This document shows positions 1-64,000 of a stretch of 64,000 nucleotides of DNA, piece by piece. Origin of the DNA: Nitrosopumilus sp. (GTDB lineage: Archaea; Thermoproteota; Nitrososphaeria; Nitrososphaerales; Nitrosopumilaceae); the NCBI GenBank assembly GCA_965218695.1, contig OZ244651.1:2304001-2368000 (forward strand), in the 5' to 3' direction. The position numbers were made by a program, and so were the translations under genes. Below the pieces are notes generated by a model. That model did not search any database. It had not been told where the DNA came from and saw nothing but the letters and a program-made list of their open reading frames with translations. Position 1 is the first letter of the stretch; every line of letters starts with the position of its first letter.

Positions 1-990
1 CGAGGTGGTCATGTTCCCCCCGATGTCCCTAGTCGTTGCACCCGACTTTACAAGGTCAAATATTGCAGATTCCAGTTTTGCGCCGGCGTTGATGCATGCC
101 GAATCGTTGTGCTTTGAGCCGAGCCAGTCCAGCATCATCTTAATTGAGAGCAAAAACGAGGACGGATTCACTATGTTCCTTCCTGCAATGTCAAATGCGG
201 CCCCGTGGACCGGCTCAAATAGCGCAAAGGAGTCGCCGATGTTGGCAGCAGGGGCCATTCCCAGCCCCCCCACCACCTGCGACGACTCGTCAGAGAGTAT
301 GTCCCCGAACAGGTTCGTAGTGACTATCACGTCAAACTCCTGCGGCCGGCGGATCAGGTTCATGGCGCACGCATCAACGTACATCTCCTCAAAGGAGACG
401 TCAGGGTAGTCCTTGGAGACATCGGCACACGCGCCTGCAAACAGCCCGTCAGTTATCCTCATCACGTTTGACTTGTGGACGCATGTCACTTTTTTTTTGC
501 CATCCCGCCTCCGGGCAACCTCAAATGCATGCCTTGCAATCCTTCTAGACGCCTTTTCTGATATTATTCTCAGTGCCACAGCAGACCCACCCAGGTCAAA
601 CTCCTTTCCCGTGTAGAGATCCTCGGTGTTCTCCCGGACTATCACCATGTCTATGTCATCGCGCAACGCAGGCATGCCCGGGTATGACTTTGCGGGCCTG
701 ATATTGGCATAAAGGTCAAGCATCCTCCTCAGCACCACGATCACGTCTGCAGCACTCTCCCCCACGGGTGCCTTTAGGCAGGCATCGGATTTTTTTATGT
801 GGGATATGGTGTCGCCTGGAAGCGCCCTGCCGGTATCGGCAAGCGCGCCATCGCCTGCAGGCAGTTGCGTAATCTCAAACTTTGGGCCCATCCTGTCGTC
901 GCTGTCGCTAATCGCACCAAGCACCGACACTGCGGATTCGGACAGTTCGGGGCCCACACCGTCACCGGTAATCAGCGAGAGGTTATACAT
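1..990 (-). CDS. leuB: 3-isopropylmalate dehydrogenase (isocitrate/isopropylmalate DH family), 3' end cut by window edge
   Basis: Manual translation from ATG at 990: MYNLSLITGDGVGPE...LDLYANIRP...VIVRENTEDLY...EPVHGAAFDIAG; directly downstream of leuA. Not in the ORF track because it runs off the window. Confidence 0.9.
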   Translation of the reverse strand, partial: MYNLSLITGDGVGPELSESAVSVLGAISDSDDRMGPKFEITQLPAGDGALADTGRALPGDTISHIKKSDACLKAPVGESAADVIVVLRRMLDLYANIRPAKSYPGMPALRDDIDMVIVRENTEDLYTGKEFDLGGSAVALRIISEKASRRIARHAFEVARRRDGKKKVTCVHKSNVMRITDGLFAGACADVSKDYPDVSFEEMYVDACAMNLIRRPQEFDVIVTTNLFGDILSDESSQVVGGLGMAPAANIGDSFALFEPVHGAAFDIAGRNIVNPSSFLLSIKMMLDWLGSKHNDSACINAGAKLESAIFDLVKSGATTRDIGGNMTTS

Positions 991-1022
991 GATGTCACAC
1001 CGGAACGGGGGGATTTTAGGAT

Positions 1023-2534
1023 TTAGTCTTCCTTTTCCTGCACCATCTTTTTGAGCATGATGCGGTTGATGCCGTCAACTACTGCCTGCACGCTGGTAGT
1101 GACGATGTCCTCGCCGACGGACTTTGAGGAGACCGTGTTCCCGTGCACGTCCTCGACTGTTATGGTTACCTTGCAGAGTGCAGAGGCGCCGCCTGAAATT
1201 GATGCCAGGTTGTAGTTTTTGATCTTAATCTCGGATACCTTTCCGGTGATATTCTGGATCGCCTTGAGGGCAGCATCCACCGGCCCCACGCCGTGGTCGG
1301 TGCTGACAAAGTCCTTGCCGTCGATGTTGAGTTTCACAAACGCGTACGGCATTGCGCCTATTCCCGTGGATACTGAGAATCCTGCCAGCTGCACTATTCT
1401 CTTGATTCCGCCCCCGTCTAGGATCTCGCCTGCAATCGAGAGCAGTTCGACGTCAGTTATCTGCTCTCCCCGGTCGCCGAGCGTCTTGACCCTATCAAGA
1501 ATCTGCTGTGACTGCTTGTCAGTCGGTTTGAGGCCGTATTCCTCAAGCATGGCATTCATCCCGTGAATGCCTGCATGCTTTCCCACCTGGAGCCATCGCT
1601 TCCGTCCCACCAGTTCGGGGCTTATCGGTTCATATGTCAGGGGGTTGTTGAGGATTCCATGGGTGTGGATGCCGGACTCGTGCCCAAATGCGTTGTCGCC
1701 CACTATCGCTTTGTTTGGCTGCACCTGGATCCCCACAAGCCTCGAGACGTACCGTGACGTATCATAGATCAGTTCTGACTTTATGCCGGTCTCGTACTTT
1801 TGATCAAACGGCAGGCACTGCAGTGCCATGGAGAACTCCTCCAGGGACGCGTTGCCTGCGCGCTCGCCGATTCCGTTTATGGTGACATGCGCGCACGAGG
1901 CTCCTGCGCGAATTCCGGACAGCGCGTTTGCCACTGCCAGCCCAAAATCATTGTGGCAGTGGACGCTTATCGGAAGGCCGGTGGCATCTATCGCATCCCG
2001 GGTAATTGCGGCCATGTATTCCGGCGTAGAGTACCCCACGGTGTCCGGAATGTCAATCCTGTCAGCACCCGCCCCTGCAACATCGCCAAACACCTTTTTG
2101 AGAAACTCCCTGTCAGTCCTTGTGGCGTCCTCTGCCGAAAACTCCACTTGAAGGCCGCGCGACTTTCCATACTCCACTGCAGTGACTGCCTTTTCAAGGG
2201 CCTGCTCCCGGGTCATCTTGAGCTTGTACTTGAGGTGGATGTCAGATGTCGCAATGAAGGCATGGATGTACTCCAAGCCGCCGTCCACTGCAGCATCAAT
2301 GTCCTCCCTGCGGGTTCGCGCAAGTCCGGCAATCTCACAGGACAGCCCGGCGCCAGTAATGAGTTTGACTCCGGCCATCTCGCCTTCGGATATTACCGGA
2401 AACCCCGCCTCGATTGCATCCACTCCCAGTTCGTCAAGCCTTCTTGCAATGGCAAGCTTGTTTTCTGGCGTCAGTGATATTCCGGGCGTCTGCTCCCCGT
2501 CCCGCAGCGTGGTGTCAAATATTCTAACCCTCAT
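1023..2534 (-). CDS. leuA: 2-isopropylmalate synthase (LeuA/CimA family)
   Basis: DTTLRDGEQ, HCHND, GERAGNA motifs, C-terminal regulatory domain, ilv/leu cluster. Confidence 0.9.
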   Translation of the reverse strand: MRVRIFDTTLRDGEQTPGISLTPENKLAIARRLDELGVDAIEAGFPVISEGEMAGVKLITGAGLSCEIAGLARTRREDIDAAVDGGLEYIHAFIATSDIHLKYKLKMTREQALEKAVTAVEYGKSRGLQVEFSAEDATRTDREFLKKVFGDVAGAGADRIDIPDTVGYSTPEYMAAITRDAIDATGLPISVHCHNDFGLAVANALSGIRAGASCAHVTINGIGERAGNASLEEFSMALQCLPFDQKYETGIKSELIYDTSRYVSRLVGIQVQPNKAIVGDNAFGHESGIHTHGILNNPLTYEPISPELVGRKRWLQVGKHAGIHGMNAMLEEYGLKPTDKQSQQILDRVKTLGDRGEQITDVELLSIAGEILDGGGIKRIVQLAGFSVSTGIGAMPYAFVKLNIDGKDFVSTDHGVGPVDAALKAIQNITGKVSEIKIKNYNLASISGGASALCKVTITVEDVHGNTVSSKSVGEDIVTTSVQAVVDGINRIMLKKMVQEKED

Positions 2535-3013
2535 GCCCCGCTTCGCTCCAGGGCGGCAACGCCGGTCCTTGCAATGCCGGCTATGCCAAAGGGCTTTACA
2601 AGTTCCTCAAAGGCACGAATCTGCGCGGGCGTGGCGGTAAGCTCCACCATGATGGAATCCTCCCTCGCATCGTGCACCCTGCCGCCGTAGGCGTTTGCAA
2701 TCTTGTTGACCTCCATGCTCTGGCCGGCACTGGCAAGCTTTATCCTAAAGATGCACAGTTCCCTGTATACGGTCTTGTGCTCGTCGAGATGAACCACCTT
2801 TACTGTGTCGATCATCTTGTCAAGCTGCTTTACTATCTGGTCTATCTGGCGCGCATCACCGTCCGTGGTGATAGTCATCCTGGAATAATCCGGATTCTCA
2901 GTAATCCCGACAGAGATGCTCTCAATGTTGAAGTTTCTGGAACGGAACAGGTGAGTCACCTTGAAGAGGATTCCCGGCTTGTTTTCAACGAGTATTGATA
3001 GAATTGCCCACAT
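2531..3013 (-). CDS. ilvN: Acetolactate synthase small (regulatory) subunit
   Basis: ACT domain LSILVENKPGIL...FNIESISVG, C-terminal RTG; ATG at 3013; downstream of ilvB. Confidence 0.93.
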   Translation of the reverse strand: MWAILSILVENKPGILFKVTHLFRSRNFNIESISVGITENPDYSRMTITTDGDARQIDQIVKQLDKMIDTVKVVHLDEHKTVYRELCIFRIKLASAGQSMEVNKIANAYGGRVHDAREDSIMVELTATPAQIRAFEELVKPFGIAGIARTGVAALERSGA

Positions 3014-3022
3014 GATCAATCA

Positions 3023-4735
3023 CTATGACGGGAGTATCATCTCCGTAAGCGGGGTTCCCGGGGCCACAAACGGCAATACGTCTTCTTCGGGATCGATTGG
3101 AATGTCTATTACGGTTGCAACATCGCTGCCCAGCGCGGTTCGGACTGCTCGGTCCAGTTCGTCCATGGACTGTGCCCGGATTCCCTGGGCCCCGTAGGAT
3201 TCGGCAAGCTTGACATAGTCCGGGCACCGGCCCTGGTCCACCCCTATCATCCTCCGGTCGTAAAACGTCCTCTGCCACTGGGCCACCATCCCCAGCGTAA
3301 AGTTGTTCATTATGAATACTATTACCGGAATGTCCTCAAGGACTGCAGTCGCAAGGGAGTTTTCAGTCATGCTAAAGCTTCCGTCCCCTGCAATGTCCAC
3401 CACCGGGACATCCGGCCTTGCCACCTTGGCACCGATTGCAGCGGGGAACCCCCAGCCCATGGTGCCAAGGCCGGTGGAACTGAAGAATGTTCCAGGCTGG
3501 ATCACGTCATAGAACAGCGATGCCCACATCTGGTGCTGGCCCACCTCGGTGGTAATTATGGACTCAGGCGGCAGGAGCTGGCGCAGCTTGCGCAGAATCT
3601 TGGCTGCCCCCATCTCGCCTGGATGAATCTTGAGGTTCTCCTTCCAGTAGGCCTTTGTCTCCTTGACGTGCTTTACCCACGGGGACTCCTCTGTCTTTCT
3701 GATTGCCCTTTGGAGCAGCAGCTTTACCATGATTCTAAGCGAGGCCCGGACATCTCCCACCACGGCAACATGGGCAGTCTGGTTCTTGCCGATCTCTGCG
3801 GGGTCAACGTCGATGTGGATAATCTTGAGCCGCTTCTCAAAGGCCGCAAAGGTTCCAACGGAGCGGTCAGAGAACCTGGTTCCCACCGCCAGCACGCAGT
3901 CAGCCTCGGTCATTATCCGGTTTGCCTCTGCGTGTCCGTGCATTCCTATCGGACCCAGCGAGAGGGGGTGGTTTTCAGGAAACGCGCCCTTGCCCTTGAA
4001 TGTGGTCACCACGGGCAGCATGAGGGCCTCTGCCACTGCCTGCAGTTCGGCAAACGCAGACGATATGACCGTTCCCCCTCCTGCAAGGATTACCGGTTTT
4101 TCGGAGTGGAGTATTACATCGATTGCCTTTTCCACGTTTATGACGTCAGGATCAGTCCACGGGTGATACCCCTGGATTCCAAACTCGTTTGGAAATACCA
4201 TCTCGGCCTTGTTCTCCTGAACGTCCTTTGGAATGTCAATCAGGACAGGTCCCGGCCGTCCCGTCTCTGCAATAAAGAAGCCCTTTGCCACGGCATCAGG
4301 AATCTCGGCTGCGGTTCTTGGCTGGAACGCGTACTTGATTACGGGATTTGCCATGCCAATGATATCACTTTCCTGGAATGCGTCCCTTCCTATCATTCTC
4401 ACAGGCACCTGCCCCGTAACTGCCACCATCGGGGCAGAATCGGCCTGTGCTGTCGCGATGCCAGTCAGGATGTTTGTCGCCCCTGGACCGGATGTTGCAA
4501 AGCACACGCCGGGCTTTCTGCTGACACGCCCAAAGCCGTCGGCCATGTGGGCTGCAGACTGCTCGTGCCGTACCAGAATGTGTCTTATGTCGCATCGGGC
4601 AAACTCGTCATACATTGGAAGGTTTGCGCCGCCCGGGAGTCCAAAGACTTGTTTGACTCCCTCACGCTCCATTGCCACCATCAGTGCCTTTGCGCCACTC
4701 ATTTTTTCCATTTTATTCATCAAACCAATCGCCAT
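3023..4735 (-). CDS. ilvB: Acetolactate synthase large subunit
   Basis: FGLPGG, RHEQ, TSGPGATN, TPP motif GDGSF; true start may be a few codons downstream. Confidence 0.95.
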   Translation of the reverse strand: MAIGLMNKMEKMSGAKALMVAMEREGVKQVFGLPGGANLPMYDEFARCDIRHILVRHEQSAAHMADGFGRVSRKPGVCFATSGPGATNILTGIATAQADSAPMVAVTGQVPVRMIGRDAFQESDIIGMANPVIKYAFQPRTAAEIPDAVAKGFFIAETGRPGPVLIDIPKDVQENKAEMVFPNEFGIQGYHPWTDPDVINVEKAIDVILHSEKPVILAGGGTVISSAFAELQAVAEALMLPVVTTFKGKGAFPENHPLSLGPIGMHGHAEANRIMTEADCVLAVGTRFSDRSVGTFAAFEKRLKIIHIDVDPAEIGKNQTAHVAVVGDVRASLRIMVKLLLQRAIRKTEESPWVKHVKETKAYWKENLKIHPGEMGAAKILRKLRQLLPPESIITTEVGQHQMWASLFYDVIQPGTFFSSTGLGTMGWGFPAAIGAKVARPDVPVVDIAGDGSFSMTENSLATAVLEDIPVIVFIMNNFTLGMVAQWQRTFYDRRMIGVDQGRCPDYVKLAESYGAQGIRAQSMDELDRAVRTALGSDVATVIDIPIDPEEDVLPFVAPGTPLTEMILPS

Positions 4736-4856
4736 AATTTTAATGTGTTAGGACTGAGGAATCAGTTCAGCAGATCCAGCAGAAGAACATCAAGTAGTAC
4801 TGGAACTGTCATGATATATCAAATTGTATAATTGTTTATAAGATTAACTGATCATG

Positions 4857-6665
4857 CAGTTAACGCAGAAGTAATAGCAAATTAATACATAATTGGATCG
4901 AATACATATTCTAATATCCATGTTGGAAGCCCAAACAAGACAAATCCCGCATGGCCCGGATTGCCGGCACGGGCATGACGGTGCCTGATACATACGACAG
5001 GCACCGCATGATGCAAAAAGGCGGATGTCCCGTGGCAGAACAGTGCCATTCAAGATCTTCAGGCATGGCAGCGCAGCGTCCCTGCCAATCCCCGCGGCAG
5101 GCGGCAAGGCATGGCCTACTGCAGGGGCCGGCCGGTGTTTTGGATGCGGCCTGCCGTGCATCCGTCCGTACGGCAGCAGCAGCAGGGGCAGTGCCTGTCC
5201 GGCGGCTTGCGCTTGGCAAGATGCCATGGAACGACCATCAGCAGGAGAATCAGCTTCATGTCAGTCTGCCTCACCTTGGCGTAGACGCCGCCCGGATTGC
5301 GCGTCAGCCCGGCGTTTGCAAGGATCCATACGTTGAACAGGATCACAGAGTAGAGAAAGCAGAACAGCCTGGCGGTGCTGTTGCTGCTGCGCGTCCTTGC
5401 CCTTTGGTTCTCTATCATCCTGTATCCCGTTTCTATTACCCATCTCTTGGAGTACAGGTCGATGTTGATTCCGGGCACGCTTGTGGCAAACGCGATGTAT
5501 CTCTCCTCGGGCTTTTTGCTGTCCGATTTCCTGCCCTTTCTTTTGCGATTTGTTATTATCATGGTGTATTCCTCGTAATCCTTCTTGGTCTTTGCTATGC
5601 GGAACCTGGACACTGTCATGCGCTCCCCGCGGTCAAACTGCGCGATGGCCCGGACCACGTTGGGCGTGTTGACGCACGGCATCAGGTAGTCCACGCCCAT
5701 CTCATTGAGCGCCCTGATGACGTCGGTGGAAAAGAATTCCCGGTCAAGCATGGCGATCCCGATCTTGATCCTGTTGTCCATGCATGTCCGGATTATCCGG
5801 CGCACAAAATCAGAGGCGTCCTCGAGGGCTGGCATGTGAAGCACCCCCAACGCGATGTGCATTCCCCCGTTGACGCACTGCGCCGTGATGTACCGCTCAA
5901 AAAGGCCGGTCTTGCCCTTGCTCTTTGAGCGCACCACCTCGGCCCCGTGCTTGCGGTCCCAGCGCGGTATCAGGTGCATGTCTATGGCAACGTCCATCTT
6001 CCTGCCTGCAAGCATGCCCAGCTCCTGCAGCCTGTCCAGTTGAGATCCTACCTTTTTGTTAAACGCCCCCATCAGCCTGTCCCTCTCGATCCTGGAGATC
6101 ATGTCGCGGATCCACTCGCCGCTGGCTGCGCGGCGGTGTGATTTCCCAAGCCCGTGCAGCAGGGCCGCGGCGTTGCGCAGGGCCGACGCGCATCCGAATA
6201 CCGAGACGCCAAGCACGGCAGCTGCAATCAGGATTCTGTGAAAATCTGCAGGTCCGTACGTGGCGTTGTTCCTTTTGGGGGATGGAAGGCCCGGATCAAA
6301 CACCCCGGATATCTCGTCCATGACGTGTCCGCCCATGTCCGGATTGTTTTTCAGGGAACGCTGCATGCGGCCTGGCAGGCGGGGCGCGTCTGCACCTCCA
6401 GGCGCATCCTGTCTGACCGGGTCCCGTTTCAGGCAACCCGGCAAGCCTTAAATTCCAATTCCGTGAAGCCGATATGGGTGTGAGCCCGTTTCTGGTAGTG
6501 CATTGACGGGTACTCTCACTCCATTCTTTTAAGCTGCAATGGCATGCGATTTGCACCTGCTGGCAACTATTTTTGGCAACGCCTGCAGGCTCATTGCAGA
6601 TACGCACGGGACGGCGCGGGCGTGTCCTGCCTGTCAGGCTGGATCTTTTACTTCTGTGTTAACTG
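4857..6665 (-). mobile_element. ISH3-family (IS4-like) insertion sequence
   Basis: TIR CAGTTAACGCAGAAGTAA (4857) / TTACTTCTGTGTTAACTG (ends 6665), CATG on both flanks, encloses a DDE transposase. Confidence 0.85.
5116..6444 (-). CDS. ISH3-family transposase
   Basis: VAIDMHLIP, MLDREFFS, YSKRWVIETGYR (YREK-type) motifs; start uncertain. Confidence 0.85.
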   Translation of the reverse strand: MPGCLKRDPVRQDAPGGADAPRLPGRMQRSLKNNPDMGGHVMDEISGVFDPGLPSPKRNNATYGPADFHRILIAAAVLGVSVFGCASALRNAAALLHGLGKSHRRAASGEWIRDMISRIERDRLMGAFNKKVGSQLDRLQELGMLAGRKMDVAIDMHLIPRWDRKHGAEVVRSKSKGKTGLFERYITAQCVNGGMHIALGVLHMPALEDASDFVRRIIRTCMDNRIKIGIAMLDREFFSTDVIRALNEMGVDYLMPCVNTPNVVRAIAQFDRGERMTVSRFRIAKTKKDYEEYTMIITNRKRKGRKSDSKKPEERYIAFATSVPGINIDLYSKRWVIETGYRMIENQRARTRSSNSTARLFCFLYSVILFNVWILANAGLTRNPGGVYAKVRQTDMKLILLLMVVPWHLAKRKPPDRHCPCCCCRTDGCTAGRIQNTGRPLQ

Positions 6666-6669
6666 CATG

Positions 6670-6828
6670 GGCACTGCCACCGACACCCGGTACCGCCATG
6701 CCCACGCCATGCATCTAGATCATGCAGGCAGGACAAGACATTGGCATGTTTGAGGCTTTCAACATGGGTATTGGAATAGGCATTCTATCCAATCATGCAC
6801 TAAATTGTTGCTACTTCTGCGTTAACTG
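6670..6828 (+). mobile_element. Orphan end of a related ISH3-type element
   Basis: Ends in TACTTCTGCGTTAACTG (6812-6828); its reverse complement aligns with 4857-4985 well beyond the TIR. Confidence 0.7.
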
Positions 6829-6920
6829 TCATGATGATTTGATCCCATATTTCTTTGGATGAGGCCAGACCAGAGACGACGCACCACAGAAGACTTAACT
6901 CATTGCCCGCATCAGTACAG

Positions 6921-7328
6921 ATGGCTGTTTTGTCAGATAGTGAGGATATCATCAACGTTATTGAGACCCTGTTTCAGGCTGGAATCACAAAGGACGTCAC
7001 CCCGCTAAGGGGAATTCATCTTGATGATTCCAGGTTTTCAAGCTTTAGCGACCTGCCGCCATACGACCTCAAGGACTACCAAACCACCATAGAGCTTGAG
7101 GAGCTGAGGTTTGTGAGCATATCAGACTACCAGTACGAGATCAAAAACCCCAAGATCAGCATATTCGGGGACGCCGCAGTGGTTGCAATCGAGTTGGTCC
7201 AGAAGGGAATGCTGGTTGACAACAAGGCGTACACGGGAGAGCACGTGGTGATCAACGGCAGGGCGACATTTGTACTGGTAAGGCAGCCCACGTGGAAGAT
7301 TGCACACATACACCTGTCAAGGATATAG
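6921..7328 (+). CDS. NTF2/SnoaL-like protein
   Basis: FGDAAVV...RATFVLV..WKIAHIHLS is typical of DUF4440/SnoaL; ATG at 6921. Confidence 0.75.
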   Translation: MAVLSDSEDIINVIETLFQAGITKDVTPLRGIHLDDSRFSSFSDLPPYDLKDYQTTIELEELRFVSISDYQYEIKNPKISIFGDAAVVAIELVQKGMLVDNKAYTGEHVVINGRATFVLVRQPTWKIAHIHLSRI

Positions 7329-7330
7329 CG

Positions 7331-8146
7331 CTATTTGCCGGAATCCTTTGCCTTTTCGGATTCTGCCGAGACCAGATTCTGGTACAGATCGTAGGCGTGT
7401 TCCACATCGGAGTTGCCGTGGACGATGCTCCTTACTGCACGAATCATGGATACCGGGTGATCTGACTGCCATATGTTTCGGCCCATGTCCACCCCGACTG
7501 CGCCGCCCTGGATTGAGTTGTATGTAAGTTCCAGCGCGTCGCGTTCTGGAATCTTCTTTCCGCCCGCTACAATGATTGGGGCCGGGCACGAGTTGACGAC
7601 CTTTTCAAAGTTTTCACAATAGTACGTCTTGACAATGTGTGCGCCCTGCTCGGCTGCAATCCTGCACGCAAGGGAGAGATACCGGGCATCCTTGCCTAGT
7701 TCTTTTCCCACTGCCGTAACTACAAGTACGGGAAGTCCATATTCCTGGGCTTCTCCTACCAGTTTTCCAAGGTTTACTATAGTTTGGTACTCGTACTTTG
7801 AGCCGACAAATATGGACATTGCAAGCGCGCTGGCATTGAGCCTGATGGCATCCTGGATGGATACTGTAATGTCCTCCTGGGACAGATCATCGCCTATTAT
7901 GCTGGAGCCACCGGATACCCTAAGCACCATGGGAGTGCGGGTGGCAGGCGGAACCGATGTCCGCTGAACGCCTCGTGTCAGCATCAGAGAGTCGCAGTAC
8001 TTGAGCAGCGGGGCGATTACCTTCCTTGGGTTCTCCAGCCTCTCGGTGGGGCCAAGAAAGTATCCGTGATCCACTGCCAGCATGAGGGCGCGGTTGTGTG
8101 GCGGCCTTATGATGGATGACAGCCGATTTTCCAGTCCCCAGTCCAT
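7331..8146 (-). CDS. lsrF: Class I aldolase, LsrF/DhnA type
   Basis: MLAVDHGYFLGP, VKTYYC, IVAGGKK, GVDMGRNIWQS. Confidence 0.85.
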   Translation of the reverse strand: MDWGLENRLSSIIRPPHNRALMLAVDHGYFLGPTERLENPRKVIAPLLKYCDSLMLTRGVQRTSVPPATRTPMVLRVSGGSSIIGDDLSQEDITVSIQDAIRLNASALAMSIFVGSKYEYQTIVNLGKLVGEAQEYGLPVLVVTAVGKELGKDARYLSLACRIAAEQGAHIVKTYYCENFEKVVNSCPAPIIVAGGKKIPERDALELTYNSIQGGAVGVDMGRNIWQSDHPVSMIRAVRSIVHGNSDVEHAYDLYQNLVSAESEKAKDSGK

Positions 8147-8591
8147 TTCTAACGGAGTAGGGGCGCCTTTCTTAATTCTTTCTCACAAGATGGATCCAAA
8201 GAGCATCAGGGTAATGGCAAGAGGGAGCCGCTTGCGGGCCTGCCCACGCGCCCGGACCACAGATTACGTACCAGCTGCGGCGATGCCCCCGTGGTTTGGG
8301 GGATGCATGCATTGGCAGATCCCTCGACCCCCTCTGAAAGTATCCGCCCCGTCTTTGGTTCGTCTGGTTTTCCCATCAGGCGTGCTTGCCAGGCTCCCGT
8401 ATGCTGCTGTTGCTGCCGCCACCTGCCGGAACACGCCGGCATTGGCCACGCGCCCTTGTCTTCATTTGGCATCATGCCGGTCCTGCCGCCCGGCAGTCCT
8501 GCCCCTCAACGGGAAAGGGACCGCTTTTCACACAACATGCCTGTTTTGAACAGTCTAAAGGTTTTTTTAATTTCAGTGGAGTGTACCCTCA

Positions 8592-9821
8592 TTGGTTACC
8601 GAGTTTGACGTAATTCCGACAATCATAGGCGTATTATTCTTAGTCATTCCCGCGTTACTGCTTGGAAGGATCTGTTCCCATTTTAAAATACCAGAAATAA
8701 TCGGATTCGTGATTGCAGGAATTGCCCTGGGGCCGTCCGCAATAGGAGGAATAGTCCCGATTTTTGGAAAGCCCATAGTGGAACTAAACGAGGTAATGCT
8801 TGCGTTATGGCAGATCTCCGGAATCGTAATTTTATTTTCTGCAGGACTGCATTTTACGTTCCGTGATCTCATCAAGGCGGGTCCAAAAGCTGCAATAGTC
8901 GGACTGTGCGGGGTCATCGTGCCGCTTGGGACAGTATATCTTGTGATGGTTTGGATGGGGCTGGACTGGACTGCCGCGATGCTGATAGGGGCGACATTCG
9001 GGGCCACAAGCATAGCCGTGTCGGTCATAATTCTGGAGGAATTGGGCAAGGAAAAAACAACGGAAGGAAATATTTTGATAAACGCCGCAGTGCTAGACGA
9101 CGTCATAGGTCTTGCAATTCTTTCTGCAGTGATTTCGCTGGTCACGTTGGAGACAGTCCCAACGATCGAGTCGGTGGCAATTACAACCATTGTCCAAATA
9201 GGGTTTTGGTTTTTGATGCTGCTTGGCGCAGTGTATTTCCTGCCAAAAATCGTCCGGGGGTTGGGACAGACCCATCCGACGACACTGGAGGGAAGAGGAG
9301 CCAGGCAGGGGGTTGCCCTGGGATCCGCGTTCGGACTGGCCGCAATCGCGTCAGGCCTTGGCCTGAATCCGATTGTAGGGGCATTTGCAGCCGGGATGGG
9401 GCTGGCAGGATCAAACCTGGTGCTCCAAATACGCGAATTTGTAGGCAAGCTCAAAGTGATCGTCGCGCCGCTGTTCTTTGTCATAATTGGAACCCACGTA
9501 GACATAACACAAATCTCATCAATAAACTGGGTTTTGTTCGGGGTGATTCTTTGCGTGGCAGTATTCTCAAAGGTTTTGGGATGCGGCATTCCCGCATCCC
9601 TGTTACTAAAAAACAGGAAGAGCGGGTTCAGAATCGGGTATGGCATGGTAGCAAGGGGGGAGGTGGCGTTCATCGTGGCCGGGATTGGGCTGGCGTTTGA
9701 AATCCTTTCAGAAGAGATTTACTCCACGGTCATTTTTGTGATTTTGGCAACGATCATCATTACGCCCGTTTTGGTCAAGAGGTCATTTAAGGAAAATCCG
9801 TCAAAATCGGTTGAAAAGTGA
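8592..9821 (+). CDS. Cation:proton antiporter (CPA2/Kef-type)
   Basis: Multi-TM; ATSIAVS, AAVLDDV, GMVARGEVA motifs. Confidence 0.9.
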   Translation: MVTEFDVIPTIIGVLFLVIPALLLGRICSHFKIPEIIGFVIAGIALGPSAIGGIVPIFGKPIVELNEVMLALWQISGIVILFSAGLHFTFRDLIKAGPKAAIVGLCGVIVPLGTVYLVMVWMGLDWTAAMLIGATFGATSIAVSVIILEELGKEKTTEGNILINAAVLDDVIGLAILSAVISLVTLETVPTIESVAITTIVQIGFWFLMLLGAVYFLPKIVRGLGQTHPTTLEGRGARQGVALGSAFGLAAIASGLGLNPIVGAFAAGMGLAGSNLVLQIREFVGKLKVIVAPLFFVIIGTHVDITQISSINWVLFGVILCVAVFSKVLGCGIPASLLLKNRKSGFRIGYGMVARGEVAFIVAGIGLAFEILSEEIYSTVIFVILATIIITPVLVKRSFKENPSKSVEK

Positions 9822-10495
9822 AAGAACCGTTCAGGGCTAAATCGTGCCAATGTTTGAAACATGCAAATAAAAAATAAATGGGAAATGTTGAGTGCCGCTG
9901 TGCAGGATGTCTGTTGACGGGATTTTTGAATTAATGATGCCGTACGTCTTGCCGGTGCCTTGATCTTGTTGTTTTGGTGCCACCGTACGGCCTGTGGGCT
10001 TCTGGCCTGGCGTGGAACTGACTTGTATGATACCACCATACGCAGGCGTGTCATTCAAAGGCATGCCGCAAGTCATTATCAATTGCTATATAATTATATG
10101 CGTGCTCAGGGGCAATGGGATTAAAGAGAGCAAAAACGGTTTTGTGTGCTTCCTTGATCGATGTTGCCGCAATTGCATGGTGGGGTAAATTCTGCATATG
10201 CATTTACTTACGGCAGCAGCAGCAGCATAGTCAAAACGACAGAAGCAGAAAGGATTGCATCGCCGGCGAGGTCAGTCTATTGTGTGGACATTTTAACATA
10301 TGAATTGGTGGGGGAGGGTCCGGTTGGATGGTAATGTGTGGCGACGATCAAAAGTTCCTGCAAGATGATTCGGTCTTTCTGTTAATGGACTTGGGCGGCT
10401 CCGGATCAAATCGTGCGGTTCCATAATACCGGGAGATTGCGCTGCGCATGCCTGGGAGATATTCCAAAACAGGCAGAATCCGTCTTCCCCGATGT

Positions 10496-10524
10496 CAGCA
10501 GCAGCAGCAGCAGCAGCAGCAGCA
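10496..10524. repeat. (CAG)9 microsatellite, intergenic
   Basis: Directly visible; shorter CAG run near 10213. Confidence 0.9.
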
Positions 10525-10594
10525 TCACCATTCCCCAGACCGGCGTATACGGCGGTGCGCCATGTCAGTTGACCGGACACGCCCAATTCGGGTG

Positions 10595-11623
10595 TTATCC
10601 GGTAATGATTATCTTCATGGCGCGATCCCCGCTGCGGGCATGATCAAATGCCTGCTGTGAATCGGAGATCCCGTACGTATGGGTGATCAACCCCCCGACA
10701 TCAATCTGTGAGGATTCGATCATCTGAAGTGCCTCTGCCGTGTCTCTGTCCGAAGCTGCATAACTTGTAACCAGCGCAATCTCCCGGGAGTAGATTCTGC
10801 CCATGTCCAGGCTTATCGTGGCGCCCTTTGATGGGACGCCAAACATCATGACGGTGCCGCCACGTCTTGTCACGCATATTGCATCCTCAAGGGCTGCAAG
10901 GCTGCTTGTTGCAACCACTGCAACATCCACGCCCTCCCCACCGGTACCGTCCATGATTATCTTCTGCCTGTCTTTGTAGGTGGCATTTATCGCCCCGGTG
11001 ACTCCGAATTTTTTTGCAAAGTCCAGTCGGAAGTCATTTACGTCAAGGCAGAATGTCCTTGAGAACTCCTTTGCCCGGGCAAGCAGCAGGTGCATCATTC
11101 CGGTTGGCCCTGCCCCAAAGACTGCAATCGAATCACCCTTCTGATAGCTGCACTTTCTCCAGGCCCGGATGCAGCATGCAAGGGGCTCAATCATCGCAGC
11201 GTCCTCAAAGCTCGTAGAATCAGACAGTTTCAGTACGCCCCCGTGCAGTACGTTCCATGCAGGCACCACGTACTCCTCGGACAGGCCGCACGGGGAGAGG
11301 TTTGTCTCGTAGTATCGGGGGCACATCGTCTCGCTTCCGTGACGGCACAGATGGCAGTCATAGCACGGCACGTGGTGGTGCGTAAACACCCGATCCCCCA
11401 CCTCAAACCCTTTTACATCAGAGCCCATCTGAGATATCACGCCGGCAGGCTCGTGGCCCAGCCGCGTTGACGGCTGCCCGTACTGCCCGTAGACCTTTTC
11501 CAGGTCGGATCCGCATATTCCACACGCGTGCATCCGGACCAGTATGTCGCCTGGACCGGGAACGGATCCCTGGACGTCATCGACAGACACCACGGACGGC
11601 TCCCTGACAGACACGCTCTTCAT
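10595..11623 (-). CDS. Zn-dependent medium-chain (sorbitol/iditol-like) dehydrogenase
   Basis: CGICGSD, GHEPAG, CxxCxxC...C structural Zn site, GAGPTG. Confidence 0.9.
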   Translation of the reverse strand: MKSVSVREPSVVSVDDVQGSVPGPGDILVRMHACGICGSDLEKVYGQYGQPSTRLGHEPAGVISQMGSDVKGFEVGDRVFTHHHVPCYDCHLCRHGSETMCPRYYETNLSPCGLSEEYVVPAWNVLHGGVLKLSDSTSFEDAAMIEPLACCIRAWRKCSYQKGDSIAVFGAGPTGMMHLLLARAKEFSRTFCLDVNDFRLDFAKKFGVTGAINATYKDRQKIIMDGTGGEGVDVAVVATSSLAALEDAICVTRRGGTVMMFGVPSKGATISLDMGRIYSREIALVTSYAASDRDTAEALQMIESSQIDVGGLITHTYGISDSQQAFDHARSGDRAMKIIITG

Positions 11624-11643
11624 CGCCGGATGTTACAGGGGAT

Positions 11644-11835
11644 GATTATAAGTAGATTATAGGGAATTATATACAAAAGTAGGCCAGCCGCCGATTGATG
11701 GCGGCAGCCTACACATGTTTCTTTCTGAAGGCAGTGAAACCCTTTGATTGGCTCTCTCATTCACGGCGATTTCCCGCATACATGCGCGGGGCGCCGCGTG
11801 TTTCTTCCTCCTAACGACGACCTTCCCGGCCGCCT
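11644..11835 (-). ncRNA. Candidate TnpB omega-RNA (scaffold plus guide)
   Basis: Overlaps tnpB 3' end as known omega-RNAs do; hairpins GCGGCC-GGGAA-GGTCGT and GTAGGC-T-GCCGCC-atcaatc-GGCGGC-TG-GCCTAC; boundaries inferred. Confidence 0.55.
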
Positions 11836-13015
11836 CCGCACAACGTGCGGCTATGTTGACAGACGCATTCTTGTCTGCGTGGTCTTCATGCCCACACTTT
11901 ACGCAGACAAACACCGACTGCGAGCGCCTGGAATTCCTGTCCGTGTTGTGGCATTCGGCGCACGTGATGCTGGTGTTGTGCGGCCTTACCCTGCAGAATT
12001 CCTTGTTGTGTTTTTCTGAAAACCATTCAATGTACGATAATACCTCGCCTATCGCGGCGTGCTTTATGACGCGGTTCAACCCGGTCTTGCCCCGGCCTTT
12101 CCTGGCCATCTGTTTTGGGTGGAGATCCTCGACTGCCATGGTTTTGGCGCCTGTAAGTTCATTCTTGACGCTCTTTTTCATGAAATCAGTCCGGCGGTTC
12201 CTGATCTTTTCGACGGCTTTTGCAATCCGTCTCCGCTCCTTCTTCCACGAATTGCCGCCTTTTTTGCGCCCGGACTGCGCGGACTTTCTCTTGTCTATGT
12301 CGTCTTTCTTGTACCGTCTGGCATTTTCAGGCAGCGTGGCAAGCACGGTGGTGTTTTTGTCCAGGTTGTGGATTGCCATCATGTTGACTGCGCCGACGTC
12401 GATCCCGACGAGGTTGCCATCGCGGCGTTCGGGTTTGGCCACATGCACCTGGACGTGCAGCTCGTACGTGCGGTCACATGGCTTGGTATCTTTGGTGATT
12501 TTTTTGGTGGTTTCTATTATTTGGAAAGATTTGATTTGGTCGCGTTCTATCGGGGTGCTTTTGGGCACGATGTTGCAGATGCCGCCGATATTCCAGGAGC
12601 CGTCTGCGCGGCCTGCCGGATGCCCGTAGCACCCGATTGCCGGCAGTCGACGTTTGGCATTATTGCTCTTCTTCCTGAACAGGCTGTCCGGGGACGTGTA
12701 TTTGCGCTTGTGTTTTGGCATCCGGCGCTTGGCGGCGTTGGATTCCAGGAATAGTTTGACTGCCTTTCGGCCGCAATCCATGGCATGTCTGTGAACATTC
12801 ACGTTGGCATCCAGCCAGCCGTGTTCTGCCCGCTTCTTTGTGAGTGTGCTGTACAGGCCGAACCTTCCCGGATTGTCCTCCAGCACCTGCCTGACGCCCT
12901 CGTTGTAACACCAGTCTGCCTGCGGCCGCGTCTCCCAAATCAGGCGGGAAATCTCCCGTGACTGGTAAAATGGAATCGTGAATGTCTGCGTCGTGTATGG
13001 GAGGTTTTGTTTCAT
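11657..13015 (-). CDS. tnpB: RNA-guided endonuclease TnpB
   Basis: RuvC-I GIDVG, RuvC-II VEDL, Zn ribbon CAEC..CVKC, RuvC-III HADKNAS; catalytic D-E-D intact. Confidence 0.92.
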   Translation of the reverse strand: MKQNLPYTTQTFTIPFYQSREISRLIWETRPQADWCYNEGVRQVLEDNPGRFGLYSTLTKKRAEHGWLDANVNVHRHAMDCGRKAVKLFLESNAAKRRMPKHKRKYTSPDSLFRKKSNNAKRRLPAIGCYGHPAGRADGSWNIGGICNIVPKSTPIERDQIKSFQIIETTKKITKDTKPCDRTYELHVQVHVAKPERRDGNLVGIDVGAVNMMAIHNLDKNTTVLATLPENARRYKKDDIDKRKSAQSGRKKGGNSWKKERRRIAKAVEKIRNRRTDFMKKSVKNELTGAKTMAVEDLHPKQMARKGRGKTGLNRVIKHAAIGEVLSYIEWFSEKHNKEFCRVRPHNTSITCAECHNTDRNSRRSQSVFVCVKCGHEDHADKNASVNIAARCAEAAGKVVVRRKKHAAPRACMREIAVNERANQRVSLPSERNMCRLPPSIGGWPTFVYNSL

Positions 13016-13258
13016 CAGGTATGGTATTGTACGGTACCGTGCGTTAAAAGGGTATCAGATGTCTTAGTTAGTTGCACAACTATGTCCAGATACGAGGCAG
13101 TTCGGCAGCAGTCACGTTCGGAATCATCCGGACTGTCTGCCGGATGCTCCAAGGATCGCCATTACACGTACCGTGCTGCCTGGCATCTCTTGGATCAATT
13201 GTGATCAGCTAAAAGATCAATTGTATTTGTTCTATATGCACAAAGATCAGTACATGCT

Positions 13259-14323
13259 GTGCGTGTGATAATGGGCAAGATGGATGCTGCAAAACCCGCC
13301 AAGCAGAAATCACGGCTACACATCACGCATGCGCAAAACGACGCAAGGTATGTGGACCGTGGAATGACGCTGTACCTCTGCGCTGATCCGGACTGGATCA
13401 ACGAGGTTGCGAGGATGAACCACAAGAAGAACGGCCGTCCGTTCGAATATGCCGAGGGCCTGTTTGAGCTGCTGGCAGGAATAAAAGCAGCATGCGGAAT
13501 TTCCTATCGCGCATGCGAGGGACTGGCAATAAAGGCACTGGAACGCGGCAACGCGCCTGACTACACCACGATATACAGGAGAATCAACGCCCTCAAAGTG
13601 GAGGATGACGGCAGCATGGTCATGGTCCACGGCAGGAAGGGGGCCCTGTGCCTGATTCCAGACGGCACCGGACTGTCGCCTACCAAGCGCAGCGAGTGGA
13701 TACGCAAAACGCACAAGGTAAAGCACGGCTTTATCAGGCTGGGAATAATGATAGACCAGGACACGCGCGAGATTCTGGCATTTAGCATTACAGACGAGCA
13801 CACCGGAGACTCTCCGCAGTTTGAGGGACTGCTTGAGGGTTCCCTGGAGAAGATTGGCATCGGAGGCACGGAATCGGAAGGGCAGGATGCGGCGGCCAGG
13901 AATCCGGACATAACGGTAAAGGCAGACGGCGGATACGACTCCCGCAAGATCTTTTCGTACTGCAAAAAGCGCGGCGTAGAGCCCCTCATACGGATACGCG
14001 GCAACTCCAACACGCGTTCGAACGGCGTGGACAGGTCCCGCACCAACGCCGTGCTGGATCAGCTTGGAGGCGGCATCACCGACCCCAAAAAGTTCGCGGC
14101 CCTGAACACGGGGAAGCGCGAGGAGAACAGGGAACAATGGAAGATTCGCGTAGGCTTTGGCAAGCGGTGGAATGTGGAGATTGTATTCTCGGCATTCAAG
14201 AGGATATTTGGTGATGCTGTTTGGGCTGCAAAGTGGAAGAACATAAAACAGGAAATCCGGATCAAGATTTGGCTGTACAACCGCATGCTGCGCGCATCAC
14301 AGGAGGCAATCGCAAGGACGTGA
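13259..14323 (+). CDS. IS5-family (IS903-like) DDE transposase
   Basis: GRPFEY, PDYTTIYRR, PDGTGL, ADGGYDS, KRWNVEIVFSAFKRIFG. Confidence 0.9.
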   Translation: MRVIMGKMDAAKPAKQKSRLHITHAQNDARYVDRGMTLYLCADPDWINEVARMNHKKNGRPFEYAEGLFELLAGIKAACGISYRACEGLAIKALERGNAPDYTTIYRRINALKVEDDGSMVMVHGRKGALCLIPDGTGLSPTKRSEWIRKTHKVKHGFIRLGIMIDQDTREILAFSITDEHTGDSPQFEGLLEGSLEKIGIGGTESEGQDAAARNPDITVKADGGYDSRKIFSYCKKRGVEPLIRIRGNSNTRSNGVDRSRTNAVLDQLGGGITDPKKFAALNTGKREENREQWKIRVGFGKRWNVEIVFSAFKRIFGDAVWAAKWKNIKQEIRIKIWLYNRMLRASQEAIART

Positions 14324-14793
14324 GGCAAGGATACGTCTTGGGCCATACTGTCTTGATCATGAAGGTGGAACTGTAGGGAGGTTGTGCAACTCCCATGTGT
14401 TACGGGTATCCAAACCCGTTGATGTCATGTGTTGGCAATGCGTCTGATCCAGTCCGATTTGGGTTGGTCGGGCTGTTTTTTAAAGATTTGTGGGCAGGTT
14501 CGACGTAAATCGGATATTTTGATCATTATTGCCCCCGATCCTGCAGAATCCGATGCAAATGTCATGGCTCGTGTGCAGGTACAGGCAGGCGTTGCGCGCG
14601 GATTTGGATGAATGGCACACAGCTACCGCTAGGAATCTCTCCGTATCCGGAGGAAAAGCAGGCCAAACTCCTACAGTCAATATCGTTTTCGGCAAGCCGG
14701 AGGGGGACAAGAGGGGGCGTTGAGCCGCCCCTCATCTGTGCAGGGGCGGCAAAACACACCCGGGGTTGTTTAATCTCCCCATGGCGCCCAGAC

Positions 14794-15861
14794 TCAGGAT
14801 TCGGCGATGCGCTTTATTCTCTGGAATTTTCGTCTGACAAAATCCCTGTCCTGGGTCCTGTACTCGGCGTCGTGTTCAAGCATCTCCCAGACCCATTCGA
14901 GCATCTGCCTGGCCACGGCAACCCTTGCCTTCATGGGCCCTATGCGGGCTGCCAGTCTCTGGTAGCGTGCCCCTATCCGGGCATCGTGCCGGACTGCGAC
15001 GAAGGCGGCCTCGACCATGGCGCGGCGCAGCCAGACAGAACCGCGCTTTGTGATGCCACCGGTCCTGACTGTCTCCCCGCTGTTGCGGTGTTTTGGCGCC
15101 AGGCCTGCATACGAGACCAGCTTTTCGGCGTTGGCGAACCTCTTGTGGTCGACTATTTCGGCAAGTATGGTTACTGCCGTGACGTATCCTATTCCGGGTA
15201 TGGTCATGATCAGTCGTGCCCGCCTGTCGCTCATCGCAATCCCGGCTATCTTTTTTTCAAATTTTGACACCTGCTTTAGTATGGTGTCGATGATGGCTAG
15301 GTGCGACTGCACCGCCATGCAGTCAACCTCCCTCAGGGGCACGTCCTGCAGCCACTCGATGCCCTGCTCCGTAAACAGCCCCCCTTTGGGCTGCTCGTGC
15401 GGGTATTTGGCCAGGATCGCGTGGATGCGGTTCTTGGGGCCTGAGGCGGACATCTTCATGCCCAGGCGGGTGCGGGTCAGTTCGCGCAGATCCCGCGCGG
15501 GCTTGTCGGCCACGAACGATTCGGGGATCATGTCCAGCCTGCACAGGTCTGCCAGCTTTTCCGAGTCGGCCTTGTCGTTTTTGTACACGGTTTCGGTTAT
15601 TATCTTCGTGTTGTGCGGGTGGGCCAGCAGGGTGTCGATGCCCGCATCCTCGAGCATGTCGTGCACGACTATCCAGTAGTTGGCCGTGGATTCGCAGACG
15701 GCCGTGGCCGGCACGTACCCTTCCTTGTGGATCATCTTGATGAATCCGGTTATTCCCCGAACGTTGTTGTCAAATTCAGTCTGCTTTAGTATGTCCTTGG
15801 TACTTCCCTTGATCGTTGTAACGCATTTCTTTTTGTGAACGTCTATTCCAACGTAATACGT
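14794..15861 (-). CDS. IS110 DEDD recombinase
   Basis: YVGIDVHK, CESTANY, KNDKADS, IPGIG, NSG motifs; most of the ORF-track N-terminal extension comes from the IS481; perfect SD precedes ACG at 15861. Confidence 0.9.
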   Translation of the reverse strand, partial: TYYVGIDVHKKKCVTTIKGSTKDILKQTEFDNNVRGITGFIKMIHKEGYVPATAVCESTANYWIVVHDMLEDAGIDTLLAHPHNTKIITETVYKNDKADSEKLADLCRLDMIPESFVADKPARDLRELTRTRLGMKMSASGPKNRIHAILAKYPHEQPKGGLFTEQGIEWLQDVPLREVDCMAVQSHLAIIDTILKQVSKFEKKIAGIAMSDRRARLIMTIPGIGYVTAVTILAEIVDHKRFANAEKLVSYAGLAPKHRNSGETVRTGGITKRGSVWLRRAMVEAAFVAVRHDARIGARYQRLAARIGPMKARVAVARQMLEWVWEMLEHDAEYRTQDRDFVRRKFQRIKRIAES

Positions 15862-15882
15862 GTTATCACCTCCTTTGCAGTG

Positions 15883-17314
15883 TGTATAGTCCCGAAAGTT
15901 GTTCACCCCCCACATGAGGCTCCGGCCCGGGGTGGACATGCCCAATGAAGGACATTATCCGCGGCATGGCATCGCGTGCAAGATTACTGGGAAATGCAGT
16001 CAGCCTGTCCCTTACCAGAAACGACGGTGTGTGGGTTTCCCGTCGGTGGAGACGCTCGGCCGTGTGGCGTCATATAGGAAGACGGAGAGTGCGAGTGATG
16101 AAAAAGCTTGACCAGTCCAAAGTCGAATGGATCATACAAGAAAAGCGCAAGAATTCCCGCAACAAAGAGATTGCAGCAAGCATGGGAGTGTCGGTCCGCT
16201 GGGTCCAAAAGCTGTGGAAGAGGTACAGGGACAAGGATCGGATCGCGTATCCTGCTCCCATGGGCAGGCCCAAAAAGTGCGCGCCCGGGAGGCGGGATCA
16301 TTCGGCGGTTTTATCGGCTGCGTCCACTGCAGTCCACGGGGCAGCGTCCCTGGAGCGCATCATAAAGTCGCTTACAGGAATACATATCCCACACAACGTC
16401 CTGCACAGGATATTGAAGGATGCCGATTTTGCAGACACCCAGCCAAGGAAGAGCCAGCGCCGCAAGTGGATCCGCTACGAGCGCGAGCACTCCAACTCGA
16501 TGTGGCACACAGACTACAAACAGCTTGACGACGGCAGGTGGTTCCTGTGCTATGAAGACGACGCCTCGCGCTTCGTGACCGGATTTGGGGTATTTGAGGA
16601 GGCGACAACCGAAAACGCCCTGAAGGTGCTCGACGAGGCCATAAAAAATTACGGCAAGCCCGCATCGATCCTGACTGACCGCGGCGCCCAGTTCTATGCC
16701 ACGGAATCCGAGGTCAAGAAGAAGGGAGCCTCCAGGTTCGAGCAGAGGCTAGTCGAGCTTGGAATCAGGCACATACTGGCGCGCGTGCGGCACCCCCAAA
16801 CCAACGGCAAGCTGGAGCGCCTGCACGGGGAGATGCAGCGCAAGCTGCGCCGGTTCGAGGCGGCATCTTCTGCCAAGACCAGGCGCGGCGCCTCAGGGGA
16901 TTCCCACGTTGGAGGGCCGTTTTGCACCGCGCCAGCAAAGGATCCCGTGGAGCGGTTCATGGAGTGGTACAACCACGACCGGCCGCACATGTCCCTTGAC
17001 TGGGACAACCTCGAGACCCCGGCGCAGGCATTCGAAAGAAAGATGCCCCCTGCAGGAGAGATGGTAGTGGACGGCCAGACCGGTGAGGAATACCGCGCAG
17101 AATAGCTGTCCGGCACGACGTCACAACCGCGCCCCATCCTGGGGGATGTTGCGCACAATTTTTTGAAAGTCGCCATGCGTGGAGTGGAAATGACAAAAAT
17201 TCATGATTCCGGACGCAGGATCCAACACAAGACAATTATGCAACAGCCGGCAACATCAAACATGGAAGTACCTCCAAGTCTTGGAGGGGGGCGAACTACT
17301 TTCGGGATCCCACA
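15883..17314 (+). mobile_element. IS481-family element copy 1 (1432 bp)
   Basis: Ends TGTATAGTCCCGAAAGT / ACTTTCGGGATCCCACA; 15-bp TSD ACCTCCTTTGCAGTG. Confidence 0.93.
16098..17105 (+). CDS. IS481-family transposase (rve integrase core)
   Basis: HTH plus WHTDYK, DDASR, LTDRGAQF, PQTNGKLER, YNHDRPH; likely start MKKLDQ. Confidence 0.9.
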   Translation: MKKLDQSKVEWIIQEKRKNSRNKEIAASMGVSVRWVQKLWKRYRDKDRIAYPAPMGRPKKCAPGRRDHSAVLSAASTAVHGAASLERIIKSLTGIHIPHNVLHRILKDADFADTQPRKSQRRKWIRYEREHSNSMWHTDYKQLDDGRWFLCYEDDASRFVTGFGVFEEATTENALKVLDEAIKNYGKPASILTDRGAQFYATESEVKKKGASRFEQRLVELGIRHILARVRHPQTNGKLERLHGEMQRKLRRFEAASSAKTRRGASGDSHVGGPFCTAPAKDPVERFMEWYNHDRPHMSLDWDNLETPAQAFERKMPPAGEMVVDGQTGEEYRAE

Positions 17315-17325
17315 ACCTCCTTTGC

Positions 17326-17499
17326 AGTGTATCGGACCCGACCAGCGGAAAACTCCCATTCACCGTCAAAGCGGTATTTGACCATCCGCATACCTTGAGT
17401 CACTCTAACTAACGCCCTCATACGTGGCAAGTTGCACTCGACTCTCAGGTCCAACAGGGTAAATGCCATGATCGCCGCTATAACGGCAACACATGGCGT
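17326..17499 (-). ncRNA. Candidate IS110 bridge RNA
   Basis: 5' hairpin, 12-bp closing stem with G-U pairs, loop carrying GTGCAACT and TTAGTTAG (match target), second loop with ATGGGAG (matches donor). Confidence 0.75.
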
Positions 17500-17536
17500 C
17501 TAACTAAGATGTCTACTTTTGTATATAATTCCCAGA

Positions 17537-17830
17537 TTATACGCCAAGGATCTTCTTGAGCATGGCCCGATAGTCCACGTCGCTCTTTCCGCTTCCCGCA
17601 GCGGGCAGCGCAAAGACCAGGGCGGATTTTTCCGTACGGAGCTCGGTCAGCTCGTCGCTGATCTTTTCTGTAATGTCGTCGCTGACCAGTACCAGCGCGA
17701 CGTCCGGGTCGTCAGTAAGCCTCCTGATCTCCCCGAGGGCAGTATCGGGGGTTTTGGTGATTACCCCGGGCACTCCTGCCAGCTGAAAACTGGTTACAAA
17801 CGACTTGCTGCCCACTGTCAGAACCCTCAC
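17537..17830 (-). CDS. atpF: A/V-type ATP synthase subunit F
   Basis: VGSKSFVTSFQLAGV...DYRAMLKKILGV; GTG start at 17830 inferred; stop codon lies within the TSD. Confidence 0.85.
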   Translation of the reverse strand: MRVLTVGSKSFVTSFQLAGVPGVITKTPDTALGEIRRLTDDPDVALVLVSDDITEKISDELTELRTEKSALVFALPAAGSGKSDVDYRAMLKKILGV

Positions 17831-18358
17831 GACTCCCACTCCTGTGCGTTCTAATTTAACCCTTTTTGGACTCGCGCCGACCCCGAAGGCTGCCATGCGC
17901 CTTCTCGTCCAGCCACGCGCCGGATGGAATCGCACCTTCTTGCGCGCACAGACTTTGGGTTCCAAGCGCGGCGGCTGCCGCCGGATCCGGCCTGCGGCTT
18001 AGTGCCAAGATGCAGGCAGCACGCAAAGATTGGTTAGGCCCCGTAGGACTGCATGCATCCGACGGTGCCGGCGGCGATCCGTCCAAAACCGCAAGGATCT
18101 GCCCCGCTGCCAGAAAAACCACGAGGGCCTGAATGCCGAACGAATCCCAAGGAGGAAGGGAATGCGGCGGGCATTCCTGCCGCGTATGATGAATCAGGGC
18201 AGTTGCCTCACCCGCAACAAAGGGATCGAATCCCACTTGCGAATTTCACGAGTTTCCCCGTTTTCGCTTTTGAAGCCTGACGGCCGTGCGGCAACCGAGG
18301 TCTGCCCGTAGATATAGGGACGGGGTGACTAATAGGTTTTTCATTCGGGAGGATGCGA

Positions 18359-19790
18359 TGTATAGTCCCGAAAGTTGTTCACCCCCCACATGAGGCTCCG
18401 GCCCGGGGTGGACATGCCCAATGAAGGACATTATCCGCGGCATGGCATCGCGTGCAAGATTACTGGGAAATGCAGTCAGCCTGTCCCTTACCAGAAACGA
18501 CGGTGTGTGGGTTTCCCGTCGGTGGAGACGCTCGGCCGTGTGGCGTCATATAGGAAGACGGAGAGTGCGAGTGATGAAAAAGCTTGACCAGTCCAAAGTC
18601 GAATGGATCATACAAGAAAAGCGCAAGAATTCCCGCAACAAAGAGATTGCAGCAAGCATGGGAGTGTCGGTCCGCTGGGTCCAAAAGCTGTGGAAGAGGT
18701 ACAGGGACAAGGATCGGATCGCGTATCCTGCTCCCATGGGCAGGCCCAAAAAGTGCGCGCCCGGGAGGCGGGATCATTCGGCGGTTTTATCGGCTGCGTC
18801 CACTGCAGTCCACGGGGCAGCGTCCCTGGAGCGCATCATAAAGTCGCTTACAGGAATACATATCCCACACAACGTCCTGCACAGGATATTGAAGGATGCC
18901 GATTTTGCAGACACCCAGCCAAGGAAGAGCCAGCGCCGCAAGTGGATCCGCTACGAGCGCGAGCACTCCAACTCGATGTGGCACACAGACTACAAACAGC
19001 TTGACGACGGCAGGTGGTTCCTGTGCTATGAAGACGACGCCTCGCGCTTCGTGACCGGATTTGGGGTATTTGAGGAGGCGACAACCGAAAACGCCCTGAA
19101 GGTGCTCGACGAGGCCATAAAAAATTACGGCAAGCCCGCATCGATCCTGACTGACCGCGGCGCCCAGTTCTATGCCACGGAATCCGAGGTCAAGAAGAAG
19201 GGAGCCTCCAGGTTCGAGCAGAGGCTAGTCGAGCTTGGAATCAGGCACATACTGGCGCGCGTGCGGCACCCCCAAACCAACGGCAAGCTGGAGCGCCTGC
19301 ACGGGGAGATGCAGCGCAAGCTGCGCCGGTTCGAGGCGGCATCTTCTGCCAAGACCAGGCGCGGCGCCTCAGGGGATTCCCACGTTGGAGGGCCGTTTTG
19401 CACCGCGCCAGCAAAGGATCCCGTGGAGCGGTTCATGGAGTGGTACAACCACGACCGGCCGCACATGTCCCTTGACTGGGACAACCTCGAGACCCCGGCG
19501 CAGGCATTCGAAAGAAAGATGCCCCCTGCAGGAGAGATGGTAGTGGACGGCCAGACCGGTGAGGAATACCGCGCAGAATAGCTGTCCGGCACGACGTCAC
19601 AACCGCGCCCCATCCTGGGGGATGTTGCGCACAATTTTTTGAAAGTCGTCATGCGTGGAGTGGAAATGACAAAAATTCATGATTCCGGACGCAGGATCCA
19701 ACACAAGACAATTATGCAACAGCCGGCAACATCAAACATGGAAGTACCTCCAAGTCTTGGAGGGGGGCGAACTACTTTCGGGATCCCACA
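18359..19790 (+). mobile_element. IS481-family element copy 2
   Basis: Same 1432 bp; TSD TTCGGGAGGATGCGA (18344-18358 / 19791-19805). Confidence 0.93.
18574..19581 (+). CDS. IS481-family transposase
   Basis: Protein identical to copy 1. Confidence 0.9.
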   Translation: MKKLDQSKVEWIIQEKRKNSRNKEIAASMGVSVRWVQKLWKRYRDKDRIAYPAPMGRPKKCAPGRRDHSAVLSAASTAVHGAASLERIIKSLTGIHIPHNVLHRILKDADFADTQPRKSQRRKWIRYEREHSNSMWHTDYKQLDDGRWFLCYEDDASRFVTGFGVFEEATTENALKVLDEAIKNYGKPASILTDRGAQFYATESEVKKKGASRFEQRLVELGIRHILARVRHPQTNGKLERLHGEMQRKLRRFEAASSAKTRRGASGDSHVGGPFCTAPAKDPVERFMEWYNHDRPHMSLDWDNLETPAQAFERKMPPAGEMVVDGQTGEEYRAE

Positions 19791-19816
19791 TTCGGGAGGA
19801 TGCGAGTCTGGATCCA

Positions 19817-19888
19817 GCACCGCGTGGACACGGCACCGCGTGGACACGGCACCGCGTGGACACGGCACCGCGTGGACACGACACCGCG
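19817..19888. repeat. Tandem repeat, 4 x GCACCGCGTGGACACG plus a partial unit
   Basis: Directly visible, no spacers. Confidence 0.92.
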
Positions 19889-19977
19889 CAGGCTGCAAAA
19901 TCAGCCCCATGCCAGAATCAGGCCCGGACACATCCGCCATAGGAAAGGTTGATTTAACCAGAGGGATCAGCAACATC

Positions 19978-20283
19978 ATGACTGACATTGATGCCCAGAA
20001 GGACGTCTACCTCTTCCTGCACGGAAGGATGGACCTCAGGGAAAAGGCAGCAGCTGCCCTTGCCACAAAAGGCTTTGCCGCAGACAAGATAGTCATGGCA
20101 ATGCCAGACAAGGTCGGGAAGGTGGGCGACTACATGGCAATGCTGTGGATGCCGCCAAATCCGGATCATATCAAGATCCAGCAGATTACGGGAGTCATCG
20201 ACGTGGAGCCAGAAGGCATGATCGGCCTCTGGAAGGGCGTCTCAAAGGATGACATAGACCAGGTTCCCCTTGGGGCTAGCTAG
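19978..20283 (+). CDS. Hypothetical protein
   Basis: MTDIDAQKDVYLFLHGRMDLREK...; coding-like; upstream part of the track ORF is IS/repeat sequence. Confidence 0.7.
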   Translation: MTDIDAQKDVYLFLHGRMDLREKAAAALATKGFAADKIVMAMPDKVGKVGDYMAMLWMPPNPDHIKIQQITGVIDVEPEGMIGLWKGVSKDDIDQVPLGAS

Positions 20284-20295
20284 CTAGCTAGCTGG

Positions 20296-20547
20296 CTAAC
20301 TGAATCCCGCACCAAACTCGTTTCCTTTTTCCAGCACGTTACCTGATTCGGTGCTCCTGAGCTTTCTGTACAGCAGCGTCTCATAGACCAGCTTCATTGC
20401 AGCCTCGTCATCAAGATTGCAGTCGCTCTTCACCTGGTTCCGGTACTTTGCAAGCACCGCAACGTCATGCTCGTCGGCAGAGACGTGGTCATGAACCATT
20501 AGGTTGGCAATCTTTTCTATCTCGGCATTCAACAGATCATCATCCAT
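20296..20547 (-). CDS. Small hypothetical protein
   Basis: 83-aa ORF with protein-like composition, convergent with previous gene. Confidence 0.65.
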   Translation of the reverse strand: MDDDLLNAEIEKIANLMVHDHVSADEHDVAVLAKYRNQVKSDCNLDDEAAMKLVYETLLYRKLRSTESGNVLEKGNEFGAGFS

Positions 20548-20595
20548 GACAGTCCTCAGAATTCCGGGTTATTAACAGATTCTGTCAGAGGCAGG

Positions 20596-20898
20596 TTACA
20601 GGTCAGATACCAGCCCCAGTACAAAGTCGTAAAACTCATCATCAGAAAAGGTGATCCTCTCAACGACGCCTGTCCCCTCCATGGCAAGCCTTGCAGCATC
20701 CAGATGGTAGCAGGCCGGCCTCCCATGCATGTTGGCAAAGTAGAATCCCGGACACGAGCAGTAGCCTGCCTCGGGGTTTATCCAGCGCTCCTTTCTGCCC
20801 ACGACGGTCCAGACTCGCCTGTTGCTTGGCTCAAAGACGTGCATCTTTACCCTCCTTTGGGACACGATGGACTCGGCCTTTTTGGAATCCCTGCTCAC
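20596..20898 (-). CDS. SWIM zinc-finger protein
   Basis: CSCPG...CYHL (CxCx(n)CxH). Confidence 0.75.
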   Translation of the reverse strand: MSRDSKKAESIVSQRRVKMHVFEPSNRRVWTVVGRKERWINPEAGYCSCPGFYFANMHGRPACYHLDAARLAMEGTGVVERITFSDDEFYDFVLGLVSDL

Positions 20899-20929
20899 AA
20901 GTGTTTAATCGTGGGCGTACGGTATAACC

Positions 20930-21682
20930 TTGATGTCCCAGACAAGGATCGTTCCAGGCAAGCCGGCCCTGATTCTGGAGGGTCAGAAGAGGACCCTGAT
21001 AGTCTCAGACATCCACATAGGGTTTGAAGGCAACATGGCTGCAAACAACATCTTTGTGGGGAAAAACTCCACCATAAACCAGACGATACAGGAGGTGTCA
21101 GGCATGATAGATGCAGAGAGGCCGGATTCGGTGGTGCTGCTGGGGGACATAAAGTCAACCATCAGGGGCATCTCGAGGAGCGAGTGGGAGGAGGTTCCAA
21201 GGTTTCTTGATGAGATCAAGGCAAAGTGCGATGTGGTGGTGGTTCCTGGAAACCACGATGCAAACATCCAGAGGCTGGTCCCTGACGGCGTCACCATGAT
21301 CAGCCAGACAGGGATGGTCGAGGAGAACATCCTGCTGACCCACGGACACACGATGCCTTCTGGGAAGTTCTCGCACGTGGACGGGATCATCATGGGCCAC
21401 CTGCACCCGGTGTTCTTTGAGGAGGGATCGGTGGTCAACGGACAGAGGGTCTGGGTGTCCATAATGGCGCAAAAGGAGTGCATATTCCCGGACAGGTCAG
21501 GCCCGATGGAGATAATCGTCATGCCCTCGTTCAACAGGTACTTTTATGCGACACACAGGGGCGGACACAGAAGATCAATCTCGCCCATCATCGACAGGCT
21601 CGAGGGGTCGATCAGGGCAAGGATAGCGACCCTTGACGGAACCATAATAGGAAACGAGTCGGCCATCGGCCAGGTGCTATAG
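20930..21682 (+). CDS. Calcineurin-like metallophosphoesterase
   Basis: SDIHIG, LGD, GNHD, HGH, GHLHP. Confidence 0.9.
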   Translation: MMSQTRIVPGKPALILEGQKRTLIVSDIHIGFEGNMAANNIFVGKNSTINQTIQEVSGMIDAERPDSVVLLGDIKSTIRGISRSEWEEVPRFLDEIKAKCDVVVVPGNHDANIQRLVPDGVTMISQTGMVEENILLTHGHTMPSGKFSHVDGIIMGHLHPVFFEEGSVVNGQRVWVSIMAQKECIFPDRSGPMEIIVMPSFNRYFYATHRGGHRRSISPIIDRLEGSIRARIATLDGTIIGNESAIGQVL

Positions 21683-21716
21683 CAGGACATGCCGCCCGCA
21701 GATTCCAAGATATTTT

Positions 21717-24700
21717 TTAGTCGAGCCTGTCGTATGGCTCGATGGGCTCCCTTGTGGTCTGGTTTGTCTTGAGCCACTCCAGCGTGTTTACAAACGACTC
21801 TGCAAGCTCGATCGTAGTCAGCACCGGAACGCCAAGCTCCAGGGACTTTCTCCTGATCTGGTACTCGTCTTCGAGCATCCCGACGTACTTTTCAAGCGTG
21901 GAGGTGCTTGGGATGTTTATGATAAAGTCTATGGTCCTCTCGTAGAGAAGATCCGCGATGTTGGGCTTCCTGTCAGGCTCGGATATCTTGTGTACAGTCT
22001 CCACGTCCCCGATCCTCTCCTGGAGAAACTCTGCAGTGTGCTCTGTGGCCAGGATCCGGAACCCCAGATCCCTGAGCTTGGCAACGGTTGCAACAAGGGC
22101 CTTCTTGTTCTGCACGCCGCCCACGGTTACGAGGGCCGCGCCGCTCTTGGGCAGGTTGTAGCCCACCGAGGTGAGCCCCTTGGAGAGGGCATCATAAAAG
22201 CTGTTTCCAAAGCACGCTGCCTCCCCTGTCGACTGCATCTCCACTCCCAGCGTGATGTCTGCCCCCTCAAGCTGCATGAACGAGAACTGCGGGACCTTGA
22301 TTCCGTAGTTGGTTATCTTTTGCCACTTGTTCTCGGGTATCGCAGGCAACGGCATGCCCAGAATCGCCTTGGATGCAAGGGATATCAGGTTGGTCCGGAC
22401 AAGCTTTGAGACAAACGGCATGGAGCGCGAGGCCCGGATGTTAAGCTCGATGACGTACACGTGGTCGTCGTGGATGAGAAACTGCAGGTTGAACGGGCCG
22501 CGCACGTTGAAGGTCAGGGCTATCTTTTTTGCATACTCGTTTATCGTCTCGACTATCTTGTTGCTCAGGCGCCACGGCGGGATGCACATCATTGCGTCGC
22601 CGGAGTGGACCCCGGCACTGTCAATGTGCTCGACTATCGCGCCTATCACTACGCGGCTCCCGTCGCAGACCCCGTCAACGTCCACCTCGAGGGAGTCGAG
22701 CATGAACTTGGATATCACCACGGGATGATCCGGCGAGACGTCGGTGGCCTCCTTGACGTACCTCTTCAGCTCGGCCTGTGACCAGACCGCCTTCATGGCC
22801 GCACCTGACAGGACGTACGAGGGACGGACTATCACGGGGAATCCCACGTCCTGTGCAAAGGATCTTGCCTCGTTCAGGCTCAGAAACTCCTGCCACCGCG
22901 GCTGCTGTATGTGGAGCTTGTCAAGCTCTCCGCTGAACCTTGAGCGGTTCTCTGCCATGTCCACATCACGCGCGCTTGTGCCCAGTATGGGCACGCCGTG
23001 CTCGGCGAGCCCGAGCGTGAGGTTGTTGGCAGTCTGTCCCCCGACACACGTGATGACGCCCTTTGGGTTCTCAAACTCGGTAATGTCCAGGATCCTCTCC
23101 TGGGTCAGCTCCTCAAAGTACAGCCTGGTGCATATGTCATAGTCAGTAGACACCGTCTCGGGATTGCAGTTGACCACGGAGACGTTCTTCTCCCCGTTCT
23201 CCTGGAGTCCCCAGACCATGTTGACTGTTCCCCAGTCAAACTCCACGCTGCTTCCTATCCGGTACGGCCCGGCACCGACTACGACTATTCCCTTCTCGTC
23301 AGGCGATACCCTGATGTCAGAAGAGTCCCCCCCGTACGTCATGTACAGGTAGTTGGTCACGGCAGGCCACTCTGCTGCAAGCGTGTCTATCTGCTTTACA
23401 GACGGCAGCACGCCAAGCCTTTTGCGCAGGGCGCGCACCGAATCCTGCGTGCTGTCCTGTGCACGCGCAATCTGCTTGTCGGCAAACCCCATCCTCTTTG
23501 CACTCCAGAGAAGGCCCGCATCAAGATCCCGGGACCCGAGGGCATCCCCCATGGCCACGATGTTCTTTATCTTTTCAATGAACCACGGATCTATCGCAGA
23601 CAGGTGGTAGATTCGGTCCACCGGTATGCCCATCCTCAGCGCAACGGCCACGTGGTACAGTATGGAGTCGTCATGGTGCGAGAGTTTCTCCTCTATCTCC
23701 TCCTCGTCGTACGTTTTGCCATTCTCCCGGTTCAGGACCAGCCCGTCGCGTCCGATGTCAAGCATGCGTATTGACTTTTGCAGTGACTCCTCAAACGTTC
23801 GGCCTACTGCCATCACCTCGCCTACGGACTTCATCGTGGGGCCAAGCCTCCTGTTGGCAAGCTCAAACTTTGAAAAGTCCCACCGCGGATGCTTGCACAC
23901 CACGTAGTCAAGGGACGGCTCAAAGCAGGCAGTGGTGCTCTTTGTGATTCGGTTGACCAGCTCAGACAGGTTGTAGCCGAGGCCTATCTTGGCAGACATG
24001 TACGCAAGGGGGTATCCTGTGGCCTTGCTTGCAAGGGCAGAGGAGCGCGAAAGGCGGGGGTTTATCTCGATTGCGACATATCTGTCCGAGTCGGGCGCCA
24101 GGGCATACTGTATGTTGCACTCCCCCACGATCCTGACATGCTTTGTGGCGCGCAGGGCAGCCGAGCGCAGCATGTGGTACTCGTGGTTGTCAATTGTCTG
24201 GGACGGGGCAACCACTATGTTGTCCCCCGTGTGCACCCGCATGGAGAGGACGTTTTCCATGTTGCAGACGACTATGTTGTTTCCGTCATAGTCCTGCATC
24301 ACCTCGTACTCTATCTGCTTCCAGTCCCCGATGTACTCCTCTATGAGCACCTGGCCTACCAGGCTTGCCTTGATGCCGCGCTCCACTATCTCGTACAGCT
24401 CGATCTCGTTGTGCGCCACTCCCCCGCCCCTGCCTCCAAGGGTGTAGGCCACACGAATAATCACAGGGTAGGACAGCGCCTCTGCGGCATTCTTGGCGTC
24501 TGCAAAGTTTGTGACCGTCCTGCTCTTGAGCACAGGCATCCCTATCCCGGTCATCGCATCCTTGAAGAGCTGCCGGTCCTCGGTCCTTTGGATCCCCTCT
24601 ACCTGGGTTCCAAGAACGCCGACGCCGTACTTTTGCAGTATGCCGGACTCGGAGAGCCTTACGCCGCAGTTCAGCGCAGTCTGCCCGCCGTATGCCAGCA

Positions 24701-24980
24701 TTATGCCGTCTGGCCTCTCCTTCTCTATGATCGATTCCACATACTCGGGAGTTACGGGAAGAAGGTACACCTGGTCTGCAAACCTGGTGTCAGTCTGAAT
24801 GGTGGCTATGTTCGGGTTGATAAGCACACTCTTCAGTCCGTCCTCACGTATTGCCTTGAGGCACTGGCTACCGGAGTAGTCAAATTGACGGTCGTTTTAG
24901 CGACTCTCGCCGGCTTCTCCGATTTTTATTGCCCCACTGCCCAGTACAAGAATCTTCCTTAGCGACTCATTCTTTGGCAG
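21717..24980 (-). CDS. carB: Carbamoyl-phosphate synthase large subunit; predicted exons 24980-24906 and 24884-21717 (1080 aa spliced)
   Basis: N-terminus (L/M)PKNESLRKILVLGSGAIKIGEAGE joins FDYSGSQCLKA after removing 21 nt; two ATP-grasp modules plus MGS domain intact; CTG start inferred. Confidence 0.9.
24885..24905 (-). other. Candidate 21-nt bulge-helix-bulge mRNA intron in carB
   Basis: AGTCGCTAAAACGACCGTCAA; in-frame TAA; helix GGCG/CGUC with bulges AGA and AAU(UU); cuts after the second bulge nucleotide give GAG-UUU. Confidence 0.82.
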
Positions 24981-26130
24981 AACATCCCTCCTCCTCTTCC
25001 ATAAGGCCTTTGAGCTCTTCAAAGACGAACCTGCAGTCGTACGGGCCTGGCGCGGCCTCGGGATGAAACTGCACAGCAATGCAGCTGCGCGTCTTGTGCC
25101 TTATCCCCTCGACTGTATTGTCGTCTGCGTTTGTAAACCACAAGTCAAACTCGGAACCCTCAAGGGACTCCGGTGTTATGCCGTAGCCATGGTTCTGGCT
25201 TGTGACATATACCTGGTTGTTATCCAGGTTGAGGCACGGCTTGTTCTGTCCCCGGTGCCCGTACTTTAGCTTGTATGTAGCGGCGTTTCCTGCAATTCCC
25301 ATTATCTGCGCACCCAGACATATTCCAAGGGTCGGAACGTCATTGCGTATCAGCTGCCGTACGGTGTCGATGGTCTCTGGACACCTCTGCGGATCCCCCG
25401 GGCCGCTGCTCAGCACCACGCCCCGCGGCCGGTATGACATTACCGTCTCGTACGGGGTGTTCCACGGGAGAAGTACTGCGCGGTATCCTATGTTGCGTAT
25501 GTTTCTCAGTATCGCGTTCTTTGCACCTGTGTCAATCACCACCACGCACTCGGACTCATCCCCGTAGGTCTTTGCCTGCCTTGTGGATACGGCATCCATG
25601 AACTGCTCAGAGCCGTAGTGCGCAGCAGACGCCAGGCCTTCTTGCACCTGCTTGACGTCTATCTCAGAGTCAGAGACTGCAAGTGCTGCCATCATCACGC
25701 CGCCGGTTCTGAGCTTTTTGGTAAGCTGGCGCGTGTCTATTCCAGATATTCCCGGGATTCCCTCCCTGTGCATCCATTGGTCAAGCGTCATGAAGAGGTT
25801 CCAATGGCTTGCGACAAGGGACAGCTCGTGGACCACCAGCCCCCGGACCTGTATCCGGTCAGACTCGAAGAACCTGGGGATTCCGTCGGCATCAACTGCG
25901 CCGGGATCCGGAACGCCATAGTTTCCAACCAGGGGGTACGTGAGTGTCAGGATCTGGCCGTTATACGAGGGATCAGTCAGCGCCTCGGGGTACCCGACCA
26001 TCCCGGTATTGAATACAATCTCGCCAAACCCTGTCGTGGAGCCGCCAAACCCATTACCGTCAAGAGCGGTCCCGTCGTCAAAAACCAGCTTTCCGAACTT
26101 TTGTGCGTGGTTTGATCTTTTTATAGTAAT
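24967..26130 (-). CDS. carA: Carbamoyl-phosphate synthase small subunit (start codon non-canonical or uncertain)
   Basis: KLVFDDG...GEIVFNTGMVGY, GICLG, SQNHG, QFHPE; homology extends about 33 codons upstream of the track ATG. Confidence 0.9.
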   Translation of the reverse strand: MTIKRSNHAQKFGKLVFDDGTALDGNGFGGSTTGFGEIVFNTGMVGYPEALTDPSYNGQILTLTYPLVGNYGVPDPGAVDADGIPRFFESDRIQVRGLVVHELSLVASHWNLFMTLDQWMHREGIPGISGIDTRQLTKKLRTGGVMMAALAVSDSEIDVKQVQEGLASAAHYGSEQFMDAVSTRQAKTYGDESECVVVIDTGAKNAILRNIRNIGYRAVLLPWNTPYETVMSYRPRGVVLSSGPGDPQRCPETIDTVRQLIRNDVPTLGICLGAQIMGIAGNAATYKLKYGHRGQNKPCLNLDNNQVYVTSQNHGYGITPESLEGSEFDLWFTNADDNTVEGIRHKTRSCIAVQFHPEAAPGPYDCRFVFEELKGLMEEEEGCSAKE

Positions 26131-26190
26131 TTTAACCCTCGTTGAGTCCGCAATAATGTGAATTTAAGTTTTATGCCCGGGTTGCCGGCT

Positions 26191-27251
26191 TCTGTTGTAC
26201 AAAAATTAGTTCCGCCCAAGATCAAGCGAACCATGAAGGGTTGCTTGATGATGCTGTACCGCCCGCATCGTGTGAAGAGGACGAGGCTGACCGAGAATGC
26301 AGTCAGATACGCCATACGACGGCAGCAGCAGAAAGGCGAGAATCCCTCAAAGATAGCAGCAGAACTCGGCATGATCCCGGGATACGTGAGAATCCTGTGG
26401 GCCAGTCTCCAGAATACCGGCAGGATCCCGGTTCCGCGCAAGGCGGGACGTCCAAAAGGAACGATTACGCAAGACGCCGTCAGAACCGTGCTGGAGTGGC
26501 ACGGCAGGATGCCTGCAGGCGTGGTGCGCCCCGCCCGACGCCTCAAGGCAGCCAATCAAGGCAGCCAATCAAGGCATAAGCTACGGCGCAGCATACCACC
26601 ATGAAGTCAGAGAACGTGGCAACGCCTTCCCCTGCAAGATCAGGACGTCGCAGGCGGGCGCGATGCGAGCGCAGGTACTCCAATGCGATGCGGCACGTGG
26701 ACCGGCACCAGACCAAGGATCCGCGCCTGAAGGGGCTCAACCCCATAGCGTCTCCGGATGACGCATCCGGGCGCATATCGTGATTTGGCGTGTTCCAGGA
26801 CGCAACCTCAGAATGCCACGCCGGTACTGCGCAAGGCGATGCGCGAGTACGGAGCCCCCGCACAGATGCTGTCTGACAACGGCAGGTGCCTTGCCGCAGG
26901 CAGGATGGGCAGCGGCCCAAGGAAGAGGGGAATCCTACCACGTTCGAGCAGAATCTACTTGACGACGGCATCTTGCCGATAACCACCCGGGCCACACCGC
27001 CCCCGGACCAACGAAGAGATCGAGCGGTTCTTCCGGACATTCGAGGAGGAGTTTGTCCGCTTTGACAGGGCAGGTGAGTTCATGGAGTTCTACAATGAGC
27101 AAAGGACTCGCTCGTCACCTGACCTGAAACATGCCGAGACGCCTCCGAGGGCATTCCACAACAGAAAAGTGCCACATGAGATCAGGAGAGGCAACCCAAA
27201 TGGAGTGAGGGGGGTGCCAATGACTAGCGGAACTGATTTCCACATGATACA
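26191..27251 (+). pseudogene. Degraded IS481-family element
   Basis: Frameshifted fragments KAGRPK, RYSNAMRHVD, DDASG, MLSDNG, EFYNEQR; degenerate IR AAATTAGTTCCGC / GCGGAACTGATTT. Confidence 0.75.
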
Positions 27252-27293
27252 AACCCCACACACACAATAAAACGTTAATACCAGTACCGCGTA

Positions 27294-27917
27294 ATGTGCT
27301 TATTGAACATTTCCAAGATGGATGAGATAATTCTGTCATGTCTCTCCAAGGATGCGAAAATTTCCACCAAGGAAATCGTGATTGAATTCAAGCGTAACGG
27401 CATAACCCGCACTGAGCGGGCTGTCTTGGGAAGAATTCATAGACTGGAACAGGAGGGGATCATCTCTGGGTATACGCTAAAGACCAAACCCCAAAACTAC
27501 GAGGGGAAGATCATCCGATTCGTACTGATATCCTTCAAGACGTCTGAACTGTTCGAGGAACGCGTGGCAATGTTCACAAACTATCTTCATGATGCCCCCT
27601 TTGCTGCCCTTGCAGCCAGGACCAGGGGGGAGTACGACTGGATCAACGTCAAGATCTTCCCAAATACAAAGGTGGCAAACATGGAGAGCGACTCTTTCAG
27701 AACTCTGTTTGGAGACATCATAGACAAGTACATGGCGTTTGACCTGACTCCGATCAAGGGACCGGATTTTGTTCGTGCCGTAAATTACACGATAAGGGAA
27801 TTTTATGAATTTGTAGAAAAATGCATAGGGGTTACTGCCGTAAAAGAAGAAATTTCTTTGAAAGACGTACCTCAGGGAAATAAATACGTCTCAAAGAGCA
27901 ATCTGGAGACAAATTAG
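27294..27917 (+). CDS. Lrp/AsnC-family transcriptional regulator
   Basis: N-terminal HTH DEIILSCLSKDAK...RIHRLEQEGIISGY; GEYDW motif. Confidence 0.75.
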   Translation: MCLLNISKMDEIILSCLSKDAKISTKEIVIEFKRNGITRTERAVLGRIHRLEQEGIISGYTLKTKPQNYEGKIIRFVLISFKTSELFEERVAMFTNYLHDAPFAALAARTRGEYDWINVKIFPNTKVANMESDSFRTLFGDIIDKYMAFDLTPIKGPDFVRAVNYTIREFYEFVEKCIGVTAVKEEISLKDVPQGNKYVSKSNLETN

Positions 27918-28371
27918 TTCGAATATTACCATACATAATGCCAGATTGGAAGCATCGTCTGCCCACATTCTTTGATCCGAGCATGAGTAGAATCAAGATC
28001 GTGCCTGTCAAGGTGCCCATCAGTATCACCCTAAGGCAGCCAAAATGGTAGATTCACACGCGGGCAAGCCGGGGTTGGCGCGTAACTCGGATCCATCTTG
28101 CTCATGCCATGCCTCCTGTAGTGCCTTTGCCGGTACAGTCTGAATGTGCCTGGGCTTCCGTGGCGTGATCCCAGATGGCCTGTCGCCCCACAAAGTCTAC
28201 GCATATTTCAGATCCGATTCAAGTCCGCAGCAGGTACCGTCGTCATACATCATCAGACTACAGGCAAGGTCAATCTTTTCCTCGGAGTAGGCCAAAGACA
28301 CCCTAGCCACACATATTAAAAAACCAGAACAGGGACAAACCTTTAACATTCATTTCCTAGCGATTAGCCAT

Positions 28372-28563
28372 ATGAGTACAAATACTGAGGCGATTACTAA
28401 AAGGCTGGATGTAATAATCTATTTGCTCTTGAAGCAAAACACCCAAGAGAAGAGCACGCCTAAATCAGAAATGATTACCGAACTACGTGAGATGGGACTT
28501 GACCTAGACGTCGTAAAATTCTTTGAAGACACCGGCAGGAAGATACGATGGGGGCACCAATAA
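28372..28563 (+). CDS. Small hypothetical protein (possibly truncated)
   Basis: 63-aa ORF with TTTAA box about 25 nt upstream. Confidence 0.45.
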   Translation: MSTNTEAITKRLDVIIYLLLKQNTQEKSTPKSEMITELREMGLDLDVVKFFEDTGRKIRWGHQ

Positions 28564-28788
28564 CACATCAGAGTTAAGAAAAACTCATTTTCTCATTTTT
28601 ACAACTACAGTCAGGATTATACTTTGCGGCATGCTGACAACAACAGTAGGCGGCATGGCCTTTGATTCCAACTGCCGATGATGCGTCCAGAAAACGCGCC
28701 TGATTGACACGTCTGGACAGTCATGAGGAGGACATGACAATCGCTTCACATGGTTGTAGGCAGAACGGTGAGGCTGGACTAGATGGCA

Positions 28789-30220
28789 TGTGGGATCCCG
28801 AAAGTAGTTCGCCCCCCTCCAAGACTTGGAGGTACTTCCATGTTTGATGTTGCCGGCTGTTGCATAATTGTCTTGTGTTGGATCCTGCGTCCGGAATCAT
28901 GAATTTTTGTCATTTCCACTCCACGCATGGCGACTTTCAAAAAATTGTGCGCAACATCCCCCAGGATGGGGCGCGGTTGTGACGTCGTGCCGGACAGCTA
29001 TTCTGCGCGGTATTCCTCACCGGTCTGGCCGTCCACTACCATCTCTCCTGCAGGGGGCATCTTTCTTTCGAATGCCTGCGCCGGGGTCTCGAGGTTGTCC
29101 CAGTCAAGGGACATGTGCGGCCGGTCGTGGTTGTACCACTCCATGAACCGCTCCACGGGATCCTTTGCTGGCGCGGTGCAAAACGGCCCTCCAACGTGGG
29201 AATCCCCTGAGGCGCCGCGCCTGGTCTTGGCAGAAGATGCCGCCTCGAACCGGCGCAGCTTGCGCTGCATCTCCCCGTGCAGGCGCTCCAGCTTGCCGTT
29301 GGTTTGGGGGTGCCGCACGCGCGCCAGTATGTGCCTGATTCCAAGCTCGACTAGCCTCTGCTCGAACCTGGAGGCTCCCTTCTTCTTGACCTCGGATTCC
29401 GTGGCATAGAACTGGGCGCCGCGGTCAGTCAGGATCGATGCGGGCTTGCCGTAATTTTTTATGGCCTCGTCGAGCACCTTCAGGGCGTTTTCGGTTGTCG
29501 CCTCCTCAAATACCCCAAATCCGGTCACGAAGCGCGAGGCGTCGTCTTCATAGCACAGGAACCACCTGCCGTCGTCAAGCTGTTTGTAGTCTGTGTGCCA
29601 CATCGAGTTGGAGTGCTCGCGCTCGTAGCGGATCCACTTGCGGCGCTGGCTCTTCCTTGGCTGGGTGTCTGCAAAATCGGCATCCTTCAATATCCTGTGC
29701 AGGACGTTGTGTGGGATATGTATTCCTGTAAGCGACTTTATGATGCGCTCCAGGGACGCTGCCCCGTGGACTGCAGTGGACGCAGCCGATAAAACCGCCG
29801 AATGATCCCGCCTCCCGGGCGCGCACTTTTTGGGCCTGCCCATGGGAGCAGGATACGCGATCCGATCCTTGTCCCTGTACCTCTTCCACAGCTTTTGGAC
29901 CCAGCGGACCGACACTCCCATGCTTGCTGCAATCTCTTTGTTGCGGGAATTCTTGCGCTTTTCTTGTATGATCCATTCGACTTTGGACTGGTCAAGCTTT
30001 TTCATCACTCGCACTCTCCGTCTTCCTATATGACGCCACACGGCCGAGCGTCTCCACCGACGGGAAACCCACACACCGTCGTTTCTGGTAAGGGACAGGC
30101 TGACTGCATTTCCCAGTAATCTTGCACGCGATGCCATGCCGCGGATAATGTCCTTCATTGGGCATGTCCACCCCGGGCCGGAGCCTCATGTGGGGGGTGA
30201 ACAACTTTCGGGACTATACA
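28789..30220 (-). mobile_element. IS481-family element copy 3
   Basis: Same 1432 bp, inverted; TSD CTGGACTAGATGGCA (28774-28788 / 30221-30235). Confidence 0.93.
28998..30005 (-). CDS. IS481-family transposase
   Basis: Protein identical to copies 1 and 2. Confidence 0.9.
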   Translation of the reverse strand: MKKLDQSKVEWIIQEKRKNSRNKEIAASMGVSVRWVQKLWKRYRDKDRIAYPAPMGRPKKCAPGRRDHSAVLSAASTAVHGAASLERIIKSLTGIHIPHNVLHRILKDADFADTQPRKSQRRKWIRYEREHSNSMWHTDYKQLDDGRWFLCYEDDASRFVTGFGVFEEATTENALKVLDEAIKNYGKPASILTDRGAQFYATESEVKKKGASRFEQRLVELGIRHILARVRHPQTNGKLERLHGEMQRKLRRFEAASSAKTRRGASGDSHVGGPFCTAPAKDPVERFMEWYNHDRPHMSLDWDNLETPAQAFERKMPPAGEMVVDGQTGEEYRAE

Positions 30221-30247
30221 CTGGACTAGATGGCAAACAAGAGTTAA

Positions 30248-30433
30248 ATGAAACATTGCGCATTCCTGAACAGAGTCAAGGGAATGAAACGTGAAAAGGG
30301 GATTCCAAGCAAGGATGATCCAAGCAAGGATTATCCAAAGAAGAAGAAAACGCCGGGAAAGTTTTGGAAGATCTACGGGGCTGTTTTTGTCATAGGAGCC
30401 GTAATTTTCTTCCTGTTGGGCTGGGTACTGTAA
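30248..30433 (+). CDS. Possible small tail-anchored membrane protein
   Basis: Basic N-terminus plus one C-terminal TM segment. Confidence 0.35.
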   Translation: MKHCAFLNRVKGMKREKGIPSKDDPSKDYPKKKKTPGKFWKIYGAVFVIGAVIFFLLGWVL

Positions 30434-30757
30434 ATTGGAAGAACGCGCATGGCAGTAATTCGTAAAATCGGCTGACCTGATATGGCGGCCTGCAGGATCC
30501 CAACGGGGTTTGGCCGTCGAACACAACATGGAACATGAATCATGCGTCCATCACCCCTGATCAAAATGCCACAGTTGGATGCAGATGCCGTACACAGCCT
30601 ATCTTGACACGTTTCGCGCGTGTCTGACAATAACGAGAAATCCCGGTAGCATGTGATTGGTCCTGTCCGGGTGGTGGTGGTGGTGCTGCTGCCATGCACG
30701 ACTAGCCCGTTTTTACCGGCAAAATAATTTTTTAAATACTAAACGTGGGTACCTTCT

Positions 30758-31630
30758 TTGGGATTGGAATATGACATTTTGAAGAGGCAGGAGGATGTTG
30801 ATGTCTTATGGAGCGGCACGGTGAAGATGAGTCAAAGCTTTGTTGATTGCATGTCTGAGCCAGTTGTGCGGGACGATCTGAAAATTTATACAATCTCTGA
30901 CCACATATTTGGCAGGGGGGACAACGCCCAGCTTGACAATCCCGGATTAGCCAAGGATTTTCCAAACGAGGTAACAGTAGTTCTCAAGGGGAATAAGATC
31001 ATGGAGGTCATGAGATGCTCCGTGTTCACAAGACAGGAATACTTTGAATCGGGCGGAGGATTCATGCTAAAATCTGTTAAAAGAAGAAGAACAGTCATCA
31101 AGGGGTTCTTCTTGGAACCGTCAACGCATGCGGGCGTATCAGAGCATGCGTACCTGTCCGTATTCCAGTTTGATAACAAGAACTCAGGCAACCAGATAGC
31201 CATCCAATTTGACTCAGTAGAGTCAAAACCATCCCTGGTTGTAGAAAAATTAGGCTGCGTTGCCCTTGCCTCGGGTTCCCAAGGAACCAACATCACCTTC
31301 TCAAAGGATCCCCACAAATCTGTGACTATTTTCTATGTGGCAACAGACCAAAAACCATTCATTGCAAAACTGGAGACACACCAGGGCAAAAGTAAGACTA
31401 TTTGTAGAAGCGATGGAGCCAAAACAAAGGAGATCGAGATCCTAGATCCCACACAAAACATGAGTCCAGAGATGTATCAGTCGGTGTATGCGTCTGCGCT
31501 TGAGGAGCCGCTGAAAATCCTCAACACCAGGCTTGCCAAGGGAGAGATTACGATTTATGAGTATGAAAACCTTCGAAAAGTAATGGAGACCAAAGCAGGT
31601 CAGGTATCATCCACCAATTGGTGGGTATAG
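30758..31630 (+). CDS. Hypothetical protein with C-terminal SHOCT domain
   Basis: EPLKILNTRLAKGEITIYEYENLRK. Confidence 0.7.
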   Translation: MGLEYDILKRQEDVDVLWSGTVKMSQSFVDCMSEPVVRDDLKIYTISDHIFGRGDNAQLDNPGLAKDFPNEVTVVLKGNKIMEVMRCSVFTRQEYFESGGGFMLKSVKRRRTVIKGFFLEPSTHAGVSEHAYLSVFQFDNKNSGNQIAIQFDSVESKPSLVVEKLGCVALASGSQGTNITFSKDPHKSVTIFYVATDQKPFIAKLETHQGKSKTICRSDGAKTKEIEILDPTQNMSPEMYQSVYASALEEPLKILNTRLAKGEITIYEYENLRKVMETKAGQVSSTNWWV

Positions 31631-31741
31631 ATGACCAAAATATTCCCAACCAGGGCATGAAATAATTCAGACTGCAGTTTTTCCAATTTGCAATGGTGTC
31701 TTAATAAAAAAATGTGTGTTTTAAAAAAAAAGAAGGGTGGG

Positions 31742-33088
31742 CTAGGTTGCTGGAACCTTGTACCATGGTTTTCTTGGCATCAGGCCCCACTTTACAATCA
31801 GCGCAGTGGCAACGAAGTAGACTGTGATCCCGATGGGTACTGTCCAGCCCGGATCGTTTGTCCCGGGAAGTACTCCCAGGGCAGGTTCAACTCCGTAGAC
31901 AAATATCAGGCCGGCCATCAGGGGTGCCATTGCAACAAAGAAGATCATAAGAGACCATGTGTCTCTGATTGCTCTTACCAAATCTTTGTATGTCCCATGT
32001 GGTTTTTTCCATTTGTCAGGTCCAAGCCAGGACTGCATTCCACCGGCATACCAATACACCATGCCCTGCAATAACATCGCGCCGATAATATTACCCAACG
32101 TTACTGGAACAAGGTTTTTGAGCCATGCTTCTCCCCATGTGTAGTCTGCACCAGCCCATACTCCGGCGGACAGAGCAAAGTGGTTTACTATACTGTGCTC
32201 AAATCCTGTAGCAAAGAATATTGATACAGGAATTCCGATCAGGATGATCTTGGCGATGACTTCTTGGGTTCTAAATGCGCCCCATACTCCCATGCCAATC
32301 ATCCAATTGGCAAAGATGCCTCTGTAGAATAATTGGTCCCATTCAAGTACGTTGACTTTGGTATTGCCAATGCCTGCCAGCATATTCATCAGTGCGGAGC
32401 CTGAGGCTCCTGCCTGGTCTGCGCCAATAATTATCATCCACGAGATTGTGAATCCGGCTATCCAATGCCCCGAGTGGGTAATTGTCCATTGCCACAACAC
32501 TTCTCGCCATTTGGCTTGACCAGTCATCAGTGATATTCCAGAGGTCATGTAATCTCCGGTTACAAGATTGGATCCGTAAATAACTACAAGAGCCAAGGCG
32601 GAGAAACCGAACACCCCAAACATCAGGAATTTTCCGAGTCCAGGAGATAGATCTGGCGCGACTGTAGACATTATCATCCATGCGAAAAACGCCGCAAAGG
32701 CAAGATAACTCATTGATTGCCAGCCCATGAGAATTCCTTGTGCAGGATTTACCTTGGTCTTGGCAACCCCGATATTACTTAGCGTCTTTATTGTGTCTGG
32801 GACGCCAAACAATCCGGCCATGATACGTGGTGGTGGTGGTGGTACTTCTTCAGAAGGTGCTGTGGATGTCGAAACTCCCGGCGAACTAGAGCCGGCAGAA
32901 TTTGTTACGGGTGGTGGTGCCGCTGTACTCTGTGGTGGGGGTGCTACCGTACTCGAAGAGACGGGTGCTACCGTACTCGAAGAGATGGGTGCTCCCATAC
33001 TTGAAGAGAGAGGCGTCACCGTGGCATTTTGCAGTTCAGGATTAGGCAAAGAACTATATGTATCTGCGATATCGTCAGCTATGTTCAT
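31742..33088 (-). CDS. Formate/nitrite transporter (FNT) family, candidate cyanate channel
   Basis: GSNLVTGD, RGIFANWMI, FFATGFEHSIVN, NLVPVTLGNIIGA; near cynS. Confidence 0.85.
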   Translation of the reverse strand: MNIADDIADTYSSLPNPELQNATVTPLSSSMGAPISSSTVAPVSSSTVAPPPQSTAAPPPVTNSAGSSSPGVSTSTAPSEEVPPPPPRIMAGLFGVPDTIKTLSNIGVAKTKVNPAQGILMGWQSMSYLAFAAFFAWMIMSTVAPDLSPGLGKFLMFGVFGFSALALVVIYGSNLVTGDYMTSGISLMTGQAKWREVLWQWTITHSGHWIAGFTISWMIIIGADQAGASGSALMNMLAGIGNTKVNVLEWDQLFYRGIFANWMIGMGVWGAFRTQEVIAKIILIGIPVSIFFATGFEHSIVNHFALSAGVWAGADYTWGEAWLKNLVPVTLGNIIGAMLLQGMVYWYAGGMQSWLGPDKWKKPHGTYKDLVRAIRDTWSLMIFFVAMAPLMAGLIFVYGVEPALGVLPGTNDPGWTVPIGITVYFVATALIVKWGLMPRKPWYKVPAT

Positions 33089-33549
33089 TCCTTTAACACC
33101 TGCTCTATAGTAAATAAGCATTGGATTATTGGATTAACTTATAATAGAACTAACGCATCGGACAAAATGAATACATTTTATTCCCATTCATCTATGCCAG
33201 CGACGAAAAATTCATGTTAATGGCCCATGGCTGCTTAATCTGGAAACTCTTGGGTAAATTATGACGTGCGTCTAATTGCTAGGACGAAAATTCCAAGATA
33301 TTTGATGCCATGGACAAACGAGGTGCTGTGCATGACACACGCTGGATGTGTGCCGGATGTAGCTTGATGTTGTCCTGGACGGTTTGGTACAGGAAATTTC
33401 AACGGCCAGGTTTGATTTTACATAGTGTGTGTCTAGCGAACGCCTAGCGAATCATGCGGGTGTTCCCCAAGGCAGATAACGGCAATCAGACGGACGGACG
33501 GACTGGAGGAGGCATGATGCCCGGAAAGCGTATGCCGTTCTTAGGACGC

Positions 33550-34536
33550 TCAGGTCCGGATTATGCTTTTAAAAAACATCGAGCCGCAGCAGCGATAAAA
33601 GATCAGCGCAGAAAGGACTGAAACCGTGATAATGGCAAAAGAACCCATTGGAAACTCAGGGATCACCTCTGTACCCACAATCTCCACGAGTTTCTCATCT
33701 GCTAGGTCGTTGACTATCAGGCGGGTGTTTGTCTGATTAGATACCACCAGATAGAACGGTTTTTGCTTGCCGTCTGCAAAAACAGTGTACGAGCCGCTCA
33801 GAAGTTCGTTAGGAATGGTCACGTGTATGAATGACGAGCTTGCGCCCAACCGTGGAAAATTCGAAGAATCCAGCAATATCACAATTTTTTTTTCTTCAAG
33901 GACAAAATCCGCCTCCGTGTTGTCTGAGTCATAAAAGGTTTCAATCAAAAACACACGATCGTCTACTGTGATTTGATGCTCATTATGATAAAATACGTCC
34001 AGCGCTCCCCAGCAGAACGGGTCAAGGGTGCATTCTGCCACTACCTGGCCCATGTCGCCGTTGCTTCGTCCCTCGGTGGCTGTCCTAAACGTCCAGTCCC
34101 CGAATGTCCCAGAATCCGTTCCGTCAGGAAACCGCTGCCAAGTTTTGTCATTTGCAAGCCCGTCACCTACTCCCTCGATGACATCCAAACTCTGCACTCC
34201 ATCAAATAATGTAATGGTGATGTTCTGTATGTTGCTAGGATACTGTATGGAATCTTCTTCCATGAACACCACGTGATGATCCCCCGAACCGAGTGCATCG
34301 CCATCTAAAAAGGGGATCAGGATAGTCTGGACAGCGTCACCATCACGGATTTGCAGCTCAAGATTTTCCAAGGATGCCGGAAGGTCGGTCGGATTATACA
34401 GCTCAACCCATTGAGGCTCCCCCACAACCGGTTCAAACTCAATTTCGTTGACAATTATATCTCCGAGAGCCTCGGCTGTTGCCAGTGGCATTAGGAACAA
34501 GACTGATGCCAGTAGCAGAAATTGATTAGCAGCCAA
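33550..34536 (-). CDS. Surface protein with lamin-tail domain and PEF-CTERM sorting signal
   Basis: Signal peptide, IIVNEIEF..QWVELYNPT, WQRFPDG, VIPEFP followed by TM segment. Confidence 0.8.
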   Translation of the reverse strand: MAANQFLLLASVLFLMPLATAEALGDIIVNEIEFEPVVGEPQWVELYNPTDLPASLENLELQIRDGDAVQTILIPFLDGDALGSGDHHVVFMEEDSIQYPSNIQNITITLFDGVQSLDVIEGVGDGLANDKTWQRFPDGTDSGTFGDWTFRTATEGRSNGDMGQVVAECTLDPFCWGALDVFYHNEHQITVDDRVFLIETFYDSDNTEADFVLEEKKIVILLDSSNFPRLGASSSFIHVTIPNELLSGSYTVFADGKQKPFYLVVSNQTNTRLIVNDLADEKLVEIVGTEVIPEFPMGSFAIITVSVLSALIFYRCCGSMFFKSIIRT

Positions 34537-34956
34537 CTGTTCTTGAATGCATCATGCTGGTTAATTGCTTTTTCGGAGGCAATGCCAGGAAAGCATGAGT
34601 CATGCTTTGAGATTACCCGACGTCGGGTAATTTTCTCCAGCCGGAATGTCATGCCCAGCCGTCTCTGCAGAATGCTCAAACCAATCATGATCAAAGCCAT
34701 GCGCGTGGTCACCTGCAAGCCAGCACCCCAGACTCGGCGTCATTATCCGGGTTCACAGGCGCAATCCGGTCATTTATGCGGTTTCTGATACCAAGCAGCC
34801 GGATGTCCCGAAACGCTGTCAGGCATACGGAATTACTGAATCAGCAGGGGCTCCAGGGTTATGCGGACAGCAGTATAACAGGCGACTGCAAAAAACAATA
34901 TTTAAGGATTCATGGTTATTGAACAGATATGAAAGCTGTCTGTTATGATCCGTATA

Positions 34957-35514
34957 ATGACTGACTTCAAAGTATCAGATGAAACAATAACGGCCGCAAA
35001 GCTGGCCATGAGAGAGAAAGGATTTTCATACACGGGAACGGCTCCAGGGACTACGTCGCTGTCGGCGCTGATAAGCAAAAATCCGGTATTCGTTGCCGGG
35101 TTTATCAACGGGACACACTACCCAAGTGCAGCCGATAGGCAAACACTTTGTGATGCCCTTGGCCTGTCGGCAGAGCAAAAAGCCGAGTATGACCGTCCAC
35201 CAGTAAGAAAATTCACGACAATGCCAAATGATCCCTTCAACTATAGACTGGTAGAGGTGCTTGCAAACTATGCAGACCCTGTGAGGGAGATTATTGCTGA
35301 ACTCTTCGCAACGTTCTCACTGCCAGGCGATGCGCCAGGACGCGGAACGGACGGAATCATGAGTGCGATAGACTTTAGCTACCACATCATGAGGCGCTCA
35401 GAAGGCAACACACTACCGGAAATTACTCTCCAAGAGGCAACTCCACAGATCAATGAAAGAGTCACAATCATCATGGATGGTAAGTGGCTTAACTTCAAGG
35501 CATTCGTAGAGTAG
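34957..35514 (+). CDS. cynS: Cyanate hydratase (cyanase)
   Basis: PNDPFNYRLVEV, DGIMSAIDF, ERVTIIMDGKWL. Confidence 0.9.
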   Translation: MTDFKVSDETITAAKLAMREKGFSYTGTAPGTTSLSALISKNPVFVAGFINGTHYPSAADRQTLCDALGLSAEQKAEYDRPPVRKFTTMPNDPFNYRLVEVLANYADPVREIIAELFATFSLPGDAPGRGTDGIMSAIDFSYHIMRRSEGNTLPEITLQEATPQINERVTIIMDGKWLNFKAFVE

Positions 35515-35521
35515 CATCCAC

Positions 35522-35537
35522 TTTTTTTTTATTTTTG
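35522..35537 (+). terminator. Archaeal oligo-T terminator after cynS
   Basis: T10-A-T5 tract just after the stop codon. Confidence 0.55.
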
Positions 35538-35617
35538 TATCCAGTCAAGAGACTCGCGTGATCTTATCCAGAATGCAGAAAATCAGGTCTTCTGGCACGC
35601 ATGGCCGGCTTTAAGAA

Positions 35618-37411
35618 TCAATCCTTCTCGTCCTCTAGAGCCGCGGCCCCCCGATCATACGCATTCATGATATTTGACACGGACACTGTTCCCACTACAA
35701 TATTCTTCTTTCCTGTAACAGGCAATTCCGTTGTTTCCAAGTCCGATATTTTCTTAATTGCATCGTACAACGTGGCCTCGACCCCGACTGTCGGCATGGC
35801 TTCGGTTGCAGGGATCACCTCTGAGAGGCTTGCATCGCGTCTGTCCAGTTTCGTCAGGCTGTCCGAGTCCATAAAACCGACGTATCTGCTATCAGCACCG
35901 AGTATTACGATGCCTGCAGATTTGGAGTTCTTTAGAATATCAATCGCCTCATCTACAGTCCCGTCATGACGTATCTGGCTGAAATCGTGATTTATTGCAT
36001 CCATGACTGAGAGTTTCTTTAGCAGGGCACGGTATTCATTCATATGTGCCGGAGATTCTGCTCTGTCCCTTACCTGGCTTGCGTATAGGGTGGTCTTCAG
36101 ACCGATCAGGCCGTAAGAGATTACAGAGGCAAGAATCATGGCCGGCAGCAGCACATAGCCTCCCGTCATTTCGCTGCCCATTATTATAGTCGAGATCGGA
36201 GCCTTGGAGACGGCCCCAAAGAATGCAACCATACCGACAATGGCTATCGCCGAAACTTGGAGGTCTGTAAACAGGGAAAGCGAGTGAAATATCTCTCCCA
36301 CTACGGCACCCACAAACCCCCCTATCACCAGGCTAGGTCCAAAGACACCCGCACTCCCGCCGGTTCCTATCGTCAAGGAGGTGGCCAGAATCTTAAGAAA
36401 CAAGATGGCCAGCAGAATCCAGATTGGGAAGAGCCTTACGTCATCAAACACTCCTACCTGCAGCCACCCGTATCCTCCACCCAGAATCTGGGGAAGAAAC
36501 ATGCCAATAATTCCGACCAGCACCCCCCCTATGGCGGGTTTAACGAACTTTGGAATGCTCCATTGTTGGAAGATGTGCTGAATTTTATAAAAAATGAACA
36601 CGTACATCCTGCCTATTCCCGCACAGCAGACTCCAAGGATAGCATACAGTATGAAATGCACGGGCTGGTTAACGTCGGGGGCGGATTCAGATACTTCAAA
36701 AATTGGGGACCATCCAAAGATGGAGCCAAATATTAGAAACCCGGTTACAGATGCAATCAGCGCCGGAAGCAGGGCCTTGACTTCAAAGTCCCGGCGGTAA
36801 AAAATCTCCGTGCTCAAGATGGCCGCACCCAGCGGAGCCTTGAACATGCTTCCGACTCCAGCTCCAAGCCCTGCGGCCACTGCAATTCTTTGATCATCGG
36901 TGCGCAGTTTGAGCAGCCTGCCAAGGATTGAGCCAAAGCCAGCTCCAATTTGGGCGGCCGGCCCCTCGCGCCCCCCGCTCCCGCCGGTGCCTATGGTTAT
37001 CGAGGCAGTAATGGTCTTTAGCAACGGGATTCTGGAACGGATCGTCCCCTTTTTGTTGTGGAAGGCATCTATTACAGCCTCAGTCCCGTGTCCGGCAGAC
37101 TCCGGGGCAAACCTGCTTGTGAGCAGTCCCACTATAAGACCGCCGCCCCCGGTGATCAGGGGAATCATCCACGGCCTCTCAGCGACGGCCGTGTATGATG
37201 TGCTAATCACCTCAAAATTTGGATGTACATAGCCTGCTCCAAATCCCAGAAAAAACAATGTCGAGACTTGAAGCATGAGAAAAAACGCCACGGAGCCAAA
37301 GCCTGCAACAACTCCTATCAGCGTCCCTATGACTATCCATTTTTGCAGATAGGAAAATCCAAAAAAATCCAGACTTTTTGCATGATGCAGACTTGGAAAA
37401 AAATCTTTCAT
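35618..37411 (-). CDS. ClC chloride channel/antiporter with CBS domains
   Basis: GHGTE, GSGGREGP, GVFGP, C-terminal CBS pair. Confidence 0.92.
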   Translation of the reverse strand: MKDFFPSLHHAKSLDFFGFSYLQKWIVIGTLIGVVAGFGSVAFFLMLQVSTLFFLGFGAGYVHPNFEVISTSYTAVAERPWMIPLITGGGGLIVGLLTSRFAPESAGHGTEAVIDAFHNKKGTIRSRIPLLKTITASITIGTGGSGGREGPAAQIGAGFGSILGRLLKLRTDDQRIAVAAGLGAGVGSMFKAPLGAAILSTEIFYRRDFEVKALLPALIASVTGFLIFGSIFGWSPIFEVSESAPDVNQPVHFILYAILGVCCAGIGRMYVFIFYKIQHIFQQWSIPKFVKPAIGGVLVGIIGMFLPQILGGGYGWLQVGVFDDVRLFPIWILLAILFLKILATSLTIGTGGSAGVFGPSLVIGGFVGAVVGEIFHSLSLFTDLQVSAIAIVGMVAFFGAVSKAPISTIIMGSEMTGGYVLLPAMILASVISYGLIGLKTTLYASQVRDRAESPAHMNEYRALLKKLSVMDAINHDFSQIRHDGTVDEAIDILKNSKSAGIVILGADSRYVGFMDSDSLTKLDRRDASLSEVIPATEAMPTVGVEATLYDAIKKISDLETTELPVTGKKNIVVGTVSVSNIMNAYDRGAAALEDEKD

Positions 37412-37704
37412 GGCTAACGATACATGAGAACCTTTTTCCTTAAAAATGGTTAGTGCAGAAACGCAGTTATCTACATTTAAGATTTATCTACACGTGCGAT
37501 TTTGAGTGGGCCTTGCGCAGTCCGAAGAAAGGTTCCGGCCAGGTTGCGTATCCATAAAGAACCAAAAGGCACAGTTTCGGCCGAGCCCTCTCCATGCAGT
37601 ATCATTCGGATGCGGTGCGTGGTTGTCACCGCGACAGTCCTTCAGGAAGGGGTTGTGACGCCACAAGACGCTTGGGCTTGCCACTTACGTACCGGTTACC
37701 AAAA

Positions 37705-38586
37705 TTACATCCTTCTTTTTAGTTCATTGGATGATTTAAGACACTCGTCAATCATGGAATGAATTTGAATCCTGTACGTCATCAGGGCACTTACAAGATG
37801 GACTCGCTCCTTATTGCTCAAGGTGGTGTTTGCCTCGTCAATCAGGCCATCTATATTTGCCAGTGACATTCTAAAAACAATCAGGGATTTTTTGAACAGT
37901 TTTATCTTTTTTGCGATAGCCTTGTTTGCAGGAGATGGCACATAATCAACCGGTTCCTGTACCTGTCGGTATTTCTTAGAGATGGCCATGTCCCTGACGT
38001 CTCGTACAGTCAGGCCCTCGTTAATGATCGCATCCTTCATAATCTTCTGATCCTCCTCATTCAGATTGACTAGTTCCATCGCATGGGAGAGGCCCAGGTT
38101 CTTTTGCGAGATCTCGTCTATGATCTCTTTGGGCAGCCGGAGCATCTGAATTCTGCCTGAGACGTACTGTTCGCTTTTTGAGATGACCGTGGCTAAGTGG
38201 CTGACTCCGCCCCAGCCGTAATCCAGGATGTATTTTTTAAACGATTCTGCCTCTTCGACGGGATCTAGCCTCTCCCTTTGTATGTTCTCCACCAGCTGAA
38301 TCTCAAATGCGACCTTGTCAGACAGTATTCGTATTATGCATGGGATCTTTTTCCATCGAAGAATCTTGCATGCCCGCAATCTTCTGTGCCCGGCCACAAC
38401 TTCAAAACCGGAATTTACCGGCCTGACTGTTATCGGCTGAATAAGCCCGTATTCCTTGACGCTCAGGACAAGTTCCCGCATCGACTGGTTCTGTTGTGAA
38501 GACAAACCCTCAGTACGGACCGGTAGCGGTGTACAGCATATGCTTCGTACATCAATCTGCTCAGCTATCCCCTCCTCCGTAATCAT
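37705..38586 (-). CDS. ParB/Spo0J-like protein
   Basis: GLIQPITVR, VVAGHRRLRA, ENIQRERL, HTH. Confidence 0.88.
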   Translation of the reverse strand: MITEEGIAEQIDVRSICCTPLPVRTEGLSSQQNQSMRELVLSVKEYGLIQPITVRPVNSGFEVVAGHRRLRACKILRWKKIPCIIRILSDKVAFEIQLVENIQRERLDPVEEAESFKKYILDYGWGGVSHLATVISKSEQYVSGRIQMLRLPKEIIDEISQKNLGLSHAMELVNLNEEDQKIMKDAIINEGLTVRDVRDMAISKKYRQVQEPVDYVPSPANKAIAKKIKLFKKSLIVFRMSLANIDGLIDEANTTLSNKERVHLVSALMTYRIQIHSMIDECLKSSNELKRRM

Positions 38587-38610
38587 AGCACATACACTGA
38601 TTTCTATTAT

Positions 38611-38976
38611 TTAACCGTGATCGGGAAGGCATAAATCCGAGAAGTAGTCCAGAACGCTCAGGACATCCTTCCAGGCTGCCTTTTCATCCATTCCTATCAT
38701 GATGCTGGTTTCACCGGCATTGATGAGGATGGTTTTCATGTAGTCTTGCTCCATCAGAATGAACTTTATGTTCTCAAACGTTAGCATGCTGATGGACGAG
38801 GACAGCCGTCTGAACTGCTCCCGAGTTTCGGCACTGGCAACCCCTACGGATTTGTGCGCATTATGATAGACCAGATCCCCGAACAGGTTGATCACTGCAA
38901 CGGTGCGTATGTGGCCATTCAGAGAGACAGCCTCATTGAACATCTGCGAATAAAAAACTGTCCTCTGAGACGGCAT
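38611..38976 (-). CDS. Hypothetical protein (roadblock-like fold possible)
   Basis: 121-aa ORF co-oriented with parB-like gene. Confidence 0.55.
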   Translation of the reverse strand: MPSQRTVFYSQMFNEAVSLNGHIRTVAVINLFGDLVYHNAHKSVGVASAETREQFRRLSSSISMLTFENIKFILMEQDYMKTILINAGETSIMIGMDEKAAWKDVLSVLDYFSDLCLPDHG

Positions 38977-39033
38977 TGTTATTGTAACGTCGTACTACCA
39001 TATATAGCATTTTCCGAATTAGTATGATATCTA

Positions 39034-39320
39034 GTAATATTTGAATTAATTTGTTTCTGGATTGCCATTTAAGAAACATTTATTTCTTTTAGGTGCACTT
39101 TTTAAGGGAATTCCTTCGTGTATAGAGATGTTTTTTGTGCATCTATTACGGATTCAAAGTTTTCCTGTCGTGTGATTTGTGGCATGAACAGAATCAGGCC
39201 CATTGACCAGGGTCAGGTCAAATGCCACATACTTGTCTATGGCGTCTCCAGACAGAGTTCGGAAAGGGTCGCTCTCCATGTCTGCCACCCTTGTCGGGAA
39301 AAATCTTGACGCTGAACCAG
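39034..39320 (-). pseudogene. Decayed 3' fragment of the Lrp/AsnC gene at 27294-27917
   Basis: VADMESDPFRTLSGDAIDKYVAFDLT vs VANMESDSFRTLFGDIIDKYMAFDLT; DNA similarity continues past the stop. Confidence 0.85.
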
Positions 39321-39349
39321 GCATGCGGCGTATTCTCATGCAGACGCCT

Positions 39350-40543
39350 CTACAGCGCCTGGAACTCTTCGCTCCACTTGTGGTATGCCCGAATCATCTC
39401 TACTGATACGCTGGGTTTTCTTCTTCCCATTAGCTCCCTAAAGTCGGCGGTGGTCAGGGCCCTAGGCTGAGCCGGTTCCTCCCCGTCTACGGGTTCGTGA
39501 TAGCCAGGGGCGTTGAATATCTCATGCACCGTCTTTATCTGAGCAGACTGGCAGATATCCTTGATGTCGCTTGCGCTGTATCCGTCAAAGAGTTTTGAGA
39601 GATCGCCAGGACGCACATCTATGTTCTTTTTTAATGGGGCAGTGTACTGCTCGAAGAGCTTCTTTCTTGCCTCGTGTGTGGGAAGTGATACGTAGATCCT
39701 CTTTTGGAATCTTCTCAGAAACGGCCAGTCAAGGCTCCATGGCTTGTTTGTGGCACCAATCACATACAGCATCAGGTTCTTTCCCTTCCCGTTGACGCCG
39801 TCCATCTCGGTCAGGAACTGGTTCTTGGTTCTTACCTCCCCGCCAACCTCGCTGTTTCTTGACCCTAGCAGAGAGTCCACCTCGTCTACAAACAAGATGA
39901 CAGGCTTGCCCTTCTTTTCGGCATAGTGCCTTGCCATGTTAAAGAGTTTTGAGACGTTCTTTTCTGCTTCGCCCAGCCACTTGCTCATCATAGAGGAGGC
40001 ATCCACGTTGATAAAGTAGCCGTCCATCTCGTTTGCAGTAGCAGCTGCCAGCATGGTCTTTCCCGTCCCCGGAGGTCCGTAAAGCAGCATGCCCTTGGGC
40101 CATCCAAGAGGGAACAGATCGGGCCTCTTGGTGGGGTATACGATGGACTCGCGCAGTGCGCTCTTTGCATCCTCCAGCCCTATCACCTGTTTCCAGGATA
40201 CGTCAGGCTTCTCTTTCATCACGAGATTCTCAAAGTCGTTTTCAGTCTCCTGCCTCTGCACGGACTTTTTCTGCTCCTCGGCAGATGCCTTGGGATCCAC
40301 TGCAGGCTCCACCCCGCGTGCCTGCTGCAGTACGGTAATTCGGTGATGGTATGACTGGCACCTCTCCTTGTAGATCTGGTTCAGCTTGCTGGTGGGATAC
40401 AGGTGCAGCAGCTTTACCAGCGCGTCTATTGCGTGCTGGTAGTGGGTGATTGCCATGCCACGGGCCCCCTGGGAGTCAAACTTGATCGCCTCAGAGGCAT
40501 ACTTGCTTGCCGTATTCTCCAGTTCTTGCGGTGCCATGCTCAT
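39350..40543 (-). CDS. cdvC: Vps4-like AAA ATPase CdvC
   Basis: N-terminal MIT domain, GPPGTGKT, SKWLGEAEK, FVDEVD. Confidence 0.92.
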   Translation of the reverse strand: MSMAPQELENTASKYASEAIKFDSQGARGMAITHYQHAIDALVKLLHLYPTSKLNQIYKERCQSYHHRITVLQQARGVEPAVDPKASAEEQKKSVQRQETENDFENLVMKEKPDVSWKQVIGLEDAKSALRESIVYPTKRPDLFPLGWPKGMLLYGPPGTGKTMLAAATANEMDGYFINVDASSMMSKWLGEAEKNVSKLFNMARHYAEKKGKPVILFVDEVDSLLGSRNSEVGGEVRTKNQFLTEMDGVNGKGKNLMLYVIGATNKPWSLDWPFLRRFQKRIYVSLPTHEARKKLFEQYTAPLKKNIDVRPGDLSKLFDGYSASDIKDICQSAQIKTVHEIFNAPGYHEPVDGEEPAQPRALTTADFRELMGRRKPSVSVEMIRAYHKWSEEFQAL

Positions 40544-40616
40544 CTCTTTTATCTACCGATCATTCTTGGAAAATTTGGTTGGTATTTTAATGTGTTAATC
40601 TATGCAACAAAGTTGG

Positions 40617-41093
40617 TTAAATTAATTCCACTTGTTTTGCAGGCTCGGAGACACGATCAGGTTCGGCAGCCGATGTCAGGCTGGTCTCCTCAACGGTATA
40701 GTCAGGACCGTAGCCGTACTTGGGATCAAAATCAGAACCGCCTGAGATTCTGGCACGCATGTCAGTTATCCTGTCAACCGAGTCGTCTGCAGACAGCATC
40801 AGTTCTGAGATCTCATCGTCGATCTGCTCAAGGGAGTCGGCCGTCTTGGCAACGATTGATGCAAACTCCTTGAATACAGAGTACGCATCCTTCTTGTTGG
40901 CGTACTTGCAGAGCAAAAAGTCTGCAATGGCTGCAAGCTTGTTCAGGTCCTGCAGCTCCTCTGTTGAGAGTTTTACGATGGCATCATCCCGGGGGGAGTC
41001 AAGCGCGGACAGCCTTTTGTGGATTCCAGATGAGATGGATCTCACGCGTCGGATCTCCCCGTCATGGCCCCGCAGAGGGTTCAGTATAGTCAA
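40617..41093 (-). CDS. Hypothetical coiled-coil protein
   Basis: 158-aa ORF between cdvB-like gene and cdvC. Confidence 0.65.
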   Translation of the reverse strand: MTILNPLRGHDGEIRRVRSISSGIHKRLSALDSPRDDAIVKLSTEELQDLNKLAAIADFLLCKYANKKDAYSVFKEFASIVAKTADSLEQIDDEISELMLSADDSVDRITDMRARISGGSDFDPKYGYGPDYTVEETSLTSAAEPDRVSEPAKQVELI

Positions 41094-41722
41094 GCAGTAT
41101 ACGGTACGGAAGGATCAACATTAGGGTACTGCTTACTTATTTTAGAGTCTGCCATCAACTTTACTTTATCAAGCAGGACAGAGGACTCCCTGCCGGACTG
41201 CTCAAAGTCAAACCTTACCCTTGTGAGGGCAGCAGAATCAAGTATGATGCTGCCCATGTAGATTGAGAGTTTGGAGAGGTTCTGGCTGCAGTCAGGGGCC
41301 ATCCTGTGCAGTCCCGCGCTGACTGTACGGATTACAGGGACAAGCGGCGAGAGGATTCCGGGAATCATGCCCACATCAGATGCCCTCTGCATCCTCATCC
41401 TGACCAGAAGCAATGCCTCCAGAGAGAATACGGCAGTCCGTTCCCGCTCAACAGAGTCTGCATGGCTCCAGTTAAAGTCGTCAGGATCGCATGCGATGTT
41501 CCGGTTTGAACTTCTGATTTCTGCCGTCCTCTGCTCCAGAATACAAACAGTCTCATCCAAGAGGCCGGCACAGTATTCCAGCCTTGGGACAAGCGTTACA
41601 GAGTGTGGTGTTGCATCAGAGAGGGGCGGCCTGCCGGGTGTATCTTTTATCAGCATACAACTAGATGACGTAGATTTTGTATTTGAGGGGCCTGTATCAG
41701 AGAGCATAGTAACCATGGTCAC
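41090..41722 (-). CDS. Divergent ESCRT-III/CdvB-like protein
   Basis: SLEALLLVRMRM...LSPLVPVIRTVSAGL..MAPD...KQYPNV resembles the Snf7/CdvB core; two genes from cdvC. Confidence 0.5.
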   Translation of the reverse strand: MTMVTMLSDTGPSNTKSTSSSCMLIKDTPGRPPLSDATPHSVTLVPRLEYCAGLLDETVCILEQRTAEIRSSNRNIACDPDDFNWSHADSVERERTAVFSLEALLLVRMRMQRASDVGMIPGILSPLVPVIRTVSAGLHRMAPDCSQNLSKLSIYMGSIILDSAALTRVRFDFEQSGRESSVLLDKVKLMADSKISKQYPNVDPSVPYTA

Positions 41723-41815
41723 ACCACGCCGCAGGTACAGTTTTAAATTTTTTTAAGCACATGTGTAAAGGAATTTAGCTTTTGATCTTACCTAATAACA
41801 AGTCCATGATGGTAT

Positions 41816-42976
41816 ATGACAAACGAGCACGCGCTGACCATAAGCCTAGAGGAGTTCGGGCTGAGCAAGTATGAGGCCCAGGCATATGTCACCCTGATCA
41901 CCAAGGGGACGATCGCTGCAAGCGAGCTTGCATACTATTCTGAGATTCCAAGGACGAAGATCTACCCGACCCTGCTCAAGCTGGAAAAGAAAAAGCTCGT
42001 AATCGTCTCACAGACAAAACCCATCACGTGCACGCCGATAGCACCTGAGGACGCCTTTGATGAGATCATTCATGAGCAGATCAACAAGGTAAACGCGATG
42101 AACTCGCTCATATTCAACCTGAAAAAGGCAAGCGAGGAGAGCAGAAGATCAAGGGGTTCCGAGGAGAGAAGGTACGTGCAGCTCAGCTCAGGCAACGTAC
42201 TGGTGCAGCTCCAGAACATGATCGACGGCGCAAAGTCATCGATCAGGATAATGGCAGACCAGTGCGGCCTGGAGTTTCTTGCCGAGTGCAGGGACAGGAT
42301 GCTGTCGGCACTGCGGAGGAACGTCGGGATCAGCGTCATAATCCCCCCCACGCACATAGGCTCAAAACCATTCAAGGTAATACCTGACGGGGTGGACATA
42401 AGAGCCTCTGAGATCACCCAGAACTGCTTCATCTTTGACGGCACCCAGCTGCTGGTAGTGGACAATACCAATGGGAGCGGTGCAATATTTTCATCGGCGG
42501 GCATTCTTGGAGGTAACCAGGAGAGAATGTTTGCAGGCGTCTGGAAGGGCGCCATACGGACCAGGGCCATGGCCGACATGACAAAGTCAGAGGCATACGA
42601 GATCTACAGGATAATCAAGATGACAAGCGATGCCGGACTGGAGTACATGCTGGACTCGGTAATGGTCTCAAAGAGACAGGACTTTGACATGCTTGAGTTT
42701 TTGGAAGAGAACGGGATACCCCTGGGATCAAGATCGATTGATGAGGTTGTGGAGATGATGGATGTGATAGTGCAGATCACATGTTCCGGACGCGTAGTCC
42801 TTGAGCCAAACGGCATGGGTGTTACAGTCGAGTCAAGGTTGAACAGCGGCCATTCCCTGCCGTGGGTCTCGGTGCTTGACAAGTGCCTGCAAAGGCAGGG
42901 TTACGGGACAAGGACCGTATTCCAGAACACTCCCCACAAGGGCGAAAGCGCCCACATCAGGATAAGCAAAAACTAA
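41816..42976 (+). CDS. TrmB-family transcriptional regulator
   Basis: LEEFGLSKYEAQAY...IPRTKIYPTLLKL. Confidence 0.9.
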   Translation: MTNEHALTISLEEFGLSKYEAQAYVTLITKGTIAASELAYYSEIPRTKIYPTLLKLEKKKLVIVSQTKPITCTPIAPEDAFDEIIHEQINKVNAMNSLIFNLKKASEESRRSRGSEERRYVQLSSGNVLVQLQNMIDGAKSSIRIMADQCGLEFLAECRDRMLSALRRNVGISVIIPPTHIGSKPFKVIPDGVDIRASEITQNCFIFDGTQLLVVDNTNGSGAIFSSAGILGGNQERMFAGVWKGAIRTRAMADMTKSEAYEIYRIIKMTSDAGLEYMLDSVMVSKRQDFDMLEFLEENGIPLGSRSIDEVVEMMDVIVQITCSGRVVLEPNGMGVTVESRLNSGHSLPWVSVLDKCLQRQGYGTRTVFQNTPHKGESAHIRISKN

Positions 42977-43002
42977 AATCCGTCAGGGGATCCCCCACCA
43001 TC

Positions 43003-43473
43003 ATGTTGATCGAGGAGAGAATCAGGTCGCTTGGAATAGTTCTTCCCGAGCCTCCGGCGCCTGCAGGATCATACGTTCCCGCAGTCAGGACAGGGGGAGG
43101 AGACCTGCTGTACGTATCAGGGCAGATCCCAATAAAGGACGGCAGGGTACTCTTTACAGGAAAGGTTACGGACAGAAACCTCGAGGAGGCGCAGAGATCT
43201 GCAAGGATGTGCGCAGTCAGCATCCTGGCGCAGGCCAAGAGGGAGCTGGGGGATCTGGAGAAGGTATCCAGAATCGTGAGGCTTTCAGGATTCGTAAACT
43301 CGTCCCCCGAATTCTCACAGCATCCAAAGGTGATCAATCCCGCCTCGGATCTCATGGTGGAGGTATTCGGGGAGAAGAGGGGGACGCACTCAAGGATCGC
43401 AGTCGGCGTGGCAGGGCTTCCCCTGGATGCAATGACTGAGATCGATGCGATAATAGAGGTTGCAAGAGGGTAG
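43003..43473 (+). CDS. RidA/YjgF family protein
   Basis: PAPAGSYVP, YVSGQIP, HSRIAVGVAGLP. Confidence 0.9.
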   Translation: MLIEERIRSLGIVLPEPPAPAGSYVPAVRTGGGDLLYVSGQIPIKDGRVLFTGKVTDRNLEEAQRSARMCAVSILAQAKRELGDLEKVSRIVRLSGFVNSSPEFSQHPKVINPASDLMVEVFGEKRGTHSRIAVGVAGLPLDAMTEIDAIIEVARG

Positions 43474-43723
43474 TCTCAGACAAAGCGACGGGAATCACAG
43501 GCGCATCCTGGCTGCGCCTGAATCGGGATGCGCAGATCCCAGCAGGAATGGGTCGCGGGAGGACGGTTGTGCCCCATCTGATACTTGGCCATCAGGGACA
43601 TCTGGCGTGGTTTGAGGTGGGGGCAGGAAACCCTGTGCGATACTTGACGATACAGGGGGATCGTGGCGGCATCAGAATTGAATTTGGATGTTTTTTTAAA
43701 TACATTTTGTAATTCAATAGGAC

Positions 43724-43921
43724 ATGGCTCAGGTATGCAGGGGAGTGTGCGAGCAGTTGAGGGTCACGACGTTCACAGACAAGCTGCACTACGAGAGAGG
43801 CCAGAAATGGTGCTCACGTTGTGCAAGGTTCTTTCTTGTAGACAACATCGTGTGTCCGTGTTGCAAGACAAGGCTAAGAACAAAGCCTAGGAACAAAAAG
43901 CATGATCTGCCAAGAATGTAA
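43724..43921 (+). CDS. Small zinc-ribbon protein
   Basis: CRGVC, CSRC, CPCC motifs; TTTAAA upstream. Confidence 0.7.
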   Translation: MAQVCRGVCEQLRVTTFTDKLHYERGQKWCSRCARFFLVDNIVCPCCKTRLRTKPRNKKHDLPRM

Positions 43922-44169
43922 TCATCAAAGTGGCAAATGCCAGTGCCTGTGCTGCTGTTCTGTGACGCAGATAGGGTGCCCTTGGTGCGTACTTCCTGTC
44001 CTTGGCTACAGGCAGGTCAAGAGGATAATCAGGGCGTACAGATCCAACCGGCAGGACATTCCACGGTAGGGCAATCAGTCCTGGGGGGCTGGGTCGGCAG
44101 TGCGTGTCTTGGCATGCAGTCTCCGTACACGGCGTTATCAGTTTTATACAGATGCAGCCCAAGTAGAAC

Positions 44170-44535
44170 ATGATTCCGGACTGGCTAAGTGCTGAAAAGT
44201 ACGTCTCGCTTGAGACATACAGAAAGAACGGAGAGTCTGTAAGGACGCCGGTGTGGTTCGTTTTAACAGACGAGGGCGTCCTGATCGTGACAAGGGATCA
44301 GACAGGCAAGGTAAAGCGCCTCAGGGGCAACTGCCGGGTAAGAATCGCAGCATGCACCATCAAGGGCGTGGTAACCGGGGAGTGGGTTTCAGGCACGGCT
44401 GCAATACTGGACAGTTCCCGGACAGAGGAGGCAGTAAGGCTCAGGGGGAAGAGGTATGGGTTCAGGGCAAGGATTGCAAAGTTTCTCAGCAGGGGCAGGG
44501 GGGATCCCGTGGCACTGCTAGTCAGACTGGGCTAG
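44170..44535 (+). CDS. PPOX-class F420-dependent oxidoreductase
   Basis: YVSLETYRKNG..VRTPVWF, TGKVKRLR.N. Confidence 0.85.
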   Translation: MIPDWLSAEKYVSLETYRKNGESVRTPVWFVLTDEGVLIVTRDQTGKVKRLRGNCRVRIAACTIKGVVTGEWVSGTAAILDSSRTEEAVRLRGKRYGFRARIAKFLSRGRGDPVALLVRLG

Positions 44536-45006
44536 ACTGCGCATCATGCGCTCCCTCCTCAGCCGGTATGCTGCAAGTCCTACAAACCCATAGATGACCC
44601 CGAGTCCCGCATACGCCAGCGTCTGGCTGTGCTCTATCAGGACAGCTGAGGCGCCGGTACCCACCACGCCCGGAAGCAGCGACAGCAGGTAGAGCCACCA
44701 GCCGCAGCACCCCAGCGGAACCAGGGAAAAGAACGAGAAGAACGACGTGGCAGCCGTACTGCCGGAGTTTCCCCCAAGTGTCCTTCTTGGTTTGCCAATC
44801 CGGCATCCCATCAGCCTGCCCCATTCAGAGAGGAACACCTGAAGTCCTATTCCAACTCCCATCCCCAGTATCACAACAGAGTTTAGCTGAAAGGCTGCAC
44901 TGACTGCATCCAGTGGATCCAGTGCGGGAGTGGTGAGTATGACCACCAGAAGATAAACGGTAATGGTTGCAGCGCCGGCAAGGACTGCCTTTCTGGAAGG
45001 GCTCAG
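44518..45006 (-). CDS. Membrane protein with GCC motif
   Basis: Four TM segments; frame extends to a CTG at 45006 overlapping the upstream stop (CTGA). Confidence 0.7.
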   Translation of the reverse strand: MSPSRKAVLAGAATITVYLLVVILTTPALDPLDAVSAAFQLNSVVILGMGVGIGLQVFLSEWGRLMGCRIGKPRRTLGGNSGSTAATSFFSFFSLVPLGCCGWWLYLLSLLPGVVGTGASAVLIEHSQTLAYAGLGVIYGFVGLAAYRLRRERMMRSLAQSD

Positions 45007-46175
45007 CTGCCATCACCATAAAGCAGGGTCTGTGGGTGAAACGCAAACCACTCAAACCAGAATCCGGGCTCTATCGACAGCCTCTGCAACTGTTCACCTT
45101 GAAGGGCACCAGATACTGCCAGCCCGTCATAGTTCCACACGGAGCCGGAGACGGTATCGGTTATGCTGCCATCTTCATGCTCAAAGTCCAGAACCCGGTC
45201 CCCCACCGTCCTTTCAAACGCGCGGGCGTTCTCCGGGAACAGAGAGACGAGCAGGACGGGGGTGCTTCCGATGGCATCATTAATGAGCGTCTCTGACTCC
45301 ACGATGCTCTGCTGATATGCCTTGGAGACATCACCCATGCTGAATCCCAAGATTATCTCCTTGGGGTGCAGCCGGTCGTCCCTGTTGTCTATGGGAAACA
45401 TCACGCGGCGATCCGTATAGTAGCTGCCATAGGGATCGACATTGTATGCGCGGCTGTGTCCCGTGTCGGTGGTAAGTACCAGGGTGTCAGGATGAAGGCC
45501 CTTCCAGTCCCCCCACGTAATCACATCAAACGGCACAGTCTCCAGCACGCGTCCGCTCAGCGGACCCTTTACTGCCATGCCGATTGCCTGGCTCCAGTAG
45601 GATTCAGTCAGCCGGTCATACATCAGAAGGTTGCTGTTGTACAATTTTCCAGAGGTGCCAAACTCCACGGTCTGTCCGTCAATGATCCTCTCAAAGACCT
45701 GGTTGGTATAGCATAACGGGCAATAGGTAACAGATACCGGGGTGCCTCCCACCTCGTCGTTTACTATCTCATGCCACACCAGGATAAAGAGCGGATACGC
45801 CCTTGCCTGGCCGTTGATCTCAAGGCCTATTACCGTGTCAGAATCTGACATGAATGCAGAGTCTGCAACCTCTGCAAACATGGGATTGTCAATGGATGGA
45901 ATGCCGTCTTTGGGAGGGCCGCCGCCTCTGATCTCCTCAAGAGGTATGGTATGCAGGACGCCGTCAGTCTCCATTATGGTTATGGCATTTTTGGCGTCGG
46001 TAGGATCCGTATCGTCTGGTGCGACTGTAGGCACAGTCTCGTCTGGTGCGACTGCAGGCACAGCATCAGGGGAGGATGCCGGGTTGCTAGCGGTAGTTTG
46101 GCTCTGAATCACGCCTGCCAGGATTACAAGTACGACGCCTGCAACAACTGCAGCTGCAACAATCTTTAGATTCAA
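45003..46175 (-). CDS. DUF3179-family membrane-anchored protein
   Basis: GGPPKDGIPSID, WHEIVND, TYCPLC, FGTSGKLYNSNLLMYDR. Confidence 0.88.
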   Translation of the reverse strand: MNLKIVAAAVVAGVVLVILAGVIQSQTTASNPASSPDAVPAVAPDETVPTVAPDDTDPTDAKNAITIMETDGVLHTIPLEEIRGGGPPKDGIPSIDNPMFAEVADSAFMSDSDTVIGLEINGQARAYPLFILVWHEIVNDEVGGTPVSVTYCPLCYTNQVFERIIDGQTVEFGTSGKLYNSNLLMYDRLTESYWSQAIGMAVKGPLSGRVLETVPFDVITWGDWKGLHPDTLVLTTDTGHSRAYNVDPYGSYYTDRRVMFPIDNRDDRLHPKEIILGFSMGDVSKAYQQSIVESETLINDAIGSTPVLLVSLFPENARAFERTVGDRVLDFEHEDGSITDTVSGSVWNYDGLAVSGALQGEQLQRLSIEPGFWFEWFAFHPQTLLYGDGS

Positions 46176-46256
46176 CTGATCTGTATTTGGTTCCGAATTA
46201 TTAAAAAATTATCCCAATTATGTCATCATGCACGTGACGGCAGTTCTGACAGAAAG

Positions 46257-47330
46257 TCACGCAGAATCTGCCAATCTCTTGTTCAGTTCGGTAATGAAGT
46301 TTTTTATCTTTGGTTTTGGAATGACTGCGCCGCATGCCTTGCCGTGTCCCCCTCCAGAGCCTCCAAGATCGGTGGCCAGTATGTTTACTATCTTGCCAAG
46401 ATGAAACTTGCATGACTTGGAACCGCGTACGGACACGGCGTAGATTCCATGGTCTATGCGTTCCTTGTATGCAACCCCTACGCTCTTTCCAGACAGGCCA
46501 AGCACGAAGTTGACCGCACCGCTTGCGCCTGCATCATGTATCTCCATGTATCCAAGGTTCTTCTTGGTCTTCATCTCGTCTTTTACCAGGGCAATCATAG
46601 AGGCAAGCTTCTCCACCTGAATCTGCGCAAACTCAAACGCGTTTGGTATCTGGTGCGGAAACTTGGATTCTGCCAGTTCGTCTACAAGGTACAGCAGATA
46701 GTCGGGATCCTTTTGGTGTCCCACGATATTGTACGTCAGCACTGTAGCATTAATCAGTGCAAACTGCCTGTCATAGATTTGAAGCAGGCTTGAGCCTATT
46801 GGCTTGTCCTCCATGTAGTCTGTAATTGCAGCGCATGCTGCAACAAAGGAGGCATGATCATCAAGTTTGGACTTGAATGCAGAATAAACCTGGACTGCCG
46901 TGCATTCGTCGATGTCATGGATCATCTTGACTTTGATCTTCTGCAGGGCAGCAACAACGCCCGGATCTATGTCATGATGGTCAATGTATGTCACTGATAC
47001 CCTGCGCTTTCGAAGAGTGGTCATGATTTCGACGAATTCGTCCTGCGTCTTCTTGCTGAGGCCCAGATCACAGATGTACAGCGACTTGAGCTCCTTGTCT
47101 TGGACAATCTGCTGCAGTGCCTCCATCTGTCCCGGATAGTCAACCAGAATGGAGTCGCCGCCAAAGGCCTGCCTTATCAGCGCAGCAGAACTGATGCCGT
47201 CGGCATCCTCCTTGTGGGAGATACATACTATTCTGGTCTTTTGGACGGCAGACCTCTTCTTTACGGTGGCAATATCAGCAGTTGCTACGTTGGTTGAATT
47301 TCGGGCAGTCTTCTTAGAAGTGCTAGACAT
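46257..47330 (-). CDS. DHH/DHHA1 phosphoesterase
   Basis: HKEDADG, CDLG, IDHH, GGSGGGH. Confidence 0.88.
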   Translation of the reverse strand: MSSTSKKTARNSTNVATADIATVKKRSAVQKTRIVCISHKEDADGISSAALIRQAFGGDSILVDYPGQMEALQQIVQDKELKSLYICDLGLSKKTQDEFVEIMTTLRKRRVSVTYIDHHDIDPGVVAALQKIKVKMIHDIDECTAVQVYSAFKSKLDDHASFVAACAAITDYMEDKPIGSSLLQIYDRQFALINATVLTYNIVGHQKDPDYLLYLVDELAESKFPHQIPNAFEFAQIQVEKLASMIALVKDEMKTKKNLGYMEIHDAGASGAVNFVLGLSGKSVGVAYKERIDHGIYAVSVRGSKSCKFHLGKIVNILATDLGGSGGGHGKACGAVIPKPKIKNFITELNKRLADSA

Positions 47331-47683
47331 GGTCTATCCACCGTAACGGAATTTACGCCCTCATTTAAATGAAGGAAGGATGGCATGGTAGAGTGCAATC
47401 GGGGTGGTTTAAAAAAGCCAAACTTGCACGATGCCTGCGGTCAGGGCGAATTACGCGTGGGACTGTTTTGACGGGATCAGTATTATCGGCGAGGCACGGT
47501 GGCAGCCAACAGGATGTGATCATCTCATGCAAGAATCGCCTGAATAATTGAATTTTATTGGTTTCTAAATCCACAGTCGCCACCGGACATTTTATCTTCA
47601 GGCCAGACAATTACTGTAAATTAGATTCTGCTGCCACATACATGAGTACGACGCAGAAAGTCCGTCTCTCCCATGCATGTCTG

Positions 47684-47872
47684 CTATTTTCCAAATGATT
47701 CTTTGATGTTGTGGCTGATCAGCGAATCAGAGTCAACATATATGCCATAAAGGGATATGCCATCCATCTGTGTTTGGTAGTCGACCCTCTGAATCCTTTT
47801 CAGTTCGTCAGGAGACGCCTTTAATATCAGATCGTCAAGGGTTTGCAAGCGTCGCCGTTCTATTGGTGTCAT
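47684..47872 (-). CDS. Small hypothetical protein
   Basis: 62-aa ORF with AT-rich promoter-like upstream region. Confidence 0.5.
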   Translation of the reverse strand: MTPIERRRLQTLDDLILKASPDELKRIQRVDYQTQMDGISLYGIYVDSDSLISHNIKESFGK

Positions 47873-48338
47873 TTAATTTTTGATCAAAAGTTATAATTTA
47901 TGATTAAAGATTGTCATGTTAGACTAAATACTAAATTTATATGCATAATTCTCACGAAAAATACACGCCTGGATTGTATGTTTGGAGCATGTCACTAGGC
48001 AGAAAAAATCCTGGTAAAATCGAACCGGGCAGTTTGGGAGGAACGCAGGCAGGTAGTGAAATGCCCTTGCACGCATGGCTTGTAAAATAGATGCTGGCGG
48101 CGTCTGCCTGGAATCAGGCATGCTTTCAGATATGCCGGCATGAGAAGGGATGCCTCCAAGAGGCAGCAGGCTGCAGGATTCCACGCAATACAGCCCCGGC
48201 CTCCTTCAAAATCACGCATCATCTTGTGCAGAATCCATCATTCCATGCCTAGACACGGCCGGACACATGCTACCGACCAAAACTGGTACCGGCACGCATC
48301 GGTGAAGGTATAATAAGCATTTTGTCCACTTTTCTGGT

Positions 48339-49502
48339 ATGGAGACTAAGAACATAGGGCTGCGTGGAATCGAGGTTGCAGACACTAGGATCTCAAACAT
48401 CGACGGGGAGAACGGCAGGCTCATCTACAGGGGATACGACATTGTGGAGCTTACAAAAAAATCGACATTTGAGGAGACAGCATACCTTCTTCTTTATGAC
48501 GAGCTGCCAACAAGGCAGCAGTTGGAAAAATTTAGCAGAAAGCTGGTTGATGCCAGGTACATCCCAAAACAGATGCAAAAGAACATGGGGAACTGGAGAA
48601 AGGACGCAGACCCCATGGATATGCTTCAGGCGTTTGTGGCAGCACTTGCAGGATACTATGACGAGGAGTTTTCAAACAAGAGTGCAAGCTATGACAGGGC
48701 AATCAACCTCATTGCAAAGGTGCCTACCATCATAGCAAGCTGGCAGAGAATCAGGAACAGCTTGAGCATTGTGGATCCGGACCCGAAGCTTGGCCATGCT
48801 GCAAACTTTTTGTACATGATGTCAGGTAAAAAGCCAGATCCAGACGTCGAGAAGATCTTTGACGTGTGTCTGATTCTTCATGCAGACCACACGTTCAATG
48901 CATCCACGTTTACGGCAAGGCAGGTTGCATCAACAAGGGCGCACATGTATTCTGCGTCAAGCTCGGCAATAGGGGCACTAAGCGGCGAGCTTCATGGAGG
49001 GGCAAACACGGAGGTCATGAAGATGCTGATGGATATTGGCAGCATAGAAAAGGCAGAAGGCTGGATCAAAGAAGAGATGGGCAAGGGCAACAGAATCATG
49101 GGAATGGGGCATGCGGTGTACAGGACGTATGATCCCAGGGCGCAGATTCTAAAGGAACTCTCAAGAAGCCTTGCAAAGAAGACAGGCCAGCCATGGTTTG
49201 ACATTACTGAAAAAGTCGAGACGACTACCATATCCGAGATGAAGTCAAGTAAGGGCAGGGACATCTACCCCAATGTGGATTTGTACAGTGCATCAGTCTA
49301 CTATATGCTGAACATTCCAGTAGACATGAACACTCCAATCTTTGCAATCTCCAGGGTTGTAGGATGGGCCGCGCATATAATCGAGGAAAAATTTGCAGAG
49401 GCGGCTCCAAGGCCTGCATTGTACAGGCCAAAGGCAACGTATGTCGGAAAGTATTGCGGACCAGATGGCTGCGAATACAAGACATTGGATTTGAGAAGAT
49501 GA
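48339..49502 (+). CDS. gltA: Citrate synthase
   Basis: LIYRGY, HADHTFNAST, LHGGAN, MGMGHAVY..DPR, PNVD. Confidence 0.95.
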   Translation: METKNIGLRGIEVADTRISNIDGENGRLIYRGYDIVELTKKSTFEETAYLLLYDELPTRQQLEKFSRKLVDARYIPKQMQKNMGNWRKDADPMDMLQAFVAALAGYYDEEFSNKSASYDRAINLIAKVPTIIASWQRIRNSLSIVDPDPKLGHAANFLYMMSGKKPDPDVEKIFDVCLILHADHTFNASTFTARQVASTRAHMYSASSSAIGALSGELHGGANTEVMKMLMDIGSIEKAEGWIKEEMGKGNRIMGMGHAVYRTYDPRAQILKELSRSLAKKTGQPWFDITEKVETTTISEMKSSKGRDIYPNVDLYSASVYYMLNIPVDMNTPIFAISRVVGWAAHIIEEKFAEAAPRPALYRPKATYVGKYCGPDGCEYKTLDLRR

Positions 49503-49956
49503 TTCCCCGGCGGATCTTGTGTTCTGACACCACGCACACGTGCCTGCAGAGTTGACCGGCGATATTTGGAGACGCCCGATGGGCAGACATGTCTGTGGAG
49601 GGATTTTTCCCGGGTGTGATGAGATCATTTCTGCTGCAGCATCCCGGATTTCAGGCACGGCTGCTTTGGATCCATTCTGCAGACCGGGCACGCAGCAGAC
49701 ATGAAAAACGAATGATATTTTGCCGCCAAAACCAATCCAAATCAGCTGAAATTTGTCAAATATCGTGGAAGTGATGCAGCTGGCAGGGCACCACGGTCAC
49801 AAATTTAATCATTTTATCAGGATTTGTGCGCGGCATAGTGCTGGACATATTGCTTTACTCATTTGATAGTGAGGATTTGTGGGCAAACGTGACCAAAAAA
49901 CTTTGATCCTAGAACATGCTGAAAATCGGTGTGATATTTTCAAAGGGGCTGTGCAA

Positions 49957-51051
49957 TAGTGACGCGCAAAAGTTTTGACAAATTCTGCCCGAAAACTATG
50001 TAGATCCGTGGTCCTTGAACGCAGCATGGACGAAACAAAACAGGAAGAACTCGAAAAGGCGTACAAAAAGGAAAAAGACGGCAGGGTGCGTGTCAGAATG
50101 CTTGCAGTGCACATGGTACACGTGCGCAAGATGAGCATAAGCGATGCCGCAGACATTCTCTTGCAGGCTGACCGGTGGGTATACCGCTGGATGCGCAGAT
50201 ACGAGGAAGGAGGCCTCGAAGGCCTCCGGGATCTTCCCAGATCCGGCAGGCCGCCCAAGATTTCGCCGGAAGCGATGGACGGCATACTGGACAAGGTAGT
50301 GGACCGGTTCAAGACCACTCCTGCCGAACTGCAGCAGGTCATACACAGGGAAACGGGAACAAAGATGCACAGAACGAATATCAGGAAAATCATGCAAAAA
50401 TACGGCCTGTCTCCCAAGGGGTCGCAAAGGATCCACATCAACAGGGCCACCAAAACGGCCGTAAAAAGCTGGCAATATCGCCTCAAAAAGAGAATTTCAC
50501 GCCTAGAAAAGGACGATTTTGTCCCAGTCGTGGAAGACGAGGCGTTCTTCATACACGACGTAAAATCGGGTCGCAAGTATTGGTCGCCTGTGGGGGTGCC
50601 AATAACCGTGCCATATACGGGAAGCCACAAAAGAATCGCCGTGTACGGTTCAGTCACGACCGATGGCAGGCAGTTCTTCAGGACTGCCAGCGGGTTCAAC
50701 GCGCCCACATTTGTTGCGTACCTCAAGGCCCTGCAGAGGCATTTTGGGAAGGTGGCCGTCATGGTGGACAGGGCGTCCCCGCACCGCGCAAAAGCCGTCC
50801 GGACGCTGCTGCGCGAGAACAAGAACATCAAGATCATATACCTGCCAAAAGGCTCGCCGTATCTCAACGCCGTGGAAGAATGCTGGCACCAAGGAAAACG
50901 GAACCTGCTTGTCTCAGAATACTACAAAACCTTCTTGGACATGCACAGTGCCGTCTCCCAGTATTATCGAACTGCAAGATTCAATCTGGATTTGTTCAAA
51001 TTCCTTAACAGAAAAGCCGAATTATTTTGCAGGAACTTTTGATCGCCACTA
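49957..51051 (+). mobile_element. IS630-family element 1
   Basis: Imperfect TIR TAGTGACGCGCAAAAGTT / AACTTTTGATCGCCACTA. Confidence 0.8.
50026..51042 (+). CDS. IS630-family transposase
   Basis: HTH..RSGRPPK, EDEAFF, VDRASPH, LPKGSPYLNAVEECW. Confidence 0.9.
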   Translation: MDETKQEELEKAYKKEKDGRVRVRMLAVHMVHVRKMSISDAADILLQADRWVYRWMRRYEEGGLEGLRDLPRSGRPPKISPEAMDGILDKVVDRFKTTPAELQQVIHRETGTKMHRTNIRKIMQKYGLSPKGSQRIHINRATKTAVKSWQYRLKKRISRLEKDDFVPVVEDEAFFIHDVKSGRKYWSPVGVPITVPYTGSHKRIAVYGSVTTDGRQFFRTASGFNAPTFVAYLKALQRHFGKVAVMVDRASPHRAKAVRTLLRENKNIKIIYLPKGSPYLNAVEECWHQGKRNLLVSEYYKTFLDMHSAVSQYYRTARFNLDLFKFLNRKAELFCRNF

Positions 51052-51170
51052 AAGAATGACAGGCTGCCCAAGGGCGACGGGTTCCTGCAGGATACGAGCC
51101 AAGGGGAGATCCTCCAGACGATCGGCCAGACGCAATCCGGCAAGGCGCGAGACATGCTGTCTGCGTGTTA

Positions 51171-52258
51171 TAGTGTCAATCAAAAGTCTTCTACGTCAGT
51201 CTGAGCGTAACATTTTTTGATCACTCCGCACTACCGCCCACATGGATGAAAAAAGCAAAAAGCTGTTAATCCAGGCCTACAAGAAAGAGAAGAGGGGAAC
51301 CATAAAGGACAGGATCCACGCCGTCTGCATGGTCAAGATCAGGGGGCTGGGCGTATCCGAGGTGGCATCACTGTGCTTTTGCGACCCGCACACTGTCACA
51401 AGCTGGGTCCGGCATTTTGATAGCGAGGGTCTTGCAGGCCTGGAAGACAGGCCCCGCCCGGGCAGGCCGCCCAAGGTCGGGCTTGAGAAGATTGCGGGGC
51501 TTGCAGCAAGGACTGGCAGCATCACAACTCCAAAGCAGCTCAAAGAAAACATACGCAAAGAATTCAAGGTGACATACCACATTTCAAACGTCACAAAGAT
51601 AATGCACAGGCTTGGCCTGTCTGCCAAGACGGTCCAGCGCATCCACGTCAACAGGCCAGAGATCAAAAAGATCAGGCAGTGGCAGCGCAACGCCAAAAGG
51701 CGGATTTCACGCCTGCAAGAGAAGGGTTTTCTCCCAGTCGTCTTTGACGAGGCCATATTTGTAGACGATCCGGCATCGGGCGTAAAGTATTGGTCGCCAG
51801 AAGGCGAGCCGATTGTCACGACATACAAGGGACGGCACGGAAAGGTGGTGGCATACGGTTCCATTGTAACAGACGGCAGGCAGTTCTTCAGGACGCATGA
51901 AAAATTTGACAAGGAGACGGTCCTGCAGTATCTCAAGGATCTGGTCAGGCATTTTGGAAAGGTGGTCGTAATCATGGATAATGCGCCACAACACAAGTCA
52001 AGGATCGTGATGAAATTTCTAAAGGAAAATCCCGACATCAAGGTCATGTGGCTTCCAGCTGCAACGCCCGAGCTTAGCGGCGTGGAGGAGTACTGGCACC
52101 AGGCAAAACGTAACGTGCTGGTGTCCGAGTACTATGCCACGATAGTGCAGATGCGCAACGCGATGTCGGAGTATTTCAGGACCGCGCGTCCAAGGATTGA
52201 CGTAATGGAGTTTATCTGTAGAAAGTCCCTAAATGTAAAAAACTTTTGATCGACACTA
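51171..52258 (+). mobile_element. IS630-family element 2
   Basis: TIR TAGTGTCAATCAAAAGT / ACTTTTGATCGACACTA, TA duplication. Confidence 0.9.
51242..52249 (+). CDS. IS630-family transposase
   Basis: RPGRPPK, FDEAIF, MDNAPQH, PELSGVEEYW. Confidence 0.9.
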   Translation: MDEKSKKLLIQAYKKEKRGTIKDRIHAVCMVKIRGLGVSEVASLCFCDPHTVTSWVRHFDSEGLAGLEDRPRPGRPPKVGLEKIAGLAARTGSITTPKQLKENIRKEFKVTYHISNVTKIMHRLGLSAKTVQRIHVNRPEIKKIRQWQRNAKRRISRLQEKGFLPVVFDEAIFVDDPASGVKYWSPEGEPIVTTYKGRHGKVVAYGSIVTDGRQFFRTHEKFDKETVLQYLKDLVRHFGKVVVIMDNAPQHKSRIVMKFLKENPDIKVMWLPAATPELSGVEEYWHQAKRNVLVSEYYATIVQMRNAMSEYFRTARPRIDVMEFICRKSLNVKNF

Positions 52259-52407
52259 TACAAGAGAAAACCGGATGAGCCTGCGCGCCATATCCGAGGC
52301 GATGGTAGATCTGTATTCCACCGTACGCGGCTGGCTGGTGCGGATCACCAGGCGCGGGCTGGCAGGGTGACATAATATCTATATTGGATATATAGATTTA
52401 TTCCTGT

Positions 52408-53149
52408 ATGCGTTGGTGGGAGACATTCGGCAATAAACGATACGGTTCGACTGTCATCACAGACACAAGTATAATTCTTGCTGGCGTGGTATCTTTTATC
52501 GTTACATTGGTGATCGTTTGGGACATTGGTGGGAACGAGTTGCTTACGATTAATGTTGTGATTTCTTTATTCCTAGGTTTTCTGGCATTTTTTACTACAT
52601 TGTTTTTTATCAATCGGGGACGTGTACTGGAGATAAAAGAAACGTATTATCAGATGCCAGGATTTGGGCATGCATTTAGACTGATGGCTATTTTACTAAG
52701 AAATGTCAAAGAAAATTTGGATAATGCCTCAAAGAAAAAATCGTATGTGTTCACGTCGTGCCTAGAAAAACAGGGAATGTTACCAAAGCACACCAAATTC
52801 GTGTCTGAATTAAGCAATTTTCTCAAACCACGTGAACACTTACAAAAAATCTAACACAATCGAAGAAACTGACAAACGGGTGAGGGAAAATCATGCATCA
52901 ACGTACCGTTACTTGCGGAATCAACTTGATCCGGTTCTGATCAAGTTGAGTATAAAGGGTAAAATTTCGTTTGGTAGGCATACATGGCGGAATTTGGATT
53001 TTTTATTCCATCTTTATGAGAAGGAGGGCGCTAATGAACTACAAACACGAGTGTGTCTTAATACGGGTGTACGTGATTTAATGAAAATACATGGCTCAGA
53101 GTGGTACACCATAGAAGCCATGCGTAATCCCTCCATTTCGTTGGGTTAA
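52408..53149 (+). pseudogene. AT-rich membrane-protein gene, apparently frameshifted (52408-52854 and 52832-53149)
   Basis: Two overlapping same-strand ORFs of similar composition; two N-terminal TM segments. Confidence 0.4.
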
Positions 53150-53276
53150 ACCAGAAAAACCAGAAAATATTAAAAATTCTAATTTAATTATCGCCATGTT
53201 AGCCATGTGGGGATCCTGTCCTGCCAGAAATACAAAATAACGTGCGCAGCCTTGCAGCACCGCGATGTGCACGGAA

Positions 53277-54527
53277 TTAATTGTTTGAAACGGCGCTGCC
53301 GGGGACGTTTGCCTGTTCCCAGTTTATTACCGGCCCCAGATTGCCGCCTGAAGGGGGTCCCTTCTCCAGGTAGTTCCACACGAGGTCCAGGTTTACAAGC
53401 CCTGTTATTATGTTAAATTCCCTGTTAAAGTCGCCAATCTTTCCCTTGTATGGCGCGGTAAGCCGGCCGTACCGCTTCAGCCTGCCAATGGAGTGCTCTA
53501 CCTTTACCCGGGCGGAATTGATTTTGTGGTTGTGTTCTTCTTCCTCCTTTGTAAAGCGCTTGTGGTTCTTGGTCTTCTTGTGCGGCTGCAGGGTGTTTGT
53601 ACCGGGCATATCCTTTGCGATTCCCTTGTAACCGCGGTCAGTAAGGGTGTGGACCCTGTCCTCTTCGGGGGTGTTCTCGTCGCACATGCGGTCCCACCAC
53701 TTTCCAAATGGCAGCGGGCTCTCCCTGAGAAGCGTGATGTCGTGGACGGATCCCACGGTGCTGTCGGATATGGCGACTATCACCCCGTTTTCGTTTATGC
53801 ACACGGTGGTATTGAGGGTGAACTTTTTCTTCTTGCCAGAATACATCATGCTTCTCATCTGTTTTTCGTCCGGCCTCTGTATGGGGCAGTGCGTGCCGTC
53901 GATCATCATGATGCCCCCGTCAGGTCCGGAAATTATTTTTTTGAGATCCTCTTTTGTCTCCGTGTCTGCCATCTCCTTTGAGATGTTGGCAGCAGTGGGC
54001 AGCGCCACGTCAAGCACCTCGTCTAGTACATCGATATACCGGGACACGGTTGCCTGGTCTATTCCAAAGAATGCCGCAAGCACGCCCTGCGTGGGGTTGC
54101 CCTTTTTGTACATCAGTGACATGAGCAGCGCGTGCCTTGGGTACAGCTTGCAGCGGTTCCCGGGATCCGATGCCCTCGTCTCGTCATTCCTGAAGAGTGG
54201 GGATTTGCCGCTTTGCCTTATCCACGCCTCGGCCCTGTCAAGTATGTACTGGAACTGTTCCCTGCACTTCAGCGTCGCGTCATGAAGCTTCTTCCCGACT
54301 CTGATGATGTCGTCAAGCACCTCCACGCGGTGCAACAGGGCGGGCTCTCCTGCGGCTCCGGATTCGGAACCGTCCCGTGTGCGCCACAGGCTTTGCTCGT
54401 GCCTGGCAGCTGCGTCCTGGCGCTTGATTATGTCTCTGAGAGCCTTATTCTCTTTTTGCAGGTCGCTTGTTTTCTGATTCGACAACAGTATGAACCGGCA
54501 TATTTTGGTTTTAATTGGATGGATCAT
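53277..54527 (-). CDS. IS5/ISL2-like (DDE_Tnp_4) transposase
   Basis: FGIDQATVSRY, MIDGTH, YSGKKK, SVHD, DRGYKG, RVKVEHSIG. Confidence 0.88.
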   Translation of the reverse strand: MIHPIKTKICRFILLSNQKTSDLQKENKALRDIIKRQDAAARHEQSLWRTRDGSESGAAGEPALLHRVEVLDDIIRVGKKLHDATLKCREQFQYILDRAEAWIRQSGKSPLFRNDETRASDPGNRCKLYPRHALLMSLMYKKGNPTQGVLAAFFGIDQATVSRYIDVLDEVLDVALPTAANISKEMADTETKEDLKKIISGPDGGIMMIDGTHCPIQRPDEKQMRSMMYSGKKKKFTLNTTVCINENGVIVAISDSTVGSVHDITLLRESPLPFGKWWDRMCDENTPEEDRVHTLTDRGYKGIAKDMPGTNTLQPHKKTKNHKRFTKEEEEHNHKINSARVKVEHSIGRLKRYGRLTAPYKGKIGDFNREFNIITGLVNLDLVWNYLEKGPPSGGNLGPVINWEQANVPGSAVSNN

Positions 54528-54617
54528 AAATTTTTGACAGCAGGGCTAACATGTCAACGCGGAGTTTGAAAAAATTCTGGATTACGCATATTTTCTTATG
54601 CATTACGAACAATATGT

Positions 54618-56299
54618 AGATCTCATGCAGAATGTGCCTGATTTAAAAAACTGAATTAAATTGAGTTATTCCCACGTGCGGCACCACATGCGGCCGAATA
54701 TCCACAGAATCGTAAAGCATGCCAATCCAAGAAGGATAACCGAAACGTTAAGATCGGTGATTTTTACGCCACACCGTGATGGCAATGCTAGTCGATCCAA
54801 CGGTGCAGAGATTACAGCAGGAAAACGAGGCGCTCAGGGAGTCGGATGAATTCCGCCGGCAGAGGATCAGGGCCCTCAGGGAGGCGCGCAGGACAGACCG
54901 GCAGAGGAGCGAGGCCCTCGAGGAATGCCTGACTGATCACTGGACCGTCACGTCTAGGTATCTTGACGACATCATAAAATATCCTGAATTCCTGCACGCC
55001 ATGACGCTGCGCACCCCGGAAAGGTTTGACCACGCGCTGCACCGCCTCGAGGATCTTTTGGAGCGGAACGGGGAGACTGCGCTCTTTTCTGAAATCAAGA
55101 GCAGATCGAAAAACTCCGGGAGCAGGCGCATCCTGCCCCTGAGGCACGCGTACCTGCTGTGGCTGTTTCGGGCAAGGCTGAGCATACCGCAGGAAGCCCT
55201 TGCCGCGATGTTTGGCGTCGACCAGGCCACAGTCTCCAGGTACCTTCCGCTGATGACCAGGCTGCTAGGCGAGACAGGCACGGCGCCGCGCAAAATCAGC
55301 GAGGCTGCACAAAAGGCCAGGACGCTTGAGGAGAGCAAGAAGATAATACCCGGCAGGAGGGGAGGAGAACTGATGGTGGACGGCACGCACAACCGGGTCA
55401 GAAGGTCCGCGGACAAGGAGAGGCGCAAAAAGACGTACTCTGGCAAGAAGAAGGCACACACGTACAACACCAACATCGTGATCAACAAGCGCCGCGTGAT
55501 AGTGGCGATAAGCAAGACCGTTCCGGGCAGCGTCCACGACAAGACCCTGCTCAACGAGGATCCGCCAAACCTTGGAATCATTACGGCAAGGATGGGCCAG
55601 AAGGACGTGCCCGAAGAGGAAAAGCCTGACGTCCTGATGGACAAGGGCTACCAAGGGGCAAGAGAGGAATATCCCGGATGGCACATCAGGCACCCGCACA
55701 AGAAAAAGCGTGGAGCCGACAAAAAGACCGGCGGCCTGACAAAGAAGCAACGCGCCTACAACAAGAGGGTAAACAGCTCCCGTGTGGCCATAGAGCACGT
55801 TATCGGAAGCCTGAAACAGTACAAGAGGCTGACTGACCCGTACGACGGCACCGAGGAGGAGTACAACGACGAGCTCAACGCGATTGCGGGAATGGTAAAC
55901 CAGGATCTGATGTGGGACGAAATAAAACTCAGGGACGCGGACCTTCTCAAAAGGCTGGCCGAGAAAAGGGCGCGCCTCTGAGGCAGGGCGGCACGAGCCG
56001 CCTGACGGAGTGAAAGACAGGTGGCATCAGGCAGTGCAGGAATGTCGCGCACGGCATCCAATATTTGTGCAAATTCCCCCACCATTCCCCATGAAACAAC
56101 CTGCCGCCCCGGGGACGGATGCCGCACATCCACAGGACGTGCCTTATTTTCCAATACTGGAAACTGGATTTTTCACATGGACGTGCAAGACAAATTTGTA
56201 AAATATACGGCAGACGAGATTTTCAAATATGGCCACGCCTAGCGCAGTTCTGACATGATTTTATGATTTGCCACGTCAGGCACATTCTGCATAGGATCT
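54618..56299 (+). mobile_element. IS5/ISL2-like element
   Basis: 24-bp TIR AGATC(TC/CT)ATGCAGAATGTGCCTGA; 3-bp TSD TGT (54615-54617 / 56300-56302). Confidence 0.85.
54776..55981 (+). CDS. IS5/ISL2-like (DDE_Tnp_4) transposase
   Basis: FGVDQATVSRY, MVDGTH, YSGKKK, DKGYQG, RVAIEHVIG. Confidence 0.88.
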   Translation: MMAMLVDPTVQRLQQENEALRESDEFRRQRIRALREARRTDRQRSEALEECLTDHWTVTSRYLDDIIKYPEFLHAMTLRTPERFDHALHRLEDLLERNGETALFSEIKSRSKNSGSRRILPLRHAYLLWLFRARLSIPQEALAAMFGVDQATVSRYLPLMTRLLGETGTAPRKISEAAQKARTLEESKKIIPGRRGGELMVDGTHNRVRRSADKERRKKTYSGKKKAHTYNTNIVINKRRVIVAISKTVPGSVHDKTLLNEDPPNLGIITARMGQKDVPEEEKPDVLMDKGYQGAREEYPGWHIRHPHKKKRGADKKTGGLTKKQRAYNKRVNSSRVAIEHVIGSLKQYKRLTDPYDGTEEEYNDELNAIAGMVNQDLMWDEIKLRDADLLKRLAEKRARL

Positions 56300-56407
56300 T
56301 GTGTATTAAAATCCGATTCTATACAATGAATTTTAAAATCAGGTACATGTCCTGTGGCCGGCTGGCAAGCCTGTTTTAAATTCAGGATGTGTGTAATTTT
56401 CAAAGAT

Positions 56408-56644
56408 TCATAATTCAGGGCTCTGATTATGCAGATACAGCACTTCAAAGACCATGTCGTAAAACGAGATGTGCTTTTGTCGTGCCTGTTCGTCAAGCCA
56501 CCGTATTTCTTTGAGCAGTTCCGGATCATCCCCGGAGAATTCCACCAGTCCGTCGACCAGATTTGTAAAGGCGGTGCATGACTCTGCCATGAGCATTCTT
56601 TCTAATACATGATCATAAACGTTGCATTCAAAAGATATAGACAA
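56408..56644 (-). CDS. Small hypothetical protein
   Basis: DPELLKEIRWLDEQA...ISFYDMVFEVL; start uncertain. Confidence 0.55.
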   Translation of the reverse strand: MSISFECNVYDHVLERMLMAESCTAFTNLVDGLVEFSGDDPELLKEIRWLDEQARQKHISFYDMVFEVLYLHNQSPEL

Positions 56645-56679
56645 TATGGATTAATTATTCCACCATCACGGGTGTTTTT

Positions 56680-58266
56680 TTATTTAATTTGGTTTTTTCT
56701 GATGGCCCTGTTGTAGGCAACCCCGAACCTGTGGGTCTCGTCACGCGCATGCTGCAGTATCTTCAGCGAGGGCTTCTCCCGGGGTATTACTACGGGGTCG
56801 GGCCGCCTTGGAACATAGACCTCCTCGTTTTCCTTTGCAAGCGATATGCACGGCAGCTTGAGTCCCAGAGACGTCAGCGATTTTAAGGCCGCGTTAAGCT
56901 GGCCCCTGCCGCCGTCAATCACCACGAGATCCGGCAGATCAGAGTCCTCCTTGAGCAGCCGGTAGTATCTTCTCTTGACTACTTCTGCAATCATCGCAAA
57001 GTCGTCCCTGCCTGAGACTGTCCTGATTCGAAACTTCCTGTACCCGGACTTGTTTGGCTTGCCGCCTACAAAGCTTGACATGGAGCCCACCGCAAAGTCC
57101 GTGCCGTGGTTTGATATGTCAAAGCATTCAATCACTTGGGGTATGGTGGGAAGACCAAGAATCTCCTTTAGATCTGCAAGCCCCGGCTCGCCGCTTTTTG
57201 ACTGGATGAGCCGGATGTTCCTCAGAATCAGGTCTATTATCTCCCTACGCTTTCCTTTTGCCGGAACCAGTATCTGTACCCGGAACCCTGCCTGTCCAGA
57301 CAGCAGGGACTCCATCAGGTCGCGGTTCTGCAGGGGTTCGCTGAGCAGTACGAACCGGGGTATCTTGTGAGTGGAGTAGTACTGGTAAAGAAAGTTTGAA
57401 AGGGAGTTGTCGCCCACCATGTCAAAGAAGAACTTGTCGCTGTCCCGGATGACGCCGTTGATCATCCTAAAGTTCATGACGGTGGCAGCATCGTCCTCGA
57501 TTCCCATGCCAAAGTACTCCTCGTCTGAGTTCTTGACGTACTCCATCTTCTGCCCTGTCTGCAGGCTTCCAAGCCTGATCAGGGTGTCGCGTATCTCCTT
57601 TGCGCGCTCAAAGTGCTCCTGCTCTGCGGCCTGGAGCATCTCAGTCTGCATCCTCTCCATGAATATTCTGGTCTGATCCTTTCCCTTGAGGACCTCCTCG
57701 AGTGCGGCCACGTGCCCCAGATACCTCTCCTGGGCGCCTTCAAACTCGCACGGCCCCTCGCAGTTTCCCAGATGGTACTCCAGGCACACCTTCTTGGGAA
57801 GCGTCTTGCAGATTCGGATCTGGAACGCCTTGCGCAGCGCGCCGATGGTCAGCAGCTTGGAGCTACCCTGCGTAAACGGGCCAAACGTCTTGCCCTTGCC
57901 CAGGAAATTTCCATCCCGGGTGCGCCTTGCGACCAGCAGCCGGGGGTATTTTTCATCAGATACCCGAAGGTACGTGTACCTCTGCTGGTCCTTTAGCTCT
58001 ATGTTGAAGCGCGGGCGGTGCCGCTTTATCATGTTGGATTCGAGCAGGAACGCCTCGCTTTCATTGTCAGTCAGGACAAACTCGATTGCAGATATGTTTT
58101 GGACCAGCTTTTGCGTCTTGTAGTTCTGGTTCTTAACAAAGTAGGATTTCACGCGGTTTCGGAGGTTCTTTGCCTTGCCGATGTAGATTATCGTCCCGTC
58201 TGAATCCTTCATCAGGTAGATTCCCGGATCCGCGGGTACTGCAACGCCAGATATGTCAAAGGGCAT
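56680..58266 (-). CDS. uvrC: Excinuclease ABC subunit C
   Basis: GIY-YIG, FDISN, IDGGRGQL, RDETHRFG. Confidence 0.95.
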   Translation of the reverse strand: MPFDISGVAVPADPGIYLMKDSDGTIIYIGKAKNLRNRVKSYFVKNQNYKTQKLVQNISAIEFVLTDNESEAFLLESNMIKRHRPRFNIELKDQQRYTYLRVSDEKYPRLLVARRTRDGNFLGKGKTFGPFTQGSSKLLTIGALRKAFQIRICKTLPKKVCLEYHLGNCEGPCEFEGAQERYLGHVAALEEVLKGKDQTRIFMERMQTEMLQAAEQEHFERAKEIRDTLIRLGSLQTGQKMEYVKNSDEEYFGMGIEDDAATVMNFRMINGVIRDSDKFFFDMVGDNSLSNFLYQYYSTHKIPRFVLLSEPLQNRDLMESLLSGQAGFRVQILVPAKGKRREIIDLILRNIRLIQSKSGEPGLADLKEILGLPTIPQVIECFDISNHGTDFAVGSMSSFVGGKPNKSGYRKFRIRTVSGRDDFAMIAEVVKRRYYRLLKEDSDLPDLVVIDGGRGQLNAALKSLTSLGLKLPCISLAKENEEVYVPRRPDPVVIPREKPSLKILQHARDETHRFGVAYNRAIRKNQIK

Positions 58267-61099
58267 TTTTTAGCATCTTCTTGAGGTACTGGCCGGTGTA
58301 GCTTCCAGGGGCCCGTGCGACGTCGTCTGGCGTCCCGGTGCAGACTACCTGCCCTCCCTCGTCGCCGCCTTCGGGTCCCAGATCGATTATCCAGTCGGAG
58401 TTTCGAATAACGTCCATGTTGTGCTCTATCACCACTGCCGTATTGCCCATATTTACCAGCCTGTTGAGCACGTCGAGCAGGTTTTGGACGTCTGCAAAGT
58501 GCAGTCCGGTCGTGGGCTCGTCGAGTATGTACAGGGTCCTGCCGGTGTTGGTCTTGGATAGTTCCGATGCCAGCTTTACCCTCTGAGCCTCGCCGCCGGA
58601 CAGGGTAGTCGAGGACTGGCCCAGCTTGATGTATCCCAGGCCGACGTCGTATATGGTCTGGAGCTTCTTCCTGATTGGAGGCACGTTTTCAAAGAACTGC
58701 AGCGCCTCGTATACGGTCATGTCCAGCACGTCTGATATGTTCTTGCCCTTGTACAGCACCGACAGCGTCTCGGAGCTGTACCGCTTTCCCATGCACTCGT
58801 TGCACCGCACAAAGACGTCGGAGAGGAACTGCATCTCGATCTGCTTTACGCCGTTTCCGCTGCAGGCAAAGCACCGTCCGGCATGCACGTTAAACGAAAA
58901 CTGGCCAGGCGCGTATCCGCGCCGCCTTGAGAGTTCGGTGCGCGCGTAGAGATCCCTTATCGGGGTAAACGCGCCGATGTATGTCACCGGGTTTGAGCGC
59001 GGCGTTCGGCCGATTGGGGACTGGTCAATTGCAATCACCTTGTCGATGTTGTACAGGCCTGTTATCTCGTCATGCTTGCCCGGCCGGGGGTTTGACTTGT
59101 AGAAATGCTTCATCAGGGACTTTAGCAGGATGCCGTTTACCAGGCTGGACTTTCCGGAGCCTGAGACGCCCGTAACTGAGACAAACAGCCCCAGCGGAAT
59201 CTCGACGTCCACTCCCTTGAGGTTGTTCTCGGATGCGTTCTTGATTACCAGTGAGCCTGACCGGTTGCGAATTCTGTCATTTAGGGTTATGGAGGATCTG
59301 CCGTCAAGATACCTGCCGGTCACAGACGTGTCGTTGTCAAGTATCTGCTCGAGCTTGCCCTCAAACACGACGCTTCCCCCGTGCACCCCGGCTCCAGGCC
59401 CCAGATCCACTATCCAGTCCGAGCTTCGTATGACCTCCTCGTCGTGTTCCACTATGATTACCGTGTTTCCCAGGTTTCGCAGCTTGCTGAGCGTCTTTAT
59501 CAGGCGCCGGTTGTCGCGCTGGTGCAGCCCGATGGTCGGCTCGTCAAGCACGTACAGCACGCCGGTAAGATTTGAGCCGATCTGCGTTGCCAGTCGTATC
59601 CGCTGGGACTCGCCGCCAGAGAGCGTGGCACTTGACCGGTTTAGCGTAAGGTAGTTAAGCCCCACGTTGAGCAGAAACTCGAGGCGCTCGCGTATCTCCT
59701 TGAGGATGTCGCGCGCAATGTACGCCTCGGTGTCGGTAAGTTTTATGGTGCCGAAAAAGTCAAGACACTGATCGATTGACAGGTCGCAGACGTCCATGAT
59801 TCCCTTGCCGTTGATCCTGACGTTGAGGGACTCGGGGTTGAGCTTGCGCCCGTGGCAGGAATCGCACAGCGTCTCCATCATGAACTGTTTGAGCCAGAGG
59901 CGCTTTGCCTCAGAGTCGGTTCCTGCAAAACTCCTCTTGAGGTGGGAGAGCACGCCGTCAGACATGCTGGGGTACCACCCGCCGGTTTCGCTGCCGTCCC
60001 CGTAACCCCCATCGTCCCCATGGCCGTTCCCATTCCCTAGCCGGTTATTCGAGCCGTAAAGGATTATCCCAAGGCTTTCAGAGTCCAGCTGTCCTATCGG
60101 GGCCCTAATTGAGATGCCGTGCCTGCTAGCCAGGTGCCCCACTGCGTTCATGTAGTGCGACGAGTATCTCGTGTTCCACGGGGCAATCGCCCCCGTGGCA
60201 AGGGAGAGTGTCTTGTCCGGGATCACCAGGTCAGGATCAAACTCCATCTTCACTCCCAGCCCGCTGCAGGTCTTGCACATGCCAAACGGCGAGTTGAACG
60301 AAAAGTTTCTCGGCTCCAATTCCCCAATGGTCACGCCGCAATGGGGACAGGCGTTTCGTTGTGAAAATATCGCCTCGGAGCCGCCTGAGGTAATGATGAC
60401 GTCGCCCTTGGATGCGTTTATCGCAGTCTGGACTGCCTCAAACAGTCTGGAGCGCTCGGGGCGCGTCACTTTGATCCTGTCCACCACGATCTCAATACTG
60501 TGCCACTTTTGCCGCTCCAGCGAGACTTGCTCGTCAAGCCCGAGCACCTCCCCATCCACCCGCATGCGCGAGTAGCCGTCGCGTTTGATCTGCTCGAAGA
60601 GTTTTTCGTGCGTTCCCTTCTTTCTCTGGATTAGCGGCGCAAGGACGAGGATCTTCTTATTTGCAAAGCCCCGCAAAATGGAGTCGCATATGGTCTCGAC
60701 TGACTGGCTGGATATCTGCCGATCACAGTTTGTGCAGTGTGGGATGCCGATTCGTGCAAAGAGCAGCCTCATGTAGTCGTAAATCTCAGTGGTGGTACCC
60801 ACAGTAGAGCGCGGGTTCTTGCTGGTGGTCTTTTGCTGGATGGATATTGCAGGCGAGAGGCCCTCGATGGAATCGACGTCAGGCTTGTCCATCATCTCCA
60901 GGAACTGCCTGGCGTAGGCAGAAAGGGACTCGACGTAGCGCCTCTGCCCCTCGGCATATATGGTGTCAAATGCAAGCGTCGACTTGCCGGAGCCGGAAAG
61001 CCCGCTGATCACGACCAGGTTGTTTTTGGGAATCTCGACGTCCAGGTTTTTCAGGTTGTGGTGTCTTGCCCCGCGAACCTTCAGCTTATTTTCTGTCAT
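58256..61099 (-). CDS. uvrA: Excinuclease ABC subunit A
   Basis: Two ABC modules ([21 protein letters not shown]), Zn fingers; ATG at 61099. Confidence 0.96.
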
Positions 61100-63041
61100 C
61101 TCGGTTTTGAAGTTCCTTTTCAAGTCTTTTTAGTCTATCCCGGCATTCGATGGCGTTTTCATAGTTCCGTTCATCAGCGTATGCCCGCATCTGCTCCTTG
61201 AGTAATTTGATGTCGGCTTCGATGTCGTGCGATGTCTTTAGCTTAAAGTCGTCAATGTCTACAACCTTTTCAGGTATCGGCTTTGTGATGGTTGCAGGTA
61301 TGATGCCGTGCTGCAGGTTGTACTGAACCTGCTTGTCCCGGCGCCTGTCAGTCTCGTCGATTGCCTTTTGCATCGACTGCGTGATGGTGTCGGCATACAT
61401 GATGACGGCACCGTTGAGGTTTCTTGCCGCGCGGCCAAACGTCTGAATCAGGCTAATAGAGCCCCGCAGGAATCCCTCCTTGTCAGCGTCAAGTATTGCA
61501 ACCAGAGATACCTCGGGTATGTCCAGCCCCTCCCGAAGGAGGTTGATTCCCACCAGTGCATCAAACTCTCCAAGGCGCAGTTGCCTTATGATCTCGGTCC
61601 TCTCCAGTCCCTTTATCTCCGAATGCAGGTATCTTACGCGGATGTCCCTCATTGAGAGGTGCTCTGCCAGATCCTCTGCCATCCTCTTGGTCAGAGTAGT
61701 GATGAGTACGCGTTCTGAGACGGCGGCCCTTTTCTTGATCTCTGATATGAGGTCGTCTATCTGGCCGTCCTTGGGCCTGACCTCCACGTGCGGGTCGACA
61801 AGGCCCGTCGGCCGCACCAGCTGCTCGACTATTTGTGATGACTTGCCCCTCTCGTACACTGATGGGGTGGCCGATACAAAGATGGTGTTTTTGATGTATG
61901 ATTCAAACTCTTCGAACTTTAGCGGGCGGTTGTCATACGCACTTGGAAGCCTGAACCCGTATGTGACAAGCTCCTTCTTTCTGGAATAGTCTCCCTTGTA
62001 CATCCCGTGGACCTGCGGCAACGTGGCGTGAGACTCGTCGATCACCAGAAGGTAGTCGTCTTCGAAAAAGTCCAGCAGGCAAAACGCCTTCTCCCCGGGC
62101 GCTCTGCCGTCAAAGTGCCGGGAGTAGTTTTCTATTCCAGAGCAGAACCCCAGCTCCTCTATCATCTCGAGATCATATTTGGTCCTCATCTCAAGCCGCT
62201 GCCGCTCCAGCTCGCGCAGCTCCGGCAGCCTACCCTCCAGCTCATCTCGAATCGTCTTGATTGCCCCGTCCCGGACGTGGTCGGGTATGATGTAGTGCCG
62301 CGCCGGAAAGATGGTCACGGACGGAATCCGCCTCTTTTCTGCAAGGGAGACATGGTCAAGGAGCGTGAGCCTCTCTATCTGGTCGCCAAACATCGACACC
62401 CGCACGATATCTGTATGGTATGCAGGGACAATATCGATGGTGTCGCCCTTTACCCGAAAGTTTCCAGGGGCAATCTCGGTGTCGTTGCGCTCGTATCCGG
62501 CGTCGATGAGCTTCTTGATCAGGTCGTCTCGGCGTATCTCTTCGTCGGATCCCGCCCGGACTGCCATACCGTCCCAGTCACGAGGGTTTCCAAGGGAGTA
62601 GATGCACGATACGGTGGATATGACGACTGTCGGCTCTCCTGAGCGCAGCATTGCCGTGGCCTCGAGACGCAGCCTTTCGATCTCGTCGTTGATCTGGGTG
62701 TCCTTTTCAATGTAGGTGTCAGTCTGCGGAAGGTAGCTTTCGGGCTGGTAGTAGTCATAGTATGATACAAAGTACCCCACGTTGTTCTTTGGGAAGAACT
62801 GCTTGAGTTCCGAGTACAGCTGCGCGGCAAGCGTCTTGTTGTGGGATATTATGAGGGTGTTTTTTCCTGTCCTAGCAATCACGTTGGCAATAGAAAACGT
62901 CTTGCCGCTGCCGGTCACGCCAAGCAGCGTCTGGACTGCTTTCTTTTTCACTCCCCGGACAAGCGAGTCTATGGCATCTGACTGATCGCCTGCGGGAGCA
63001 AACTTTGATACCAGTTCAAATCTGGTGGCGCGGCTCAACAC
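61086..63041 (-). CDS. uvrB: Excinuclease ABC subunit B
   Basis: [26 protein letters not shown]. Confidence 0.96.
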
Positions 63042-63106
63042 AGATGTTACAGGGGATACAAAACTTATCTCTAACTATACCATGCCGCAGGCCGGCCAAT
63101 CCACCT

Positions 63107-63739
63107 CTACCATTTAGGCTCGCTGGCCATCACGGGCTCGCCATCCACTACCTCAAAGCCCATTATCTCCAGGGTCTTGAGCGCAGTTGGCGACCCCCTT
63201 TGGAGTATCTTCTGCGCCAGCTCAAGGCGCCTGCCGGGGCGCAGTTGCTGGCCGATCTTGTACTTGCCGTGCAGCGTGCGCGGGGATACGCGGATTACGC
63301 TTACCGCATCCAGCACCCCCATCTCCGGCCGGATCGGCTCGTACCGGCCCTCGGGCTGGTACTTTTCCATCAGGCCGTTGAGGGCAAGCGTCTTTTCCTC
63401 CCGGTCAGTGACGATCGACGCCATTCCCTTGATTACCACGCTGACGTACAGGGTGTCGGCAAGGGAGGCATCATGCGGATCCTCAAAGTATGACGGAAGA
63501 AACTCCAGCTCCCGGTCCACCTCGAATCCGGCCCTGCCGTTCCTGGATATGTTGTCCAGTTTCTCCCCCCTCACGTGGGAGTGCATGTAGACGGCGCCAT
63601 TCAGGTACACAAAGTTCATCGGGATCGTCTGCGGGAATCCGTCCGGGTCGATGGTGGAGATCCTTCCCACGTGCTCGGCGTTGAGAAACTCCCTTATCTT
63701 CTCCTTCGAGCGCATCTGCAAGACCCCCTTTAGCTGCAA
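63107..63739 (-). CDS. Pyridoxamine 5'-phosphate oxidase-like flavin-binding protein
   Basis: VGRISTID..GFP..IPMNFVY, HS..GEKLDNI, GKYKIGQ. Confidence 0.82.
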   Translation of the reverse strand: MQLKGVLQMRSKEKIREFLNAEHVGRISTIDPDGFPQTIPMNFVYLNGAVYMHSHVRGEKLDNISRNGRAGFEVDRELEFLPSYFEDPHDASLADTLYVSVVIKGMASIVTDREEKTLALNGLMEKYQPEGRYEPIRPEMGVLDAVSVIRVSPRTLHGKYKIGQQLRPGRRLELAQKILQRGSPTALKTLEIMGFEVVDGEPVMASEPKW

Positions 63740-63784
63740 CGAGCATCATGGGGAGGGCTTGGTTAATAAATTCAGTCAGGTCAC

Positions 63785-64000
63785 CAGTTAACGCAGAAGT
63801 AAGGCTTGCAGAATCCATGGCAGCCAGTAATCATGACCTTGAATGACTCTGCTGGTGTTCCTGCACGGTATCGTACGCAATCTGAATGTCCAAATTACAT
63901 ACGTTCACTGCAGCATCTGCAGGATGGGAAAGACATCCTTCTCAGGGACAGATATCAGACGGTCCGACAGAATCTGTCCGGAAGACAGAACCGTTACGGT
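63785..64000. mobile_element. End of another ISH3-type element or MITE running off the window
   Basis: CAGTTAACGCAGAAGTAA at 63785 is identical to the TIR at 4857. Confidence 0.7.

Follow-up and report, generated by a model that had tools for sequence, protein, structure and literature searches.

How an insertion sequence comes to lie exactly within the terminal repeat of another insertion sequence, and which part of it could choose such a site, is the question raised by a locus of Nitrosopumilus sp. (assembly GCA_965218695.1, contig OZ244651.1), from which a 64,000-nucleotide stretch, referred to as the window, was analysed. Three mobile elements are nested at this locus, with an IS5-like element on the outside, an IS110-family element in the middle and an rve-type IS on the inside. 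The outer element has the features of the IS5 family, namely a DDE_Tnp_1 transposase flanked by terminal inverted repeats; its left part (13064-14391, plus strand) includes the left half of the target and one copy of a CT core, and its transposase ORF (13259-14323, plus strand) matches the Pfam families DDE_Tnp_1 (E = 8e-19) and DDE_Tnp_1_5. The right terminal repeat reads TTGTGCAA-CT at 14382-14391 and continues as CT-AACTAAG at 17500-17508, where the second copy of the core and the right target half AACTAA form the outer tip of the repeat (17500-17507, plus strand). After removal of the insert, the 17-bp terminal repeat of the IS5-like element is perfect, and its target duplication is of ambiguous length, with 4-7 bp readable.

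The IS110-family element thus splits the IS5 right repeat, where the sequence-only reading had placed its target, and the junction coordinates and strings of that reading all agree with the sequence. The body of the element, excluding the two flanking CT copies, occupies 14392-17499 on the minus strand and amounts to 1661 bp after subtraction of the nested rve-type IS and one copy of its duplication. At the left junction GTTGTGCAA (14381-14389) is followed by CT (14390-14391) and CCCATG (14392-14397), and at the right junction CATGGCGT (17492-17499) is followed by CT (17500-17501) and AACTAA (17502-17507). Read on the minus strand, the left IS5 repeat (13064-13077) gives the uninterrupted target, GTGCAACTAACTAA. 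The element therefore has CT at both ends, a short core on either side without classical terminal repeats. The sub-terminal inverted repeats that had been noticed by eye are present, with 14393-14409 complementary to 17480-17496 over 17 nt (82%, of which 9 bp are perfect), and are kept in relatives; beyond them the element extends by ACG on the left (3 bp, or 5 with the core) and by G plus the core AG on the right (3 bp). The downstream non-coding end (14392-14793, minus strand, 402 nt), which holds the repeat at 14393-14409, was considered as the site of a second guide RNA, and this candidate was dropped since no target match of 7 nt or more occurs within it. A G+C-rich inverted repeat with 20-nt arms (14713-14761, 80% complementary) lies in this end, directly 3' of the recombinase stop codon.

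The innermost element, the rve-type IS, spans 1431 bp (15884-17314, plus strand) and encodes an rve integrase (15945-17105). Imperfect repeats of 22 nt form its ends, and on either side of it lies one copy of a 16-bp direct repeat (15868-15883 and 17315-17330). Nine genomic copies of it were found, two in the window (15884-17314 and 18359-19789) and seven more on G000:C1. Direct repeats of 15-17 bp flank all nine, four as exact 16-mers and the others with a one-base shift of the boundary, and such duplications are unusually long; we presume that IS481 and IS1202-like elements are possible relatives. Directly after the second copy in the window, 19809-19888 holds four to five tandem copies of the 16-nt unit TGGACACGGCACCGCG. 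The mobile-element load of this genome is heavy, with 15 matches to IS110 recombinase domains in addition to the nine copies of the rve-type IS.

The IS110-family element encodes a DEDD recombinase (14794-15883, minus strand), severed from the upstream end by the nested IS, that contains the domains DEDD_Tnp_IS110 (Pfam PF01548) and Transposase_20 (Pfam PF02371) with E-values of 2e-18 and 2e-28, above the curated cut-offs. In the intact copy described below, D24, E74, D113, D116 and S278 each fall opposite the same amino acid of IS621, at positions which we take to be catalytic there. The recombinases of the window copy and of this intact second copy differ at one residue (G151 against D151). 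The window copy is probably incapable of its own expression, since the nested IS stands between the rest of its recombinase gene and the portion that holds the first ATG and the RNA gene; the intact copy could act in trans. The nearest recombinase relatives, in a scan of one genome per species that returned four of them, belong to Nitrosopumilus (86-88% amino-acid identity) and Cenarchaeum (68%) MAGs, in keeping with the earlier description of the element as an archaeal IS110, and the best plasmid relatives, from Rhodococcus, rhizobia and haloarchaea, are 33-37% identical. Among characterized elements the protein scores 70 bits against IS621 (in two stretches), 69.6 against ISCro4 and 64.7 against IS4321 (22% identity over residues 59-351), pairwise scores so similar that they do not place it in either group; the element is filed here at the level of the IS110 superfamily.

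Upstream of the recombinase gene, on the same strand, lies a candidate bridge RNA gene (17331-17499, minus strand), modelled over 169 nt as a 5' hairpin, a long stem, a target loop and a donor loop. The minimum-energy fold of this region reproduces the architecture drawn earlier by eye, with the 5' hairpin, the long stem and two loops closed by GAGTC/GACTC and GCGGA/TCCGC, respectively, and its energy of -64.4 kcal/mol compares with -52.8 ± 4.2 for shuffled sequences (z = -2.8; one of 200 shuffles was as stable). The 3' strand of the long stem (17331-17341, minus strand) pairs with 17445-17455, so that both loops are enclosed by a single stem of 11-12 bp, also as first perceived. The 5' hairpin (17465-17497, minus strand) contains the sub-terminal repeat at 17480-17496. 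When the proposed structure of 45 pairs was laid on seven relatives, 95% of positions were paired, as compared with at most 52% when the partners were slid, and seven pairs were changed on both sides (2.0 ± 1.2 in shuffles, none of 500 reaching seven, and at most three with slid partners); three of these fall in the 5' hairpin and two in the long stem. The stems are conserved in the alignment of RNA regions and the loop strands are variable. An Rfam scan of 12500-20500 at E-values up to 1 returned only a chance miRNA match, in a database that may hold no bridge-RNA model.

The extent of the RNA at its 5' end may be read in another way. The transcript could be real but shorter, starting at about model position 45, where the long stem has its base, with the 5' hairpin serving as a DNA feature that combines repeat and promoter. 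The hairpin loop holds a TATA-like TTATAG (model positions 17-22; 17478-17483, minus strand) about 25 nt before the long stem, which could be an internal archaeal promoter with the RNA beginning at the stem; a TATA-like loop occurs in three of four close variants, L007 having TTGTAA, and seekRNAs of 70-100 nt are reported to be processed from longer forms (PMC11187229). Against this, pairing in the hairpin stem has been kept through three pairs changed on both sides, an observation that a DNA hairpin or repeat would also fit. We consider the shorter transcript doubtful, although it deserves consideration, and prefer the model that includes the hairpin.

Within the target loop, two 8-mers spell the halves of the target. 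The 5' target guide GUGCAACU (GTGCAACT as DNA; 17437-17430, minus strand) is complementary at 8/8 positions to the sense-strand core and right target (AG-TTGCAC), and the 3' target guide UUAGUUAG (TTAGTTAG as DNA; 17412-17405, minus strand) is identical at 8/8 positions to the sense-strand left target and core (TTAGTT-AG) and pairs with the other strand; both matches were already apparent to the sequence-only reading, at these same positions. One 8-mer is therefore in the sense of the target and the other reverse-complementary, and both abut the core. Within 1.66 kb, one 8-mer that matches the 22-nt target readily arises by chance (at least one in 111 of 300 shuffles), whereas both specific 8-mers, in order and within 10-60 nt of each other, are expected 2e-5 times per element.

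That single matches of 7-8 nt are common by chance leaves room for the view that the loop sequences are features of the DNA, either footprints of past recombination or protein-binding sites, and that the protein picks the target. A copied target would, however, be one contiguous string, and here the two halves lie apart, one of them in inverted orientation, and each overlaps the core. Moreover, these segments occupy fixed positions within a scaffold that keeps its pairs by compensatory changes. The relatives of the element bear further on this view, from both sides. In L007 and L008, the 5' guide CACGAACU accompanies AG-TTCGTG and the 3' guide GCGAAAG accompanies GCGAA-AG, and in L009 the 3' guide reads GCAAAAG and the flank GCAAA-AG, so that guide and flank alike differ from those of L007 by one base. 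A third copy of the element in the same genome (L003, G000:C1:1720108-1721762), 86% identical to the window copy, carries the 3' guide GCAUAAG and a left flank of GCATA-AG, a match at 7/7 positions; its 5' guide CACGAACU pairs only at the core with the right flank AG-GATCTT. Sites such as this one, and those of several relatives that are likewise unmatched by their 5' guide, are what a protein that chooses its own target would lead one to expect. The right flank of the third copy is a repeated sequence whose second copy (G000:C1:538472-538549, 96% identical) was considered as an empty site that might account for the mismatch, and it is not an empty site; TTCGT, which is compatible with the 5' guide, occurs 7 nt farther out in the right flank. 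Matches at L006 are also imperfect, with 7 nt and a shift of register on one side and 5/8 on the other.

To extend the comparison across the archaeal family, we built a covariance model of 169 positions from seven relatives, which matched 19 of the 151 sampled genomes and eight of 27 genera (one of the 19, G077, is unpublished and enters only this tally). Sixty fetched regions together with the earlier loci gave 69 matches aligned to the model, in which the first base of each element was set at a fixed 55 nt before the stem of loop 1, blind to the guides. Across the six positions before the core, the 3' target guide agrees with the left flank at 157 of 258 positions, compared with 74.2 ± 7.0 when guides and flanks are permuted (highest of 5000 permutations, 99), figures that, like those of the two tests below, overstate significance because the relatives are not independent, and that give the direction of the effect rather than exact probabilities. 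This test retained 66 rows, three being dropped for odd guide lengths, and covers 43 distinct guides; of these, 63-86% agree with the flank at the positions from -7 to -1, the last two of which are the AG core, and 16% agree at -8. The working 3' target guide is thus five bases plus the core. All five bases adjoining the core match in 21 of the 43 distinct guides and fall short of a full match in 22; the fixed-offset boundary accounts for part of this shortfall, and decayed or mobilised copies may account for another part.

Similarly, the 5' target guide agrees with the six positions of the right flank after the core at 64 of 132 positions (38.8 ± 4.8 permuted; highest of 5000, 58), with positions +1 to +5 matching in 45-64% and +6 in 18% of 22 distinct guides; the 35 rows used are those in which the far end could be placed by the donor-guide key, so that these ends are independent of the target loop but not of the donor loop. 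The covariation between guide and target among homologs that had been named as a check is therefore found, for both target guides and for one donor guide (below). That the flanks vary in step with the 3' guide across 43 different guides and as many sets of flanks, and that the donor loop follows the same logic, makes it very improbable that the loop sequences are mere DNA features. We accordingly treat them as guides.

In addition to the three copies of the element, the same genome contains two orphan copies of the RNA region. These, L095 (G000:C1:747529-747697) and L096 (754879-755030), are 77-80% identical, lie 7 kb apart and carry guides of their own, with no recombinase gene or recognisable far end nearby; they could be relics or stand-alone guide genes. 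At L040 (G065:C1:1677695-1680515), two elements of the family with identical guides are arranged head to tail, 57 nt apart, and the genome concerned has 17 matches to the covariance model.

The donor loop contains a guide for each end of the element. Its 3' strand holds AUGGGAG (17359-17353, minus strand), the same string as the five terminal bases of the far end followed by the core (ATGGG-AG; CT-CCCAT at 14390-14396, plus strand), which bears out both the string and the position first noted for a guide complementary to the donor. As a lone 7-mer, ATGGGAG is insignificant, the interior of the element containing eight donor-junction matches of 7-8 nt, and it gains weight only through its position and the comparison across the family. 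This guide is almost invariant, as are the element ends, and when far ends were sought through the sub-terminal repeat alone, 16 of 25 candidates read ATGG-GAG and the other nine look spurious; the relationship between the 3' donor guide and the far end is therefore one of conservation and not of covariation. The AUG of this conserved guide is also the first in-frame ATG of the recombinase (window 17353-17359; L002:1529), 19 codons upstream of the conserved YVGIDVHK motif, and the intact copy encodes 372 amino acids when counted from it, so that guide and coding sequence may overlap at the putative start codon.

The sequence-only reading had seen no convincing guide for the opposite end, and one emerges from the family. 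AUGGUC (17385-17380, minus strand; model positions 115-120) is complementary to bases 7 to 2 of the element (CGCCAT, window 17493-17498) and not to the core. In the window copy the pairing is imperfect, with four Watson-Crick pairs, one G.U and one mismatch, and was for this reason missed by eye. Among relatives, AUGGCA occurs with element bases 2-7 reading TGCCAT, AUAGCA with TGCTAT, AUAGUA with TACTAT, AUAGUG with CACTAT and AUAUCC with GGATAT. Watson-Crick pairs between this guide and bases 7 to 2 number 99 of 150, compared with 70.3 ± 4.2 in permuted sets, and none of 5000 permutations reaches the observed score (highest, 86); 67 rows with 25 distinct guides were kept and two were dropped for odd or absent donor-guide strings. 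Because bases 2-7 are also part of the 5' hairpin, this covariation could equally reflect an RNA-RNA contact with the RNA's own 5' end.

Is this, then, an ordinary bridge-RNA element of the IS621 type, as the topology had at first been named? The position of the RNA upstream of the recombinase is that of IS621, and the protein scores about as well against IS621 (70 bits) as against IS4321 of the IS1111 group (64.7 bits); a mirrored guide order might then arise from the wrong assignment of the RNA strand or of the orientation of the element. The strand can be read from the RNA itself. At nine positions G.U is the commonest pair; the opposite strand would have C.A in these places, which identifies the recombinase (minus) strand as that of the RNA. 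In both loops the sense strand is the complement of the 5' strand and agrees with the 3' strand, the reverse of IS621, whose loops are described with the opposite order of 5' and 3' strand guides (Durrant et al., PMC11208160), and reading the other strand does not give the IS621 order either. The 9-bp perfect sub-terminal repeat is also at odds with the 2-3 bp given for the IS110 group, in which the RNA lies upstream, and in the same account IS1111 elements have sub-terminal repeats of 7-17 bp and an RNA downstream (Durrant et al., 2024, PMC11208160). An IS621-type element with a misassigned strand is thus very improbable, and the topology is not that of the IS621 bridge RNA. The remark that the element is oriented opposite to IS621 relative to its target corresponds to the mirrored guide order, which is the one reported for IS1111 seekRNAs, where the top-strand match precedes the bottom-strand match and the reverse applies to the tested IS110 member (Siddiquee et al., 2024, PMC11187229). 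A few IS1111-like elements named in that account, ISMtsp17, ISHvo10 and ISAcp5, have non-coding regions that are upstream or double (PMC11187229). Terminal extensions in the IS1111 group are 7 bp on the left and 3 bp on the right.

If the target loop specifies the IS5 repeat, the element might be expected to recur there, and it does. A second, intact copy of 1661 bp (G000:C1:443550-445210), of the size foreseen for the reconstructed element and 99.8% identical to the window copy, lies at the same position of the right repeat of another IS5 fragment, itself 94% identical. Since the two IS110-family copies differ by 0.2% whereas their IS5 flanks differ by 6%, and the flanks beyond the IS5 repeat are unrelated, comparison of these sequences argues for two independent insertions. 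This recurrence at one position of diverged IS5 fragments is as had been anticipated, and supports the description of the element as an RNA-guided parasite of another IS. The left IS5 repeat, as had also been remarked, retains a second, unoccupied target, GTGCAA-CT-AACTAA (13064-13077, minus strand; 14/14 target bases), which apart from the occupied sites is the only intact copy of the 14-mer in the 2.63-Mb genome (0.02 expected). An IS5 deletion derivative near C1:1714200 offers a further unoccupied site, with 12/14 target bases, at its right end. Occupation of the outer 14 bp should disable that end of the IS5-like element. Among the contigs of four public runs, no joint indicative of excision or of an empty site was found, and the 20-nt junction between the IS5 repeat and the element end had no exact match in metagenome contigs; contigs that join 15881 to 17334 with five other letters between, from three of these runs, represent uninterrupted relatives of the element, and loose contig ends at 14390 represent other insertion sites.

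Observed here are the anatomy of the element, its guide matches, the structure and covariation of the RNA region, and the recurrence at the same target. With a probability of roughly 0.88, we interpret this element as a member of the IS110/IS1111 superfamily in Nitrosopumilaceae, an insertion sequence whose DEDD recombinase is guided by RNA and whose upstream end encodes a bispecific two-loop guide RNA of about 170 nt. Transcription of this RNA, a circular intermediate and the chemistry of recombination are inferred, and the mechanism would run as follows. The guide RNA would be read from the same strand as the recombinase. The 5' strand of its target loop would pair with the sense strand of the core and right target, and the 3' strand with the opposite strand of the left target and core, so that the two would jointly specify GTGCAA-CT-AACTAA, the outer 14 bp of the IS5-like terminal repeat. 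In the donor loop, the 3' strand would recognise the far end and core (ATGGG-AG) and the 5' strand would pair with bases 2-7 of the near end. If the model of IS621 and ISEc11 applies, a complex of recombinase and RNA would then bring together the target and the joined ends of the circular element, and strand exchange at the 2-bp core would leave one copy of the core on each side, the arrangement seen at this locus. The predicted circle junction consists of the far end ...ACACATGGG, the core AG and the near end ACGCCATGTG....

What is seen here is a variant layout of a known mechanism. IS110-family elements have been recognised since 2024 as carrying out recombination guided by RNA, and landing in the terminal repeat of another transposon is likewise known. 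We found no description of IS110-family guide RNAs in Nitrosopumilaceae in the literature searched, and the layout may already be present in Supplementary Table 5 and Extended Data Fig. 10c of Durrant et al. or in Supplementary Fig. 2 of Siddiquee et al. A tentative proposition, to which we give slightly less than even odds as a whole, is that these elements constitute a third, undescribed architectural class, with an RNA at the 5' end, IS1111-like mirrored guides and sub-terminal repeats, one closing stem and a sub-terminal donor guide, and that this class is widespread in ammonia-oxidising archaea and has been naturally reprogrammed at least 43 times. Were this so, guide polarity and RNA position would have been shuffled independently in evolution, and a compact archaeal bridge system with design rules of its own would exist. 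The layout mixes features that are used to separate IS110 from IS1111 elements, and so bears on how the RNA moved between element ends and on how guide polarity relates to element orientation. The 69 aligned RNAs and their 43 distinct target guides form a natural data set that documents reprogramming in archaea. Design rules for a compact archaeal system can be drawn from the results: on one side 5 nt are read together with the core, on the other side the core is read with 4-6 nt, and the donor guide is sub-terminal. In a host family reported to reach an IS content of up to about 15% (PMC13343696), the locus may also illustrate how a mobile element is disabled when another settles in the tip of its repeat.

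Compared with known systems, the element shares with IS621 (structures 8WT6 and others) a DEDD recombinase in which both Pfam domains recur and the catalytic residues align, a guide RNA encoded in the upstream non-coding end, the order of target loop before donor loop, loops that each read both DNA strands around a 2-bp core, and the presence of this core on both sides of the insert. It differs from IS621 in that the guide order is mirrored in both loops, so that the right halves are read on the sense strand by the 5' strands and the left halves on the opposite strand by the 3' strands, where IS621 does the reverse; its loops are branches under one stem of 11-12 bp, and each has an inner hairpin; its sub-terminal repeat is long (9 bp perfect, 17 nt at 82%); its 5' donor guide skips the core; and its recombinase is distant (70 bits in two stretches). 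With IS1111 elements it has in common sub-terminal inverted repeats, a guide complementary to the top strand 5' of the one complementary to the bottom strand, as in the seekRNAs of ISEc11, ISPa11 and ISKpn4, and natural reprogramming among close relatives, but its RNA is upstream rather than downstream of the gene, its left terminal extension is 3 bp instead of 7, and its protein is just 22% identical to that of IS4321. The closest parallel in target choice is with IS4321 and IS5075, IS110-superfamily elements that Partridge and Hall are said to have described in 2003 as targeting the terminal inverted repeat of another transposon; the target is thus of the same kind, although those elements are bacterial, use Tn21-family repeats and are canonical IS1111 members, whereas the present one is archaeal and uses an IS5-like repeat. 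The element is a member of the IS110 superfamily that works like a bridge RNA or seekRNA element, and is neither of the IS621 type nor a canonical IS1111.
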